Shown: in pieces, positions 1 through 64,000 of the stretch | Numbering within the stretch: the stretch's first letter is position 1 | Layout: each line of letters opens with the position of its first letter | DNA from: Longimicrobiales bacterium | Lineage (GTDB): Bacteria > Gemmatimonadota > Gemmatimonadetes > Longimicrobiales > Gaopeijiaceae | Length of the DNA stretch: 64,000 nt | Assembly: GCA_965219445.1 (NCBI GenBank) | Contig: CBDCNQ010000004.1 | Span: forward strand, 960,001 to 1,024,000 | Direction: 5' to 3' | Notes under the pieces: generated by a model | What the model saw: the letters and a program-made list of their open reading frames with translations, nothing else | What the model was told of the DNA's origin: nothing | The model's database searches: none | Position numbers and translations under genes: made by a program

Positions 1-711
1 GAGATCGCCCTGGCCGACGAGCACGCCGCTCAAGCCCGGCACGCTCAGGACATCGCGGATCATGTCCACCATCTCAGGCGTTTCAATCATGATAAGCGCC
101 ATGAGCTCGCCCTGCGGGTTGAGCGGCCACACGTCGGCCATGGTCACGTACACGTCCGGCTCCAGCCCCCAGTACCGGATCGCCGCGCCATCATTCCAGC
201 CACGAGTTCCGTAGGGGTAGCGCAGGTTATCAGGAGTCGCCCGCTGCGGCGGATGACGCATCGTGGCGACGAACTTGGAGATCTCCGGGATCGTCTCGAC
301 CATCGGGAGAATGATCCCCCCGAATCCCCGGTTCAGGAGGCCTGTCACGAGATGGTTGTATTCCTGGAACCCTTCGAAATCGATTCGGACCACCGGGAAG
401 CCCGTGGGCTTCGTGGAGCCTTCGGGCCGGAGCGCGGCGAGCGCCGCTTCAACCAGGGGATAGGCGAACGGGTTGTGCTCAATGCCCGGGAGGTTGTTCC
501 AGTGTTCACCGTTGAAGGAAGGCAGGTCGGCCTCGAACCGCTCAAGGCTTTCGACTTCAGGGACGCAGCGCCTCGGGGCTCTGCTCCATCAGCCAGTCCC
601 AAAGCGCAGCTCCCCCGCCGACGACCCGCCCAAGATCTTCGCTCAGGAGATAGCCCTCCTCGACCAAGAGCCGGGCGGCCTCAACTCCGGTGGCTCGGGC
701 AAACGACCCAT
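1..711 (-). CDS. HpcH/HpaI aldolase family protein (runs off the left edge; 5' part appears frameshifted near 560 and possibly 707)
   Basis: Manual minus-strand translation from 540: ...IEHNPF...PVVRIDFEG...LLNRGFGGIILPMVET...YPYGTRG...DVWPLNPQGELMALIMIETPE...LSVPGLSGVLVGQGDL. This is typical of HpcH-like aldolases. The gene is missing from the ORF track and the start is uncertain. Confidence 0.7.
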
Positions 712-743
712 GGCAGGATCGCGATAATTCCCTTGGACGAGTG

Positions 744-1610
744 CTACGCGAGCGCCCTTTCGAACAGAGCCAGTAGACGGCTCCACGCCCGCTCCGCCTG
801 CGCCTCATGGTAGACGGTTGAATCGGGCGGGCACCATCCGTGCATCGCGCCGGCGTACACCTCAATCTCCGCTCGCAGTCCTGCCTGCGAGAACGCGTCG
901 CGAAGCACGTCCTTGGCTTCTGGCTGGTTGTTGTCGTCGTTCTCGGCGATCGCGAACAGATACTGCGCCTTCATCTGGGGAACGAGGAGATGCGGGCTAT
1001 CGGCCTGATCCGTCACCAGTCCGCCACCGTGGAACGACGCGGCGGCGCCGATGCGATCTGGGACCGCGGCGGCGGTCCGCATCGTGAACGGTCCGCCCAT
1101 GCAGTAGCCCATCGTCCCCATCCCCCGGTTCCGGTCCACCGCTGGCTGGGTATCGAGGAAGCCGACGAACGCCCTCGCGTCCCTCGTCTGAGTGCCCGCA
1201 TTCAGCGACCCCATCAGCGGCCTGAGCTGGTCACGCACTTCGGCGAAATTCGTAGTGTTTACGATCGGTGCCCGCTGCGACCGGTAGTACTGGTTGACCA
1301 CCAAGACCGAGTAGCCGGATTCCGCAAGCCGGCTGGCCATCTGCTTCTTGGCGGACCGCAAGCCAAACGCATCGGGCCAGATCAGGACGCCCGGATGAGC
1401 CCCACTCGAAGGATGCACGAAGTAGCAATCCGCGACACCATCGGGGGTCGTGACGTCGATGTCGGCTTCCGACACGGCCTGGGCGTTCGCGGCCCGCGGC
1501 AAGAGCCACGCCAACCCCGCTCCCGCAGACACGGCTCCAAACTGCCGCCGTGTCATTTTCGTCGTACGCACGTACTCGGTGTTGTCGGTATCGGTTCGGT
1601 CATCGCACAT
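744..1610 (-). CDS. Dienelactone hydrolase family protein with Tat-like signal
   Basis: GYCMGG nucleophile motif, WPDAFGLR, EVYAGAMHGW and an N-terminal TRRQF twin-arginine motif. Confidence 0.9.
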   Translation of the reverse strand: MCDDRTDTDNTEYVRTTKMTRRQFGAVSAGAGLAWLLPRAANAQAVSEADIDVTTPDGVADCYFVHPSSGAHPGVLIWPDAFGLRSAKKQMASRLAESGYSVLVVNQYYRSQRAPIVNTTNFAEVRDQLRPLMGSLNAGTQTRDARAFVGFLDTQPAVDRNRGMGTMGYCMGGPFTMRTAAAVPDRIGAAASFHGGGLVTDQADSPHLLVPQMKAQYLFAIAENDDNNQPEAKDVLRDAFSQAGLRAEIEVYAGAMHGWCPPDSTVYHEAQAERAWSRLLALFERALA

Positions 1611-1662
1611 GAGTGCCTCCTCGCTGACAGGGATCTTCTCGGGGGCGGTGGCTCAGGGATCT

Positions 1663-2706
1663 CTATTCGGGCCGGTTTCCCACCGACTGCCTTTCCTGGT
1701 AACGCGCGCCACTCAAGACGTTCGAGAGCGAGTAGTTACCCTCGTGACAGGCGTACTCGTAAATCATCTGGTCGAACGCGTGCCAGGGGATCTGCCCGCC
1801 CCACACCTCGGTGTAGGTCCTCGGGTCTTGAACCTCGAACTCGTAGAGGATGTTGTCCTCGTCGAGCCGGGTGATGCGCTCGATCACCTTCAGATCCTCG
1901 GAATTCGGGATCTTGTCGCTCGACTCATTGAAGCCCATGTCAGGGTGGATGTTGGTGGTCTCGACCACGAGGGTGTTACCCTCCCAACGGCCCCACGAGT
2001 CGCCGAACCAGGGCCTTACGTGGGCCGGCAGTCGATTCGGCTCACCGAGCCGGATGATCCGCGTGTCGTGGATCATCTCCCCGTGAATCACGACGTAGTC
2101 CGCCGTCTGGATGACACGGATGTTTTGGTTGTATCCCCCGGAGGGTGTCATCGGAGGCCCGAGGGTGGCCGTGGGGCTCGAGGCGTAGTAAACGATGCAC
2201 CGATCCGCCAGCGGCCGTAGCTCCGGATGGTCGTATTCGCCGAACTGGTCTCGGAACCCGTGGTACTCGTCCTTCCGCTCCTGGCCCTCTGCCGTAAGCG
2301 CGGGTATCCGGCCATTCGACGGATAGGTGATGAGTGAGGTCCGGGGCTCGCCGTTGACGATGGCCACGCGCGCGCCTTGCTCGAACCAGACTTGGTTGTA
2401 GCTACCGACCCCGCCAGTCACTTCCGGTGCAGGGCGGTTCGGGTCGCTCGGCTGGGAACCACGGACGACACGGTCCACAAATCCTTGTTCGAGCTGGGCA
2501 ACCTCTTCGGGCGTGTAGACCGGACCCTGGTTCCCTCGACGTTCGAACGGCGTCATCGTCGCGTTTCTCCACGTTCCCTGAAGGTCCGGATGACCATCGG
2601 GCGTCCTGGGCATCACCCACTGCTGAGCCGCGACCGGGGCGAAAAGCCCTGCCGCCGCGGTCACGAGGCAGAGCCACAGAAACGAAGTCGAATGTCGTGT
2701 CCTCAT
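1663..2706 (-). CDS. Secreted conserved hypothetical protein
   Basis: Signal peptide from ATG 2706 with RBS GGAG. Family-like motifs PRTPDGHPDLQGTW, GDSWGRWEGNTLVVET and YEYACHEGNY. Confidence 0.75.
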   Translation of the reverse strand: MRTRHSTSFLWLCLVTAAAGLFAPVAAQQWVMPRTPDGHPDLQGTWRNATMTPFERRGNQGPVYTPEEVAQLEQGFVDRVVRGSQPSDPNRPAPEVTGGVGSYNQVWFEQGARVAIVNGEPRTSLITYPSNGRIPALTAEGQERKDEYHGFRDQFGEYDHPELRPLADRCIVYYASSPTATLGPPMTPSGGYNQNIRVIQTADYVVIHGEMIHDTRIIRLGEPNRLPAHVRPWFGDSWGRWEGNTLVVETTNIHPDMGFNESSDKIPNSEDLKVIERITRLDEDNILYEFEVQDPRTYTEVWGGQIPWHAFDQMIYEYACHEGNYSLSNVLSGARYQERQSVGNRPE

Positions 2707-2971
2707 CTCCCGTCCTCCTGGCCGGTAGGATCCCTCCACAGATCTAACGCACGCGTAAGAGAAAAGCGATCGGAGCAACTGCTTTCGTCTACCGACCGAC
2801 GGCCAGCCGATTTCTATTTCGTAGACCGGTGGGGGACTTGCGGTGAAGCCACATTGTTGTATTAAGAGTTCACATAAGTGCCCATCGCCTGAGGGGTCAA
2901 AGACATCTGGGCACCCAGGGCCCGCAGAGGTGTAAACGGGGCAGTGCACAGACGATAGGAGATCTTGAACG

Positions 2972-3376
2972 ATGCTGAAGGAGACCAACAAGTCTATCGC
3001 TCTCGCCGCCACGCTCGCGTTGGGCCTACTGGCCTCGGCTCCGCTGTACGCCGACGCCGTGATTCAGCACTTCGCGCTGTCCAGCTCGACACCGGCAGCC
3101 GGCGCGACGATCGAGGAGGTCCCCGCGATCCAGCTCACCTTCACCCAGGTGCCCAAGGAAGAGGGCAGGCTGATCCGTTTGGCCAACCCCCAGGGACAGC
3201 AGGTGAAGCTCGGCTCGATCCAGATGGACGCCGCGAGAGTCATGTCGGCTCGTGTCGAGACGCAAAGCCTGCACGACGGCACCTATACGGTCAATTGGCG
3301 AGGCGCCGGGGACGACGGTCACTTCATCACGGGTGAGTACACCTTCACGCTCCAGGCTACGACGGCGAGCCGCTAG
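2972..3376 (+). CDS. copC: Copper resistance protein CopC
   Basis: Signal peptide, HxxLxSSTPAAG, GTYTVNWR and DGH motifs; directly upstream of copD. Confidence 0.85.
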   Translation: MLKETNKSIALAATLALGLLASAPLYADAVIQHFALSSSTPAAGATIEEVPAIQLTFTQVPKEEGRLIRLANPQGQQVKLGSIQMDAARVMSARVETQSLHDGTYTVNWRGAGDDGHFITGEYTFTLQATTASR

Positions 3377-3400
3377 TAAGCAGCGACCCGCTAATAATCT

Positions 3401-4330
3401 GTGTCGCTAATCGGCACGATAGGCCCCACCGCACGGTGGGGCCTTTTTGTAGGCATTACGCTCATGCTGGGGGTGATCGCATTCCGACTGGCGGTATTGC
3501 CCCGTTGGAAGGGGGCCCACCCCTGGCCTCAGACCATTCCCGGAGCTGATGAGACATCGGCCAAGCTCGGGCTCGGAGCGGCCCTGGGGTTGGTCTTGGT
3601 GCTCCCATTCATCCTGCTCGACCAAATTCTGCTGTTCCGAGATCCCCTCTCACCGTTCGGAGCGGAGCTCGACCTCCTCGTCACGGCCACGACGTGGGGA
3701 AGGATGTGGCAGCTCCAACTGCTCTCAGGGATTCTGGCCGTGGTGGCCTTCGCGATCGTACAGGGGCGCCGTGAAGCGAGGATCTGGTGGCGCTTCGCCG
3801 CGGCAGCTGTGCTTTTCTGCGCTACCATTCCCGCGCTGTCCGGTCACTCCGCAGGCACAGAGCGATTCCACGTGCTGGCCGTCGGAGCAGACGCGCTCCA
3901 CGTCATCAGCGCGGGTACGTGGCTCGGAGGACTCGGAGCGCTCGTGATCGTCGTGGGAGTTGCCGTAAGGAGGGGAGCCGTGGCGTCCGAGATGCTTCCG
4001 GGCGCCGTGGCAGCGTTTTCCCCCCTGGCCCTCTTGAGCGCGAGTAGTGTGGTGGGCACCGGACTCATCGCGACGTGGCTTCACGTGGGATCGCTGGGCG
4101 GATTGTTCGGCTCCACGTACGGACGCATCCTGCTGCTCAAGGTGGGGCTGGTGGGAGTGGCCGCGGGCCTGGGCGCCTACAACTGGAAGCGCGTGACTCC
4201 CCGTCTGGGGTCGCCCGAGGGCTCCAAGGCGTTCATGTCGGGTTCCGGGCGGTCCGAGATCGTGATCGGGCTCCTGATTCTTCTCCTCACAGCCATCCTC
4301 GTGGTGACGCCCCATCCCACGGAGGGCTAG
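3401..4330 (+). CDS. copD: Copper resistance membrane protein CopD
   Basis: Multiple TM segments; LSGHS, DALHV..AGTWLGGL, FSPLA and TYGRILLLKV motifs. Confidence 0.85.
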   Translation: MSLIGTIGPTARWGLFVGITLMLGVIAFRLAVLPRWKGAHPWPQTIPGADETSAKLGLGAALGLVLVLPFILLDQILLFRDPLSPFGAELDLLVTATTWGRMWQLQLLSGILAVVAFAIVQGRREARIWWRFAAAAVLFCATIPALSGHSAGTERFHVLAVGADALHVISAGTWLGGLGALVIVVGVAVRRGAVASEMLPGAVAAFSPLALLSASSVVGTGLIATWLHVGSLGGLFGSTYGRILLLKVGLVGVAAGLGAYNWKRVTPRLGSPEGSKAFMSGSGRSEIVIGLLILLLTAILVVTPHPTEG

Positions 4331-4391
4331 GGTGGACGGCCTCCGGCGGAGAAGCCTACTTTGTTCGAGCCTTTCCCCACAGAGGTATCCG

Positions 4392-5291
4392 ATGCGCACC
4401 CTGAAGAAACTCGGCTCACTGATGGCTCTCGTCGCCCTCGTTTCGCTACTCACCCTTGCGGCGGGGCAGCAAGTCCCCACCCTCACGCCCCAGCAGGAGG
4501 CGCGGCTGCGGATTCGTGAAGTGATGGACGGCCTCTACGTCCTTCCCGGGTTCGACGGCGGGCAGTCGGGTGGGAACGTGGCGGTCCGGGTGACCGACGA
4601 CGGTGTCATTATCGTCGACGACAAGTTCCCCTACAGCTTCGATTTCATCACCGCGCAGGTCAGCAGCGTCACCAATCAGCCGATCAAGTACGTGCTCAAC
4701 ACCCATCACCACGACGACCATTCCGGCAGCAATGCCGACTTCATGCCCTCAGCCGAAGTGATCGCGCACAAGAACGCCCGCGCGAACATCGTCCGCAACA
4801 ACCAGCCTGGCGCGCCGCGCGTCATCTTCGCGGACGAAACCGCGGTATTCCTGGGCGGTGCGGAAGTCCAGATGTTTCACTTCGGACGGGGCCATACCAA
4901 CGGGGATGCCATAGTCTATTTCCCTGATCTCCGCACGGTCCACACGGGCGATCTCTTAGTCTATGGCCAGCGTTTGGACGGCAGCACCCTGTCGCCGTTC
5001 TGGGACTTCGGTAACGGCGGCAGCGTGCTCGAGTGGCCGGCCACGCTGACCCGCCTGTTGGCCCTCGACTTCGACACCGTGATTCCGGGTCACGGGCCGA
5101 TCCTGACCAAGGCCGACATCAGGACGTTCCGCGGCAAGCTCGAGACCGTGATCGATCGAGTCCGCGCCGAAATCGCGGCAGGCGCGAGGCGAGATGACGT
5201 CGCCTCTCGGGTCGACACGACCGACCTGGACTGGCCGCTCGCGCCGGTGCGCATCCAGAACGTGTTCGACGAGTTGACCGCAGCCCAGTAG
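4392..5291 (+). CDS. MBL-fold metallo-hydrolase (cyclase-like), secreted
   Basis: THHHDDHSG, GHTNGD, HTGD and IPGHG motifs; signal peptide from ATG 4392. Confidence 0.9.
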   Translation: MRTLKKLGSLMALVALVSLLTLAAGQQVPTLTPQQEARLRIREVMDGLYVLPGFDGGQSGGNVAVRVTDDGVIIVDDKFPYSFDFITAQVSSVTNQPIKYVLNTHHHDDHSGSNADFMPSAEVIAHKNARANIVRNNQPGAPRVIFADETAVFLGGAEVQMFHFGRGHTNGDAIVYFPDLRTVHTGDLLVYGQRLDGSTLSPFWDFGNGGSVLEWPATLTRLLALDFDTVIPGHGPILTKADIRTFRGKLETVIDRVRAEIAAGARRDDVASRVDTTDLDWPLAPVRIQNVFDELTAAQ

Positions 5292-5399
5292 TGCCTGGGG
5301 GCGCGAGTGCGATTACGCTGTCCCTGCGTAATACGAGGTCGTTATCGCAGGGCAATGCTTGAAAAATAGGCGCCGATAATCGTGGGAGAGGATTTCTCG

Positions 5400-6308
5400 A
5401 TGGATCAGCAGATCGAATGGCCGATAAAGACACGAGAGTTCCAGTCAGCCGCTATTGACTCGACCTACTGGAACGATTTCGCGTTCCGCGATGACGACAT
5501 CATCATCGGAACGTACGCCAAGTCGGGCACCACCTGGGTTCAGCAGATCGTCGCCCAGCTCATCTTCAACGGTGAGGAAGGATTGCCGGTAGCCCAGATG
5601 TCACCCTGGCTCGATTTTCGTCTGCCGCCGCTCGAAGAGAAGCTGCCCGGCATCGAGGCCCAGGAACATCGGCGTTTCATAAAAACTCACCTTCCGGTAG
5701 ACGCGCTGGTGTTCTCTCCGAAGGCGAAATACCTCTACATCGCTCGCGATGGCCGTGACGTGGTGTGGAGTTTCTACAACCACCACTACTACATGAACGA
5801 CATTTTTTACGACGGCATAAGGGCCCTACCGTATCTCGGCCGCGTGTGGGAGCGGCCGCGCACCAACGACCTCAGAGAATATTTTCTCGACTGGTTCAAT
5901 AATGAGGGCTTCCCGCTGTGGCCATTCTGGGAAAACCTTCGCACCTGGTGGGCAATCCGCGACCTTCCCAATGTCTATTTGGTTCACTACCAGAATCTCA
6001 AGGACGACATGGAAGGCGAGATGCGCAGGATGGCCGCGTTCCTCGAAATCCCCATCGACGAGAGTCGATGGGAAGAAATGGTCCTCCATTGCACCTTCGA
6101 CTACATGAAGAATCACGCGCCCCTGAGCACCCCGTTAGCCGGGGAGATCTTCGACGGCGGCGCCAAGGTGTTCATCAACAAGGGCACCAACGGCCGTTGG
6201 TGTGACACGTTGACAAAGGAAGACGTCGAGGCTTACGAGGCCCGGGCGACCGATGAGCTCGGGCCCGAGTGCGCGCATTGGCTGGCGACGGGTGAGTTTC
6301 TGAAGTAG
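5400..6308 (+). CDS. PAPS-dependent sulfotransferase (Sulfotransfer_1 family)
   Basis: TYAKSGTTW (5'-PSB), KTHLP, RDGRDVVWS (3'-PB) and FINKG.NGRW motifs. Confidence 0.92.
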   Translation: MDQQIEWPIKTREFQSAAIDSTYWNDFAFRDDDIIIGTYAKSGTTWVQQIVAQLIFNGEEGLPVAQMSPWLDFRLPPLEEKLPGIEAQEHRRFIKTHLPVDALVFSPKAKYLYIARDGRDVVWSFYNHHYYMNDIFYDGIRALPYLGRVWERPRTNDLREYFLDWFNNEGFPLWPFWENLRTWWAIRDLPNVYLVHYQNLKDDMEGEMRRMAAFLEIPIDESRWEEMVLHCTFDYMKNHAPLSTPLAGEIFDGGAKVFINKGTNGRWCDTLTKEDVEAYEARATDELGPECAHWLATGEFLK

Positions 6309-6311
6309 GGG

Positions 6312-8141
6312 TTAATCCCTATGACCAAGCCTTTCGCGGACTGCCCGGAAGCGGGGCTCGTCCAAGACCGGATGAGAATAGGCGTTCGACTTTATGTGCG
6401 TCACGCTGAAATAGCCTACATAGGGCTCGGGGCTATCGGCGGCCGTATTCAGCCAATGAAGCGCTTGCTCATCGTCGCCCAGCGCCAGGTAGCCCGTTAC
6501 CCAGGCAGCGCTCGGAATACGGTGGGTCTTCGCCGTCTCTTCTAGCCGATGGAAAATTCTTTCTGCGTCTTCCCGATGCCCACATCGCGAATAGTTAAAC
6601 GCCAACTCACCCAGAAAGACGGGATTGACATCGTCGCGCAGGAGTTGCTCGGCAATCTGAGTGTGCATTAGCGTCTCGGCATGGTTGCCTTGAGCAAACC
6701 CCTGAATCCCGAGCATGAGATGCGCGAGACCAAATGTCGGGGACAGCTCCACCGCACGGCGCTGCCCATCAATGGCTGCGTCGTGATCGCCACTGTGCAT
6801 GTATATGACAGCCATCCAAGAGTGTCCGAAAGCACTGTTCGGATCGAGTGTTATCGCCCGTTCCCCGAGCTCGATCGCCTCCTCCGTACGGCCGATAAGC
6901 GCACAGAAGACGGCGTAGTCCATAAGCACTTCGGGATCGTTTGGACTGAGCCGCAATGCGTGGCCGTAAGCTTCCCGAGCGTCCGATCCACGCCAGTTGA
7001 ACTGATGGATTCGGGCGAGGGCACCATGCGCGGCTCCCGCGCTGGGGTCGAGCTCCAAGGCTTGCCGCAGATCCCCGAGAGCGAGACCCTCCAGCTCGGC
7101 TCGGCGACTGGCGTAATTCTCGTGGATTCCCGGATCCTGGTTTAGCATGGACAGATAAACACGCGCCCGCTCGACATACGCCATCGCGAAGTCAGGATCG
7201 AACGCTATCGCCTGGTCCAGGTAGGATCGACTACTCGAGCGCAGCTCTGGATGCCCGCCCACTACACCCCCGTGCTCCTGGAGGATCGCCAGCGCCCGCA
7301 AGTAAAGGGCATAAGCCTCAGGTGACTTCGTGGGCGGCTTCTCTATGCTTTCTTTCTCAGCCACGGAGAACTCCGCCTCGAGCGCCTCGGCGATCTTCGC
7401 TGCAACGTCCGCCTGGATCGCGAAGACATCGGCGAGATCCCGCTCGTAGACCTCCGACCACAGGTGATCTTGTGTCGCCGCATCGATCAGCTGCGCCGTC
7501 ACGCGCACACGCTCTCCCGCATATCGTACGCTTCCCTCCATGACCGTGCCGACCCCGAGCTCTGCGGCGATCTCGGCTATCGACTTGTCTGTGTCACGGT
7601 ACTTCTTGACCGAAGTGCGGGCGATGACACTGAGGTCCTTGATCTTCGTCAGGCAATTGAGGATCTCCTCATGAATGCCGGCCGCGAAATACGCGTCGGC
7701 CGGGTTGGGGCTCAGGTTCTCCAAGGGCAGAACTGCTACCGAGTTACGAAGAATTTCCGGCCGCGGTCTTATCGATTCTGCCGGCGGACTTGGTGCCGTT
7801 CGCTCGGGGCTCGGCGCCGGCTGTTCGGGACTCGGTGCCGGCCGCTCGATGCTCGGCGCCGGCTGCTGAGGCGTGCCGAGGGAGACGCCGGTCTCCGAGA
7901 CCGCATCACTGGCCGGTGTACGAACCACCCCTGCGGGCGTGAGATCGAACGCCCAGGCGAGAACCACGGCGATGGGAAACCCCACCGCGAGCAGAACGAT
8001 AATGACCGTATCGAACCAGGCCGGTAAATTCAGCGGATCGTTTACGACATCAATGATCTGAATGAGCAGCCAAGCCACCACTGTATAGACGGCGGCGACC
8101 TGAAAGACTTTGCGTCTCTTGATTTCCCCCAGAAAAGACAA
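6312..8141 (-). CDS. Membrane-anchored TolB-N-like/TPR-repeat protein (adenylate-cyclase-associated type, no catalytic domain)
   Basis: N-terminal KRRKVFQVAAVY 2-TM module, SVAVLPLENLS...VMEGSVR...VRVTAQLIDA domain and TPR repeats. Confidence 0.8.
   Translation of the reverse strand: MSFLGEIKRRKVFQVAAVYTVVAWLLIQIIDVVNDPLNLPAWFDTVIIVLLAVGFPIAVVLAWAFDLTPAGVVRTPASDAVSETGVSLGTPQQPAPSIERPAPSPEQPAPSPERTAPSPPAESIRPRPEILRNSVAVLPLENLSPNPADAYFAAGIHEEILNCLTKIKDLSVIARTSVKKYRDTDKSIAEIAAELGVGTVMEGSVRYAGERVRVTAQLIDAATQDHLWSEVYERDLADVFAIQADVAAKIAEALEAEFSVAEKESIEKPPTKSPEAYALYLRALAILQEHGGVVGGHPELRSSSRSYLDQAIAFDPDFAMAYVERARVYLSMLNQDPGIHENYASRRAELEGLALGDLRQALELDPSAGAAHGALARIHQFNWRGSDAREAYGHALRLSPNDPEVLMDYAVFCALIGRTEEAIELGERAITLDPNSAFGHSWMAVIYMHSGDHDAAIDGQRRAVELSPTFGLAHLMLGIQGFAQGNHAETLMHTQIAEQLLRDDVNPVFLGELAFNYSRCGHREDAERIFHRLEETAKTHRIPSAAWVTGYLALGDDEQALHWLNTAADSPEPYVGYFSVTHIKSNAYSHPVLDEPRFRAVRERLGHRD
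7782..7865 (-). repeat. Four degenerate 21-bp in-frame repeats encoding a Pro-rich linker
   Basis: Encodes QPAPSIE/RPAPSPE/QPAPSPE/RTAPSPP. Confidence 0.8.
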
Positions 8142-8172
8142 ACTCGCTCCAGATTATTGATGCACAGTGGGC

Positions 8173-9975
8173 TCAGTCTCTGCTCGGTAGTGCGAACACG
8201 AACAGGCTGGTGCCCCTGCTCGGACGGAGCTCGGGTGTCAGATTCATCGATCCGGCCCCGGTGTTGACCGCCACGTACTGGCGTCCGTCGACGGCGTAGG
8301 TGATCGGATAGCCGCTGACCGATGAGCCCAGATTGATCTCCCAAAGAACCTCGCCCGTCTCGTCGTCGAAGGCCCGGAACCGTCCGTTGGAATCGCCACC
8401 GAAGACGAGCCCGCCGCCGGTCGCCACGAGTGACATCGTGCCGGCCCGCTGCTCGTGGAGCCACCTCGTCTCGCCGGTCTCCACCGAGATGGCTCGCACG
8501 GTCCCGAGATTGTCGGTGTCGGGAGCGACCTGATGTCGTGCTGCGAGCGAGTAGATCGCGAGGCCGGCCTGTCCGCCGGCCGTCAGGGCCTGTGCCCGGA
8601 CGCTCTCGAAGTCGGCCGTGGCCAACATCTGCGCACAGGTGTTGCGCAGCGGGTAGTACATCGCGCGGGTCAGGGGGCTGTAGGCGCCGGCTTCCCAGTC
8701 CTTGCCGCCCGCCCAGGTGGGGCAGACGAACACTTCCTGCTCCGACTCCCGGAAGACGACCTCCTGATTTACCGTCACCGCGCCGGTGGCGCCGTCGATA
8801 TTGTCGATCACGTTCTGGCGGACCGTGGGTGTCGCCCAGAGAAACTCACCGGTCTCGCGATCGAGCGTGTAGACTAATCCGGTCTTGCCGGGAATACCGG
8901 TAATCACCTTGCGGACCTCTCCCGATTGGAGCCGCGGATTGATCCAGCTCACCGCATCCGGGTCTGGCGCGACCGGAGTGTCGACGAGGAGCCGCTCGAA
9001 AGGATGGTCGAGATCCCAGTGGTCGTTCAGGTGCTGGTAGTACCACCGGATCTCGCCGGTCTCGACCTCGAGTGCGAGCGTGGAGTTGTGGTACAGGTGT
9101 GTGTTTTCCGTGCCGCCCAGGTAGAACTTCGGCGCGGGTGAGGTTACCGACGTGCCCATGTAGATCAGCTCCAGCTCGGGATCGTAGCTCGGCACCATCC
9201 AGGCGCCGACGTGTTGCCGCCCCTCGAACGGGACGTCGCCCCATGTCTCGTCCCCCGGCTCTCCCGGGGCCGGAATGAGACGTCGCCGCCACAGCTCCGC
9301 ACCCGTGCGTGCATCGTGGGCTGCGATGATGCAGGCGTTCGGTCCACCCCACGGCCGGCAGCTGCGCCCCGAGATGACCCTGCCGTCCGCGATGATCGGG
9401 CCCGAGCTGTGCGTGGCCGAGTTGACCTGATAGTCGAAGATCTGCGTTTCCCAAACGGTCTCGCCGGTCAGAGCGTCGAGCGCGAACACGTGGTTGTCGT
9501 CGCTGGTGTTGATGATCAGTCGGTCGTAGATGGCAACGTTACGGTTGTTGCGGGCATTGCCCCCGACCAAGCCGTAGAGGTCCTCCGGCAAGTCGCGGCT
9601 ATACTCCCATATGAGGTCGCCGGTCACAGCGTCAAGCGCCTGAATGACGTCCTCCGCCTGCGGCATGTACAGGACGCCGCCGTATGCCAACGGGGTCACT
9701 TCACCGGTGCGAGCCGCCAGGTCTCGGGTCCAGACCATCTGGAGCTCGCCCACGTTGTCCCGGTTGACCTGATCGAGTGGGCTGTAGCCCCAACTGTCGA
9801 GCGTCCGGCGCCACATGAGCCAGTCCTCTGGTGCCGGGTCTTGGAGCATCGCGTCCGTGACCGGGATGAAGTCGACGGATGACTGCGCCTCGGCGGACGG
9901 GGACAAAGCAAGGGTCACCCAAACCAGTGCCAGCCCACCCACCGCGAGACGTCGCGGCCACGAACGTGTGCCCAT
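8173..9975 (-). CDS. PQQ-dependent dehydrogenase (beta-propeller), secreted
   Basis: WLMWRRTLDSWGYSPLDQVN, Trp-docking repeats, WDLD and YAVDGRQYVAV motifs; start at ATG 9975 with RBS GGAGG. Confidence 0.88.
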   Translation of the reverse strand: MGTRSWPRRLAVGGLALVWVTLALSPSAEAQSSVDFIPVTDAMLQDPAPEDWLMWRRTLDSWGYSPLDQVNRDNVGELQMVWTRDLAARTGEVTPLAYGGVLYMPQAEDVIQALDAVTGDLIWEYSRDLPEDLYGLVGGNARNNRNVAIYDRLIINTSDDNHVFALDALTGETVWETQIFDYQVNSATHSSGPIIADGRVISGRSCRPWGGPNACIIAAHDARTGAELWRRRLIPAPGEPGDETWGDVPFEGRQHVGAWMVPSYDPELELIYMGTSVTSPAPKFYLGGTENTHLYHNSTLALEVETGEIRWYYQHLNDHWDLDHPFERLLVDTPVAPDPDAVSWINPRLQSGEVRKVITGIPGKTGLVYTLDRETGEFLWATPTVRQNVIDNIDGATGAVTVNQEVVFRESEQEVFVCPTWAGGKDWEAGAYSPLTRAMYYPLRNTCAQMLATADFESVRAQALTAGGQAGLAIYSLAARHQVAPDTDNLGTVRAISVETGETRWLHEQRAGTMSLVATGGGLVFGGDSNGRFRAFDDETGEVLWEINLGSSVSGYPITYAVDGRQYVAVNTGAGSMNLTPELRPSRGTSLFVFALPSRD

Positions 9976-10112
9976 GCGAGCCTCCCTGATGTGTCGGCAA
10001 TCATACCATGTCCCGAGTCGCATCGCGACAGGACGAACAGACAGGTGTGCGGGTTTCAACCCTCAATCCGCTCGGTGACGGCCGGATCGGAAAAACGTTT
10101 CGTCCCCTGCAA

Positions 10113-11240
10113 CTACAGCGCGATCACGATCTTCCCAAGGTGGCTCCCACTGGCCATGTGCTCGTATGCCGCGGGCGCGTCCTCGAAGGAAAATACCCTG
10201 TCGATGATCGGGCGCAGCCGATGTTGGGTGATGAAGGCGTTCATCGCCTCGAAGTCCTCCCTCGATCCCACGTAGATTCCCGTCACCGAAGTCCCGCGGC
10301 CGATGAACGAACCGAGGGGCATGTCGTTGGCGGAGCCCGACAGGCCTCCGATGATCGCGATATGGGCGCCGTATCCGATTGCCCGCATGGCCCTGGGCAG
10401 TGTTTCGCGGCCGCCCACTTCGAGGACTTGGGTGACGCCCGCGTCGTCGGTGATGTCCCGCACCTCGTCCTGCCACTCGAGGTTGGTCCGGTAGTTGACG
10501 GTGCCGTACGCCCCCAGCTCGCGAGCACGTACCAGCTTTGCGTCGCTCGAGCTCGTAATGATCGGCCTCGCTCCAGCGGCCACCGAGAACTGAAGCCCGA
10601 AGATGGAGACGCCGCCCGTGCCTTCCAACAGGACGAAGTCGTCTTCGGACAGATCTCCATGTTTGAAGAGCGCGTTCCACGCGGTCAGACCCGCGCAGGG
10701 GAGGGTGGCGGCCTCCTCGAACGTGAGGTGCCCCGGTATCTCGACGAGCCCGTCCTCATGACTGACGATCATCTCCGAGAGCATGCCGTCGATCGCGCCG
10801 CCTCTTGCCGATGCGTTCGTGAGGGCGCTCCGTCTTCCGTCGATCCAGCGAGCGAAGAAGGTCCCGGCCACGCGATCCCCGACCTCGAAGCGGGCGACGC
10901 CGGGTCCTACGCCGATGACCTCCCCCGCACCGTCCGAGAGAGGCACGAGGCCGGTTCGCGGGCTCCCGCCGCCATACTGCGACTCGAGGATGGAAAGGTC
11001 TCGCCGGTTCAGGGACGTGGCTCGTACTCGGACCAGGACTTCGTTGGCGCCCGGAACGGGACGGTCCACTTCCTTCATCACGAGGGCGACCTCGGCGTCG
11101 ACCATGCCGAACTGGTACTGCCGCATGGTCTCGGCCTGGGCGCCCGTGGCCGGGTCTGGACTCGCGAGCAGCGTGGCCAGCGTGCCGGCCCGCACGACCT
11201 GTTGGAAGCGAGAGGTCCTCCGGAAGAAGTTTGTCTTCAT
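10113..11240 (-). CDS. NAD(P)-dependent alcohol dehydrogenase (MDR family)
   Basis: SLNRRD, PLSDGAGEV, AATLPCAGLTAW, GTGGVS and HLGKIVI motifs. Confidence 0.9.
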   Translation of the reverse strand: MKTNFFRRTSRFQQVVRAGTLATLLASPDPATGAQAETMRQYQFGMVDAEVALVMKEVDRPVPGANEVLVRVRATSLNRRDLSILESQYGGGSPRTGLVPLSDGAGEVIGVGPGVARFEVGDRVAGTFFARWIDGRRSALTNASARGGAIDGMLSEMIVSHEDGLVEIPGHLTFEEAATLPCAGLTAWNALFKHGDLSEDDFVLLEGTGGVSIFGLQFSVAAGARPIITSSSDAKLVRARELGAYGTVNYRTNLEWQDEVRDITDDAGVTQVLEVGGRETLPRAMRAIGYGAHIAIIGGLSGSANDMPLGSFIGRGTSVTGIYVGSREDFEAMNAFITQHRLRPIIDRVFSFEDAPAAYEHMASGSHLGKIVIAL

Positions 11241-11393
11241 GACTCAGCTCACAGAGTTGTGGTCGAGGCCCATCAACATGCAGTGCTTTTCCGTGGCCGC
11301 CAAGCCGGATCAAGGGCATCTGGGGCGGGGCTTCTGCTTGCGCCTACCGGCCAACTCTCGGATGTTGACCGCAGTCTGACCCGGAGTCCGCCC

Positions 11394-14051
11394 ATGTCCG
11401 ATCCCATCGCCCGCATCAACGTAGCCCTGGAAGGCCGCTACGCCATCGAGCGAGAGCTGGGCGAGGGCGGCATGGCCACGGTCTATCTGGCCGACGACCT
11501 CAAGCACGAACGCAAGGTCGCGCTGAAGGTCCTCAGGCCCGAGCTCGCCGCGGTCGTCGGTGCCGAACGCTTCCTGGCCGAGATCAAGACGACGGCGAAC
11601 CTCCAGCACCCGCATATCCTGCCGCTGTTCGATTCGGGCGAAGCCGGCAGCTTTCTCTTCTACGTCATGCCTTACGTGGAAGGCGAGACCCTCGCGGACC
11701 GCATCGACCGCGAGAAACAATTACCGGTGGACGAGGCGATGCAGATCGCAACGGCTGTGGCGAACGCACTGGATCACGCCCATCGGAACAAGGTCATCCA
11801 CCGCGACATCAAGCCCGCCAACATCCTGCTTCAAGACGGTGAGCCGGTGGTCTCGGACTTCGGGATCGCTCTGGCGGTTGGGGTCTCTGGCGGGCGGCTG
11901 ACGGAAACCGGCCTGAGCGTGGGCACGCCCCACTACATGAGTCCCGAGCAGGCGACCGGCGACCAAACGGTCGGTGCTGCGACGGACATCTACGCTCTCG
12001 GGGCGGTTCTCTACGAGATGTTGGTTGGCGACCCGCCTTATGTGGGGAGCACGGCTCAGGCGATCCTCGGCAAGATCATCGCGGGGAAGCTCGCGTCGGC
12101 GACCGAAGAGCGGGCATCGGTCCCCAGCAACGTGGACGCGGCGATCAGAAGGGCGCTGGAGAAGCTCCCGGCAGACCGCTTCACAGGCGCACAGGACTTC
12201 GCCAAGGCGCTGGCAGATCCCGCGTTCCGGCACGGTGACGAAGCGGTCGCAACCGCCACGGCCACCGTCGGCTCGTGGAAGCGCGTGGCGATTGCCACGT
12301 CGGCACTGTCCGTGGTCCTGGCGGCGGGCCTGGGATGGGCGCTCATGGGTGACAACGCGGCACCACCCCTGACCCGCTTCACCGTTCCACCCCCGGATGG
12401 TCTCAACTTGGGTGGGGTCTGCTGCGGCCCCGTGACAGCGCTCTCCCCGGACGGGGAGTGGCTGGCCTTCGTCGGGATCGGCGGAGGTCCCGTGTATCGC
12501 CGCAGACTCGGGCAGCTCGAAGCCGAGGAGGTGCCCGGAACGGAGGGAGCCTCCATCCCGTTCTTCTCCCCGGACGGGCGCTGGCTCGGCTTCCACTCCG
12601 GCGCGCGACTCCTCAAGGTCCCGATGAGCGGCGGTCCGCCGGTACCGATCACCGAGACACCGTCGGCAGGGGGAGCCAGTTGGGGTGACAACGACGTCAT
12701 CGCGTTCGTTGACAATAGCACCGGTACCGGTGCGCTCTTCACGGTTCCGGGCGCGGGGGGCGTGGCGACTCCGGTCTTGGGGCCCAGCGACGGGGTTGAG
12801 TACAATTTTCCGTGGATGTTGCCGGGAGGCGAAGCCGCGCTCATGACGGTGCGAGCTGGTAACCCCGCGGAACTCCGCATGGTCGTCGTCGATCTGGAGA
12901 CCGGCGCGGCGGACACACTCGGGTTCGGTACGCGGGCGGCCTACGCCTCCGGCCACCTCGTCTTCTCGGGTTCGGACGGCACGCTGCTGGCCCAGCCATT
13001 CGATCCGGAGACCCGCCGCACCACGGGGCAATCCGTCGCGATCCTCGACGGCGTCGCCCTCTCGGGCCCGGGGCTCGGCCAGTTCGCGCTGTCGGCTCAG
13101 GGGGGGCTGGCGTACGAGGCCGGCGGGGGGGCGGGAGGGAATACCCTGGTCATCGAAGGCCCGGGCGGGTCTGCTGCGGTGAGCCTCCCCGAGCAAGGCA
13201 ACATCGAGGATCCCGCGTTCTCGCCCGACGGACGGCGCATCGCCATGCGGTTCGTGAACGTAGGCGAGAACCAGGACATCTGGATCTTCGACCGCGACCA
13301 GGGGACGCTCGAGCGTCTCACCGAGGAAGGCTCCCAGAACGCGGTGCCGGTGTGGACGCCCGAGGGCGCGCGTATCGCCTTCGCTAGCGTCCGAGACGGT
13401 GAGCCCCCCCAGCTCTACTGGCAGCCAGCCGACGGCAGCGGATCCGCCGAACGGCTGCTGGCGACGGACTTCCGAACGATGCCGGGCTCGTGGTCCCCGG
13501 ACGGGCAGACGCTGGCGTTCGTCGGAGAGCGCAACGGGAGCTGGGACGTCGGGCTGCTCACGCTAGGGGACTCGACGCCCCGCTGGATCCTCGAGACCGA
13601 GTTCAACGAGCTCCAGCCGCAGCTGTCGCCTGACGGGCTCTGGCTCGCATACACGTCCGGCCGCTCGGGCGAACAGGAGGTCTACGTGGAGGCCGCGAGC
13701 GGGGAAGGCCGCCGGGCCCAGGTGTCGATCGACGGAGCCCACTCCCCGCGCTGGGCGCCCGACGGCGACGTCCTCTACTACGCGACCGGGGACGGCGGCC
13801 AGGCCGGCACCATCATCGCGGCCACGGTCTCAACGGACGGGGGCTTCCGCGTAACGTCGCGCGTCGAGCGATTCGAGGTGAGCGATCTGAACAGCTTGAA
13901 CGTGCCCGGACAGGCCCCGAGCGTGAACTACGACGTGCACCCCGAGGGAGAGGAGTTCGTGCACATCAGGCTAGTGGGTGCCGGGGGACAGACTCTCATC
14001 TGGATCCTCAACTGGCCCGAGATCGTCCGGGAGATGACGAGCGTACGGTGA
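11394..14051 (+). CDS. Ser/Thr protein kinase with TM segment and TolB-like (PD40) propeller (kinase 1)
   Basis: GEGGMATVY, HRDIKPAN, DFG and GTPHYMSPEQ motifs, a TM helix and repeated FSPDG motifs. Start MSDPIARINVALEGRY matches its paralogues. Confidence 0.93.
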   Translation: MSDPIARINVALEGRYAIERELGEGGMATVYLADDLKHERKVALKVLRPELAAVVGAERFLAEIKTTANLQHPHILPLFDSGEAGSFLFYVMPYVEGETLADRIDREKQLPVDEAMQIATAVANALDHAHRNKVIHRDIKPANILLQDGEPVVSDFGIALAVGVSGGRLTETGLSVGTPHYMSPEQATGDQTVGAATDIYALGAVLYEMLVGDPPYVGSTAQAILGKIIAGKLASATEERASVPSNVDAAIRRALEKLPADRFTGAQDFAKALADPAFRHGDEAVATATATVGSWKRVAIATSALSVVLAAGLGWALMGDNAAPPLTRFTVPPPDGLNLGGVCCGPVTALSPDGEWLAFVGIGGGPVYRRRLGQLEAEEVPGTEGASIPFFSPDGRWLGFHSGARLLKVPMSGGPPVPITETPSAGGASWGDNDVIAFVDNSTGTGALFTVPGAGGVATPVLGPSDGVEYNFPWMLPGGEAALMTVRAGNPAELRMVVVDLETGAADTLGFGTRAAYASGHLVFSGSDGTLLAQPFDPETRRTTGQSVAILDGVALSGPGLGQFALSAQGGLAYEAGGGAGGNTLVIEGPGGSAAVSLPEQGNIEDPAFSPDGRRIAMRFVNVGENQDIWIFDRDQGTLERLTEEGSQNAVPVWTPEGARIAFASVRDGEPPQLYWQPADGSGSAERLLATDFRTMPGSWSPDGQTLAFVGERNGSWDVGLLTLGDSTPRWILETEFNELQPQLSPDGLWLAYTSGRSGEQEVYVEAASGEGRRAQVSIDGAHSPRWAPDGDVLYYATGDGGQAGTIIAATVSTDGGFRVTSRVERFEVSDLNSLNVPGQAPSVNYDVHPEGEEFVHIRLVGAGGQTLIWILNWPEIVREMTSVR

Positions 14052-14095
14052 CGACTTCCGATGCCGTCAGCCGCATTAACACAGCCCTAGAAGGC
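14048..14095 (+). pseudogene. 16-codon relic of a kinase N-terminus
   Basis: GTG overlapping the kinase 1 stop gives VTTSDAVSRINTALEG; compare MSDAVARPNAALEG of kinase 3. Confidence 0.7.
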
Positions 14096-14109
14096 CAAGG
14101 AGTGATGTC

Positions 14110-15782
14110 ATGAGTCGAACGCCCCTCTATGCGAATCGCGCAAAGTTCTGGAACCTGCTTCTTACGACCGTTTTCGTGGCGAGCACGACGGCATGTGCGT
14201 ATGGGGGGGACGATGGGGGAGCCGCGGTCGCGGTCACGGACGGCAGCGGTGCCGCGATGGGAAGCGTGGCCTTCCCCGTCTCGTGCGGCGAGGAGGCCAG
14301 CGCCGAGATGCGACTCGGGTTGGCGCTGCTTCACAACATGACCTATCCAGAGGCAGAGGCCGTATTCAGGCGTGCAGCCGAGTCCCGAGCCATCCTGCGC
14401 GTTGGCCTACTGGGGGCAAGCGATGACCTACCTTCACCCCCTCTGGCCGGACAATCCCACTGCGGAGCAGTTCGATCGCGGTTGGGAGCTGCTGCAGGAG
14501 GCCCGCAGTCAGGGCCTACCGACGCCGCGGGAAGAGGCGTACGTGACTGCGCTCGAGGCGTACTACCGGGATGCGAGCCAGCGGGATGAGACCACTCGGT
14601 TGGCGACCTACGAGGATGCATGGGCCCAGGTCCGCGCAGACTATCCGTCTGACCAGCGAGGCAGCCCTGTTCAGTGCCCTTGCGTTGATCGCCACCGCCT
14701 CGGGTGCCGCGGACGGGCTCGACCGGCGGGTCGACGCCGGTTCCATCGCGGAGGCGGTGCTCCAGGCCATCCCCGACCATCCGGGAGCGCACCACTATGT
14801 GATTCACGCTTTCGACATGCCTTCCCTGGCCGACCGTGCCCTTCCGGTTGCCCGGCGGTACGGGAACGTGGCGCCCGACAACTCGCACGCGTTACACATG
14901 ACCTCACACATCTTCACGAGGCGGGGCCTGTGGGGGGAGTCGATCACCTACAATACACGAGCGGCAGACTTGGCTGGGCCGGTCGACGGTGCAGTCTCAG
15001 GTCCGCGACTCCATGCCATCGACTACCTCGTGTATGCACGCCTGCAGCGTGGCGAGGATGATGCCGCTCGGGAGGTGCTCGACGGGGTGAACGCGATCGA
15101 CGGCCCCATCGAGGACCACGCGGCCGCGATCTACGCTCTTGCTGCGGTCGAGTCCAGGCTGGCGCTCGAGCGACACCGGTGGGCGGACGCCGCGGATGTG
15201 AAGGTCCGCCAACCGGCTGCCGTCGCTTGGGACAGGTATCCACACCTGGAGGCGATTCCGTGGTTCGCCCGTGCCCTGGGCGCGGCACACACCGGGGATC
15301 TGCAGGCCGCCCGCCGATCGGCTGAACGGCTCGCCGAACTTGAGACGGCCGCGGCGGGCGTCCCCGACGCGTACGATTGGGCTGCCCAGGTCAGAATCCA
15401 ACGGATGGGGGCACTGGCCTGGATCGCGCTCGCGGAGGGCCGAACAGACGAGGCCGTCTCGCTCATGACCGAGGCCGCCGAGCTCGAGGCTACCACCGAG
15501 AAGAACCCGGTCACGCCTGGAGGGGTGCTCCCTGCTGGAGAGCTTCTGGGCGACATGCTCATGGAGCTCAACCGGCACGTCGAGGCGCTGGAGGCCTATA
15601 CCGCCGAGCTGGAGCGAACCCAGAATCGGTTCAACAGCCTGTACGGGGCTGGTCTCGCTGCCGAAACCTTCGACAGGGAGATCGCCGCGGGCTACTACTA
15701 TCAGCTCCTCGAGGTGGCAGGCACGGAGGTCACGAGACTGGCGCCGCTGGAGCACGCCGAGGCGTTTCTCGCGGAGGGATAA
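14110..15782 (+). CDS. TPR-containing putative lipoprotein, split by two +1 frameshifts (~14385, ~14654)
   Basis: Three overlapping ORFs join into one family protein (LALLHNMTY / CALAYWGQAM / PDHPGAHHYVIHAFD...HALHMTSHIF). Each junction has one extra C. Confidence 0.8.
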
Positions 15783-15812
15783 GCCGTTTTAGGTTACCGC
15801 CCTCTCTCACCC

Positions 15813-18068
15813 GTGTGCCCGATCGCGACGATCGCCCGCGTGGGAGTGTTTGCCTTCGTCTGCCTGATCACTGTCCTGCCCGCTGGCGCCCAGCAGCTCT
15901 TTTCCGCGAGACCGGGTGAGGCCCCGTACGTGGTACCACGGATCGAGGGATCCATCGTCCTGGACGGAAGAATGGACGAGACGGCCTGGCAAGCCATCGA
16001 GCCCCTGCCGGCTTCCATGCATTTGCCCACGTTCGGTGCACCGCCTACCGAGCGCACCGAGTTCCGCCTCGCCTACGATGCCAGGTACTTGTACTTCTCG
16101 TGTCAGTCGCATGACTCGGATGTCGACGGCATCCGTATGTATTCGCTCGAGCGGGACGAGAGATCGTTCCGAAGCGATTTCTGCTCCATCTATATCGACA
16201 CCTTCAATGACGAAGAGAACGCGCTGCAGTTCAAAACGTCTCCCTCGGGAAATCGTACCGACTCACACCGCTCGAACGACGGCGAGGGAATCAGCAACCA
16301 GAGTTGGGACGCCTTCTGGGATGTGGCGGTGTTCAGGGACGAGAACGGATGGTTCGCCGAATTTCGCATTCCCTTTTCGAGCATGCTCTTTCAGGCGACC
16401 GACGGACGGGTGGTCATGGGTGTGTCGATGCTACGCAATATCTCTCGGAAGAACGAGCGGCACGTGCACCCGGCCATCCCGCCCGATCTGGGTACCTCCG
16501 CGTTTTCCAAACCGTCACAGATGCGCAAGATCATCCTCGAAGCGGTGGAGGAGCAGGGCAAGCCCGCCTACGTCACCCCGTACCTTCTCGGCGGCGGTGG
16601 TCATTCCCAGGTGCTCAACGAAATCGGAACGGGCTACGACCGCAGCACGGATCGAGTGGAGGAAGCGGGTCTCGACGTGCGCTACGGCCTCACGTCCAAC
16701 CTCACGCTGCAGCTTACGGTGAACACCGACTTCGCCCAGGTGGAGGCCGACGACCAGCAAGTCAACCTCACCCGCTTCTCCCTCTTTTTCCCCGAGAAAA
16801 GGCGCTTCTTCCAGGAGCGAGCGCCGAACTTCGAGTACTCGCTCGGAGGGCAGGACCGGCTATTCCACTCCCGGACCGTCGGGCTATCCGAGGGCAGGCC
16901 GGTCCGGATCTACGGCGGGGGGCGTGTGGTGGGGCGGGTCGGAGATTGGGACGTCGGCGTCCTGAACCTTCAGACCGCGGAGTCCGAAGCTCTTCCCTCG
17001 GAGAACCTAGGCGTGGCCCGCCTCCGGCGTCGCGTGTTGAACCCCAACTCCTACGTGGGCGGAATCCTGACCAGCCGGTTGGGTTCGGGGGGGCGCCGCA
17101 ACATCGTCTACGGGGCGGACGCGATCTTCCGCGTTGCGGGGAACGATTATTTGGTCCTGAACTGGGCCCAGAGTTTCGACGACCAAGAGCCGGCCACAGG
17201 ATCGGTCGGGCCCCTCGACCGAGGCATCGTGCGCTTGAACTGGGAGCGTCGGGGGTCGGATGGGCTCACCTACGCCCTCGATGTCGCCCGGACGGGAGAA
17301 CTGTTCGATCCGGGAATGGGCTTTCTTCGGCGCAGTGACTTTACGAAGGGTCAGGCCAGCTTGGGTTATGGGTGGCGTCCGGGAATCAGAGGGAGGATGT
17401 TCACCTACGCGCTCCAATTCGACGGATCAGCCTTCCGCCGCAACGACAATGGGAATATCGAGACGGCGGAAATCGAGACGAGGCTGATCCTCGAGACGTG
17501 GGGCCGACACCAAGTGAACCTTTCCGTACCGTACCGCTACGAGAACCTGGAGTCGTCGTTCCCCCTACCGGAGGGTAATTCGGTTCCAGCAGGGATCCAC
17601 CGCTTCGCCGCGGTCGGACTCCAGTACCGGTCGCCCCAGGGTGATCGGTTTCGAACCAACGTAGCCGTCGAAGGCGGGCGGTTCTTCGATGGACGGCAGG
17701 TCTCCCTGTCCGTCGGGCCGATCTGGGATCCATCTGCGCACTTGAACCTGTCCGCAAACTACCGCCTCGACTATGTGGAATTCCCCCGCCGTGACCAAAG
17801 CTTCACCTCAAATCTCGTCCGGCTCCGGATTCAGGTATCGCTCTCGACCGAGATCTCTGCCGCCTGGTTCGTCCAGTTCAGCAATACCGACCGGGAGATC
17901 GTCTCGAACCTTCGCTTTCGCTACAATCCCAGCGAAGGCAACGACCTTTACATCGTCTGGAACGAGGGCCTCGTGACGGACCGCAACTACTTCGATCCGG
18001 TGCGTCCGCTGAGCGATGAGCGGACGATCCTGATAAAATACTCCCACACCCTCCAGTTCGGCCTTTAG
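15813..18068 (+). CDS. DUF5916/CBM9-like outer-membrane protein
   Basis: LDGRMDETAW, NTDFAQVEAD, NLTRFSLFFPEKRRFF motifs and a barrel-like C-terminus. Confidence 0.85.
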   Translation: MCPIATIARVGVFAFVCLITVLPAGAQQLFSARPGEAPYVVPRIEGSIVLDGRMDETAWQAIEPLPASMHLPTFGAPPTERTEFRLAYDARYLYFSCQSHDSDVDGIRMYSLERDERSFRSDFCSIYIDTFNDEENALQFKTSPSGNRTDSHRSNDGEGISNQSWDAFWDVAVFRDENGWFAEFRIPFSSMLFQATDGRVVMGVSMLRNISRKNERHVHPAIPPDLGTSAFSKPSQMRKIILEAVEEQGKPAYVTPYLLGGGGHSQVLNEIGTGYDRSTDRVEEAGLDVRYGLTSNLTLQLTVNTDFAQVEADDQQVNLTRFSLFFPEKRRFFQERAPNFEYSLGGQDRLFHSRTVGLSEGRPVRIYGGGRVVGRVGDWDVGVLNLQTAESEALPSENLGVARLRRRVLNPNSYVGGILTSRLGSGGRRNIVYGADAIFRVAGNDYLVLNWAQSFDDQEPATGSVGPLDRGIVRLNWERRGSDGLTYALDVARTGELFDPGMGFLRRSDFTKGQASLGYGWRPGIRGRMFTYALQFDGSAFRRNDNGNIETAEIETRLILETWGRHQVNLSVPYRYENLESSFPLPEGNSVPAGIHRFAAVGLQYRSPQGDRFRTNVAVEGGRFFDGRQVSLSVGPIWDPSAHLNLSANYRLDYVEFPRRDQSFTSNLVRLRIQVSLSTEISAAWFVQFSNTDREIVSNLRFRYNPSEGNDLYIVWNEGLVTDRNYFDPVRPLSDERTILIKYSHTLQFGL

Positions 18069-18119
18069 TCTCCCACTGAATCTCGCCCCTCCAGAGTGGC
18101 TGCGATCCTGGGATCTAGC

Positions 18120-18551
18120 CTAGGGATTCGCACTGATGACAATGCGGTCCAGGCCCTCGTGCTCGAGTTCGTTTGCCCCCGCGGGATAGCTGTTGGCACT
18201 GAGAACGAAGGCCATGATGTCTCGATAGGTTTGTGCCGACAGAGTGCCGGGTCGATCGGGCGGCATCCGTTCTTGGATTCGCTCGAACAAGGCACCCAAA
18301 GTGAATCCGCCCCAGAGAAACGCGAAGCTCTGTCCGACGAGGCTCGGCGAAGTATTGTCGCCCCGCAGGTCCGGCGCGTGATACCCGGAGCACGACATCG
18401 TGTACTCAACCCGTCCACGCTCGGCCTGGGCCTCGCTATAGACCCCGTCCCACACAGTGCGCTGAGCGTCGGCCGGTGTTTCTTGCGCGTAGGCGGGACT
18501 CGTAGTGGCGAAAACGAGCGACATGGTCAGGAGCCTCTCCCATCGCTTCAT
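18120..18551 (-). CDS. Small cytochrome c-like partner of a PQQ dehydrogenase; heme motif reads CSGYH
   Basis: TVWDGVYSEAQAERG...C..YH..DLRG...MPPDRPG motifs; start overlaps the stop of the upstream PQQ dehydrogenase. Confidence 0.8.
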   Translation of the reverse strand: MKRWERLLTMSLVFATTSPAYAQETPADAQRTVWDGVYSEAQAERGRVEYTMSCSGYHAPDLRGDNTSPSLVGQSFAFLWGGFTLGALFERIQERMPPDRPGTLSAQTYRDIMAFVLSANSYPAGANELEHEGLDRIVISANP

Positions 18552-20253
18552 CAGTTGCCGTCCGGCAACGCAAAGACGTAGATGGAGTTCCCGTGGTTCG
18601 GGCGGTGAATCTCGGGAATCAACTCGCTTGGAATCAGGTTGCTCCAGCTCGCGCCACCGACTCCCGCCGGCACGGCCAAGTACTGTTTCCCGTTCGCCAA
18701 GTACGTCACGGGAAATCCTTGCGCCGAGGTGGCCAGGCGGGTTTGCCAAAGGATCTCTCCGTCGGTTGCGTCATAGGCGTACACATGACGATCCCAATCG
18801 CCCGCGAACACGAGGCCGCCGCCCGTCGTGAGGGCTGCTGTGTTGATCGGCGACACCGTGCGATGGCGCCACAGGGGTTCCCCGGACCTGATGTCCAGCG
18901 CCTGGAGCTGGCCCAGATGATCCGGGGCGTCGGGATGCCTGTAGTCGGCCCGCCTCACCGGACCCGTTCCGCCTCCGCCGATGACCCGCTCGGTCGGGCC
19001 AAAGGTGGCCCGCTCGCAGTTGAGCGTCATGGGGATGTACAGCGCGTTGGTTTCCGGGCTGAATGCGATCGCACGCCAACTCTTGAACCCCGACGTGCTC
19101 GGGCACATCGTCATTTCGACGCCGATCTCGGGGATCCTGTCCGCTAGATAAGTGACCTCGCCGGTTTCGGGATCCACATCCACGATGTTCTGATATCCGA
19201 GATCGGTGGCGTGGATGAACGCGCCGGTTTCCCGATTGAGCTGCCAGAGAATCGCCAGCTTGCCCATCTTGAATAATGACGGCTGCCCTCCGACGTCGAT
19301 CAGGATGTTCTCGAACCCGTCGTCCATGTCGTTCGTCTCACCGGGAAGGTGCTGGTAGTACCAGACCAATTCTCCGGTGTCCGGATCGAGCGCGAGCGTC
19401 GAATTGGTATAGAGGGCATCGCCATCCGTGCCCCGGACCGACCGGGCCCACGGTTTGGCCTGGGACGTGCCCCAGTAGACCAAATTGGCGTCTGGGTCGT
19501 AGCTACCCGTGATCCACGCGTCGCTGCCCGCCCTGAACTCCAGTGGCAAGTCGCCCCACGTGTCGCCGCCGGGCTCGCCCGGAAGGGCAACGGTCGCTGT
19601 TCGCCACTTTTCCTCGCCGGTGGCCGCTTCGAGCCCCGCGATGAAACAGACATCCTCCTTGTATCGCTCACAGCCGGTGATCCCGGCGATCACCGTGCCT
19701 CGAACCACGATCGGGCCCGCCGAGTACCCGTAGCCCAGACTCGAGTCCGCCGTCTCCGTGTCCCACACGACCTGCCCCGTCCTCGCGTCCAGAGCGACGA
19801 TATGCGCACCGCGTGTGGTCCCGAAGATCTTGTCACCGTAAATGGCGATGCTCTTTTGAGCTCCGCTTCCCCCGCCGGTCCCGTCGGGGTCGACTTCCGG
19901 ACGGTATTCCCAAATCAGGTCTCCCGTCGCTGCGTCGAGCGCCTGAATGACGTCGTGGGGATTCGGCAGGTACATGATCCCGTCGTACACGAGAGGCGTC
20001 GCCTCCTGCGCGCCGCCGTCGTCCATGGCCCACGACCATGCGAGCTGAAGCTGGCCGACGTTGTCCCGGTCGATCTCATCGAGCGGGCTGTACCCCCAGC
20101 GTTGTCGGTGCGCCTCCAGTTGAGCCAGTCCCCGGGGGCAGGGTTGCGTAGCGCTTCCTCTGTAACCGGACGGAAGTCGGTCACTTGAGCCGTGAGACCG
20201 GGGCTCCCTAGCAACACCACCACCGAAAACGGGACAAGGGACCGGACGATCAT
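18551..20253 (-). CDS. PQQ-dependent dehydrogenase, -1 frameshift near 20099
   Basis: The N-terminal ORF (WLNWRRTDNA) joins WGYSPLDEID in another frame; propeller motifs and YLANGKQYLAV. Confidence 0.85.
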
Positions 20254-20268
20254 CGGTTGCCCTCTCTT

Positions 20269-20514
20269 TCAGCCGACGATCTGCGGTATCAGCGTCCCCT
20301 CAACGTCCGTGAGCCGCCAGTCGCGGCCACTGAATCGATACGTCAGCTCCCTGTGGTCCATGCCGAGCAGGTGTAGCATCGTCGCGTGCAGGTCGTGCGC
20401 CGAGACTGGCTGCTCCAGAGCCTTGTAGCCGAAGTCGTCGCTCGAGCCGATGACCTGCCCCCCGCGGATTCCCGCGCCGGCCATCCGACCGACGGACGTC
20501 TGGAGTGCGTGCAT
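20269..20514 (-). pseudogene. C-terminal fragment of a DUF1501-family protein
   Basis: MAGAGIRGGQVIGSSDDFG...HDLHATMLHLLGMDHRELTYRFSGRDWRLTDVEG is the DUF1501 C-terminus; the N-terminal bulk is absent. Confidence 0.75.
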
Positions 20515-20717
20515 TGCCACCTCGCCTTGATCCCCTCTCCCGAAACCGCCGATCAGGGTTGTTCGGGCAAGAAAGGGATTCGTTGAGCCAGAATAGGTGG
20601 CTTCGCGCTCGTCACGCAAGGAAAGAACGCAGCCCCGCGGCCCTCGAAAAAAGCCGCTACGCGATCGAGCGTGAGCTGGGGTGAGGGCGGCATGCGGTCC
20701 CGAAGGTCCGTAATCGA

Positions 20718-22479
20718 CTAGTTCTGGGGCGTCAGCAGCTCGTAGTACGCCGGCACCGAGAACCCGACCGGATCGACTTGATAATACTGACCTTTGGCAA
20801 AATGCCCCGTGGTGGGGTAATACGGTGGAGGCTCGGTCGCCGCACATGAATCGTAGCTGTAGCGCTTCACGTATCCGGTTCCAGCGCCCGTGCCGACCGC
20901 ACCACGCGTCTTCTGGATGATTCCACCCGTGATGTAGAGGCAACCCCGGCCCCACGTCTTGGCTTCGCAGCTCTCGTCGTTCCGGCTGCCCGCGTTGTAG
21001 CCTTGCACAGTAAAGATGTCGAGGGCCAGAATCACACCGTGGAAGAACTCGTCCTTGGTGTCGTCGTACGTCCGGTAGTCCCAGTTGGTGCGCGGCCTTT
21101 GCGGAGCATTCAAGAGGTTGTCGGCAACGATCACGCGTTTGCCGGAGAACATGCCGAACATGTCCTGGCACAGACCCGCCCCGGGATCCGTAGCATAGAT
21201 GATGTCGTCGGCGAAGATGATGTCGTCTGTAGATGCCAGGGTCACCCGGCCCCGTAGCACACCGCTCACCGCCACTTTGCCCGTGACCGAGATCACGCCT
21301 TTGAAGCTGGGGTTGTACTGACGAGAAAGGGGAAAGAGGTAACCGGCGTCGGGACGGCCCGCGAGCCCGGGAGCCTGGATTCCGGTGTAGGGAAGCCAAC
21401 TTCCCTTCCCGTCATTGACCACGAAACCGTTGGTGATGGCGTCCTGTCCGCCCAGGTAGCAGCGACGGGCGGAAGACGTCAGGGCCTGCAGGGCCGTCAC
21501 ATCGGGAGTGCCGGGATCGTTGTCGTGATCATACGGGTGGTTCGCTGCCGCCACGAAAGTGCCGCCGTACCAGGCACCGCAGTTCTCGTTATTCCTGAGG
21601 TCGCTGTCCCATGTACCAACGACCCAGGCCTCATTCGTGGACTGGAAGACTTTTGAAGAAACCCTCGTCGTCGTCCGTGACGTCACCGTCGTTGTTCAGG
21701 TCGATGGCGACGAACTCGATGCGCGTGCTCGCCTGGCCGTAGCCGCCGTTGCTGTCGCCGGTAAAGAGCGTGCCGCCCGCCGCGGCCTGGGCGGCGACTT
21801 TGCTGAGGTCCGCCGTCTGAGGCATCTCGATCCTGGGCACGTACTCGTCGTAGCCCATCATGAATGTGCCGTATTGCGGAGAAGGTACCCTCTTTGCCGT
21901 CCGCACCTCTTGGTGGAAGGTGGCTCCCGACGCATAGATCTTCAGGTCCGAGTTGGAGTGCACGGGGCCAAAAATCTGGTCGCCCCCGCCGAACGAGATG
22001 TAGGACGGCTCGATGTCGGTGAAGTAGGCGAATTTCGCGAAGCTCTCCTGGTAGACCTGAGCACGCCGGATAACCTCGCCGCCACCGTCGTCCCGTACGA
22101 TGGAGACGACGCTTCCGAAGATACCGTACTGACCGGTGGTCACACCGGTGGGACCCACATATAGCCACCGCTTGACGCCCGGGATCGTGTTGCCGTCGCC
22201 GTCCTTGAGCGCCACGCCGTCCTCGAGCGTAGCGTAGGCGCTGTCTGGGTAGAGGGTCGGGTCGCCGTTGACGAGGGCACGAGCGTACTCGAGGCCGCTG
22301 TTGGCCATAATCTGGAGCTGATTGGTCCGTTCGTAGTAGCGGTTCGCCAGGATGTGGTTTCCGCCCACCAAAACCGCTCCGGTGGTCAGTGCGCCCACAA
22401 CGAGCACGACGAGCATCGTGACGACCAGGGCGAACCCGTCCTTTTCGGAGACGTTCGTGAGGTGGGTAAGTGCTTTCAT
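20718..22479 (-). CDS. PilX-like minor pilin with large C-terminal domain; +1 frameshift at 21651-21654
   Basis: G|FALVV prepilin site lacking Glu5. Two ORFs join at FFK/VFQ across an A4 run. Confidence 0.8.
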
Positions 22480-22507
22480 GATGCGATCCTTCTTTTCGAT
22501 CTGGGGC

Positions 22508-23677
22508 CTAGTTTACCGTGATCTGCTGAGCCGGCGACAGCGGGGACAGAGACGGTGTGCAGTCCTGGGCCGCATGGGCGTACTGATACGTGCTGCCGAC
22601 CTGCACCGTGGCGTCCTCGTACGTATACGAGGCGGCGCCTGCGGGTATGCTGAGGAACGGATCTCCCCAGTCACCAAGGTTCGGGACATTGCGGCGGTAG
22701 AGCACGTAACGGATGACGTCCCGCTCGCCCACAGACTCGTCCGTGGCCGGGGGCCAGTCGAGCCGAACGATGGGCGTGCCGCCAGGGCTGACGACCTGTA
22801 CGGTCAAAGGGCTCCCGAGAATCGGCTCGTCACCACACGTCAACACGATGCCGAAGCCGGCGCTGGGCAGATCGATTACGCGGCTCAGGTCGGCAAACCA
22901 TTCGGCAGCTCCCGGCCGCCCGTTGGTGGAGCGAAAGCTGACACGCACCCCACGGATGCTGTCTGCCCTGGCGCTGTTCGCCGTGTCCGTGGTTGATCCA
23001 TGAAGCAGGACCGAGTGAAAAAGAGGGAGGTCAGCGTCGGGAATGCTGTCGAGCTCGGAACTCTGACTCGTGTACCTGCGCTCACCGAAGTAACGGAAGA
23101 ACGGCATCGATCCCTGCTTCAACAGATTCCTTGCGAGGACCTCGGGTGCCGCGTCGTTCACTTGCCGTTTGAGGACATAATCGTCGGCCCGGGCCGTCGT
23201 GGCGTCGGGCTCGAAGAAGTAGATGATCAACTCGGCCAAGCTGGGCGTGCCCCCCGGGGCCAGATAGATGGTGTCCGGCCACGCGAAGGGCGAGTTAGGA
23301 ATGTTGATCTTTACGCGAGGCGCCTGAACCAGTCCGTTGGGGGCATCGACGTCGACGTACACGGCGGACACGTCGTTGACCAGGTTCGACGTGTAGTCCC
23401 CGGTAAAGGCGATCACGTCTTCGCCTGCCAGCACCATCCCCGGCTGTCCCGCCGGCACGTTGCTGCCCAGGGTCGTGAGATCGATCTCCATCGTCTGATA
23501 CGCATACCGGAGGTTCTGAAGCGTCATCAATTGATTGGCGCCCTTGAGGAAAGCTCTGTGCTGCACCGTCATGAACCCCAATGCGCCGGTAATTACGATT
23601 CCGAATACGACGGTGACGATGAGGAGCTCGATCATCGTAAACCCCGCCTTCCTCCAAGAATTATCTCGCCTGTTCAT
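22508..23677 (-). CDS. PilW-like minor pilin with C-terminal FnIII-like domain
   Basis: AG|FTMIE prepilin motif; C-terminal LDW...YVLYR...YTYED...YQYA pattern. Confidence 0.8.
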   Translation of the reverse strand: MNRRDNSWRKAGFTMIELLIVTVVFGIVITGALGFMTVQHRAFLKGANQLMTLQNLRYAYQTMEIDLTTLGSNVPAGQPGMVLAGEDVIAFTGDYTSNLVNDVSAVYVDVDAPNGLVQAPRVKINIPNSPFAWPDTIYLAPGGTPSLAELIIYFFEPDATTARADDYVLKRQVNDAAPEVLARNLLKQGSMPFFRYFGERRYTSQSSELDSIPDADLPLFHSVLLHGSTTDTANSARADSIRGVRVSFRSTNGRPGAAEWFADLSRVIDLPSAGFGIVLTCGDEPILGSPLTVQVVSPGGTPIVRLDWPPATDESVGERDVIRYVLYRRNVPNLGDWGDPFLSIPAGAASYTYEDATVQVGSTYQYAHAAQDCTPSLSPLSPAQQITVN

Positions 23678-24060
23678 GGTGACCCCACGACGATGGTTCG
23701 GGACAAGCCCTCGTCGAGACCCGGACCCGAAACGGAAACCATCACCTCTTTGAAGTCGGTGACACGACCCCCCTGACCCTGAGTCTTCACGTGGGTGATT
23801 TTGGTCACGCGATCGAAGCCTTCGAGGCCGGGCAGGTCACCCTCCGTTTTCGCGTACAGTAACTCCAGGTCCTCATATCTCGGATCCATCACGATCAGGG
23901 AGATCCGCCCCTGCACAGCCTGGAGAGCTTCGGACTTCACTCCGGCGCTGGATGCGGCCTGCAACATGTAGGTTGCGGAGGCACCTATGCCCAGAATGGC
24001 GGTCGTGAGGATGAAGACCACCACGGTCATCTCGATGATCGTGAATCCACGTTTATCCAT
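23674..24060 (-). CDS. PilV-like minor pilin
   Basis: RG|FTIIE motif; position in the operon. Confidence 0.8.
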   Translation of the reverse strand: MDKRGFTIIEMTVVVFILTTAILGIGASATYMLQAASSAGVKSEALQAVQGRISLIVMDPRYEDLELLYAKTEGDLPGLEGFDRVTKITHVKTQGQGGRVTDFKEVMVSVSGPGLDEGLSRTIVVGSP

Positions 24061-24062
24061 GA

Positions 24063-24686
24063 TCAGCAGCCCTCCTGCCAAGCCAGGGTCCGATAGGTAA
24101 AGCAACGGACCCGCCCGGTAGCCCGCTCGACCTGGAGAGCCCGCGTATCCTGGGAGTTGTTGCCCGCACTGGCGGCGCGAAAGGAGGTGAGATAGATGAC
24201 CCCCTCTTCGCTGGCGGCTCCGTTGCGATGGAACGTGAGCGCCGGGAGTTGCTCGGCCCTCTTCTTGAACGAGATGGCCTCGACCAGGCCCAGGATCGGT
24301 GTGGCCCCCCCGCGGTCGAACGTCACGCCCTCGGGGAGCTGCACCGTTCTGCGCTCCTCTCCGGCGTCCGTCTTCCCGTTGTTGTTCGCGTCGTCGAGCA
24401 AGACGAACCCGTCGTCGTGGAAGATGAGCACATAGTCGTGCTGGCGTAGAATCGCCCGCCCCCTTGCGGACGCCACGGCGGACCCGACCTCTCGCATGGC
24501 TGCGTCGAGCTGGAAGCGGGGGACGTCGATCCTGGGAACCACGATGAGCATGAGGATTCCGGCCACAGCCAGAACGATGAGGACCTCGATCAGGGTGAAC
24601 CCGACTTGGGGGGCGGGCACAGGATCCCCTCTGCGTACACCGGGGGGCGTACCGCTCCAGAACTGAGCGGAGGGTTTATACGTCAT
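24063..24686 (-). CDS. FimT/GspH-like minor pilin
   Basis: VG|FTLIEVLIV motif, ARGRAI helix and FHRNG motif; start at ATG 24686 is tentative. Confidence 0.82.
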   Translation of the reverse strand: MTYKPSAQFWSGTPPGVRRGDPVPAPQVGFTLIEVLIVLAVAGILMLIVVPRIDVPRFQLDAAMREVGSAVASARGRAILRQHDYVLIFHDDGFVLLDDANNNGKTDAGEERRTVQLPEGVTFDRGGATPILGLVEAISFKKRAEQLPALTFHRNGAASEEGVIYLTSFRAASAGNNSQDTRALQVERATGRVRCFTYRTLAWQEGC

Positions 24687-24712
24687 GCGGTAGTCCAACG
24701 GACCACAGTGGA

Positions 24713-24729
24713 TGCAAGGGGTGTGCCCA
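24713..24729 (-). promoter_or_regulatory. Sigma54 (-24/-12) promoter of minor-pilin operon 1
   Basis: Minus strand TGGGCACACCCCTTGCA is GG-N10-GC with GGCAC and TTGCA boxes, about 27 bp before the first gene. Confidence 0.7.
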
Positions 24730-24962
24730 GAGGCGAAGAAAGGCCGAAAACCGGTGATAAGCCAGTTCCCTCCCGGCATATCACCGGTGTCCATCGTGGG
24801 TGACAATGGGGGAAAACGGACAACGTTTTCCCGTATTGGACAAAATATCCGAGACCATCTTGTGTCCGAACTACTGCCGGGCTGCCGGGGGTGTTCAACG
24901 TTGGGTCAGTGACAGAACAATCTTGCCAACCAGTATCCTCCGGTGACATACGTTTTGGTACC

Positions 24963-26027
24963 ATGTCTGCCGACACACTTGAATGTACCGAGCACGTCGA
25001 AGCCGCCGATCGGGCCGGCCTCCGTTACACGACGGACTCGGTCCGCGGAATAAGTCGCAAGCGCGTAGGCGACGGATTTATCTACGTCGCGGCGAACGGA
25101 ATCCCCGTCACGAGCGAACGGAAGCTCCGCCGCATCCGCGGACTCGCTATCCCGCCAGCGTGGACCGACGTGTGGATCTGCCCGCACGCGACAGGGCATC
25201 TCCAGGTCACCGCCCGCGACACGAAGGGGCGTAAGCAATACCGATACCACACGAAGTACCGCGCTGTCAGAGACGAGAGGAAGTTCAACCGGATGCTCGA
25301 TTTCAGCCAAGTGCTCCCGACGACACGTGAGCACGTCGAAGCGCACCTCCGGTTGCGCGGCCTCCCCCGTGAAAAAGTGCTGGCGACGGTCATTTGGTTA
25401 TTGGAGCGGACACTGATTCGCGTCGGAAACGCGGAGTACGCGAAGGAGAACGAGACCTTCGGCCTGACCACGATGCAGACCCGGCATGCCGAAGTGAGGG
25501 GGTCCCAGGTCATGTTCTCGTTTCGTGGAAAGAGCGGGAAGGACCACTCGGTCTCGGTCAGCGATCGCCGGCTCGCCCGGGTCATCCAGAGGTGCCACAC
25601 GCTGCCCGGAGAGGAGTTATTTCAATATGTCGACGAGAGTGGTTGTCTCCGTAACGTCGAGTCCGGCCATGTCAATGAGTATCTGCGGGCGGTCGCCGGT
25701 CTGGGCGTCTCCGCCAAGGACTTTCGCACGTGGGGTGGCACCATGCTTGCCGCGCAGCTCTTACGTGAGTTCGGTCCCGCCCACCGGGTGCGTCAGAGGG
25801 AGTCGAACATCGTGAGGGCGGTCGATCAGGTGGCAGAGCGGCTTGGCAACACGCGAACGGTCTGTCGTAAGTATTACATCCACCCGGTGGTTCTCGGCGC
25901 TTACCGGCGTGGTCGGGTTCTGCCACCGCTGGCCGAAAAGACCGAGATCGTACGCCGCAAGAACCAGCCGCGCCTTCGGCACCACGAGAGCGAGGTCATG
26001 CAGTTCATCCAGGAGAACCAAAGCTGA
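24963..26027 (+). CDS. DNA topoisomerase IB (bacterial, poxvirus-like)
   Basis: IPPAWTDVWI, GRKQYRYH, IRVGN, FRGKSGK, KDFRTW and LGNTRTVCRKYY motifs. Confidence 0.93.
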   Translation: MSADTLECTEHVEAADRAGLRYTTDSVRGISRKRVGDGFIYVAANGIPVTSERKLRRIRGLAIPPAWTDVWICPHATGHLQVTARDTKGRKQYRYHTKYRAVRDERKFNRMLDFSQVLPTTREHVEAHLRLRGLPREKVLATVIWLLERTLIRVGNAEYAKENETFGLTTMQTRHAEVRGSQVMFSFRGKSGKDHSVSVSDRRLARVIQRCHTLPGEELFQYVDESGCLRNVESGHVNEYLRAVAGLGVSAKDFRTWGGTMLAAQLLREFGPAHRVRQRESNIVRAVDQVAERLGNTRTVCRKYYIHPVVLGAYRRGRVLPPLAEKTEIVRRKNQPRLRHHESEVMQFIQENQS

Positions 26028-26217
26028 AGAAGGTGTGAGACGATCATGCGCGCGCTGTGGTATTGAGGATGACCAGAAAGCATGACCGGCCCCGAGAGAC
26101 TTAGGGTCGCCGCTGCTGAATCGCGAGCACCGCACTGGGATCGACGGGCAATCCTCACCCCTGTGCCCCCGTTCGGCCTTTAGAGGCAGGAGAATTCCAC
26201 ACGTCGCCGACGCTGCT

Positions 26218-27735
26218 TTATTGTTCGACTTGTGGTACGGCCTCCAGTAGCAGCTCGAATGCTCGGTTCAGTGCCTGGCCACCGGCTCGTGCGCCCGTGT
26301 ACTTACCCAGCCGCACCACCACGAGTTGATGCGTTGGGATCATGGTGGCGCTCTGCCCTCCGGCCCCTCGCATGCCGTACGCGCTCTCAGGTAGTGGCCA
26401 GCCGCCGTCGCCGTTCACCCACGTGAAGGCGCCGCCGTATCGGGGGCGCCCGTCGGCGACCCAGGCTGGCGCGAGCGTCGTCGCGTATTCGACATACCCC
26501 TCAGGCAGAATCCGCTCTCCGTTCCACACACCATCTTGGAGATAGAGATTTCCCAGCCTCGCCCAGTCTCGGGCTGGAAGGAACTCGTACCCTTGAGCCA
26601 AGAAATTTCCGTATGGGTCGGTCTCGATGATCGCGTCGCGAATCCCGATCTTGTCGAACAGGTTCCTCTGTGGGAACGAGTGATAGTCCTCCCCTCTCCC
26701 CTCCACCGCCAATCGGATGAGATAGTTGGCGAGCACCGGATCGCTGTTCCGGTACCTGCCCACGGTGTTCGGCTCCCACTCCTGGGGCCGAGTCGCCGCC
26801 CACTCGAATGAGTTCACACTGCCCGTGTAGAGATAGAGATGGTCTGCGTACCCGATTGAGGGATCGAAGTCGGGGTCCTGTGGGGCGCGGATCCGGATCC
26901 CACTCGACATCCTCATGATGTCGCCGATGCGGATAGCCTGCCGGGGGTCCCCAGCCGACTGCCACTCGGGAATGGGCGCCGGCTGCCAGAGCTCGTACGC
27001 GCCCTGCTCAATGAGCACGCCCATGAGGGCGCCCGTCAGGCTCTTTGCCATGGACCAACCCTCGAGCGGCGAATGCATGTCGACCTCGGGCCCATAACGT
27101 TCGCCGAGGATTCTTCCTTTGTACGTAACGACCAGGGCGAGGGTACGAGCTTCCGGCGGACCGAACCCCGCGTCGAGCACCTCCTCGACCTTGGTCATGT
27201 CCACCTCTTCGGGCCATGGCTCATCGGTGAGTACGTCCCCCATGGGCCACGGCGTTGACGCGGCAGGCGGAAGCTTCCGCTCTACCTCTGTCGGCGTGAA
27301 GCGCACGGAATCCTCGCCGATGGCGTGCGTCACGCATCCCTGGTTCTTGTACCTCTTCGCGGTGCGAATGACGCCGTCCGGCAAGGTCAGACTCACCTGT
27401 TGACGCTGGAAATCGACTAGCGTGTCCACCACGTGTCGCCGTTCCTCGAACGGGCTCGTGAAGCCGCCCACGTTTGCCGCTGCATCGTTGGGGTCGAGAC
27501 CCGTGATGAACACGGCCGAGCACAGGGTCTTCGCGAAGCCGGATGTATAGTGGTGGAGCGCCTGGCCGGGGGGTGGAACGTAGTCGGTGTCCAGTTCGAG
27601 CGACGCAGCCCGACCGATAAGGGCCGCACGGGCATCGTCGGAGCCGGCCTCAGACTGACTTTCAGGGCCGGCACATGCGAGCAACCCGAGAAGGGCGACC
27701 GAGATGAGAAACTGTCGGTGCGAGGCCGGGTGCAT
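26218..27735 (-). CDS. Serine hydrolase (class C beta-lactamase-like) lipoprotein
   Basis: WSMAKS (SxxK), YRN, ARDWARLG and RGAGGQ motifs; lipobox LLAC; RBS AGGAGG. Confidence 0.88.
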   Translation of the reverse strand: MHPASHRQFLISVALLGLLACAGPESQSEAGSDDARAALIGRAASLELDTDYVPPPGQALHHYTSGFAKTLCSAVFITGLDPNDAAANVGGFTSPFEERRHVVDTLVDFQRQQVSLTLPDGVIRTAKRYKNQGCVTHAIGEDSVRFTPTEVERKLPPAASTPWPMGDVLTDEPWPEEVDMTKVEEVLDAGFGPPEARTLALVVTYKGRILGERYGPEVDMHSPLEGWSMAKSLTGALMGVLIEQGAYELWQPAPIPEWQSAGDPRQAIRIGDIMRMSSGIRIRAPQDPDFDPSIGYADHLYLYTGSVNSFEWAATRPQEWEPNTVGRYRNSDPVLANYLIRLAVEGRGEDYHSFPQRNLFDKIGIRDAIIETDPYGNFLAQGYEFLPARDWARLGNLYLQDGVWNGERILPEGYVEYATTLAPAWVADGRPRYGGAFTWVNGDGGWPLPESAYGMRGAGGQSATMIPTHQLVVVRLGKYTGARAGGQALNRAFELLLEAVPQVEQ

Positions 27736-27808
27736 GACCATCCTCCTGTTCGGGTTCGCCGGTAGCGTACGGTCGGCGCTCGCCGCTGGCAATCTGCCCG
27801 GCCTCAGC

Positions 27809-30394
27809 TCAGTTCCGGTTGCTTCCTCCGATCGGATCACCGGCAAGCATCTGCAGCTGCGGTCCGGGCACGGTGTTCTCGATGCGCGCCTGCCAGCGGC
27901 GAATGTCCGCGGCCACGAGCCGCTGGTGCGGCGACGGTGCCGACGTGCTCTCGATGCCCTCCGCGAGCCTATCGAGGCGATCGGACAGAACGGCACGGAC
28001 CTCGGCAGGGTTACCGGCACTGCTCGCTTGCTGCATCATCCGATCGGCCACCGAGCGCTGAACGCCATGGATGACGCGCTGGCGGTATTCGTCCGCCGCC
28101 GGGGGCGAGTCCCAGGTGGCCTCGATCAGCCGATCGGCGACCTCCTCCAGGTCGGGATAGTCCCCCATGCTCCCGAAGACGACCAGCCGGGCCATCCGCT
28201 GCGGGTGGAGGATTTCCCCGACAGAGAAGTTGGCCGCGGCCTCAGCGGCTGCCAGGGGATCGAAGAGGAGCTCGGTATGACCGGGGAAGGCCTCGCCTTC
28301 ACCATGCCGGAAGGCCGCTGGCGGGATCAGGGACACGATGTCCTCCGGGAGCGCCAGGAAGTCGACCGTAAGGGTGGACAGGATGGTCTCTAGGGCGTCG
28401 CGCTGCGCCTCTCCGGGAACGATCGTGAAGGGGCTCTGGCCGTCTCCTTTCACCGCGTTCCGGTAGTCTGCACCCCCGAGGCTCTGGGCCGCCGAGCGGA
28501 GCTGAAAGCGGTGATGCATGTACAGAGGGAGCAACACGTACTCCAGATTCGAAAGTGGCTCGCCCGTCCGAATCGCATTCACCCCGAACCGTTCGAGCCC
28601 GATCTCGCGCACGTGGATCTCGAGCTTGAGGTGGTCGACGAGGTTCGCGCCGTTGTCCCAGACGCTCGCATACTGGTGACCTGCCCCGATGAAGTTGTTG
28701 TTGGTGTGCCCCATGTAGATGAGGCCGTCCTCGACCCCCTGCTGAGCGATCTGGGCTAGCGAACCGACTTCATCCGCGCCGGTCGGAAATTCACGATAGA
28801 GCCAGTTCACGGAGAGCTTGTCGTACTCTCCGATCCGCTGCAGGTAGGCGTTGGACAGATCGAGGCTGCCATCCTCATCGATCTCGACTAGCGGTGCGGG
28901 ATAGTCCATCACGCTCTCCCGTCCGTAGCTGCTCGCAATATAGTTGTGAGGAAATCCGAGCGTATGGCCGACCTCGTGGGCCGAGAGCTGACGGACCCGC
29001 GCCAGCGCCATCTCTACCGCCTCCGATTCGTCCACCACCTGAGCCAGGTATTCGAAGTTCGGCGCCCCGGCCAGCTCGCCCCCCTCGTAGTAGGCACCGC
29101 TTCTGTCCCGGCCCGCAGTGAAATCGAAGTACCCGCCGCCACCCGCCGAGGAGATCCCTTCGGGAAAGGGGGCCACCATACCCTGGCCGTGAAGGTAGTC
29201 CTGCCTCAGCCGAAGGCTCCCGAGGTTTACCACCCCACGCACGATCTCACCTGTGCGCGGGTCCGCCACCGTGTTCCCGTAGGAGTAGCCACGGGTTCGG
29301 CGGTGGGTCCAGTGGATCATGTTGTAGCGGATGTCCTGTGGATCCACGCCTTCGGGCAGCACCTCGACCCGGAAGGCGTCGATGAATCCCGCGGCCTCGA
29401 AGGCCTCGTTCCACCAGCTCGCCCCGTCGATCAACGCGCTGCGAATCGGCTCGGGTGTGCCCGGATCCACGTAATAGACGATGGGCTCGACGGGCTCGGA
29501 CGGCCCGGGCCCGGGATTGCGCTTCTGCAAGCGATGGCGCGCCGCCCATCTCTGGCGCGTGTCCTCGTCGATGGGGGTAGCGTAGTCGTACACGGTGGGA
29601 CCGTTCACTCCTACCCTCGGGTCCGCTGTGCGGGTGCGATAGCCGTCATCGGGTAGCCGGATGAAGGAGTGGTGCTGGCGCAGTGTTATGGCTCCGCCGG
29701 TCGCGGCTACGCCCCGAACCAATCCGCCCGGCTCGGCACTCGTGAACGTGAGGATGGCCTCGACCTCGGTATTTTCCGGGAACGACCGAGTCGCGGGCAA
29801 GTGGATCGCACTCCGGGACCGGTCGAGCTCAAAGCGACCCTGGTTCCGCTGCGCGATCTGCTCTATGACGCCGCGGGCGTCACGAAGGAAGAACTCCGTC
29901 GCATCCACCAGAACCCGGTCTCCGGTCTCGGCAACGATGTCGAAACCCCAGTGCACCGAGGGTGCGAAGGCATCTCGCACCGCTTGAGCTTCCGTCGGGT
30001 TGTCGCTGCGCGCCCGGAACCGGTAGTTGGGCTCCATGAGGAGTACGCGGGGACCGATGCGCCTCGGCTCCAGAACGTGCGTGCCCGAGAGCTGACCCCT
30101 GTCGATGCCGACCGGATTGCTTCCGAGTCCCGAGCCCATGGAGATCTGATAGAGGAACTCGCTACCCGGCTCGTCGATCTCCCAGTACAGAGACCCGCTG
30201 GAATCCTCCCAGTAGAGGGAGAAGAACCCTTCCATGCGATCGGCGTTCTGGGTCTTTTCTTCGATGCTGGGCAGTGGGCCTTCCTGTGACAGGGCCGAGG
30301 GTGCGAAGCCGGCGGAGGCCGCCACACTGAGAGCCGTGACTGCTGCGAGCCGGCCGAGCCCGCCGGCAGCCCGCCAGATGGATGAACAGGACAT
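27809..30394 (-). CDS. Secreted zinc metalloprotease (DUF5117/DUF4953, EcxA-like metzincin)
   Basis: HEVGHTLGFPH motif and SVMDY Met-turn. Confidence 0.9.
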   Translation of the reverse strand: MSCSSIWRAAGGLGRLAAVTALSVAASAGFAPSALSQEGPLPSIEEKTQNADRMEGFFSLYWEDSSGSLYWEIDEPGSEFLYQISMGSGLGSNPVGIDRGQLSGTHVLEPRRIGPRVLLMEPNYRFRARSDNPTEAQAVRDAFAPSVHWGFDIVAETGDRVLVDATEFFLRDARGVIEQIAQRNQGRFELDRSRSAIHLPATRSFPENTEVEAILTFTSAEPGGLVRGVAATGGAITLRQHHSFIRLPDDGYRTRTADPRVGVNGPTVYDYATPIDEDTRQRWAARHRLQKRNPGPGPSEPVEPIVYYVDPGTPEPIRSALIDGASWWNEAFEAAGFIDAFRVEVLPEGVDPQDIRYNMIHWTHRRTRGYSYGNTVADPRTGEIVRGVVNLGSLRLRQDYLHGQGMVAPFPEGISSAGGGGYFDFTAGRDRSGAYYEGGELAGAPNFEYLAQVVDESEAVEMALARVRQLSAHEVGHTLGFPHNYIASSYGRESVMDYPAPLVEIDEDGSLDLSNAYLQRIGEYDKLSVNWLYREFPTGADEVGSLAQIAQQGVEDGLIYMGHTNNNFIGAGHQYASVWDNGANLVDHLKLEIHVREIGLERFGVNAIRTGEPLSNLEYVLLPLYMHHRFQLRSAAQSLGGADYRNAVKGDGQSPFTIVPGEAQRDALETILSTLTVDFLALPEDIVSLIPPAAFRHGEGEAFPGHTELLFDPLAAAEAAANFSVGEILHPQRMARLVVFGSMGDYPDLEEVADRLIEATWDSPPAADEYRQRVIHGVQRSVADRMMQQASSAGNPAEVRAVLSDRLDRLAEGIESTSAPSPHQRLVAADIRRWQARIENTVPGPQLQMLAGDPIGGSNRN

Positions 30395-30569
30395 GGGATC
30401 ACCTCGTTTTGGAGTCGATTCCGGAGGGCCCGACTTTCTCGGAGCACGACCAGGTTAGTCGCGCCCAATCTGCCGTGAGCGGGAAACCGGGCGCAAGCAG
30501 GAACCAGGGCCCGGGGCCGGGCCACGCTGGAGCGAGTAGAGCACGGCCGTCCTCGTCTCTGCGCCCTCC

Positions 30570-30654
30570 TTGCCGCCCAACACCCCTTCGACGCATCTTG
30601 TCGGCCATGTCCATTCCCGTTATCCCCTTAAACGCCGCCCTGGAGGGCCGCTAC
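30570..30654 (+). pseudogene. Promoter-like element plus 16-codon kinase N-terminal relic
   Basis: TTGCCG-N18-CATCTT-N7-ATG followed by MSIPVIPLNAALEGRY; same layout as the 5' end of kinase 3. Confidence 0.7.
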
Positions 30655-30786
30655 CACCCGGGAATGGGGGAGCCTCTCGCTTGACCCATACCGATCGAGG
30701 CGCCAGCGGTCTGTGCCAGGAGCTCGAGCGCCGACGATCCGACAACCCCTCCCGACCCCACAGGAGTACTGCACCGGAATGACCAA

Positions 30787-33024
30787 ATGATACGTATCAC
30801 GTTCATCGTCCCCCTCGCGATGCTTTTCTCGGCTTCGATGGTCTCTGGGCAAAACGCCGGCCGGGTCGGGCAAGCGACGTTTGCCGACGAAGCCCCGACG
30901 ATCGACGGGTTCATCGATGATGCGGTTTGGGCACGGGCTGAGCCCTTCACCGGATTCGTTCAGCAGATGCCCATCGAGGGTAGTCCCGCGACGGAGAAGA
31001 CCGAGGTTCGGATCCTCTACGACGAAAGCGCGATTTTCATCGGAGTGATCCTCTACGACAGTGAGCCCGACGAAATCTTGGTCACGGACAGTCGTCGTGA
31101 CTCCGGGCTGGGCGGCATGGACTCGTTCCAGATCATCTTCGACACCTACCATGATCGCCAGAATGGATTTGTTTTCGGGACCAACCCCGCGGGCATCGAG
31201 TACGACGGCCAGGTCACGAACGAGGGTGGGGGCATGAGCGGTGGCAACCGAGCTACTGCGAATGTGGGCTCGGGAGCGGGCTTCAATCGAAACTGGGATG
31301 CCAGTTGGACGGTGCGCACTCGAGTGACCGAAGTGGGTTGGACGGCCGAGTTCGAGATTCCGCTCATCAGCCTTCGCTACGGCGCGAGGCCCCAGGTTTG
31401 GGGAGTGAATTTCCAGCGTAACATCAGTCGCAGCCGCGAGCAGCTTTTCTGGGCCCCCATCGGGCAGGTCTATAACCTCCACCGGCTCTCGCAAGCGGGA
31501 GAGCTCCACGGCCTCGAGCTGGAGGAGCCGCGAAATCTCAAGGTCACGCCCTACGCGGTGGGCTCGGCCTCCCGCGAATATACGAACCCCCTGGAGACCG
31601 AGCCCGACTACAATGGCGATTTCGGTATCGATGTGAAGTACGGCGTGACGCCGAGTCTGACCTTGGATCTCACGTATAACACCGACTTCGCCCAGGTCGA
31701 AGTCGATGAGCAGGTGATCAACCTGACGCGCTTCAACGTTCGCTTTCCCGAGAAGCGACCGTTCTTTCTCGAGAACGCGGGCCAGTTCACGGCGGGCAAG
31801 CCCGGGGTCGACCTCTTCTTCAGCCGGCGGATCGGCGTCGACGCGGCGACGAGGGCCGCAGTCCCGATCCTCGGTGGCGCCCGCATGAGTGGAAGGGCTG
31901 GCGCCTTCAACCTCGGCTTCCTCACCATGCAGACCGATCGTCTTCTGGCCGACGAGCGTCTCGGGGATCCGCGGGCGGTACTCACGCCATACAACAACTA
32001 CTCCATGGCCCGCATCAGCCGCGAGTTGCCGAACCGGTCCAGTGTTGGAGGGCTCTTCGTGAACCGAGACGCGATGGGATCCGGTTCCGCGTCCGACGAC
32101 TGGAATCGCACCTTCGGCCTAGACGGTAGCCTCGGGGCGGGACAGTACTTGGACTTTCGTGGCTTCCTCTCACGGACGGTCACCCCTGGCGAGAGCGGTG
32201 ACGAGATGGCGTACAACTTCCGTGGGGAGTTCAGGCGAGGCGGATTAGAGAGTGGTGTCGAATACACGGAGATCGGCGACGGCTTCAACCCGGAAGTGGG
32301 TTTCCTGAGGCGAGGGTCATACCGGTCGTCCGACTTCCGCGTCGCCTGGAGGTATCAGGCGCCCGGCATCTCCTGGCTACGCCAGTTGAATCCTCATACC
32401 CAGCTGACCACGGTCTGGGATCTCGGGGGCTTCCTGGAGGAGCAGATCTGGCACATGCACTTTCCCATCGATTTCGAGAACGGATGGGGCTTCAGTCCCT
32501 TGGTCGACGTGGATTGGGAGGGCTTCCAAGCACCCTTCGAGATTTCTCCGGGAGTGGTGGTACCGGCGGGGGAGTACGACTACGTCCACACCGAAGCGCG
32601 CCTGTCTACCGACTCGAGGCGTACCCTGTCTTTCAGCACGAATTGGGTGCTGGGAGGTTTCTTGGCCGGAACCGAGACGTCCGTGACCAACACCCTGAAT
32701 GTGCGGAGCGGAGGCAAGTTCACCACGTCCGTGGGGTGGACTCGGCAGGACATCGATCTCCCCTGGGGGGACTTCGTCACGAACTTGGGTCAGGCCCGCT
32801 TCAGCTACAGTTTTACGCCGCGGGTAAACTTCCAATCGCTCATCCAGTACAGCGACCGGGACGAGAATTGGAGTGGGAACCTCCGGTTCGCTTGGTTGAA
32901 CGCTGAGGGTGCCGGCTCCGGTTTATTCGTCGTGTACAACGCGACGCAGGCGCTGGAGGGTCTTGGTCCGATCAACCGGACTTTCATAATCAAATACAGC
33001 CGCCAGTTCGACATGCTGAGGTGA
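30787..33024 (+). CDS. DUF5916/CBM9-like outer-membrane protein
   Basis: IDGFIDDAVW, NTDFAQVEVD, NLTRFNVRFPEKRPFF and LFFSRRIG motifs. Confidence 0.85.
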   Translation: MIRITFIVPLAMLFSASMVSGQNAGRVGQATFADEAPTIDGFIDDAVWARAEPFTGFVQQMPIEGSPATEKTEVRILYDESAIFIGVILYDSEPDEILVTDSRRDSGLGGMDSFQIIFDTYHDRQNGFVFGTNPAGIEYDGQVTNEGGGMSGGNRATANVGSGAGFNRNWDASWTVRTRVTEVGWTAEFEIPLISLRYGARPQVWGVNFQRNISRSREQLFWAPIGQVYNLHRLSQAGELHGLELEEPRNLKVTPYAVGSASREYTNPLETEPDYNGDFGIDVKYGVTPSLTLDLTYNTDFAQVEVDEQVINLTRFNVRFPEKRPFFLENAGQFTAGKPGVDLFFSRRIGVDAATRAAVPILGGARMSGRAGAFNLGFLTMQTDRLLADERLGDPRAVLTPYNNYSMARISRELPNRSSVGGLFVNRDAMGSGSASDDWNRTFGLDGSLGAGQYLDFRGFLSRTVTPGESGDEMAYNFRGEFRRGGLESGVEYTEIGDGFNPEVGFLRRGSYRSSDFRVAWRYQAPGISWLRQLNPHTQLTTVWDLGGFLEEQIWHMHFPIDFENGWGFSPLVDVDWEGFQAPFEISPGVVVPAGEYDYVHTEARLSTDSRRTLSFSTNWVLGGFLAGTETSVTNTLNVRSGGKFTTSVGWTRQDIDLPWGDFVTNLGQARFSYSFTPRVNFQSLIQYSDRDENWSGNLRFAWLNAEGAGSGLFVVYNATQALEGLGPINRTFIIKYSRQFDMLR

Positions 33025-33121
33025 GGAGAGGGGGCTGCTTGCGCAACTTGGGCTCAGGAGTCGACGCGGGGCGATAGACGAGAAGAGCGCGCGGGGAGAT
33101 CCTCGCTCACCGGGCAGAAAT

Positions 33122-33163
33122 CAGAGAGCCCGACGCGGAAGTGAATCCGCGCCGGGCTCTCTG
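33122..33163. terminator. Long hairpin between convergent genes (probable terminator)
   Basis: CAGAGAGCCCGACGCGGA-AGTGAA-TCCGCGCCGGGCTCTCTG with one mismatch; no strong U-tract. Confidence 0.6.
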
Positions 33164-33235
33164 CTCCAGCCCTTCATCTACCTTCGGGCTTCGTGCAGGC
33201 TTCCCTCTTACTCGCCTACACCCTCCCGCCTGGGG

Positions 33236-34606
33236 TCATCCCCCGTCGGCGGCGGGCCGAGCCCTGTCCCGCTCACGCTGAGCGACCATCTGCTCGAAGT
33301 CCTCATCCGGGATCCAGGTGATCCCGAAACGGATGTGGGCCATCTCGCTCGCGCTCCTCCTCCCGTAGACCACCCATTGGTCAGGGTCGGGGTTGGATGG
33401 ATTGTCCGCCGTATTGTCCAACAAGGAGGTGGCGATGATAACCGTCCCCTTCGGCAACAGGGGCTGCACGTCATCCTGGTAGATGTGCGTGGTGTGCCAC
33501 AGATGGTTCCAGTCGATCTTGTTGATCACCTCCCGACGACCGTCGGGATAGATCGCCTCCATCATCTGATACCCACCTCGAAGGTGCATATGGCCGCGTA
33601 TGCTATGAACCCGCGCGTTCCGCTCGAGCACAAAGTTGCCACGCAACATCTGGTACCCATGGGGCGGAATGAGCATATCGGTGTATCGCGGCAGGCCCAA
33701 ATCACGACTCTCACCCGAATTGTGGGAAGTCTCGTCGTTCGTGGCGTACTTTGGCTCTTCTCCCTCTGGGTAGAGCCAAACGCCCACCTGGATCATCGCG
33801 TCGACCACTTCCCTCCCGATCGGGAAAAGGTGCATCGAAAAGTGGATCTGGTCGTCGGGCTGGATCAGCTTGCCGGCATCCTCCGGATACATGTCCGTTC
33901 TTTTTCCGACCGCGGAGGAGGAAAGCCCTCCGCGCCGCTCGTTGTCCGACAGCTGAAAGAGACTCGTGTTGGCGTGATGAAAGACGTATCCGCTCTCAGC
34001 GTCCGCGGGCCTCGTCTCCACCGCCCTGACCCACCGGTTTTCTGTTAGCGCCGCGTCCATTACATCGGTTAGGGCTGCGTCCGGCTCCCACCACTGATCC
34101 CCGCTATTGGCAGGAACCGTGAACGGTGGCGACTGGATGATCAAGTCCGGTGGACCCCAACCCTGGTCCTGTTCGAGCTGCCAATACTCGTGGTCTGGCT
34201 TCCAATCACGCGGCACCGGGAGGTTCGACAGGTCCCCCGCCGGCGTACCCGAGTCCACCCAACGGGCGATCGTCTCGATCTCCTGAACCGAGAGCGACGG
34301 GTCGTTCTTGAAGTCCTGGATTCCCACGGTCCGGTCGATATACCAGCCCGGTGGCATCGTCCGTGTCTCCACCGAGTGCTGGATCATTGACGCAAACGGC
34401 CGTACTTGCTCGTAGGTTTCGAGAACCATCGGCGCCGCCGTGCCCGGCCGATGACACCTCACGCAGTTCTCCTGCAGAATGGGCGCAACGTGCTCGGCGT
34501 AGGTTACGTCCTGCGCGGCGGCAGCCTGCGGCCACGCCACCGTTCCGGCTAGCACCGCACCAGCGAATGCTACCCAGATATTCGGAAGTCCTTTGGTTCT
34601 ACTCAT
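33236..34606 (-). CDS. Cytochrome c fused to a copper type II (PHM/DBM-like) monooxygenase domain
   Basis: CVRCH heme motif; FHH, MH, GHMH and EM candidate copper ligands. Confidence 0.78.
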   Translation of the reverse strand: MSRTKGLPNIWVAFAGAVLAGTVAWPQAAAAQDVTYAEHVAPILQENCVRCHRPGTAAPMVLETYEQVRPFASMIQHSVETRTMPPGWYIDRTVGIQDFKNDPSLSVQEIETIARWVDSGTPAGDLSNLPVPRDWKPDHEYWQLEQDQGWGPPDLIIQSPPFTVPANSGDQWWEPDAALTDVMDAALTENRWVRAVETRPADAESGYVFHHANTSLFQLSDNERRGGLSSSAVGKRTDMYPEDAGKLIQPDDQIHFSMHLFPIGREVVDAMIQVGVWLYPEGEEPKYATNDETSHNSGESRDLGLPRYTDMLIPPHGYQMLRGNFVLERNARVHSIRGHMHLRGGYQMMEAIYPDGRREVINKIDWNHLWHTTHIYQDDVQPLLPKGTVIIATSLLDNTADNPSNPDPDQWVVYGRRSASEMAHIRFGITWIPDEDFEQMVAQRERDRARPAADGG

Positions 34607-34620
34607 GTGACACTCTCCGG

Positions 34621-35562
34621 TCAGTTGGTGACGGTGACCTCGACCCACCCATTGGTAAAGCAACAATGGTATTCGAAGCTGTTACGGAGGGTTTCGATCG
34701 CCTGCACGAGCAGGACGTAGTCCCCCGCTTCACTAAATGTAACCCTCGTCGTGCCCATTCCCTCACGCTCAGTTAATGGGACTTCGACCTCATCTTCGCT
34801 GAAACTCACCTCGCCGGGCCCTGAATAGTGCATCCAGTACAGCCAGCTCTCTGGCTCCTCGTACATTGTTTCTCCGGAATTCACCCAGGCAGAGATCGCC
34901 AGTGGTTCGCCGACTCTCGCGGTGAGCGGACCCTCCCGAGTGCCGTTGAGGCCTTGTACCCAAGGATCGGCCGGGTCGAAACGCAGCAACGGCGCATAGC
35001 CGCTGGCGGTCCCTTGCTGATACCTCGCAGGCGCTAATGGGGTCTCAATTATGTAGGACGGTTCCGTGATATGCCCGGGGGTGGAATACGTCTGCCCGTG
35101 GTTTCGCAACGTCCAGACGATGCGTCGGTCTCCGAAGTCCGCGGGCACCCTGATCATGAAACTGTTCCACGGCCGGCGAATGCGGGGGTGAATCTCCTTG
35201 AAGTAGGTCGGCTGGCCCCCGTCGTACTCCCTCGGCTCAATGAAGTTGTCTGGCCCAAGAGGGATGTGGAGCGCTTCCTCGAGGTTCATGCTGGCGTAGC
35301 CGAAGGAGAGCGTGTAGCTGCCGTCGTCATTCACAAACCAACCTTCGAAGACGGGCACGATCGGCCGGCCTGAAGCCCGGATCATCTGCGGCGACCAAGT
35401 CGGGGTGTTCGAAGGGAATAGACTAAAACGATCGAAGCCGTCGCAGGACGCTCGCGGGGTCCGGCAGTCTACCGGGTCCTGAGCCTCCAACGGCTGCCAA
35501 GACTGCGCGCCGAACGTGGCGCCCAGAACCACGACCATCGCTACAAAACAGGCTCGCTGCAT
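34621..35562 (-). CDS. Secreted hypothetical protein, probably co-transcribed with the monooxygenase
   Basis: Signal peptide; PVFEGW...SFGY...GQPTYF and CCFTNG motifs. Confidence 0.7.
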   Translation of the reverse strand: MQRACFVAMVVVLGATFGAQSWQPLEAQDPVDCRTPRASCDGFDRFSLFPSNTPTWSPQMIRASGRPIVPVFEGWFVNDDGSYTLSFGYASMNLEEALHIPLGPDNFIEPREYDGGQPTYFKEIHPRIRRPWNSFMIRVPADFGDRRIVWTLRNHGQTYSTPGHITEPSYIIETPLAPARYQQGTASGYAPLLRFDPADPWVQGLNGTREGPLTARVGEPLAISAWVNSGETMYEEPESWLYWMHYSGPGEVSFSEDEVEVPLTEREGMGTTRVTFSEAGDYVLLVQAIETLRNSFEYHCCFTNGWVEVTVTN

Positions 35563-35639
35563 CGCCTTGCCTCTTTTCCCACCTAAGTTATTCGACAAGC
35601 GCGCTTCGCGCCGTGGAACGGCGGAAGCCTTGGGTACCC

Positions 35640-35668
35640 ATTGTAACCCACCCGAGCACGACGCGCAA
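35640..35668 (-). promoter_or_regulatory. Sigma70-like promoter
   Basis: Minus strand TTGCGC-N17-TACAAT upstream of the gene starting at 35562. Confidence 0.55.
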
Positions 35669-35865
35669 AGGGGGTGCTTAGCGGAAGCCACAAGCGGGTT
35701 CGGGGTCTATTCGGTATCTCGCTCAGGGGTTCGGTGTTTCGCCAATCGGTACCCCACGACAAGCTCTGTGACCACGGCGGTTCCTGGGCGGTCCAGATGT
35801 GCCGAGCGAGTTCGTGGCGTCGAGCTTGCCGTAGTCCTGAGTTTTGTCTCCGGGTGCTCGTACGC

Positions 35866-35900
35866 TTGCCGCCCCACACCCCCTAGAGGCATGTTGTCCG
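35866..35900 (+). promoter_or_regulatory. Copy of the repeated promoter-like element
   Basis: TTGCCGCCCCACACCCCCTAGAGGCATGTTGTCCG, closely similar to the copies at 30570, 57185 and 61707(-). Confidence 0.65.
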
Positions 35901-35931
35901 GATCATGGCGAGCCCAGGTGAAAGTCCCCTC

Positions 35932-37515
35932 ATGCGTCTAGAGCGCGTACCGTCCATCTTGTCTTTGCGGCTGTTCGCCGTCGCTCTCCTCCTGGCCATC
36001 CCGGCCTCGCTGAGGGCGCAGGACTTCGAACTTCTCGAGGCCACGATCGAGGACGCTCATGCCGCGATGGAGAGGGGGCGACTCACCTGTCGGTCCTTGG
36101 TGCAGGCATACATCGACCGGATCGAAGCCTACGACACGGCGGGCCCGCGGCTCAACGCCATCCAGTACCTCAACGAGCGGGCGCTGAACGAGGCCGACGC
36201 GCTGGATGGGGCCATGCGCTCCGAGGGGAGGGTGGGACCGCTGCACTGCATACCCGTTCTCCTCAAGGACCAGGTGGAGACGAGTGAGATGCCAACCACG
36301 TACGGCTCGGCGCTCTTCCAGGACTTCATCCCGTCGCGAGACGCGACCATCGTGACCAGGATGAAGGAGGCGGGTGCCATCATCCTGGCCAAGACGAATA
36401 TGGGCGAGTTTGCGTCCCGATACGTAGGCTCGGCGTTCGGTGTGATTCGAAATGCGTACGACCCCGACCGGAATCCGAGCGGCTCTTCGGGTGGCACGGC
36501 GGCGGGGATCGCGGCGAACTTCGGGATGGTCGGGATCGGTGAGGACACCGGTGGATCGGTGCGAGGCCCCGCGGCCGTGCATAGCCTCGTTGGGCTACGG
36601 CCGACGCTGCCGCTCGTGAGCCGGCGCGGCATGATGCCGGCGAATCCGACCCATGACACGATGGGCCCGATTACGCGTACGGTGACCGACGCGGCCATCC
36701 TCCTGGACGCCATCGTAGGCTATGACCCCGAGGACCCGATCACAGCGTACTCCGTGGGACGAGTTCCGGAGACCTACACTCTCTCTCTCGATGCCGACCG
36801 ACTGCGCGGTGCGCGCATCGGCGTCCTACGTGAGCCCATGGACTCGGGGACCGATCCCTTGTCCGACGACTACGCGAAGGTGAAGGCCGTCATCGATCGA
36901 GCGATCCAGGACCTGGAATCCCTAGGTGCAGAAGTCGTCGACCCGTTGGTCATTCCGGAGCTGGAGACCGTGCGGGGCATCGGGAACAACTTCGAGACCG
37001 AGCGCGCTATGAACGACTACCTAGCCGAGCTCGTGAACACACCGGTCACCACGCTCCGCGAGATATTGCTCTCGGGTGTCGTGACGCCCTGGCGGGCGCG
37101 AGGCATGATGGGGTCGGTCGGAAAAACCACGGACGACCCGGGTTATCTGGAGGTCATCCGGAAGCGGGAGACGCTCCGACAGAACGTTCTCAAGGCCATG
37201 GCCGACGAGGCACTCGACGCGATCGTCTACGCGACGTTCGACCACCAGCCGACGCTGATCGCTCCCGACGTCGAGACGAATCCGGACCCCGCGGACGACT
37301 ACGGCAGGGGCAGCAACCGGAGTCTGAGTCCCGCCGTCGGGTTCCCCGCGCTCACAGTCCCGGCGGGGTTCACGACGGACGAGCTGCCGGTGGGGCTCGA
37401 GTTCTTGGGCAGGCCCTTCACTGAGGAGATGCTGCTCGGCCTTGGCTACGCGTTCGAGCAGGCGACGCGCCACCGCCATCCGCCCCCGAACACGCCCCGT
37501 CTCGGGAGCCCATGA
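35932..37515 (+). CDS. Amidase-signature family enzyme, secreted
   Basis: LLKD, GSSGG and GEDTGGSVRGPA motifs (Ser-cisSer-Lys triad). Confidence 0.92.
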   Translation: MRLERVPSILSLRLFAVALLLAIPASLRAQDFELLEATIEDAHAAMERGRLTCRSLVQAYIDRIEAYDTAGPRLNAIQYLNERALNEADALDGAMRSEGRVGPLHCIPVLLKDQVETSEMPTTYGSALFQDFIPSRDATIVTRMKEAGAIILAKTNMGEFASRYVGSAFGVIRNAYDPDRNPSGSSGGTAAGIAANFGMVGIGEDTGGSVRGPAAVHSLVGLRPTLPLVSRRGMMPANPTHDTMGPITRTVTDAAILLDAIVGYDPEDPITAYSVGRVPETYTLSLDADRLRGARIGVLREPMDSGTDPLSDDYAKVKAVIDRAIQDLESLGAEVVDPLVIPELETVRGIGNNFETERAMNDYLAELVNTPVTTLREILLSGVVTPWRARGMMGSVGKTTDDPGYLEVIRKRETLRQNVLKAMADEALDAIVYATFDHQPTLIAPDVETNPDPADDYGRGSNRSLSPAVGFPALTVPAGFTTDELPVGLEFLGRPFTEEMLLGLGYAFEQATRHRHPPPNTPRLGSP

Positions 37516-37531
37516 GTCTGAGCCGCTAGGA

Positions 37532-40245
37532 ATGACCGATCCCGTCGCCCGCCTGAACGCAGCCCTCGAAGGCCGCTACACGATCGAGCGTGAACTCGGC
37601 GAGGGCGGCATGGCCACCGTCTACCTGGCCGACGACCTCAAGCACGAGCGCAAGGTCGCGCTGAAGGTCTTGAAGCCGGAGTTAGCCGCCGTCGTCGGAG
37701 CCGAGCGTTTTCTAGCCGAGATCAAGACGACGGCGAACCTCCAGCACCCCCACATCCTGCCGCTCTTCGACTCCGGGGAGGCGGACGGGGTCGTGTTCTA
37801 TGTGATGCCCTATGTTGAAGGAGAATCGCTCAGGGATCGCCTGGACCGTGAAAAGCAAATGGGTGTGAAGGACTCGGTCGCTATCACGCAGAAGGTCGCG
37901 GGCGCACTCGACTACGCGCACGGGAACGGCGTCGTCCACCGCGACATCAAGCCGGGCAACATCCTCCTGAGTGAGCAGGGCGAGCCACTCGTCGCTGACT
38001 TCGGTATCGCGCTGGCCGTCGCTCAGGCCGGTGCCGGACGCATCACGGAGACCGGACTCAGCTTGGGCACGCCGCACTACATGAGCCCGGAACAGGCCAC
38101 TGGCGACCGGGACGTGGACCCGAAGTCGGATGTCTTCGCGCTGGGGTGTGTGCTCTACGAGATGCTCGCCGGGCAGCCTCCGTTCGCTGCGCCTACTGCC
38201 CAAGCGGTCTTGGTCCAGATCCTCACGACAGACGCTCCGTCGATCACGAGTGCGCGAAGAACTGTGGCTCCGAATGTGGCTGCGGCACTGGCTCAGGCTC
38301 TGGAGAAGCTGCCCGCCGACCGCTTCACGAGCGCGGCGGAGTTTGCAGCGGCGCTCGGGGACGAGAGTTTTACGTACAAGGCTCGGGCTCGGACCTCCGT
38401 AACGGCCTCGACCCCGGAGCCGGTAGCCACGCAAGCGCCCGCCACGACGCCTGGCCCCTGGAATCGGCTGGCGGTCGCCTTTGCGACGACCACTGCCCTC
38501 CTTGCCGCCCTCGCCGCCTGGGGCTGGCTCAGACCGGGTCCCGAGCCGGGTGTCCCAACGCGGGCGACAGTGACAGGCGCCGACATGCCTCCTGGACCAC
38601 CCGGATGGAGGCTCGCGATCTCGTCCGATGGCCGTTCGATTCTGAAAGTGGATGAGGGCTCCATCCACATGCGTACTGCGAGCGACCCGGAGTGGAGGCA
38701 GCTTCCCAATACGGAGGTGGGTCTCAACCCGACCTTTTCGCCGGACGGGCAGTCGGTCGCCTTCAGCACCGGGCTCGACGGCGGGATCTCGAAGGTCTCG
38801 ATAATTGGCGGACCGGCCCTTCCGGTTACGACTTCCGGCGGTTCCCCGCACTGGGGCTTTGACGACACCATCGTCTACAGCGACAGGGGTCAGCTCTACC
38901 GCGTCTCGTCCTCGGGAGGTGATCCCCAGGCCTTAATGGACTCCGCTTCGGTGGGCGTAAGCCGACCGCATCTCCTGCCCAACGGAAGGGCGGTGGTATT
39001 CGCAACTGGTGGTGGTGCACAGACATCGCGCATCATGATCTTCGAGATCGAGACGGGTGAGGTGCGCGAGCTTATCCCTAGTGGGAACCAGCCGCGCTAC
39101 GTGTCTACGGGCCACCTGCTCTACGGACACAGCGACGGGGCGCTTATGGGCGTGCCATTCGACCTTGAAACGCTCCAGGTGACGGGGACGCCGGTGACAT
39201 TGCTCCCCTCGCTGGCCGTGTCCGGCGGAGGTGCTTCCCAGTTCGCCGTATCGCAGACGGGCACGCTCGTGTACAGCACAGGTGGCGGTAGCACAGGCGA
39301 ATCGGTTACACCCGTATGGGTGGAAAGAGACGGCACCGCCCGCGAGATTGACCCCGGATGGGGGACCCAGGGAACCCCGAACTTTTCCAGCCTCGCTCTC
39401 TCCCCGAATGGGGATCGCCTTGCGATCTCGATACCGGCCTCCGAGGGAACGACTGACCTATGGGTGAAACAATTGGACATAGGGCCGCTGTCCCGGCTCA
39501 CGTTCGAGGGAACGACGAACCACAGGGCGACTTGGTCGCCGAACGGTGAGTCGCTGAGATTCCTATCGAATCGTGCAGGGAATTTCGACCCCTCTCCGAA
39601 TCGTGCAGGGAATCTCGCCCTCTGGACCAAGCGAGCGGACGGGAGCGGCACGGCTGAGCTGGTGCTGGATCAGGAAGTGCAAATCTGGGGGGCGCGCTAC
39701 TCCTCGGATGGTACATGGTTGGTCCTTCGTGAAGGAGCCTTTCAATCTGGCGACATCTACGCCATCCGACCCGGGGTAGACAGCGTGGCGGTGCCACTGG
39801 AGGTGACGGAGTTCCAAGAGTTGTCGATCTCTCTCTCACCCAACGATCGTTGGCTGGCCTACGTCTCGAACAATACGGGCCGAGATGAGGTCTACGTGCG
39901 TCCCTTCCCCCCCGATGCTGGCTCGGGCCTGGTGCAGGTCTCCACTGACGGGGGGACTGGGCCGGTGTTCGCACACAGCGGACGGGAACTGTTCTACCGG
40001 AACGGAGCCAACGAACTGGTGGCGGTCCAGGTCACTGAAGATCCGACGTTCGCCGCGGGCCAGCAAGAGGTGCTGTTCCCGATGGATGGTTACCTAACCG
40101 CCACGGGTCACGCGATGTACGACGTGAGTCCCGACGATCGACGGTTCGTGATGTTGCGGACGGGTGGTAATGAGGGTGCGGCGAGCGCCGAAGTCTACCT
40201 AGTCGTGAACTGGTTCGAGAGCTTCGCCAGCGGATGGGCAATTGA
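37532..40245 (+). CDS. Ser/Thr kinase with TM segment and PD40 propeller (kinase 2); -1 frameshift near 40219
   Basis: Full set of kinase motifs. Adding one G gives the family C-terminus NWFEELRQRMGN* ending at 40245. Confidence 0.92.
39567..39613 (+). repeat. 30-bp-period in-frame duplication inside kinase 2
   Basis: CGAATCGTGCAGGGAAT at 39567 and 39597, encoding NRAGNFDPSP-NRAGNL. Confidence 0.85.
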
Positions 40246-40275
40246 AGGCTCCGATCCCCTGGTTCCGACGAGAGA

Positions 40276-40893
40276 TTACTTCTCCGACTTGCCGTTGGCG
40301 TTTTTGACGTCCCGCCCCGCCACAGCGTCTTGACCGAAGATCTGGACGTCGCCGATGAGTTGGCCACCACGCTCGATCTCGAGCTCGCCGAACCTGACCT
40401 TACCGGTAATGCGCCCGGTCGCGCGTACCACCAAGTGTTCTCGCGCCGTCAGATCGCCCTCGAAGATACCGCTGATGTCCGCCCGGTCGAACTCGACCTG
40501 ACCCTTGAAGGTGCCGCTCTCGGCGATCTCGATCTCGCAGCAGTCCTTCATCTTGGCCTCAACCTGGCCCTCGACTACCAGCCGGTCGCACGAGTCGATC
40601 TTGCCGTTGAGGACGATCTCGCGGCCGATGACCAATATCTTGCCGTCGTTACGGCGTGGCTGTTCGGAACGGCGCGCGCGTTCGCTGGGTTTCGTAGTCG
40701 GACGGCGCGGCTTTTCGGGAAGGCCGACCCCCGCGCGCGGTGGCGGATCCGGTTTGGCGCTCGCCTCGGACGACTTGGATTGAGGCGGCAGCGGCGCGGT
40801 CGCCTCGTCACGGGCCTCGCCCGTGGGTGCGGCATCGTCGTCTGCATCCTTCTTGAGATCGATCACTGCTGACTGTCCTTTCATTCTCGCCAC
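40276..40893 (-). CDS. Bactofilin (polymer-forming cytoskeletal protein)
   Basis: LVIGREIVLNGKI...LVVEGQVEA...ISGIFEGDL...GRITGKV...LEIERGG beta-helix after a disordered N-terminus. Confidence 0.88.
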   Translation of the reverse strand: MARMKGQSAVIDLKKDADDDAAPTGEARDEATAPLPPQSKSSEASAKPDPPPRAGVGLPEKPRRPTTKPSERARRSEQPRRNDGKILVIGREIVLNGKIDSCDRLVVEGQVEAKMKDCCEIEIAESGTFKGQVEFDRADISGIFEGDLTAREHLVVRATGRITGKVRFGELEIERGGQLIGDVQIFGQDAVAGRDVKNANGKSEK

Positions 40894-41134
40894 CTATCGA
40901 TCGGGAAAGTTTGTCTGAAGCAAGCCCGGGGGCGCGCTTATGCCTTCGCACACGTGCACGATCAACGTTGGTATAGGTCAACGAGGGAAGCAAGGAATTT
41001 CGGAAACGTCTGTTCCCGTGCCCTCGTGTTCCTAAACTCGCGGTCGTATTACTGCTCGCTGTCGGCTTCTCAAGGTTCGATGGTTGGACGGCAAGGCCGT
41101 AGCGCTGGAGGAGCTGCGTCGTGGGGCCCTCCTT

Positions 41135-42094
41135 TCAGTACGTTCGGGCCACGACGACGCCGAAGAGAGTGCCGGCGACCACACCGCCTACAGCCTGCAA
41201 CCATGCGCTCGACTCGGGCAGCGATCGCTCGCCATGGTGGAAAAGTGGAAGCGTCACTCCCGTCAGAATACCGATGCCGGCACCAACTACCACGTCCGAC
41301 GGGAAGTGCTGGCCAGCCTCCACGCGCAGGGTAGACGTCGCACCCGCTAGGGCCCCACTCAAGAACCCGATGCCGATGCGCTCGAGTGGGCTCGCGTCCG
41401 GCCGTCGCAGCAGGTGCCCGGTAAGCCCCAACGCGGCACCTGTCCACGCCGATGCCGAATGTCCTGAGGGCATCGAGCGGAAAGTCCGGTCGTTGGACAC
41501 ATCGTACGTGAAGTCGGTCGGTCGAGAGTCCACCGGCATATATGCGTAGGGTCGGGGACGCCCGAGCGTCGACTTTGCGAGCCGCGTGATCCCCTGGGAT
41601 ATGAGGAACGTCTCGGCATAGACGAGCATGCTACTGCCGAAGTCGCGCCATCGTGCTCCGGCCTCCGAGGTCGTCGCGGCGAGGACCAGGGGAAGCGCGA
41701 GCAGAGCCTCGAGCGTCCAATCGCTGGCCCGATCTGCGCTCACGCTCCGATTCCCAACGACATCGCGGTCCAAGTTCCATGCGATCTCGATCGGGCTGAA
41801 TCCTTGCAGTGGTACTGCGCGACCCTTGGCTGGTGGCACCAGGGCGTGAGCTGCCAGGAGGCCCGTGCCCACACCCACCAAGGCGATCTCGCGCCCCATC
41901 CGGAGCTCTGGAGCGGTGCGACGTGACCGTACCTCGACCACCTCGACGACGGAGTCGGAGCCCCCCGGGACTTGGCACGGCGCGCGGGTCGGGAAGAGGC
42001 TGGCCACGAACAGCGCTGCCGCAACCGGGGGGGACACGGAGACCTGCAGTCGCAGCCGCTTCGCGTTTCGTCTTCCGTTCGGCGGAACGGGCAC
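41135..42094 (-). CDS. PAP2-family phosphatase
   Basis: KxxxxRPRP, PSGH and RVEAGQHFPSD motifs. Confidence 0.88.
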   Translation of the reverse strand: MPVPPNGRRNAKRLRLQVSVSPPVAAALFVASLFPTRAPCQVPGGSDSVVEVVEVRSRRTAPELRMGREIALVGVGTGLLAAHALVPPAKGRAVPLQGFSPIEIAWNLDRDVVGNRSVSADRASDWTLEALLALPLVLAATTSEAGARWRDFGSSMLVYAETFLISQGITRLAKSTLGRPRPYAYMPVDSRPTDFTYDVSNDRTFRSMPSGHSASAWTGAALGLTGHLLRRPDASPLERIGIGFLSGALAGATSTLRVEAGQHFPSDVVVGAGIGILTGVTLPLFHHGERSLPESSAWLQAVGGVVAGTLFGVVVARTY

Positions 42095-42122
42095 GCTTAC
42101 CTCCGTGGTGGTTCTGGCCGCT

Positions 42123-42824
42123 CTACCTCAAGTCCTGGAACGCGATCCGGTACCGGTCGGCGACGACCGACCCCGCGAGGGTCACGACCTCACCGGACTC
42201 GAGGCGAAATACCGATGTCGCTCCCACCAGCACGTCGACCAGCTCCGCATCCCAGGGGATCGTGATCCGATAATCCGATCCCTCAGCCCCCTCGACGACG
42301 AGTCGCTCGGGCCGAGAGTCGAATGTCGCCGGACCATTGACGGCCTCCACCGTCACGTAGGACGCTTCGTCCAGGAACACGTCGATCGTTCCCGTATCCT
42401 GCGGGCGGAGCTCGATCTCCAGTCGGTCACCGAGGGGCACGACGACGCCAGCCACGTCCCGGGACTCCGAAGAACCCCTCGGGGCGGGGACGTCGACGGT
42501 ACCCGTGAGCCCGCCGATCCACCGCTGGATCGGCGACCCCGGCGCAGCGTAGGCCGTTCCCGCTGCGACCGCCATCAGGAGGACGCCTGCGGCCCAACGT
42601 AAATAGCTGGGCATCTGCCGTTGCTCGGCTCGCACGATCAGGTCGTGAACGCTCACGTCCGGCGCGGGCTCGTCCAAGTGATTCAGCAGCTCCGCGATCT
42701 CGCGATCCTGGAACAGCCCACGACACTCAGCGCACGTCACCAGGTGCTCCTCGGCCGTGATCCGGGCCTCGAGCTCGAGGTCGCCGGTCAACATGCTCTC
42801 AAGAGTGCTTTGATCAAGGTGCAT
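42123..42824 (-). CDS. Zinc-finger (HxxxCxxC) transmembrane anti-sigma factor
   Basis: HLVTCAEC motif, one TM helix and an extracytoplasmic domain; overlaps the end of the sigma gene. Confidence 0.82.
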   Translation of the reverse strand: MHLDQSTLESMLTGDLELEARITAEEHLVTCAECRGLFQDREIAELLNHLDEPAPDVSVHDLIVRAEQRQMPSYLRWAAGVLLMAVAAGTAYAAPGSPIQRWIGGLTGTVDVPAPRGSSESRDVAGVVVPLGDRLEIELRPQDTGTIDVFLDEASYVTVEAVNGPATFDSRPERLVVEGAEGSDYRITIPWDAELVDVLVGATSVFRLESGEVVTLAGSVVADRYRIAFQDLR

Positions 42825-43407
42825 GCTGTGTCTCCTCGTACGCGCTCCGAAACGCGGCCTTGGCGCGGCGCAGGAGCGTGCCGACGCTCGCCTCCCTGAG
42901 TCGCAGAATTTTCGACATCTCGCGATAGCTGTGTCCCTCGGTGGCGAGTAGGAGCAGGCTCCTCTCCCGGGCACCGAGCCTGTGCAACGCGACTCTGACC
43001 CGCTGCTTGGCTTCCTCCGCCTCGCTGTGTTCGTCCGGGGTCTGCGCGGGATCAGAGTGGGACAAGAGGGCTCGTTGGGCCGTCAACAGGCGAGCACGAT
43101 TCGTGCGTTTCGTCTTTGCGTTGCGGAAGAGATTGGTCGCCACCGTGAAGAGCCATGCAGCCGGGTCGGCTGGAGGTGACCGGCGCCGATACAGTCTCAC
43201 GAACGCCTCCTGTGCTAGCTCTGATGCGAGATCAGAGTCTCCAGACAGTCGATTCAGATACCGATGCAGTGGCTCGAAGGACTCTCGGAAGACGACGACG
43301 AATTCGTCCCGTCTCGCTTGGGAGCGTACGGGTCGGGCGTCCCCCGGAGCCTTGGCTCGTTTCTCACCGAATGGCAGTGCAGTAGTCAGCTCGCTCACGT
43401 CATCCAA
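42814..43407 (-). CDS. ECF RNA polymerase sigma factor
   Basis: LAQEAFVRL, WLFTVATN and SYREMSKIL...SVGTLLRRA motifs (regions 2 and 4). Confidence 0.9.
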   Translation of the reverse strand: MDDVSELTTALPFGEKRAKAPGDARPVRSQARRDEFVVVFRESFEPLHRYLNRLSGDSDLASELAQEAFVRLYRRRSPPADPAAWLFTVATNLFRNAKTKRTNRARLLTAQRALLSHSDPAQTPDEHSEAEEAKQRVRVALHRLGARERSLLLLATEGHSYREMSKILRLREASVGTLLRRAKAAFRSAYEETQHAP

Positions 43408-43428
43408 AGGAAGTCGGCCCCACGACTG

Positions 43429-43457
43429 AGGAGCAGGTCAGAAGACGATTCTGTGAC
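43429..43457 (-). promoter_or_regulatory. Putative ECF autoregulatory promoter
   Basis: GTCACA-N10-CTGACCTGCTCCT; identical blocks occur at 45835(+). Confidence 0.75.
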
Positions 43458-43479
43458 ACCAAGTCGGCCGCGGCTCTGC

Positions 43480-45714
43480 CTAGAACGCCAGTTCGACCCC
43501 GACAACGAGCGGAGAAAGGCTCAACATATCGATCGGAGAAACGGAGCCCGTCAGCGGGTCGATCGCGAAGTTCAGCGTGTTCCTCCGATTCAGTACGTTG
43601 ACGAGCGTGCCGTGCAACGCGAGCATCGCGTCGCGACCTCCGAGGCCCAAGTGCCAGTGTTTCCGTAGGCCGAGGTCCGTGCGTATGTAAGGACCCGGGC
43701 GGGTCTCACCAAGCCCTTCTCCATGCAGCGCGGCCCCGGCGAGCTCGCAGCCGTTGTCGGCGAGATTGCAGGCCTCCCACTCGACGGACCCGACGATCGC
43801 GGTCGCCCTGCGCCCCCAGGCTCCGGCGCTCGCCAGACGTAACGACGTTGTGGGCGAGGGGTGAAAGACCATACCCAGCTGGACTCGGTGGGTCGGAGCA
43901 TACCAGGGGACGTAGGTACGCTCGGGTGCTCGGTTCCGCACTTTCTGGAAGCCGTAGTCGGCCATGACACCGACGCGTGAGCCACTCACCGCGACGTCGA
44001 CAGACAGCCCCTGAACGGACGCGGACCCGATTTCGAGCGGGCCGCTCGAGAATAGGGAGCCCGTCCCGGCCGCGATGAACGCGACTGAGCCCAGCCTCCG
44101 CGCGTAGGCTCGGCCCCCGACACTCAGGCCCGGCAGTGGCCGGTATACCGCGCGGACGCTCACTTCGTCGGCCCGAGCGATCGGTACGCCCGCGGATCCG
44201 GCCGTGACGAAGAGGTCGGCGGGGAACACAGCGCCGAGCAGCGACTCTTCGTTACGCATCGACTGGACGAATTGGTGGCGTCTGGAAAGGGTAGCCGACA
44301 CGGTGATGAATCTTCCGAGACCTGCCCCTCCTGTGAGAAGGGGGGACGCCGTCACGCCGAGTGACGAGGCGGTCAGGTCGACGTCGGTGCGGAGCCAACC
44401 TCTATGCGCGACCGGGAGCTCGTAGCCGAGAAGAAGCGCTCCCGACGAGAGTGCCCCCTTGGACTCGAAGGGGTCGGAAGACCCGGCCCAGTAATTCGTG
44501 GACCCTCTGGTTAGCCTGGCCCCGACGAGCAACTCCCCCTCTGCCGACGTCGGGCGGGTGAGTGTCGCCATGACGCCGTTCTCGGTCCGGCCACTGCGTG
44601 CGTCGGCCGCATCTCCTACCTCGCTCAGCAGCGCTGCCGAGGCGGCGCTACGGGAGTCCCACGCGCGAACGGCCACCTGTGACGATCCGATACTGCCTTC
44701 CCACGTTGCTCCCAGCGACCGGGTACGCCAATCGAAGCCGTTACGACCGACGAGAAGGGCGTCCGTCGTCGGGTCGGCGACCGCACTCGTGCTGAGCTCG
44801 TTCTCGCTGTCGTACCCGAGGAGGTTGAGCCTTCCACCGAAGAAAGGAAGCTCCACCTTAGCGAGCAGGTCACCCGATTCTCCTCGGATCTTGGCAGGAT
44901 CAGAGGGCGCGGAGATACCGCCAGGGAAGCCGCTCCTCAGGCTGAGCACATAGCCGGCACCGGATGTCAACGGCCCATGCACCGTCATGCGAGCCTGAGT
45001 CGTGCTGACAGCGGCTGTCCCGTGCTGGACGGAACCCGGGGCTCGAGTCGCGCCGACCACCGTGCCAGCCAGGCTGGGAAGCACGCCGCTGGTTGCGCGC
45101 GTCAGATGTACACTCGAAATCGCATCCGCATTCCAGGCGCTGAAGATGCCCCCCGCGTGCACCGGCGTGAGCACCGGAATGCCGTCGATCTCGTACCCAG
45201 TATGGCTGGAAGCGCCGCCCCGCACGTGAAGGCCGGTGGGTGACTCCGGTAGCACGGCCACGTCGCCTCCCTCTAGCACGCGAAACACGTCGGGCTCGGC
45301 GAGAAGGGGATGATTCCGGATCGCAGCGATGCTCACCGACTCGACCGGTTCGCGGACGCGGCTTACGTCCTCTGTGCCGCGAATCGGGAGTCGAGGCTCG
45401 ACGACGAGGCCGTCGAGCTCCACCGGAGCCGGCTGTAGCGCGATGTTGAGCTCGAGTTGCCCGGTACGCGGCACAAGCGCATGGAGCGTACGGGATTCGT
45501 AGCCATGACGTGCGATCGTTACGTGGTGGGGCCCCGGCGGTAGCGCTCCGAATCCGAACCGACCCTGAGCATCGGTCAGAACCGCACGGTCGAGATCGGA
45601 GAGGGTGATCAAGGCACCACCGAGTGGAACGCCGGTGAGCTCACCGCGGATCGTGCCGCCCACACCGGCCTGAGCGACCTGGACGGCGAGCAGCAGCGCT
45701 AGCGGGACGGCCAT
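43480..45714 (-). CDS. TonB-dependent receptor-like outer-membrane protein with N-terminal carboxypeptidase-regulatory-like domain
   Basis: TDAQGRF, LHVRGG...IDGIPV..PVH..GIFSAWN plug, NVLNRRN and a terminal Phe; start uncertain (45714 or upstream). Confidence 0.8.
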   Translation of the reverse strand: MAVPLALLLAVQVAQAGVGGTIRGELTGVPLGGALITLSDLDRAVLTDAQGRFGFGALPPGPHHVTIARHGYESRTLHALVPRTGQLELNIALQPAPVELDGLVVEPRLPIRGTEDVSRVREPVESVSIAAIRNHPLLAEPDVFRVLEGGDVAVLPESPTGLHVRGGASSHTGYEIDGIPVLTPVHAGGIFSAWNADAISSVHLTRATSGVLPSLAGTVVGATRAPGSVQHGTAAVSTTQARMTVHGPLTSGAGYVLSLRSGFPGGISAPSDPAKIRGESGDLLAKVELPFFGGRLNLLGYDSENELSTSAVADPTTDALLVGRNGFDWRTRSLGATWEGSIGSSQVAVRAWDSRSAASAALLSEVGDAADARSGRTENGVMATLTRPTSAEGELLVGARLTRGSTNYWAGSSDPFESKGALSSGALLLGYELPVAHRGWLRTDVDLTASSLGVTASPLLTGGAGLGRFITVSATLSRRHQFVQSMRNEESLLGAVFPADLFVTAGSAGVPIARADEVSVRAVYRPLPGLSVGGRAYARRLGSVAFIAAGTGSLFSSGPLEIGSASVQGLSVDVAVSGSRVGVMADYGFQKVRNRAPERTYVPWYAPTHRVQLGMVFHPSPTTSLRLASAGAWGRRATAIVGSVEWEACNLADNGCELAGAALHGEGLGETRPGPYIRTDLGLRKHWHLGLGGRDAMLALHGTLVNVLNRRNTLNFAIDPLTGSVSPIDMLSLSPLVVGVELAF

Positions 45715-45834
45715 AAGACGACCTCGACCTCGAAGAAACGACGAGCGGCGCAACCACGCCCCCAATCCATGTAGTCCGCTCTCCGGATCGAGGTTCCCAC
45801 GGAGTCTGTGGGCGGCCTCACGTTCGCAAGACAC

Positions 45835-45863
45835 GTCACAAAGTCCGCGACTGACCTGCTCCT
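45835..45863 (+). promoter_or_regulatory. Second copy of the putative ECF promoter
   Basis: GTCACA-aagtccgcga-CTGACCTGCTCCT upstream of a small lipoprotein gene. Confidence 0.75.
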
Positions 45864-45919
45864 GTAAGTGAAGTCACCAGGTCCACGTAAGTATCCATTT
45901 CCAACTTGAGGTGTCTATC

Positions 45920-46249
45920 ATGAGCCGAACACCCACCACCCCGTTCGCCCGCCTCGCCGCGTTGCTGCTCGCCTTCAGCATTTTGGGTTGTAACTCCGCC
46001 ATAGCCGGCAATGAGGACGATGGCGACCAGAATGAGGTCCCGGTCACGGTCCTGGCGATCGGGTCCGATTATCTCGATGCCGACGACGGGATCCGCTACG
46101 AGGTGACCGCCGCCACGCAGTACGAAGGTTTAAGTGGCTTCTCCGACATTTCCGTAGGGAATGCGGTCGAGATCGAGTTCGAGGAGATCGCGAACAGCAA
46201 CAACCGGCGAGCGCTTGAAATCGAGGTCCCCGGGCCCAACGACCGCTGA
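45920..46249 (+). CDS. Small acidic lipoprotein (DUF5666-like)
   Basis: Lipobox ILGC; VTAATQYEG...ISVGNAVEIE...ALEIEV pattern. Confidence 0.65.
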   Translation: MSRTPTTPFARLAALLLAFSILGCNSAIAGNEDDGDQNEVPVTVLAIGSDYLDADDGIRYEVTAATQYEGLSGFSDISVGNAVEIEFEEIANSNNRRALEIEVPGPNDR

Positions 46250-46289
46250 GTCACCCTGAACCCGCTCTTGTGAGCGCGCACGAGAGGGG

Positions 46290-46342
46290 CCGGTGATCGG
46301 AAGCTCCCGGCGTCCGGTGATCGGAAGCTCCTGGCGTCCGGT
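46290..46342 (+). repeat. 24-bp tandem repeat (2 copies plus partial)
   Basis: CCGGTGATCGGAAGCTCC(C/T)GGCGT twice. Confidence 0.85.
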
Positions 46343-47463
46343 CACCGCAGCGCTCTCGCTGGTGCTCCTCGTCTACCCGCCGGCCGCAAATGGACAATCG
46401 GAACCCGATCCTCTGCGCACCGCGGTACACGAACGGGCGGCCAGACCCCCCGCATGGGCGGGTGAGCTGGCAGTCTTGAGCGGCAATGCCGCGCTAGGCG
46501 GGCTCACCGCCGCCCTGATCCAAGAACTGCGGGGCGGCTCATTCTGGGAGGCATTCCTCGACGGCGCGCTCGGCGGTGCCGTCGCCTACGCCGGCAAGCG
46601 CATCGTCGTGGAGCGGTTTTACGGCGCCGGGCTGGTCGGTCGCGAGGTGGCGGCCGTGGGCACTTCGATGGTGCGCAACGCCTCCGACGGCCGGGGGGCG
46701 CTCGAGCAGCTCGTCCTGCCAATCGGCTTAGCCCGGCTGTACCTCTGGGGCGACTCCACTTCCGCACTCCCAATGCACGCGCAGGTAAAGTTCGACGTAC
46801 TCACGTTACTCGCCACCACCTATCTCGGGCTCCGGAAGGACTTCGATTTCGACGTCAGTGCAAGCATCTCGGCAGGTACTCCGGTCTTCTTCACTCGCGA
46901 GCCATGGGCCGAGCGGGGCTGGATCGCGTCCCAAGTCGGCGGGGTGATCTGGCTGCGTAGCAGCCCGCACGCTTCCGACCTGAACGCGGAAGTGCCCGCG
47001 GTCTTCGCCCATGAGCGACGTACTCACGTTACTCGCCACCACCTATCTCGGGCTCCGGAAGGACTTCGATTTCGACGTCAGTGCAAGCATCTCGGCAGGT
47101 ACTCCGGTCTTCTTCACTCGCGAGCCATGGGCCGAGCGGGGCTGGATCGCGTCCCAAGTCGGCGGGGTGATCTGGCTGCGTAGCAGCCCGCACGCTTCCG
47201 ACCTGAACGCGGAAGTGCCCGCGGTCTTCGCCCATGAGCGCGTGCACGTCGCCCAAGACGACTTCAGCTTCCTCACCTGGGGCGATCCCGTAGAGGGTTC
47301 GCTGACCGACCGACTCCCTGGCGGCGCCTGGACCGACCGCCATCTCGACCTGGGACTCCACGTTGGGGGATGGGGCGTGGCGAACTGGCTCCTCGGCTAC
47401 GATCAGCGCCCCTGGGAGCATGAGGCGCGTTTCCTGAGTAGGGTGAGCGCTCAGAGGGAGTGA
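46293..47463 (+). pseudogene. HExxH zincin-like membrane or secreted protein disrupted by a 223-bp tandem duplication
   Basis: Removing one copy gives a ~315-aa ORF containing AHERVHVAQ and PWEHEA. Confidence 0.7.
46793..47240 (+). repeat. 223-bp perfect tandem duplication
   Basis: 46793-47015 is repeated at 47016-47238, with CG microhomology at the junction. Confidence 0.92.
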
Positions 47464-47597
47464 ATCGGATCTAGCCCTTAACGCACTACGTAGTCTCCAC
47501 TCCCCATCTACGTCATTCGACGTATCAAACCACCACCTGTCTGCGCCTAGACTTCTTCCACGGATTGAAAACGGATTCAACTCGAGGGAGAGTCAAC

Positions 47598-48302
47598 ATG
47601 TGGTCGTATCCGAAGGCTCTACGAACAGTCAAAATTTCATCGATCGTCATACTGGGAAGCGTGAACCTCACCGGATGTGCCGCTTCACGAATGATGATCC
47701 GATATGGTGATTTAGATACACAGACCGAAATGAGCGAGTCGGTATTTCTCGAACTCCGCTCCGACCTACCTCAGACGGTCTACGTAGCGGAGGCCTCCAC
47801 GGCGGGTCGCGAACTCACGATCCGGCCGGCTCTCGACCGAGGGCTAACGGCGTCGGGCTACACGCTGGTGGACGATCCGGACGAAGCCACATACATCATT
47901 CAGATCAACCACCTACGTCTAGCCGAAGTTGAACTGAGCGCGGACGAGACCGTGGGTGATGCGATCGGCGCCGCGTGGATGGCGGGGGCGGGGGCGGCCC
48001 TCGCTACCGACATCCTGGGCGCATCTGGAGCGGCCGGCGAAGTTGGACTCGCCGTGGGCGTGTTGGGCTTCTTATTGGATGCCAAGACGAAGCATATCGC
48101 TCATACACTGACCACTGACGTGCTCCTCACGGAGACAATCCCTGGCGATGGAGCGGAAGGGGAGCTCCGGTACCACGAGACCCAAATCGTAAGCGGTGCA
48201 TCCAAGGTCAACCTCGAATTAGAGGAATGCTTGCCCACAATTATCAGCGGGCTGAGTCGCTCTCTAGCCGGCCTGCTGCCGACCAGGGAACGGGTGACGT
48301 AA
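47598..48302 (+). CDS. traT: TraT-like complement-resistance lipoprotein
   Basis: Lipobox LTGC; LDTQTEMSESVFLE and GYTLVDDPDEATYIIQIN motifs, a Gly/Ala-rich hydrophobic hairpin and ASKVNL. Confidence 0.72.
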   Translation: MWSYPKALRTVKISSIVILGSVNLTGCAASRMMIRYGDLDTQTEMSESVFLELRSDLPQTVYVAEASTAGRELTIRPALDRGLTASGYTLVDDPDEATYIIQINHLRLAEVELSADETVGDAIGAAWMAGAGAALATDILGASGAAGEVGLAVGVLGFLLDAKTKHIAHTLTTDVLLTETIPGDGAEGELRYHETQIVSGASKVNLELEECLPTIISGLSRSLAGLLPTRERVT

Positions 48303-48390
48303 GGCTGTTCTTGTCCGGATCATGTTGAGCCCAGGTCGATTCGGGCTTGGTTAATTGGCCGTCCGCTCCAAACCCGATCAGAGCGGTCGA

Positions 48391-50746
48391 CTACGTCGGG
48401 GAATCAGTGGGAGACTCAGCTTCGGCCGTCACGATCGGTCGAGACTGTTCAAGTGTGGCCGCACGTACGCGCTGGGGGCTCCAGCGTCGTCGGGCGCTTT
48501 CGGGAATCGCATGAGCGGCGCCGCGTATCACACCATCTCTATGGAGTGCGGAGAAGCATTCGACCAGCTCGGGTTCCAGGGCGCCGCCCGACTCCGACTG
48601 CACGAACTCCAGCGCCCACTCCTCAGGCTTGGCTTTTCGGTAGGCGCGCTCGGCGGTGAGAGCGTCGAAGATGTCGACCACAGCGACTATCCGCGCGCCG
48701 ACGGGGATCTGCTCGCCTTTCAACCCATCTGGATAGCCATTTCCGTCCCAGCGCTCGTGATGATGCAGGACGCACATCTTAGCCGTTTCGCTGATGGGCG
48801 CCTCTTTGAGGATTCGGTATCCGAGGACCGTGTGCTGCTTCATGATCTCGAACTCTTTACAGGTCAGCTTGCGGGGCTTGAGAAATACGGAGTCGGGGAC
48901 GCCGACCTTACCGATGTCGTGAAGACTCGCGCCCATCCAGAGATCCTCGAGGAAGTCGTCCTCACGGCCGAGCTCGACGGCAAGTGCGCATGAATAGGTG
49001 GCCAGACGTTGGCAGTGCGTCTCCGTGCCCTGATCCCGCGCCTCGACCGCTGTGCTGATACTTGTCAGGATCCCCAGATAGGCTTCCTCCAAGCTGCGTG
49101 TGAGCGCCCGGTTGTGGAAGCCCAGATGGAGACCCGAGGCAACGGAGAGTAGGGTGTGCGTGTCCAGCGGGCCGAGGCTGCGGCTCCCGTGCACGTAGAG
49201 CACCCGGCGCCGCTCATCCTGGTCGACGACAATCGGCACGAAGGCCTCACTTCCCCCTGGCCCGACCACAGCTTCGCCGTTGTTCTTCGCCACGACTCGT
49301 CGAAGCTCGCTCCAGTCCTGTGGCGGAGCACCGATCCCGCCCACAACCTCCCAGAACTCACCGCCCTCCTGGAGGAGCAGCACCGAGCTGGCGTCCAGCG
49401 CACCACCCAGAGTCTCGAGCAGTGGCGTAAGGGTCTCAGCGAGTCGAGGCTCGTCGAACCGGACGTCCCGGAGTCTGGCGATTGCCTGGATGCTTCGGTC
49501 ACGGGCGAGGACGTCTACTCCGGAGACGTGAAGCCGATAGCCCATCGTCATTGGGAATATAAGCCCCCAGGCGAAGGCGGGGCCCGCAACGCCGAAGACC
49601 ATCCCGGCGGCAAACGGTAGCCAGAACAAAAGCAGCAAGCCCCCCCAACCCATCGCCCAGATCAGGAATCCTGTTCCGGGAGACCGCCTGAGGAACACAG
49701 TGGCGCCGGCGAGTGCGAGGACCCAGACCAGCAAGATCTCCAGAACCGTCGGTACGTCGCGTCGGATTCGTCCGTTGAGCAGCGTGGCAAGGTCGCTGGC
49801 GTCCACGAAGAAGCGGGGGATCGAGGCATGCATCGGAGTGGTGACCGTCTCGACTCCCGGACCGTTGGGGCCCACCAGCACGATGGCGTTCTCGAATAAC
49901 GGGCTGGCCCGGGCAGGCAGTTCGCTGCCGCGCATCAGGTTCTGCAGGGAGAAGGGCGGACGGGCGCGTCGATGGTCAATGTAAGACCCGCGCCCCACCT
50001 CGATTCGGTGCTCGCCAAGTTCGAGCACCCCACTCGCGAGTCGGACTTGATCAAAAGGCACGTCCAAGTGCACCCGGAGGGCTTCCACTGCGAGCGACCA
50101 GTAGGGTAGGCCTAGAACGTGTGACTGGGGCTGAGCGCGCCGGACGACGGAGTCAGGATCGAACATTGCCGAACGGACGCCCACTGCGGTCGCCGACTCA
50201 GTGAAGAGGGGCGGTGGAAGCAGGGCCTCCTGCACGGGGAAACGCCGTCGCCCCATTGCCTGACGGCTGGACCCACTTCACGTCGGCGGCCAACACGATG
50301 TCCTTATGCGCCGCCAGCAAACTGGCGAAAGCGGAATCCGCTGCCGGGTCACCGGTGTTCTCCGGCAGCATGACATCGAGCACGATCACTGACGCTCCGG
50401 CATCGCGGGCCCGCTGGATGAACTTCTGCAGCATCCCCCGCGGCACACCCCACTCGCTGGCTCCATCCGCTCCAGCTGACCCGCCTGTTCCTACGACCAG
50501 CAGGTTGTCGGGCAGCTCGCGCTCAAGGGCTCGTTGCCGGACGTCGAATGCCCAGCGGTCCAAACCGGCAGTCCACGCGGTGACCGGGAGGCGGTCGCCA
50601 CCCAGGATGGCAAGGGTCAGCACCGCAGCCAGGCCTCCCCCAGCGCTCACGGCGAAAAAACTGGATTTTCGGCGCACAGTGAGCCGCGACACGGCGGCGA
50701 GCAGCTTTTCGAGTAAACGACGCACGGCGTTCCTCAGCCTATACAT
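48391..50746 (-). CDS. CHASE2-TM-(GAF-like)-HD-GYP cyclic-dinucleotide phosphodiesterase; +1 frameshift at 50236-50239
   Basis: CHASE2 motifs (GASVIVLDV, DSAFA, DPDSVVRR), TM helices, HDIGK, HHERWDGNGYP and DIFDALT.ERAYR. Confidence 0.87.
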
Positions 50747-50993
50747 GACGTACGATCCCGGCCGCTGCGAACGGTAACTTCCGCGCGCAGGCTGGTTTAC
50801 GGGCAGGGACTACATTCTGAGGCAGGGAATATTTAACGTTGCTGCCTCGGCCGCTGAGATGCAATGATTACGGTCGAAAGGCTCGACGCGGCAGGCCGGA
50901 GGCGGCTCGAGCCGCTCGATGGCGTAGCGGCTCGGAGACCTTCATGCGTGAAGCGAGGTCAAGGCTTCCGTCGGCATGACCCCGAAAAGAGCT

Positions 50994-51848
50994 TCAAGAA
51001 AACCTCGATCGATTCGTGAGATACGCGAGTCGCGAGGAAAGGTCGGCCTGGGAGATGTCCTTCAGCTCCGGGGACAGGGAGCCGAGCAGTCCGTCTAACG
51101 CCTCGGTGGCAAAAGAGAAACCGGTCCGCGGAGGTTTCCGTGGTTTTGCCCCCGTCACCACTCCGGCTGTCGCTCGAAGCCTCATGTCCACCAAACGATG
51201 ATCGAAGTACGCTCCGTCGAATCGATTCTCGCACTCGACCACGAGGTTTCGCATGGCCGACAGCCCGTGCGGAAGGTCCGCCGGCAACGTCGAGAAGCTC
51301 GTGATTTCCTGGACGATCGAGATTCGCAACAGCCCGTCGTCCAGCCACGCGTAGAAGTCGAGAAACGGCGGGGTGGCGAACTCGGCATGACCTGCATCCG
51401 GATTCCGTCGTGGGGCCACCTCCACGTGTCCCCAACTCGATATCCGTGAAGCGAGCGGTCTTACGGGCACCTTCGCATCCTGGACGTCGACTCGCGGCCG
51501 GCAAACCACCGCCGTGGTAGGAGCGTCGTAAGCGATCGTCCTTTCCGAATCGTCACGCTCAAAACGCAGCCCCTCGTCGGTGAAGACGAACGACTCTGAG
51601 GGATTCTGTGGAGGAATCTCGACGAGGTCCGTTCCCGTGACGAGGGCGATGCTGAGGCCAGCGGCCTCGAGGGCCGCAGCAGTATCCGAGAGCCTAGCCT
51701 CGTCGTCCTCCGCGAACCAGATCTCGGGCAAGCCGTAGTTGGCCTTCATCCGCACTTCGGCCACAGTGAGACCGAAGTAGCACGCCGCCTCGGCCGCGTC
51801 CACGTCGCCATGCGGTGGGTCGGAGATGAGCAGGTAGCGAGCGCTCAT
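50994..51848 (-). CDS. Hypothetical protein
   Basis: Clean ORF with RBS; no recognisable motif. Confidence 0.6.
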   Translation of the reverse strand: MSARYLLISDPPHGDVDAAEAACYFGLTVAEVRMKANYGLPEIWFAEDDEARLSDTAAALEAAGLSIALVTGTDLVEIPPQNPSESFVFTDEGLRFERDDSERTIAYDAPTTAVVCRPRVDVQDAKVPVRPLASRISSWGHVEVAPRRNPDAGHAEFATPPFLDFYAWLDDGLLRISIVQEITSFSTLPADLPHGLSAMRNLVVECENRFDGAYFDHRLVDMRLRATAGVVTGAKPRKPPRTGFSFATEALDGLLGSLSPELKDISQADLSSRLAYLTNRSRFS

Positions 51849-52079
51849 GTCGACCACTTCCCGTTCACTCTACGTGCTTGGGACATCACGACCTCCGGAG
51901 AAAGCCCTTCAGGGTGCTTCCAAAAGATGGAGCTGTTCCAAGGGCTCATGCAAGGAATTCATGCTGGAATTCACCGTGTCTCCGAGCAGCCGCCGCGAAT
52001 GGGCATTTTTTTTCCTCATTTCGGCACAAGATGCTCCATAATCTGCGTTGGACGGGACCTTGCGAGTATGGTACCGGCC

Positions 52080-52095
52080 TGGCACACATCTGGCA
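52080..52095 (+). promoter_or_regulatory. Sigma54 (-24/-12) promoter upstream of the riboswitch
   Basis: TGGCACACATCTGGCA is GG-N10-GC. The predicted TSS is ~52106, about 30 nt before the aptamer. Confidence 0.62.
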
Positions 52096-52135
52096 GATAC
52101 CCTTCTGGTCGCATCGGGGCCGCCTGATGTCGATA

Positions 52136-52230
52136 GTGCTGCTCAGAGCAAAACCGCCGAAAGGCGGTGACGCAGAGCTACGGGGCCTAAGTGATCGTCT
52201 CAGATCACCCGGCCAGCCGGGCCGCCAGCC
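52136..52230 (+). ncRNA. GEMM-I (c-di-GMP-I family) riboswitch, A20 variant (cGAMP-type signature)
   Basis: P1 GCUG/CAGC (52138-41/52226-29); GCAAA; P2 ACCGCC-GAAA-GGCGGU; GACGCA; P3 with CCUAAG receptor and GUGAUC/GAUCAC hairpin; 3' AGCCGGGCCGCC. Confidence 0.9.
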
Positions 52231-52271
52231 AATCCTGAACTAGAAGGCAGGAGGAACTGGCGGCCCGTTTT
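52218..52271 (+). terminator. Riboswitch expression-platform terminator
   Basis: CGGGCCGCCAG (52218-28) pairs perfectly with CTGGCGGCCCG (52257-67), with inner TCCTG/CAGGA pairing, followed by TTTT. Confidence 0.75.
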
Positions 52272-52336
52272 GCTGGCCCCCTTCGGAGACCAAGAAGGAA
52301 GTCTCAAGGGCATTATCACCGACATCGGGTCATGAG

Positions 52337-52825
52337 ATGCAGAGGGAGAGAATTGGACGGAGCGGCTACTCGCTACTGGAGATGGTCGCCATACTCCTCG
52401 TCCTCGGGGGCTTCACGGGAGCGGCAGTCCCGAGGATGCGTGGCGCCTGGGAGCAGTTCGCAGTCGCGGGGGCCGCCGATCAGTTCATATCGGCGCATCA
52501 CAAGGCGCGCACTGCGGCGGTACGATTCGGCGCCGTGTCCGAACTTCATATCGACGCTTCCGCGGATCGGTTCTGGGTCCAGATCGACACGACGGCTTCC
52601 AGGTCCGGCGTCATGGATACCATAGGCGAGGTCGTCGACTTGAGTGAGAGCCGGGTGGACTTGAGGGCCACCAGGTCTCTGCTCTGCTTCGACCCGCGGG
52701 GACTCGTCGCCGCCGCAGCCGGATGTCCAACCACGGGATCTCTTGCTATCGGCTTCTCTCGCGGAAGCTCGTCGGACACGCTGAGTGCAACCGCGTCGGG
52801 GCTCCTGTTCAAGGCCTCTCAATGA
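52337..52825 (+). CDS. FimT/GspH-like minor pilin
   Basis: SG|YSLLE prepilin site; ARTAAV and FDPRG motifs. Confidence 0.82.
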   Translation: MQRERIGRSGYSLLEMVAILLVLGGFTGAAVPRMRGAWEQFAVAGAADQFISAHHKARTAAVRFGAVSELHIDASADRFWVQIDTTASRSGVMDTIGEVVDLSESRVDLRATRSLLCFDPRGLVAAAAGCPTTGSLAIGFSRGSSSDTLSATASGLLFKASQ

Positions 52826-53184
52826 GTACCCGCACGACGACGTCGGGGCCCGAGGCTGGTGTCTCCATCGTGGAGGTGCTGATCGCCTTGGTCATCTTCA
52901 CGATGGGAACGCTTGCGGCCGCCCAGCAGACGCTCGCCTCCCGGCAACAGGCCAGGGCCGGGGAGATCATCACCGAGGCCGCCGCAGCGGCGCAGTACCA
53001 GATGGAGACCCTGCGCTCGCTTCCTCTAGATGGTCTCGTTTCCGACTCGGACACGGTGTGGGGATTTCCGATCAGCTGGACGGTCTCGGGTACCGCCCCC
53101 AAGGTCATCGTCCTCGCCATAGAACGCCCTTCCGTTCTCAGCGGCACGACCGTGGACACGCTCGTAACCTACGCCGCATGGTAA
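52822..53184 (+). CDS. PilV-like minor pilin
   Basis: AG|VSIVEVLIAL; ATGA overlap with the preceding gene. Confidence 0.8.
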   Translation: MSTRTTTSGPEAGVSIVEVLIALVIFTMGTLAAAQQTLASRQQARAGEIITEAAAAAQYQMETLRSLPLDGLVSDSDTVWGFPISWTVSGTAPKVIVLAIERPSVLSGTTVDTLVTYAAW

Positions 53185-53191
53185 GGAACCA

Positions 53192-54055
53192 ATGAGCGCC
53201 CCTCGACCTCGTCGTGTGATCCCAGCGGGTGCTGGAGGATTCACATTGATGGAGATGCTGGTCACACTGGTCGTGGCCAGCCTGCTAGCGGCCGCGTCGT
53301 TCACGATCCTCGGCTCCCAGGTGGCCCTCTATACCGTGCAAAACGCCAAGCTGGGAACTCAGATAAGCCTACGTACAGGGGCCGGCATGCTGTCGTGGGC
53401 CATCCAGGAAGCGTCCGCTACAGGGGGCGACCTGACGACCCTCGGCACCAACAGCGTGACCATGAGGGCGGTCCACGCCAGCGGGATCATCTGCTCTACG
53501 AGCACCCAGTGGCTGGGCGTTCACGACGTATCGGGGCAGTTCGCCGCAAGTGACAGCGTGCTGACGTACTCCATTCAGAATGACAATTGGAACATCGTAG
53601 AAGTGGCGGACACCGACACGACGATATCCGGATTGGCCACAAAGACGCCAGACTGCTTCTGGGGAGACACGACCAGTGCGCCCAACCCCGAGGTCGCCGT
53701 CGACCTGGCGGGTGCACCGACAATCATCGACAGCCTCTTGGTGGGCTCGCCCATCCGCGCCTTCCACGTGGTCCAGTTCGGTCTCGAGGAAGTGAACGGG
53801 AGATATTGGCTCGTACAGAGAGTCTCGGGAACCGCCGCTCCGGAGAGGCTGGCCGGACCGCTCATGAGTCCCGCCAACGAGGGGTTGGTCTTCAGCTACT
53901 ACGACGCGACCGGCGCCCCGACCATCACGCCGTCGGAGGTCGCCACCATCGACATCCTCCTCAAGGCCGAAAGTATGGAGGACCTGTCCGCCTATGTGAG
54001 TTCGGGTACCCTCGCGGACACGCTCCGCCTCAGGGTGAACGTGCGCAACAACTAG
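53192..54055 (+). CDS. PilW-like minor pilin
   Basis: GG|FTLME; C-terminal FSYYD...VNVRN. Confidence 0.82.
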   Translation: MSAPRPRRVIPAGAGGFTLMEMLVTLVVASLLAAASFTILGSQVALYTVQNAKLGTQISLRTGAGMLSWAIQEASATGGDLTTLGTNSVTMRAVHASGIICSTSTQWLGVHDVSGQFAASDSVLTYSIQNDNWNIVEVADTDTTISGLATKTPDCFWGDTTSAPNPEVAVDLAGAPTIIDSLLVGSPIRAFHVVQFGLEEVNGRYWLVQRVSGTAAPERLAGPLMSPANEGLVFSYYDATGAPTITPSEVATIDILLKAESMEDLSAYVSSGTLADTLRLRVNVRNN

Positions 54056-54077
54056 CGTGTTCTGGAGAGTCGAGCAG

Positions 54078-54140
54078 ATGCCAAAACCAGTCACCACGAT
54101 GCCAAGATCGGCCACAGCAATGCCGAGACCCGGCACCACG
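54078..54140 (+). repeat. Three 21-bp ATG-initiated repeats
   Basis: Encode MPKPVTT/MPRSATA/MPRPGTT. Confidence 0.7.
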
Positions 54141-55406
54141 TGGATCCATGACAGAGCCTCGCGCAGACGGAGCGAGGGCTTCGCGCTGCCCGTCGTGATC
54201 TTCGCTCTGGTACTGCTCGGGGTGATTGGCAGCGCAGCGCTCCGGACCTCTCGCGACGAGCTCCTCTCGGCAAAGGCCGTGAACTCCTCCAGTCAGGCGT
54301 TCTACGCCGCTGAAGCCGGCATCCACAGCGCTCTTTCGAACTGGGACCAGCTGGCCATGGACACCTTGATGCCCCTGCCCGGGGATAGTCTCGTGGAATC
54401 GTGGATGACGATCGAAAACCGCTGTAGCTATCAGCTCGTATATCGCCGGATCGACGGTGGTGACGTGCCCGAGCAACTCTACTCCGTCGAGTCCATAGGT
54501 CGGAGCCCTGGCCTAAACAGGGGAAGGCGCCGGATCGGCGTCGTCGTAAGGAGCAGGATCGGCATCGGTGCCGCCCTCATGTTCGGAGGTGACGTGGCGC
54601 TCTCAGGCAACCCGACCATCCTAGGGGAGTGCCCGGATATCCACACCAACGGCGACCTGGATATCAGCGGGACCACGACGATAGCCACGGTATCTGGCAA
54701 TGTGACTGCCTCAGGCACGGCGTTTGTCGGGGGCACACTGCAGGACACGCTCGGAAACGCGGTCACTCCGACGTCCAGCGCACCCCAGCAGCCCGTCCCC
54801 GATCTCGATCCCACCGACTACTGCGGCGAAGCGGATTACATTTTCACCGGCACTCTCGCGACCGAGGTCGCCACGATGACCACCAGGGACCTCGCCCTCG
54901 GGACCTGGTGGGGTTGGAAATGGAGCGGCGGCACCTACACGACGGACAACGACAACGTCGCGTCCGGTGTCTATTGCATGGACAACGACGTCGAGATCTC
55001 CAACCAACTCGGCTCGCCCAGTACTCCCCTGGCCATCACGATCCTCACGACCAAGTCGGTAACCATTCCTGGGGATCCTTACATGGTCCCCGCCCACCCG
55101 GACAGCATTCTCATTGTGGCCGACGGGGACCTGAAGCTCAATGGGAGTCCGGCGAGCGGTGACCAGAACTACGAGGGGCTGGCCTACGCGGGCTCCCAAT
55201 GCGAAGTCTCCGGCACCCCGGTGATGTTCGGGCAACTGGTCTGCCGAAACGACCCCAATCCTGTCGGCAGTGAGGATTGGGTAGATGAAAACAAGGTCAG
55301 CGGTGACCTGAGGCTGACCTACAATTGTGGCGGAATACTCGGCGGGGGGGGGTCAGACCAATCAATGGACGAACGTGGAGCCACGTCTGGTAAGCCTGCG
55401 TCCTAA
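54078..55406 (+). CDS. PilX-like minor pilin (true stop may be 55393, depending on a G-tract)
   Basis: EG|FALPV (no Glu5) and AFYAAEAG motifs; beta-helix-like C-terminal domain. Confidence 0.82.
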   Translation: MPKPVTTMPRSATAMPRPGTTWIHDRASRRRSEGFALPVVIFALVLLGVIGSAALRTSRDELLSAKAVNSSSQAFYAAEAGIHSALSNWDQLAMDTLMPLPGDSLVESWMTIENRCSYQLVYRRIDGGDVPEQLYSVESIGRSPGLNRGRRRIGVVVRSRIGIGAALMFGGDVALSGNPTILGECPDIHTNGDLDISGTTTIATVSGNVTASGTAFVGGTLQDTLGNAVTPTSSAPQQPVPDLDPTDYCGEADYIFTGTLATEVATMTTRDLALGTWWGWKWSGGTYTTDNDNVASGVYCMDNDVEISNQLGSPSTPLAITILTTKSVTIPGDPYMVPAHPDSILIVADGDLKLNGSPASGDQNYEGLAYAGSQCEVSGTPVMFGQLVCRNDPNPVGSEDWVDENKVSGDLRLTYNCGGILGGGGSDQSMDERGATSGKPAS

Positions 55407-55591
55407 GCAGGCACAGAGAGGAACGCGGGGACACGGGCGATACAAAAAAAGGCTACCGCTGATACTCAGGTCACCAGATATCTTTCAATAGGACGTTCAA
55501 TCTGCGTCGTGGCGGTGGTGCACGGCTGTGATGGCCACGATCCACGCCACGGTCTTGTCTGGGGTCTAGAAACCCGCAGGAAGAGGAAGCC

Positions 55592-56164
55592 ATGGGGATC
55601 AGCGAATACGTGCTGCTCGGGTTGGTGGTCGTCACGGGCGTTTACTTGGTGACGATCTACAACAACCTCGTCCGCCTGAAGCATACTGTGACGAAGAACT
55701 GGTCGAACATCGACGTACTGCTGAAGCAACGGCACGACGAGCTCCCCAACCTCGTCGAGACGTGTAAAGGGTACATGAAGCACGAGAGGGAGACCCTCGA
55801 GGCCGTCATGAAGGCGAGGTCGGCGGTGGCGAGCGCACGGCAGGCAGGGAACGTAGCCGCGCTAGGGCCCGCCGAGGGCGCGCTCCGTATGGGCTTGGGC
55901 TCGCTGTTCGCGGTGGCCGAGGCGTACCCGGACCTCAAGGCGAACGAGTCCTTCAGACATGTCCAGACCAGAATCTCACAGCTCGAGAACGCCATCGCGG
56001 ACCGGCGCGAACTCTACAACGCGACGGTGAACAACCTGAACGTGAGGATCGAGCAGTTTCCCGATGTCTTCGTCGCTCGCAATCTGGGCTTTCAGGCTGC
56101 GGATCCGCTCGAGTTCGAAGAGCGGGAGTTGAAAAACGTCGACATGCAGCAGCTGTTCAGCTGA
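55592..56164 (+). CDS. lemA: LemA family protein
   Basis: YNNLV, WSNIDVLLKQRHD, AEAYPDLKAN and RRELYN motifs. Confidence 0.95.
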   Translation: MGISEYVLLGLVVVTGVYLVTIYNNLVRLKHTVTKNWSNIDVLLKQRHDELPNLVETCKGYMKHERETLEAVMKARSAVASARQAGNVAALGPAEGALRMGLGSLFAVAEAYPDLKANESFRHVQTRISQLENAIADRRELYNATVNNLNVRIEQFPDVFVARNLGFQAADPLEFEERELKNVDMQQLFS

Positions 56165-57102
56165 TGCTCGCGGAACTCACCTCCAACATCGGGACGCTGA
56201 GCCAGGGGCAGCTTGCGCTCCTGCTCCTCGTCCTCGCCGTCTTCACGGGAGTCGGGTTCTTCCTGTGGAAGAAGTCCTTCCAGCAAGCCCGTATGATGGA
56301 AGACATGCCCAGGTCCAAGATCCGCTCCGCCGCCCAGGGCTTCGTCGAGCTCTCAGGAATACAACACCCGCTCGAAGGCACTCCCCTGTCCGCCCCGCTG
56401 ACCGGAAGTGCATGCACTTGGTGGGACTACAAGATCGAGAAGAGGGAACAGACGAGGAACTCCAAAGGCCAAGACTCGACCAGCTGGGTCACCGTGGAGA
56501 AGGATACGAGCGTCGGCTTCTTCCACCTGAAGGACGAGACCGGCGAGATCCTCGTGAATCCGATCGGAGCCGACGTCACCGCTTCGTTGAGGAGGGTCTG
56601 GTACGGGGACGCGCGGCGACCCAACGGTGACAGTTCGTCCCGATTTGGAGCCAGCCTAAAAGGGCGGTACCGGTATACCGAGCGGATCATGCGCCCCGGC
56701 GAGCTCATCTACGGACTCGGCCACTTCGAGACGTGGAGCAACGTCCCAGGAACGCAGGAGCGCTCGAAAAAGCGGTCCGAAATCCTGGCCGGATGGAAGA
56801 TGGACGCCGACGAGCTCGTGCGCCGTTTCGACGCAGACGGGGATGGTCGTGTGGACGGAGACGAGTGGGAGAAAGCCCGCGAGGCCGCGCAAGCTCTCGT
56901 CGAGGAGCAGGTGACCGAGGCCGCGATGAGGCCCGACGTCGACGTTCTGATGAAGCCGGAAGACGACCACCCGTTCATCCTTTCCACGAAGAGCCAGGAT
57001 GAGCTCACCAAGGTGTATCGTTGGAAAGCGTTGGGCGGGCTCGTGTTGTTCCTCGCGGGGCTCGCGGCGGTCGGAGTCACGCTGAACGTCCGCTTCGGGT
57101 AA
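56164..57102 (+). CDS. GIDE-domain membrane protein with EF-hand-like loop
   Basis: PRSKIRSAAQGFVEL.G, APLTG..C.W, RYRYTE and DADGDGRVDGDE motifs; coupled to lemA. Confidence 0.8.
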   Translation: MLAELTSNIGTLSQGQLALLLLVLAVFTGVGFFLWKKSFQQARMMEDMPRSKIRSAAQGFVELSGIQHPLEGTPLSAPLTGSACTWWDYKIEKREQTRNSKGQDSTSWVTVEKDTSVGFFHLKDETGEILVNPIGADVTASLRRVWYGDARRPNGDSSSRFGASLKGRYRYTERIMRPGELIYGLGHFETWSNVPGTQERSKKRSEILAGWKMDADELVRRFDADGDGRVDGDEWEKAREAAQALVEEQVTEAAMRPDVDVLMKPEDDHPFILSTKSQDELTKVYRWKALGGLVLFLAGLAAVGVTLNVRFG

Positions 57103-57184
57103 TAGGCCTCACAAAAACCTTGCCCAATCGGCACGCTCCGTGGCGAGCTGCCTGGCCCCTCCCATCGCCATCGTCTCAACGATC

Positions 57185-57218
57185 TTGCCGCCCGACATGT
57201 CGCAGACGCATCTTGTCC
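57185..57218 (+). promoter_or_regulatory. Copy of the repeated promoter-like element
   Basis: TTGCCGCCCGACATGTCGCAGACGCATCTTGTCC. Confidence 0.6.
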
Positions 57219-57312
57219 AGACCCGTAACGAGCTAGCTCAGACGGTGATCGGCATTCTGGATAGTGAGCGAGAACGGTCCCGGCTTATCGTCTTTTCGAA
57301 CCGGGAGGTGAC

Positions 57313-58848
57313 ATGTCCATGCGAGATCCGTTCGTCATCGTCCTGCTTCTCACCTTGGGGGCCGCCGGCGAGGGTCGGGCGCAGATCACCGATCCGATCC
57401 CGGCGCGGATCGAGAAGCGCGGCCTCATGGTCGAGATCCGGGACGTCGCCCGTCTACCGATGACCCGCGGGATGCGTCCCCCCGATCAGGACGTGAACCC
57501 GGCGGGCTGGGCGCGCGTGAGCTTCGTGCGCGAGCTTTCCGACGGTCGCCGTTTCGCCAACGACTCACGCGGCTTCTTGTACCTGCTCGAGGGCGGCGAC
57601 CGGCCTACCCTCTACCTGGACTTCGCAGCCGCCTTCCCGTTCGCGATCTACAGCCGTCTGGCGAGCGGCTTCATCGGATTCGACTTCCACCCGGAATTCG
57701 CTCGCAACGGACTCTTCTACACCGTCCACGCCGAGTATGCGGCGGGCAACCCCGTCATTCCCGACTTCATCCCGCCGGGCTTCACACCGGCCGACGTCAC
57801 CCACCACAACGTCATCACCGAGTGGCGCGCGACGAATCCGGGCGCAAGCCGCTTCGAGGGCACCCGGCGCGAGCTGCTCCGTGTGGCCCACGTCGTCGCG
57901 AACCTGACCCACCCGTTCGGTTACGTGGGGTTCGACCCGACCGCGCGCCCCGGCGAGCCGGACTACGGCCTGCTGTACACGAGCGGCAGCGACCTGGGGT
58001 TCAGTAACGGCGGCGGGCCGAACGCGAACAATCCGAGCCAGGTCCAGCGTCTGGACACCGTCGTCGGCGCGATCCTGCGCATCGATCCGCGCACTCCTGC
58101 GGAGTCGGGCGGCACGAAGGGGCTCGGCGACTACACGATTCCCGCAATCAACCCGTTCGCCTCCGACGGCGACCCGAGCACGCTCGGCGAGATCTACGCG
58201 TACGGGTTCCGTAACGCCCACAGGCTCTCTTGGGACCCGATGGACCGGACGATGTTCGCGTCGGACATCGGCATGAACAACATCGAGGAAATCAACATCG
58301 TGCGCGCAGGCCAGAACTACGGCTGGATGCGCCGCGAAGGGTACTTCGAGAACGGCGTGACCCGCCCCGGCGGTGCGCTGCGGGAGCTGTTCCCCCTGCC
58401 TGCTGATGTCCTGGACGGGCGGACGGAGGATGAGTTCACCTATCCGGTGGCGATGTACGACCACAACGACGGCCAGGTCGTGTCCGGAGGATTCGCCTAT
58501 TACGGCCGGATCGAAGCGCTCCGGGACAAGTTCGTGTTCGGCGACCTCGTGCGCGGCCGGATCTTGGCCGTCGATCTCGCCGCGATGAAGGCGGCCGATG
58601 ACGGCATTCCGCGCACGGTGGCGCCCATCGAGGAGATCCAGCTCTACGTGCGCAACTCGAGCGGCGACCGCGTCTACGTGTCGTTCCGGGAGCTGGTCGA
58701 AGCGGCGAACGGCGCCACCGCCCGACGCGCCGACATGCACATCACCATCAGCGGCGACGGCGAGCTTTTCATCACGTCCCGGCAGGACGGCATGATCCGC
58801 ATGCTCGTCCCGGACTCGGGTATGGAGGCGGCAAACAGCGGAAGGTGA
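57313..58848 (+). CDS. Glucose/sorbosone (PQQ-dependent sugar) dehydrogenase family protein
   Basis: FHPEF..NGLFY, GAILRIDP, EIYAYGFRNAHR, EEIN and NYGW motifs. Confidence 0.87.
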   Translation: MSMRDPFVIVLLLTLGAAGEGRAQITDPIPARIEKRGLMVEIRDVARLPMTRGMRPPDQDVNPAGWARVSFVRELSDGRRFANDSRGFLYLLEGGDRPTLYLDFAAAFPFAIYSRLASGFIGFDFHPEFARNGLFYTVHAEYAAGNPVIPDFIPPGFTPADVTHHNVITEWRATNPGASRFEGTRRELLRVAHVVANLTHPFGYVGFDPTARPGEPDYGLLYTSGSDLGFSNGGGPNANNPSQVQRLDTVVGAILRIDPRTPAESGGTKGLGDYTIPAINPFASDGDPSTLGEIYAYGFRNAHRLSWDPMDRTMFASDIGMNNIEEINIVRAGQNYGWMRREGYFENGVTRPGGALRELFPLPADVLDGRTEDEFTYPVAMYDHNDGQVVSGGFAYYGRIEALRDKFVFGDLVRGRILAVDLAAMKAADDGIPRTVAPIEEIQLYVRNSSGDRVYVSFRELVEAANGATARRADMHITISGDGELFITSRQDGMIRMLVPDSGMEAANSGR

Positions 58849-58972
58849 GGCGGGGTGGCTCGGGACGGATCGCGGCCGGATCTCAGGCTCGCTTGAGGTC
58901 CCATAGGCCCCTTTTCTTTGCCGACGATCACCGCGCCTTCGGCGAAGACGCGAAGCCAGGGGACCGGGCGGG

Positions 58973-61669
58973 TCAATTGGGCACCATGCGCTTCAGCTCC
59001 TCGAAGAAGTTGTTCACGAGGACCCTCGCCTGTCCCAGGTCGCCGTCCTGCCCGCCTCCGTCCACTCTTCCCTGCGTGGCGATGAGGAAGCGCTGGTCAT
59101 CGGGAAAGATGTCGTACGGGTTTCCGATCGGCGGGCGGTAGTACCACTGGACGGGGGACTCGAAAAGAACGGCGGGAGTTCCGTGGGTGAAGCTCGCGGC
59201 CGACTCGACCTCGACCACCCACATGGCCCCGCCGCCTCCCCTGACTTCACTGAAGTAGAGCTCGCGACCGCCATGTGCCCAGCCGGGCGAGCGTCCCCCC
59301 TGGCTCGACACCTGCCATCGGCCCGCGCCCACGTCCGGGAAGGGTCGGACGTAGACCTCCAGCCGACCCGTCTCGTCGGACGCGTACGCGATCCAGCGCC
59401 CGTCGGGGGACACGGCCGGCTCGCCCTCGAAGTACGCTTCTTCGAGGAGGGGAGTCGGCTCCCCGTCCTCGCCCGGGCGGTAGCCCAGGACGTCGCCTCC
59501 GACCGTCTGCAGGAGCAGCCACGCCCCGTCCGGGCTCCACTCGATCTTGAAGAGACTGTCGTCCAGGTCGAGGATCAGCTCCGCCTCGCCCGTGCCGTCG
59601 GCCGGCTTCGACCAGACGTCGAAGTTCCCGTTCCGGTTAGAGAGAAACGTGACATCCCGCCCTCCGGGCTCCCACACGGGCATCGTTTCCGCGGCGTCCT
59701 CGAACGTGAGCCGTGAGCGGGGACCAGCGTCAAGCTGCTTGATCCAGATGTCGTACCCCGCTTGTGTGGATTCGCGGAGCGCGACCCTGGAGCCCTCGGG
59801 TGAGAGGCTCCAACCCTGGCTCTGATCGACTCCTCGGGAGAAGATCCATTCCGGGTCCACGGCGCTCGCCTGCCCCGTCCGCGTCACCCAGGCGAGCTGG
59901 AGCGTTGGACCCGAGGCCCCGGTCCCTCCAACGCCCGCGGCGTAGTAAAGCTTCCCATCGTCGGCGAGCGAGAAGGAAGTGAGGCCGTCCATCACCGCGA
60001 TGGGCGTGCCGAGCAGCTCCATCCTCCTCGGGTCGAACCGGGCCGCCATCATCGTGCCGCTCGTCGTACGGTAGACCAGGTGGCCCGAGGGCACGTAGCG
60101 AGGAAAGGTGCCCTCCACGAGAGGCGTCGTCTCGCCGCTGCCGACATCCAGGCCCCGCATCTCCGAAGATCCGTCCGGCCGGGCGACCTCAAGCAGAACG
60201 CGCCTCCCGCCCGGGAGGACGTCGCGCACGAAGTGCGCAGTCTCCCCTTCGCCGAGGCGAGACACGTACTCGACGGCTCCACCCGTCGACGGCACACGGA
60301 CCGCGCCCGAATCGGTCGTCGCGTACACGTACCCGTCCGGCCCCCACTCCGGCTGGGACCCCGGCGTCAGCGTGCGCACGGGGCCGCCCGAGAAGGCCAG
60401 CACCCTGATGTTTCGGTCCTGCTCGAATGCGAGCTCGAGCCCGTCGAAGGAGACCGCGGGGGCAGTGGCATCGGTGGTCTCGCGCACGGGGTTGGCCGCG
60501 AGGTCGTCCCATCGCCGCACCATGAGGATCTGACCTCCGGGCGCGTCATACCGATACACGAGCATGCTTCCATCCGGTGACAGGTCGAACCCGCTTGGGC
60601 CCAAGTACGCCGAATGCTCCTGACCCTCCAGGAACGGGACCGCGAAGCGCTCGACCCCGCGGACGGGCTCGGGCGGCTCGGGGCCGAAGAGCGACCAGCC
60701 GAGCGTGAGGGCGAAAAGGGCCGCGAACGCCATCGTCGACCGATTCCAGGGGCCAGACATTGTAGGGGGCGTGGCTACCGGCTCCGGGGTCGAGACCGCT
60801 ACCGATGTGCGAGCCCGAGCCTCATAAGTGAAGCTCGGGTCCGCGAGCGCCGAGGCAAACTCCGACGCGCTCGTGAATCGATCCGCAGGCAGCTTCTCCA
60901 GAGCCCTCGCCAGTGCATGGCCGACGTGAGGTGGTACGGTCCGTCGCTCGCTCGTGATCGACGGCGCATCCGCCGTGAGGATCTTGACCAGCACCGCTTG
61001 GGCGGTCGTCGCAGAGAATGGCGGCTGCCCGGCGAGCATCTCGTACAGGACACAGCCGAGCGCGTAGACATCCGAGCGGGGGTCTACGTCACGGTCGCCC
61101 GTGGCCTGTTCCGGCGACATGTAATGCGGCGTACCCAGGCTGAGTCCCGTCTCGGTGATTCGTCCAGCGCCTGCCTGGGCCACTGCCAGCGCGATACCGA
61201 AGTCTGCGACGAGTGGCTCGCCCTGCTCACTCAGTAGGATGTTGCCCGGCTTGATGTCGCGGTGCACGACTCCGTTGCCGTGCGCGTAGTCGAGTGCGCC
61301 CGCGACCTTCTGCGTGATCGCCAGTGCGTCATCCACACCGAGTTGCTTCTCGCGGTCGATGCGCTCCCTGAGTGACTCCCCTTCGATGTGGGGCATCACG
61401 TAGAAGAGGAAGCCGTCCGCTTCCCCCGAATCGTGCAGCGGCAGGATATGCGGGTGAGTCAGGTTCGCCGTCGTCTCGATTTCAGCGAGAAATCTCTCAG
61501 CGCCGACGACTGCTGCGAGTTCCGGTTTCAGGACCTTGAGGGCGACGTTCCTGTTGTGCTTCAGGTCCTTGGCCAGGTATACCGTGGCCATGCCGCCTTC
61601 GCCCAGCTCACGCTCGATGGCGTAGCGGCCTTCGAGGGCCGCGTTGGGACGGGCGACGGCATCGGACAT
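58973..61669 (-). CDS. Ser/Thr kinase with TM segment and PD40 propeller (kinase 3)
   Basis: Full set of kinase motifs; C-terminus NFFEELKRMVPN; start MSDAVARPNAALEGRY. Confidence 0.93.
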   Translation of the reverse strand: MSDAVARPNAALEGRYAIERELGEGGMATVYLAKDLKHNRNVALKVLKPELAAVVGAERFLAEIETTANLTHPHILPLHDSGEADGFLFYVMPHIEGESLRERIDREKQLGVDDALAITQKVAGALDYAHGNGVVHRDIKPGNILLSEQGEPLVADFGIALAVAQAGAGRITETGLSLGTPHYMSPEQATGDRDVDPRSDVYALGCVLYEMLAGQPPFSATTAQAVLVKILTADAPSITSERRTVPPHVGHALARALEKLPADRFTSASEFASALADPSFTYEARARTSVAVSTPEPVATPPTMSGPWNRSTMAFAALFALTLGWSLFGPEPPEPVRGVERFAVPFLEGQEHSAYLGPSGFDLSPDGSMLVYRYDAPGGQILMVRRWDDLAANPVRETTDATAPAVSFDGLELAFEQDRNIRVLAFSGGPVRTLTPGSQPEWGPDGYVYATTDSGAVRVPSTGGAVEYVSRLGEGETAHFVRDVLPGGRRVLLEVARPDGSSEMRGLDVGSGETTPLVEGTFPRYVPSGHLVYRTTSGTMMAARFDPRRMELLGTPIAVMDGLTSFSLADDGKLYYAAGVGGTGASGPTLQLAWVTRTGQASAVDPEWIFSRGVDQSQGWSLSPEGSRVALRESTQAGYDIWIKQLDAGPRSRLTFEDAAETMPVWEPGGRDVTFLSNRNGNFDVWSKPADGTGEAELILDLDDSLFKIEWSPDGAWLLLQTVGGDVLGYRPGEDGEPTPLLEEAYFEGEPAVSPDGRWIAYASDETGRLEVYVRPFPDVGAGRWQVSSQGGRSPGWAHGGRELYFSEVRGGGGAMWVVEVESAASFTHGTPAVLFESPVQWYYRPPIGNPYDIFPDDQRFLIATQGRVDGGGQDGDLGQARVLVNNFFEELKRMVPN

Positions 61670-61707
61670 GGCGGACAAGATGCGTCTAAGGCGTATGGGG
61701 CGGGCAA
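61670..61707 (-). promoter_or_regulatory. Repeated promoter-like element abutting the kinase 3 ATG (leaderless layout)
   Basis: TTGCCCGCCCCATACGCCTTAGACGCATCTTGTCCGCC-ATG, with no Shine-Dalgarno sequence. Confidence 0.65.
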
Positions 61708-61877
61708 GTATGCTGCGCGAGAGGTCGGTGTTCCGGCTTATTGCTAACTGTACTGCCCGACCATCTGTGTGACCCAAATGGAAAGAGAACGCCTCGTCAG
61801 ACGAACCTCATGCTGCATGAGCATGAGCAACAAGTGTTCTAGTCCCGTAGCACGCCTGCTTTGGGAGCGGCTTTCAG

Positions 61878-61952
61878 GCGTCGGTGGGCGTCGGCCAGCG
61901 TCGGAGATGCTGGGCTTCTGCGTCAGTTGCGTCGGTGGGCGTCGGTGGGCGT
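61878..61952 (+). repeat. GCGTCGG heptamer array with ~10-bp period
   Basis: Copies at 61878, 61888, 61898, 61920 (variant), 61929, 61939 and 61949 (partial). Confidence 0.75.
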
Positions 61953-62317
61953 ATGTCTCGAGCGGGACGGGTCGAGAGGAGGTTTACATGCGGCCCTTCC
62001 CCCCGGATTCGGGCTCGGACCGGGTGCTCATATCCGCGAATGGGGGCACTGAGCCGGTTTGGGCACACAGCGGCCAGGAGTTGTTCTACCGGAATGGAGC
62101 CAACGAACTAGTAGCTGTCCAGGTCGCCGGAGATGCCAACCAGCAAGAAGTACTGTTCTCCACCGCTGACTACTTTACTGGAGACGGTCACGCGATCTAC
62201 GACGTGACCCCCGACGATCAGCGATTCGTGATGTTGCGAATCGGTGGCGAGCCTGCTAGCCGACCCGTTCTGGTCCAGAACTGGTTCGAGGAGCTTCGCC
62301 AGCGGGTGGGGAATTTA
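61943..62317 (+). pseudogene. C-terminal relic of a kinase/PD40 gene
   Basis: RWAYVS...HSGQELFYRNGANELVAVQV...NWFEELRQRVGN, very like the end of kinase 2. The stop TGA is replaced by TTA and there is no kinase domain. Confidence 0.85.
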
Positions 62318-62424
62318 AGGCTCAGATCCCCTGGCTTCGCGTCTTCGTGGAAGGCGTGGTGATCGAGAGCTTGCCCGGTCACCGTCTTTCGTGGAACATT
62401 TAAGGGGTCAAAATGGAGGAATAA

Positions 62425-62670
62425 ATGCCGATCTACGAGTACTCCTGTGAAGCGTGCGGGCATGAGTTCGAGACGTTGGTTCGGGGAGAGACAGAGCCTG
62501 AGTGCCCCTCCTGTCAGAGTCAGGATCTCAAGCGGTTGCTCTCCCTTCCGACGGTCCACTCATCGTCCACGCGGGCAATGAGCATGAGAGCCGCGAAGAA
62601 GCGTGACAAGACGCAAGCGACGGAGCGGGTGATCGAGCAGCTGAAGTACGAGCAGGCTCATAACGACTAG
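62425..62670 (+). CDS. FmdB-family zinc-ribbon protein
   Basis: MPIYEYSCEACGHEFE...CPSC; RBS GGAGG. Confidence 0.9.
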   Translation: MPIYEYSCEACGHEFETLVRGETEPECPSCQSQDLKRLLSLPTVHSSSTRAMSMRAAKKRDKTQATERVIEQLKYEQAHND

Positions 62671-63033
62671 CGCTCGCTACGCTCCACCACACCCGAGTGG
62701 CTGGTCGTAAAAGTGACCCGTCACCTTCCACTGCCTAAAACGCGCTTTCTGCAGATGCGGGAAGCCTCAGACTACAAGCCGTTCGCCTTGCGGCCCCCGA
62801 CCCGGGCCTAGGGCCAGTCCCCCCCGTCGTCAGTTCCAGTTTGCTTCTCCCGTCAAGAATTCCATACTGTGAAGATGGGAGATCGCGAGATGTGGGAGGC
62901 CCAGCGATCCGGACGAAGCCTCTTTGGTATCGAGCCCACGGGGTCTTTCTCTTTGGTACAACTCTTGGCCTCACGTCCATGACTGGCAGCGATTCTTCGT
63001 GCCGAGCGGGCTCGTACGGTTCGGCTCGCCTCC

Positions 63034-64000
63034 ATGACGGTGCACAACATGACGGCTTCCAGCGTTGCCCCGCCCGATCAGGAAACGGGGCCCTCACTGG
63101 ACACCCTCGACGCGGTCCAGCGAAGGGTGCTCTGGCTCGCGGTGAGCATGGTGCATCATGCGAACGAGGTCCGGGAGATCGAATCCGGCGTGAAGGTCGG
63201 GGGGCACCAGGCGTCCTCGGCGTCGATGGTGAGCATCATGTCCGCGCTGTATTTCGGACACCTCAATGCCGAGGACCGGGTTTCGGTCAAGCCACACGCC
63301 GCGCCGGTCCTACACGCGATCAACTACCTCCTGGGCCGCCTCGACGCTGCCTACCTGACCGGGCTCCGTTCCTTCGGAGGGCTTCAAAGCTACCCTAGCC
63401 GGTCGAAGGACCCGGACCCGGTCGACTTCTCCACCGGGTCGGTGGGCATTGGGGCAACGAGCACGATATGGAGCGCGATGGGCCAGCGGTATGTGTCGGA
63501 CCACTTCGACGTGCCACGCGCAGGCAGACAGATCGCTTTGGTGGGGGATGCGGAGCTGGACGAAGGTGCGATCTGGGAGGCCATCGTAGACCCCATGGTG
63601 CACCGCCTGGAAGAAGTCCTGTGGGTGGTCGACATCAACCGCCAATCGCTCGATCGGGTCGTGCCGGATATCGCCGCCGGTCGAATCGCTGAGATGTTCG
63701 AGGCCGCTGGCTGGCACACGGTCACCACCAAGTACGGCTCCCGGCTCCGCGAGCTGTTCAATCGGCCTGGTGGCCAGGTGCTGCGCCGAAGAATCGACGC
63801 GATGTCCAATGAGGAGTATCAACGGCTCCTCGTGGCCGACCCGGGAGACCTGAGAGAGCGGCTTCCCGGAGAGGGTGGAACGGTTCGCGAGGAAGTGCGT
63901 CGCGTCATCTCGGATCTCGACGACGGGGAGCTTCTCGCAGCTGTTCGCGACCTGGGTGGACACGACCTGGGCGATCTGCTCGCGGCATTCCGTGAGGCCG
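63034..64000 (+). CDS. Pyruvate dehydrogenase E1 (homodimeric AceE/transketolase-like), partial
   Basis: Manual translation: RRVLWLAVSMVHHAN...KVGGHQASSAS...KPHAAP...FSTGSVG...GDAELDEG. Runs off the right edge; start 63034 or 63049. Confidence 0.88.
   Translation, partial: MTVHNMTASSVAPPDQETGPSLDTLDAVQRRVLWLAVSMVHHANEVREIESGVKVGGHQASSASMVSIMSALYFGHLNAEDRVSVKPHAAPVLHAINYLLGRLDAAYLTGLRSFGGLQSYPSRSKDPDPVDFSTGSVGIGATSTIWSAMGQRYVSDHFDVPRAGRQIALVGDAELDEGAIWEAIVDPMVHRLEEVLWVVDINRQSLDRVVPDIAAGRIAEMFEAAGWHTVTTKYGSRLRELFNRPGGQVLRRRIDAMSNEEYQRLLVADPGDLRERLPGEGGTVREEVRRVISDLDDGELLAAVRDLGGHDLGDLLAAFREA

Follow-up and report, generated by a model that had tools for sequence, protein, structure and literature searches.

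The window, a 64-kb stretch of DNA, contains a GEMM-I riboswitch. It belongs to an A20/G48 subclass, probably responds to 3',3'-cGAMP (possibly not exclusively), and is predicted to be an ON switch for a cluster of minor-pilin-like genes. An A20 aptamer ahead of pilus-tip-like genes, in a genome with predicted cGAMP enzymes, suggests that these genes are likely switched on as cGAMP rises. Hypr-cGAMP signalling is characterized mainly in Geobacter, Myxococcus, and Bdellovibrio. The Gemmatimonadota origin proposed in an earlier, sequence-only reading of this DNA agrees with RecA, whose nearest named matches are in Gemmatimonadota and Longimicrobiales. The cGAMP assignment draws on writer and eraser signatures, a reader–writer association across genomes, the expression platform, and the pilM precedent (PMC9262584). 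Feature coordinates are collected in Table 1.

Table 1. Features of the riboswitch locus, in window coordinates.
Feature	Position	Strand	Basis
Sigma54-type -24/-12 motif, GG 52081-82 and GC 52093-94 (GG-N10-GC)	52080..52095	+	sequence; same-genus genome G007; rpoN
5' leader hairpin	52108..52134	+	folds; changes in G007 preserve pairing
GEMM-I aptamer, A20/G48 subclass	52137..52229	+	RF01051, 57.3 bits (gathering score 35); census; covariation
Anti-aptamer/terminator-like hairpin, arms 52218-28 and 52257-67, U4 52268-71	52218..52271	+	folds; subclass comparison
3' arm of predicted long-range helix, ends 7 nt before first start codon	52310..52329	+	MFE fold; G007
FimT/FimU (GspH)-like minor pilin, 162 aa	52337..52825	+	PF12019 E 8e-4, slightly under cut-off; prepilin motif
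PilV-like minor pilin, 120 aa	52822..53184	+	TIGR02523 29.1 bits versus GspI 17.8, both under cut-off
PilW-like minor pilin, 287 aa	53192..54055	+	N_methyl above cut-off; PilW from gene order only
PilX-like protein, long C-terminal domain	54057..55406	+	PilX_N E 6e-4, under cut-off

The Rfam search confirmed that the aptamer is complete, as had been claimed. The RF01051 match spans the full model (positions 1–87, E 1.5e-8) and is the sole Rfam match in the window; no other RF01051 match was found in the genome among the 150 of 190 candidates scored. P1 has 4 bp (52138-41/52226-29). Position numbers 14, 47, 48, and 93 follow the sequence-only reading. The G20 and C92 numbering is that of PMC6140456. 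Inspection of column 20 in the alignment upheld the claim of A20 with C92 retained, one of the marks of GEMM-Ib: A20 is base 52147, where the RF01051 consensus has G preceding GCAAA, and the other pocket bases are A47 (52174), G48 (52175), and C92 (52225). A47 separates the aptamer from the c-di-GMP-I-GGC variant (RF03167), whose consensus has G at this position. Geobacter sulfurreducens Gs1761 likewise has A at position 20 and the C92 equivalent (PMC6140456, PMC6274999), but its P2 begins with C15-G40 (PMC6274999) and it has A42 at the position equivalent to 48. The aptamer described here has G48 and a Vc2-type G21-C46 base rather than the Gs1761-type C-G, a pair reported to influence selectivity but not strictly defining. 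Base 52147 has no alternative letter in the contigs of four runs from four studies, a check that rests on assembled contigs rather than raw reads. Contigs of runs X1 (possibly the source) and X3 cover the stretch as one piece, and those of X3 and X10 carry G>A at 52224, within the hairpin. In 22 hand-picked subclass sequences, 97% of the cells of the P1-P2-P3 junction are paired and 13 of its 22 pairs change on both sides, a level reached by 0 of 500 shuffles.

The G at position 48 had been called atypical. The base is there, but it is a cross-phylum marker rather than a quirk: 116 of 122 G48 aptamers have A20. By this census, G48 defines a widespread, A20-linked GEMM-I subclass that the sequence-only reading had missed. 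The CUCAG junction is conserved in the subclass. A subclass-specific regulon was not seen, as lipoprotein-like ORFs lie downstream of 24/49 members and 41/91 other aptamers, and viral contigs gave no match, so phage carriage is not supported. Positions 17 and 48 are not discussed in PMC5888326. The G48 variant may already have been described in the literature.

The genome (G000) was searched for GGDEF proteins with the Hypr Asp-to-Ser/Thr change, and a candidate cGAMP synthase was found. The Hypr criteria are Ser/Thr at position 348, GGDE[F/Y], and a non-Arg cross-dimer residue, of which Y, S, A, and Q were shown to favour cGAMP (PMC6456294). The GAF-GGDEF protein G000:C2:459518-460681 (GGDEF domain, N-terminal half; best PDB match GacA, 6D9M) has Ser at the GacA Ser348 position with a GGDEF motif, and the Ser is retained in 118/120 homologues. 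Its cross-dimer residue, at the Tyr304 position, is Asp, which is non-Arg and lies outside the four named residues. It is thus a predicted Hypr-type cGAMP synthase that resembles the GacA pathway in placing a Ser/GGDEF enzyme in the same genome as the riboswitch (PMC6456294), and differs from GacA in its GAF-GGDEF architecture and the Asp. An FHA-GGDEF protein (G000:C5:325229-326173) was rejected as writer; it combines Ser with GGEEF, reported to be inactive (PMC6456294), and is predicted to be inactive. SMODS nucleotidyltransferases, one Pfam family and not all CD-NTases, were found in 0/5 genomes and were discarded as an alternative writer.

The candidate eraser is an HD-GYP protein (G000:C4:426585-428150) with an intact HD (HDIGK) and RSYQ aligned to RPYK of PmGH. 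Rxx(Q/N) is the signature of PmxA, the cGAMP-specific HD-GYP of Myxococcus xanthus, and the RxxQ here falls in the PmGH R314/K317 register (10.1101/600031). Unlike PmxA, the protein is cytoplasmic, has HHM in place of HHE, is embedded among trp genes, and is near-core in its order. Homologues occur in 82/101 relatives, far more commonly than the riboswitch, and RxxQ is present in all 30 loci read. It is predicted to be a PmxA-type cGAMP phosphodiesterase. Together with the Hypr-type synthase, it places signatures of writer, eraser, and reader in one genome. The CHASE2/HD-GYP protein neighbouring the aptamer was rejected as eraser, being canonical RxxR.

Writer and reader are also associated across genomes, in counts where kin are not independent. 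Among 401 genomes of the phylum, the Ser/Thr-GGDE pattern occurs in 30/60 genomes with the subclass and 22/341 others; by genus it occurs in 14/30 with and 9/117 without the subclass, and within one family in 27/42 subclass genomes and 17/124 others. Carriers not labelled Gemmatimonadota have an in-frame Hypr match in 23/31 cases (17 translated, 6 by eye). Of the 60 carriers, 17 lacked both the Ser/Thr and the Asn motif, and in 7/10 near-complete carriers surveyed in full no intact non-Asp GGDEF was found. Asn-type GGDEFs, present in 166/401 genomes and covering 13/30 carriers without Ser, were rejected as accounting for where the riboswitch occurs: 145 of the 166 are in one family, where they are therefore uninformative.

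A20 by itself does not fix the ligand. Protonation of the A lets A20 aptamers bind c-di-GMP (PMC6140456). The caveat that some bind both ligands holds for Vc2 G20A of Vibrio cholerae (53 nM for c-di-GMP, 120 nM for cGAMP) and Cbe 1-2 of Clostridium beijerinckii (30 nM versus 463 nM), both RF01051 aptamers with A20 (PMC6140456). It is possible, but rather unlikely, that the in-cell ligand is c-di-GMP, with the Hypr gene incidental and A20/G48 forming a pocket that has lower affinity or accepts both ligands, as would suit terminator control. Those affinities fit such a pocket, as do the G21-C22 base in 58/58 A20 aptamers of the relatives' census, canonical Asp GGDEFs in G000 as well as in each of the 10 carriers surveyed, and the canonical RxxR HD-GYP ~2 kb upstream of the aptamer. 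Hypr is also unassociated with the subclass among the 101 closest relatives (4/32 subclass genomes versus 10/69 others). The phylum-wide association argues for cGAMP instead, as do the RxxQ HD-GYP in 5/5 writer-less carriers examined and the many genomes in which G20 and A20 aptamers are co-resident on different platforms. The present aptamer also differs from the dual or c-di-GMP-preferring Vc2 G20A and Cbe 1-2 in having G48, the conserved CUCAG junction, and Hypr co-occurrence. Another dinucleotide such as c-di-AMP is very improbable as the subclass ligand: almost all these bacteria could make it (DAC domain in 99/101 relatives) and near-pocket changes are fixed (C15-U16-C17, G19, G48, and C90 in 50/50), but C92, the partner of G-beta of the ligand (PMC6140456), is kept in 58/58 A20 aptamers of the relatives' census, 5/5 genomes encode a PgpH-like c-di-AMP hydrolase domain, and the subclass follows Hypr rather than the near-universal DAC.

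The geometry of the expression platform agrees with the ON switch that had been proposed. The hairpin (11 bp, 28-nt loop) sequesters C92 and is mutually exclusive with the aptamer, and the same platform with at least five U occurs in 24/49 subclass members and 0/100 other aptamers. The cost of folding the aptamer is 2 kcal/mol at 52229 and 21 kcal/mol at 52272. These data support the prediction that one minor-pilin cluster is switched on at the level of transcription, under kinetic control. RNA from a sigma54-type promoter, with an inferred start near 52106, would leave the aptamer foldable until about 52250. Ligand, made by the GAF-GGDEF enzyme and removed by the RxxQ HD-GYP, would pair with A20 and C92 in this window of folding and lock P1, and polymerase would read through; without ligand the hairpin arms would pair and transcription would stop at the U run. 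The Geobacter metallireducens pilM GEMM-Ib riboswitch has the same fold and likewise turns on transcription of pilus genes, and its terminator sequesters the ligand-pairing C (PMC9262584; compared by description, not sequence). The present case differs in its phylum, its minor-pilin operon rather than pilMNOP, its longer loop, and its short U-tract.

The helix and UUUU of the claimed terminator are real, but the tract is weak (four U, CUUU in G007) and the hairpin was missed by a consensus terminator scan. The helix can also be extended 7 bp past the tract (52211-17/52272-78, 18 bp total), and 52123-52139, in the leader hairpin region, can alternatively pair with 52310-52329 in the MFE fold (z -5.9), a pairing retained in G007. 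These features would suit a real aptamer whose extended and long-range helices act on translation, on the stability of the RNA, or on access by Rho, or a partly decayed switch. We consider a non-termination output of this kind quite unlikely, since the subclass norm is the same hairpin with longer U-tracts; the direction would remain ON. The claimed sigma54 motif is present and is retained in G007 although the flanks diverge, and rpoN is in the genome. It occurs 17 times genome-wide versus 21–25 times in shuffles, so by itself it is not above chance and was dropped as independent evidence. Another pilin cluster has a second such motif nearby, but this falls within coding sequence and was also dropped.

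The four downstream ORFs match GspH/FimT, N_methyl/PilV, N_methyl, and PilX_N, mostly below curated cut-offs. The gene types would fit a type IVa fimU-pilV-pilW-pilX cluster (PMC13190605), with gene 1 matching GspH. The PilV-like gene starts in an ATGA overlap with its predecessor, and start context favours ATG 54078 for the PilX-like protein, one of whose 79 homologues is named PilX. The next gene is lemA; no linked pilY1 is present at the locus. The genome has at least six minor-pilin clusters, and the riboswitch precedes one of them. The operon is present without the riboswitch in genome G006. The proposed pilus-tip operon consists of four minor-pilin-like genes. No RNA data set was listed as covering it. 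The pilin link is local, with pilins downstream of just 2/149 aptamers.

Several observations run against the overall explanation: c-di-GMP binding by A20, the carriers without a synthase motif, the weak U-tract, the chance frequency of the sigma54 motif, the local pilin link, the Vc2-like P2 base, and the missing association in the closest relatives. The Asp cross-dimer residue, the HHM of the RxxQ enzyme and its far wider occurrence than the riboswitch, the G007 tract, the 52224 change, and riboswitch-less G006 also count against it.

A limited literature search found no paper linking Gemmatimonadota to a Hypr GGDEF, a cGAMP riboswitch, or a cGAMP HD-GYP. The sequence-only reading, which knew of no such description for this lineage, was overstated in part: a cGAMP ON switch for pilus genes is already known from pilM (PMC9262584). 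If the cGAMP assignment is correct, the three signatures and the phylum-wide association would extend Hypr-cGAMP signalling to Gemmatimonadota, and cGAMP would choose among several pilus-tip clusters. The second-shell bases that make an A20 aptamer selective are left unresolved in PMC6140456, and the A20/G48 coupling offers a concrete test of which they are. A doubtful but possible extension is that A20/G48 with CUCAG forms a distinct cGAMP-selective pocket, the mark of a cGAMP pathway present in Gemmatimonadota, Nitrospirota, and further phyla. In this order, the near-core RxxQ eraser and the roughly one-quarter of riboswitch carriers without a Hypr, Asn-type, or SMODS synthase would then point to an undiscovered cGAMP synthase, for which the eraser-bearing, writer-less carriers are a search set.

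A covariance-model search matched the Rfam family RF01051 ahead of the minor-pilin operon at 57.3 bits, and no other match was found in the source genome (G000) among the 150 of 190 candidates scored. The model alignment, including a check of column 20, bears out the aptamer of the sequence-only reading, with A at specificity position 20 (Vc2 numbering), C92 kept, and an atypical G48. The element is a genuine GEMM-I riboswitch of the A20/G48 subclass. Contigs from four runs, one of which (X1) may be the source, show no alternative letter at base 20, an agreement among contigs rather than raw reads.

Coordinates of the features (unprefixed positions, window; L, loci read out of genomes; C2 to C5, contigs; G006, a same-genus genome)
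Feature	Location	Remark
GEMM-I aptamer	52137-52229	
Pocket base A20	52147	by alignment
Pocket bases A47, G48, C92		by alignment
Hairpin	52218-28/52257-67	3' strand of aptamer; UUUU directly after
Long-range helix	52123-39/52310-29	predicted; stops 7 nt short of first ATG
7-nt direct repeat	52112-52118 and 52323-52329	
Segment with two alternative partners	52123-32	5' leader, or region preceding first start codon
Minor-pilin operon	52337-55406 (+)	four genes
Split CHASE2/HD-GYP gene	48391-50746 (-)	overlapping pair of ORFs (CHASE2 profile covered at 6-107 and 102-256, respectively); HD-GYP canonical RxxR
FHA-GGDEF	L007:1087-1986 (G000:C5)	Ser + GGEEF; amid Ser/Thr kinase-like genes
GGDEF-PilZ	L003 (G000:C5:861107-862240)	Asn/GGEEF
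RxxQ HD-GYP	L533:2586-4151 (-) = G000:C4:426585-428150	RSYQ vs PmGH RPYK
Paralogue of RxxQ HD-GYP	C3:307619-309208	HN in place of HD; RxxA
A20 + G48 on second scaffold	L193:1343-1419(-), L198:201-287(+)	P1 type usual for G20
Orthologous pilin operon	G006:C2:1477000-1484400	apparently part-duplicated in tandem; no upstream riboswitch

The hairpin formed by the 3' strand of the aptamer sequesters C92. Computed folding favours it over the aptamer by 21 kcal/mol after transcription compared to 2 kcal/mol at 52229, so control would be kinetic. The pairing and U tract of the terminator proposed earlier are both present, but the tract is short and the helix can be extended by 7 bp beyond it. The proposed upstream sigma54-type motif is conserved in the same-genus genome G007 and rpoN is present, but genome-wide the motif is no commoner than in shuffled sequence. 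The direct repeat makes a second conformational switch possible. The switch logic itself is already known from the pilM riboswitch of Geobacter metallireducens, which turns on transcription of pilus genes in response to cGAMP and in which the ligand-pairing C is likewise masked by a terminator (PMC9262584).

RF01051 matches occur in 51 of 101 relatives. Among 149 aptamers examined (of 150 listed and 191 matches), 58 have A20, 88 have G20, and three have C20 (L157, L165, and L171); G48 occurs in 50, each with A20. One P1 type is common to 49 A20 aptamers in 32 genomes, and 24 of these 49 have an anti-aptamer helix of at least 8 bp with five or more U within 8 nt, compared to 0 of 100 others. 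A G48 pattern scan of GTDB genomes with position 20 unconstrained yielded 126 matches from the 10 of 64 parts covered (~770 stretches estimated), and P2 is paired in 122 of them. Of these 122, A20 was found in 116 and G20 in 6; by record titles, the set includes 80 Gemmatimonadota and 18 Nitrospirota, every one A20, along with Deltaproteobacteria, Acidobacteriota, Eisenbacteria, and others. The 7-nt J1/2 is identical in 94 of the 122, and 22 members hand-picked for clear terminators show covariation in both aptamer and hairpin. Occurrence on a second scaffold suggests more than one origin of G48 after A20. Several genomes carry A20/G48 aptamers in tandem, and two switches (L145 and L162) precede genes called PilZ-like by eye.

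The predicted Hypr synthase was sought among 17 GGDEF matches in the genome. One GAF-GGDEF protein carries Ser with a GGDEF motif; in the N-terminal half of its GGDEF domain the best match is GacA, with Asp at the Tyr304 position. PMC6456294 defines Hypr by Ser348 and GGDE[F/Y]. This candidate writer occurs in 14/101 relatives, keeps Ser in 118/120 homologues, and has its nearest named homologues (57-60%) in Deltaproteobacteria and Nitrospirota. The FHA-GGDEF protein was discounted because Ser/GGEEF is reported there as inactive; it carries naturally a pair that the same text states is absent from natural enzymes. In a third enzyme, GGDEF-PilZ, the base-reading residue is Asn and the cross-dimer residue Phe.

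Eight HD_5 matches comprise six RxxR/K, one RxxA, and one RxxQ protein. In the RxxQ protein the HD is intact and HHM replaces HHE. An RxxQ-type motif is the PmxA signature (10.1101/600031), and by this signature the protein is a candidate PmxA-type cGAMP eraser. Homologues occur in 82/101 relatives, with RxxQ in all of the best 30 loci. The HD-GYP gene has a HEAT-repeat gene upstream and stands between trpB-like and trpA-like genes (named by eye). The genome thus holds all three putative pathway signatures (writer, eraser, and reader) together. SMODS domains were found in 0/5 genomes. A DAC (CdaA-like) domain is present in 99/101 relatives, which places c-di-AMP alongside c-di-GMP and probably cGAMP in this order; a PgpH-like domain in 5/5 genomes gives c-di-AMP its own likely eraser.

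Association of reader and writer was measured in 401 genomes of the phylum (completeness at least 90%), where the A20/G48 pattern occurs in 78 and the Ser/Thr-GGDE pattern in 52. The latter is present in 30 of the 60 carriers retained by eye for a P2 hairpin versus 22/341 others (odds ratio 14.5), unfiltered in 31/78 versus 21/323, by genus in 14/30 versus 9/117, and within family f4 in 27/42 versus 17/124; these counts ignore kinship, and the patterns miss variants. Among the 101 closest relatives the association is absent, with Hypr in 4/32 subclass genomes versus 10/69 others. In-frame matches were found in 23/31 named carriers not labelled Gemmatimonadota (one A20 locus and repeat genomes excluded) and 16/50 Gemmatimonadota (50 of 80 loci), 17 and 9 of them confirmed by translation and the remainder by eye. 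An Asn pattern, near-universal in f4 (145/166 genomes), covers 13/30 Ser-less carriers, leaving 17/60 carriers with neither pattern. A full GGDEF survey of ten carriers without Ser (93/97 matches read, the other four among the weakest) identified an Asn/GGDEF/Tyr enzyme in three; in the other seven the non-Asp domains were only degenerate (Ser/GGAEF in G066, Asn/GGDDF in G065). RxxQ HD-GYP proteins are present in 5/5 writer-less carriers checked. Unpublished genomes (G080, G061, G351, and G233) enter into some of the counts, and no conclusion depends on them.

A20 alone does not fix the ligand. In PMC6140456, binding by Vc2 G20A is at 53 nM for c-di-GMP and 120 nM for cGAMP, Cbe 1-2 favours c-di-GMP, and the selectivity of Gs1761 varies with conditions. 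The main rival, that the aptamer reads c-di-GMP, is judged unlikely. We consider it reasonably probable that the riboswitch is a cGAMP-responsive ON switch. Our search, with the 2015 and 2017 primary papers outside it, found no paper joining Gemmatimona* with Hypr GGDEF, a cGAMP riboswitch, or HD-GYP and cGAMP.

The Gemmatimonadota placement was upheld by RecA, whose nearest named matches are Gemmatimonadota (87%) and Longimicrobiales (82%). The four downstream ORFs match FimT/GspH, PilV, prepilin, and PilX_N, most scoring below cut-off. The genome has at least six such clusters plus PilB/PilT-family ATPases, and only the present cluster has the riboswitch. Among 11 genomes of the genus, the operon of G007 is preceded by an orthologous aptamer (A19, A20, A48, with CUUU as its tract), and that of G006 lacks an upstream Rfam match. 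Also in the window, the split CHASE2/HD-GYP gene is an apparent frameshift or assembly error. Across the relatives, genes 3' of the aptamers are mainly lipoprotein-like or other, with pilins at 2/149. The finding draws its value less from the pilin link than from the subclass, its Hypr association, and the writer-less carriers.
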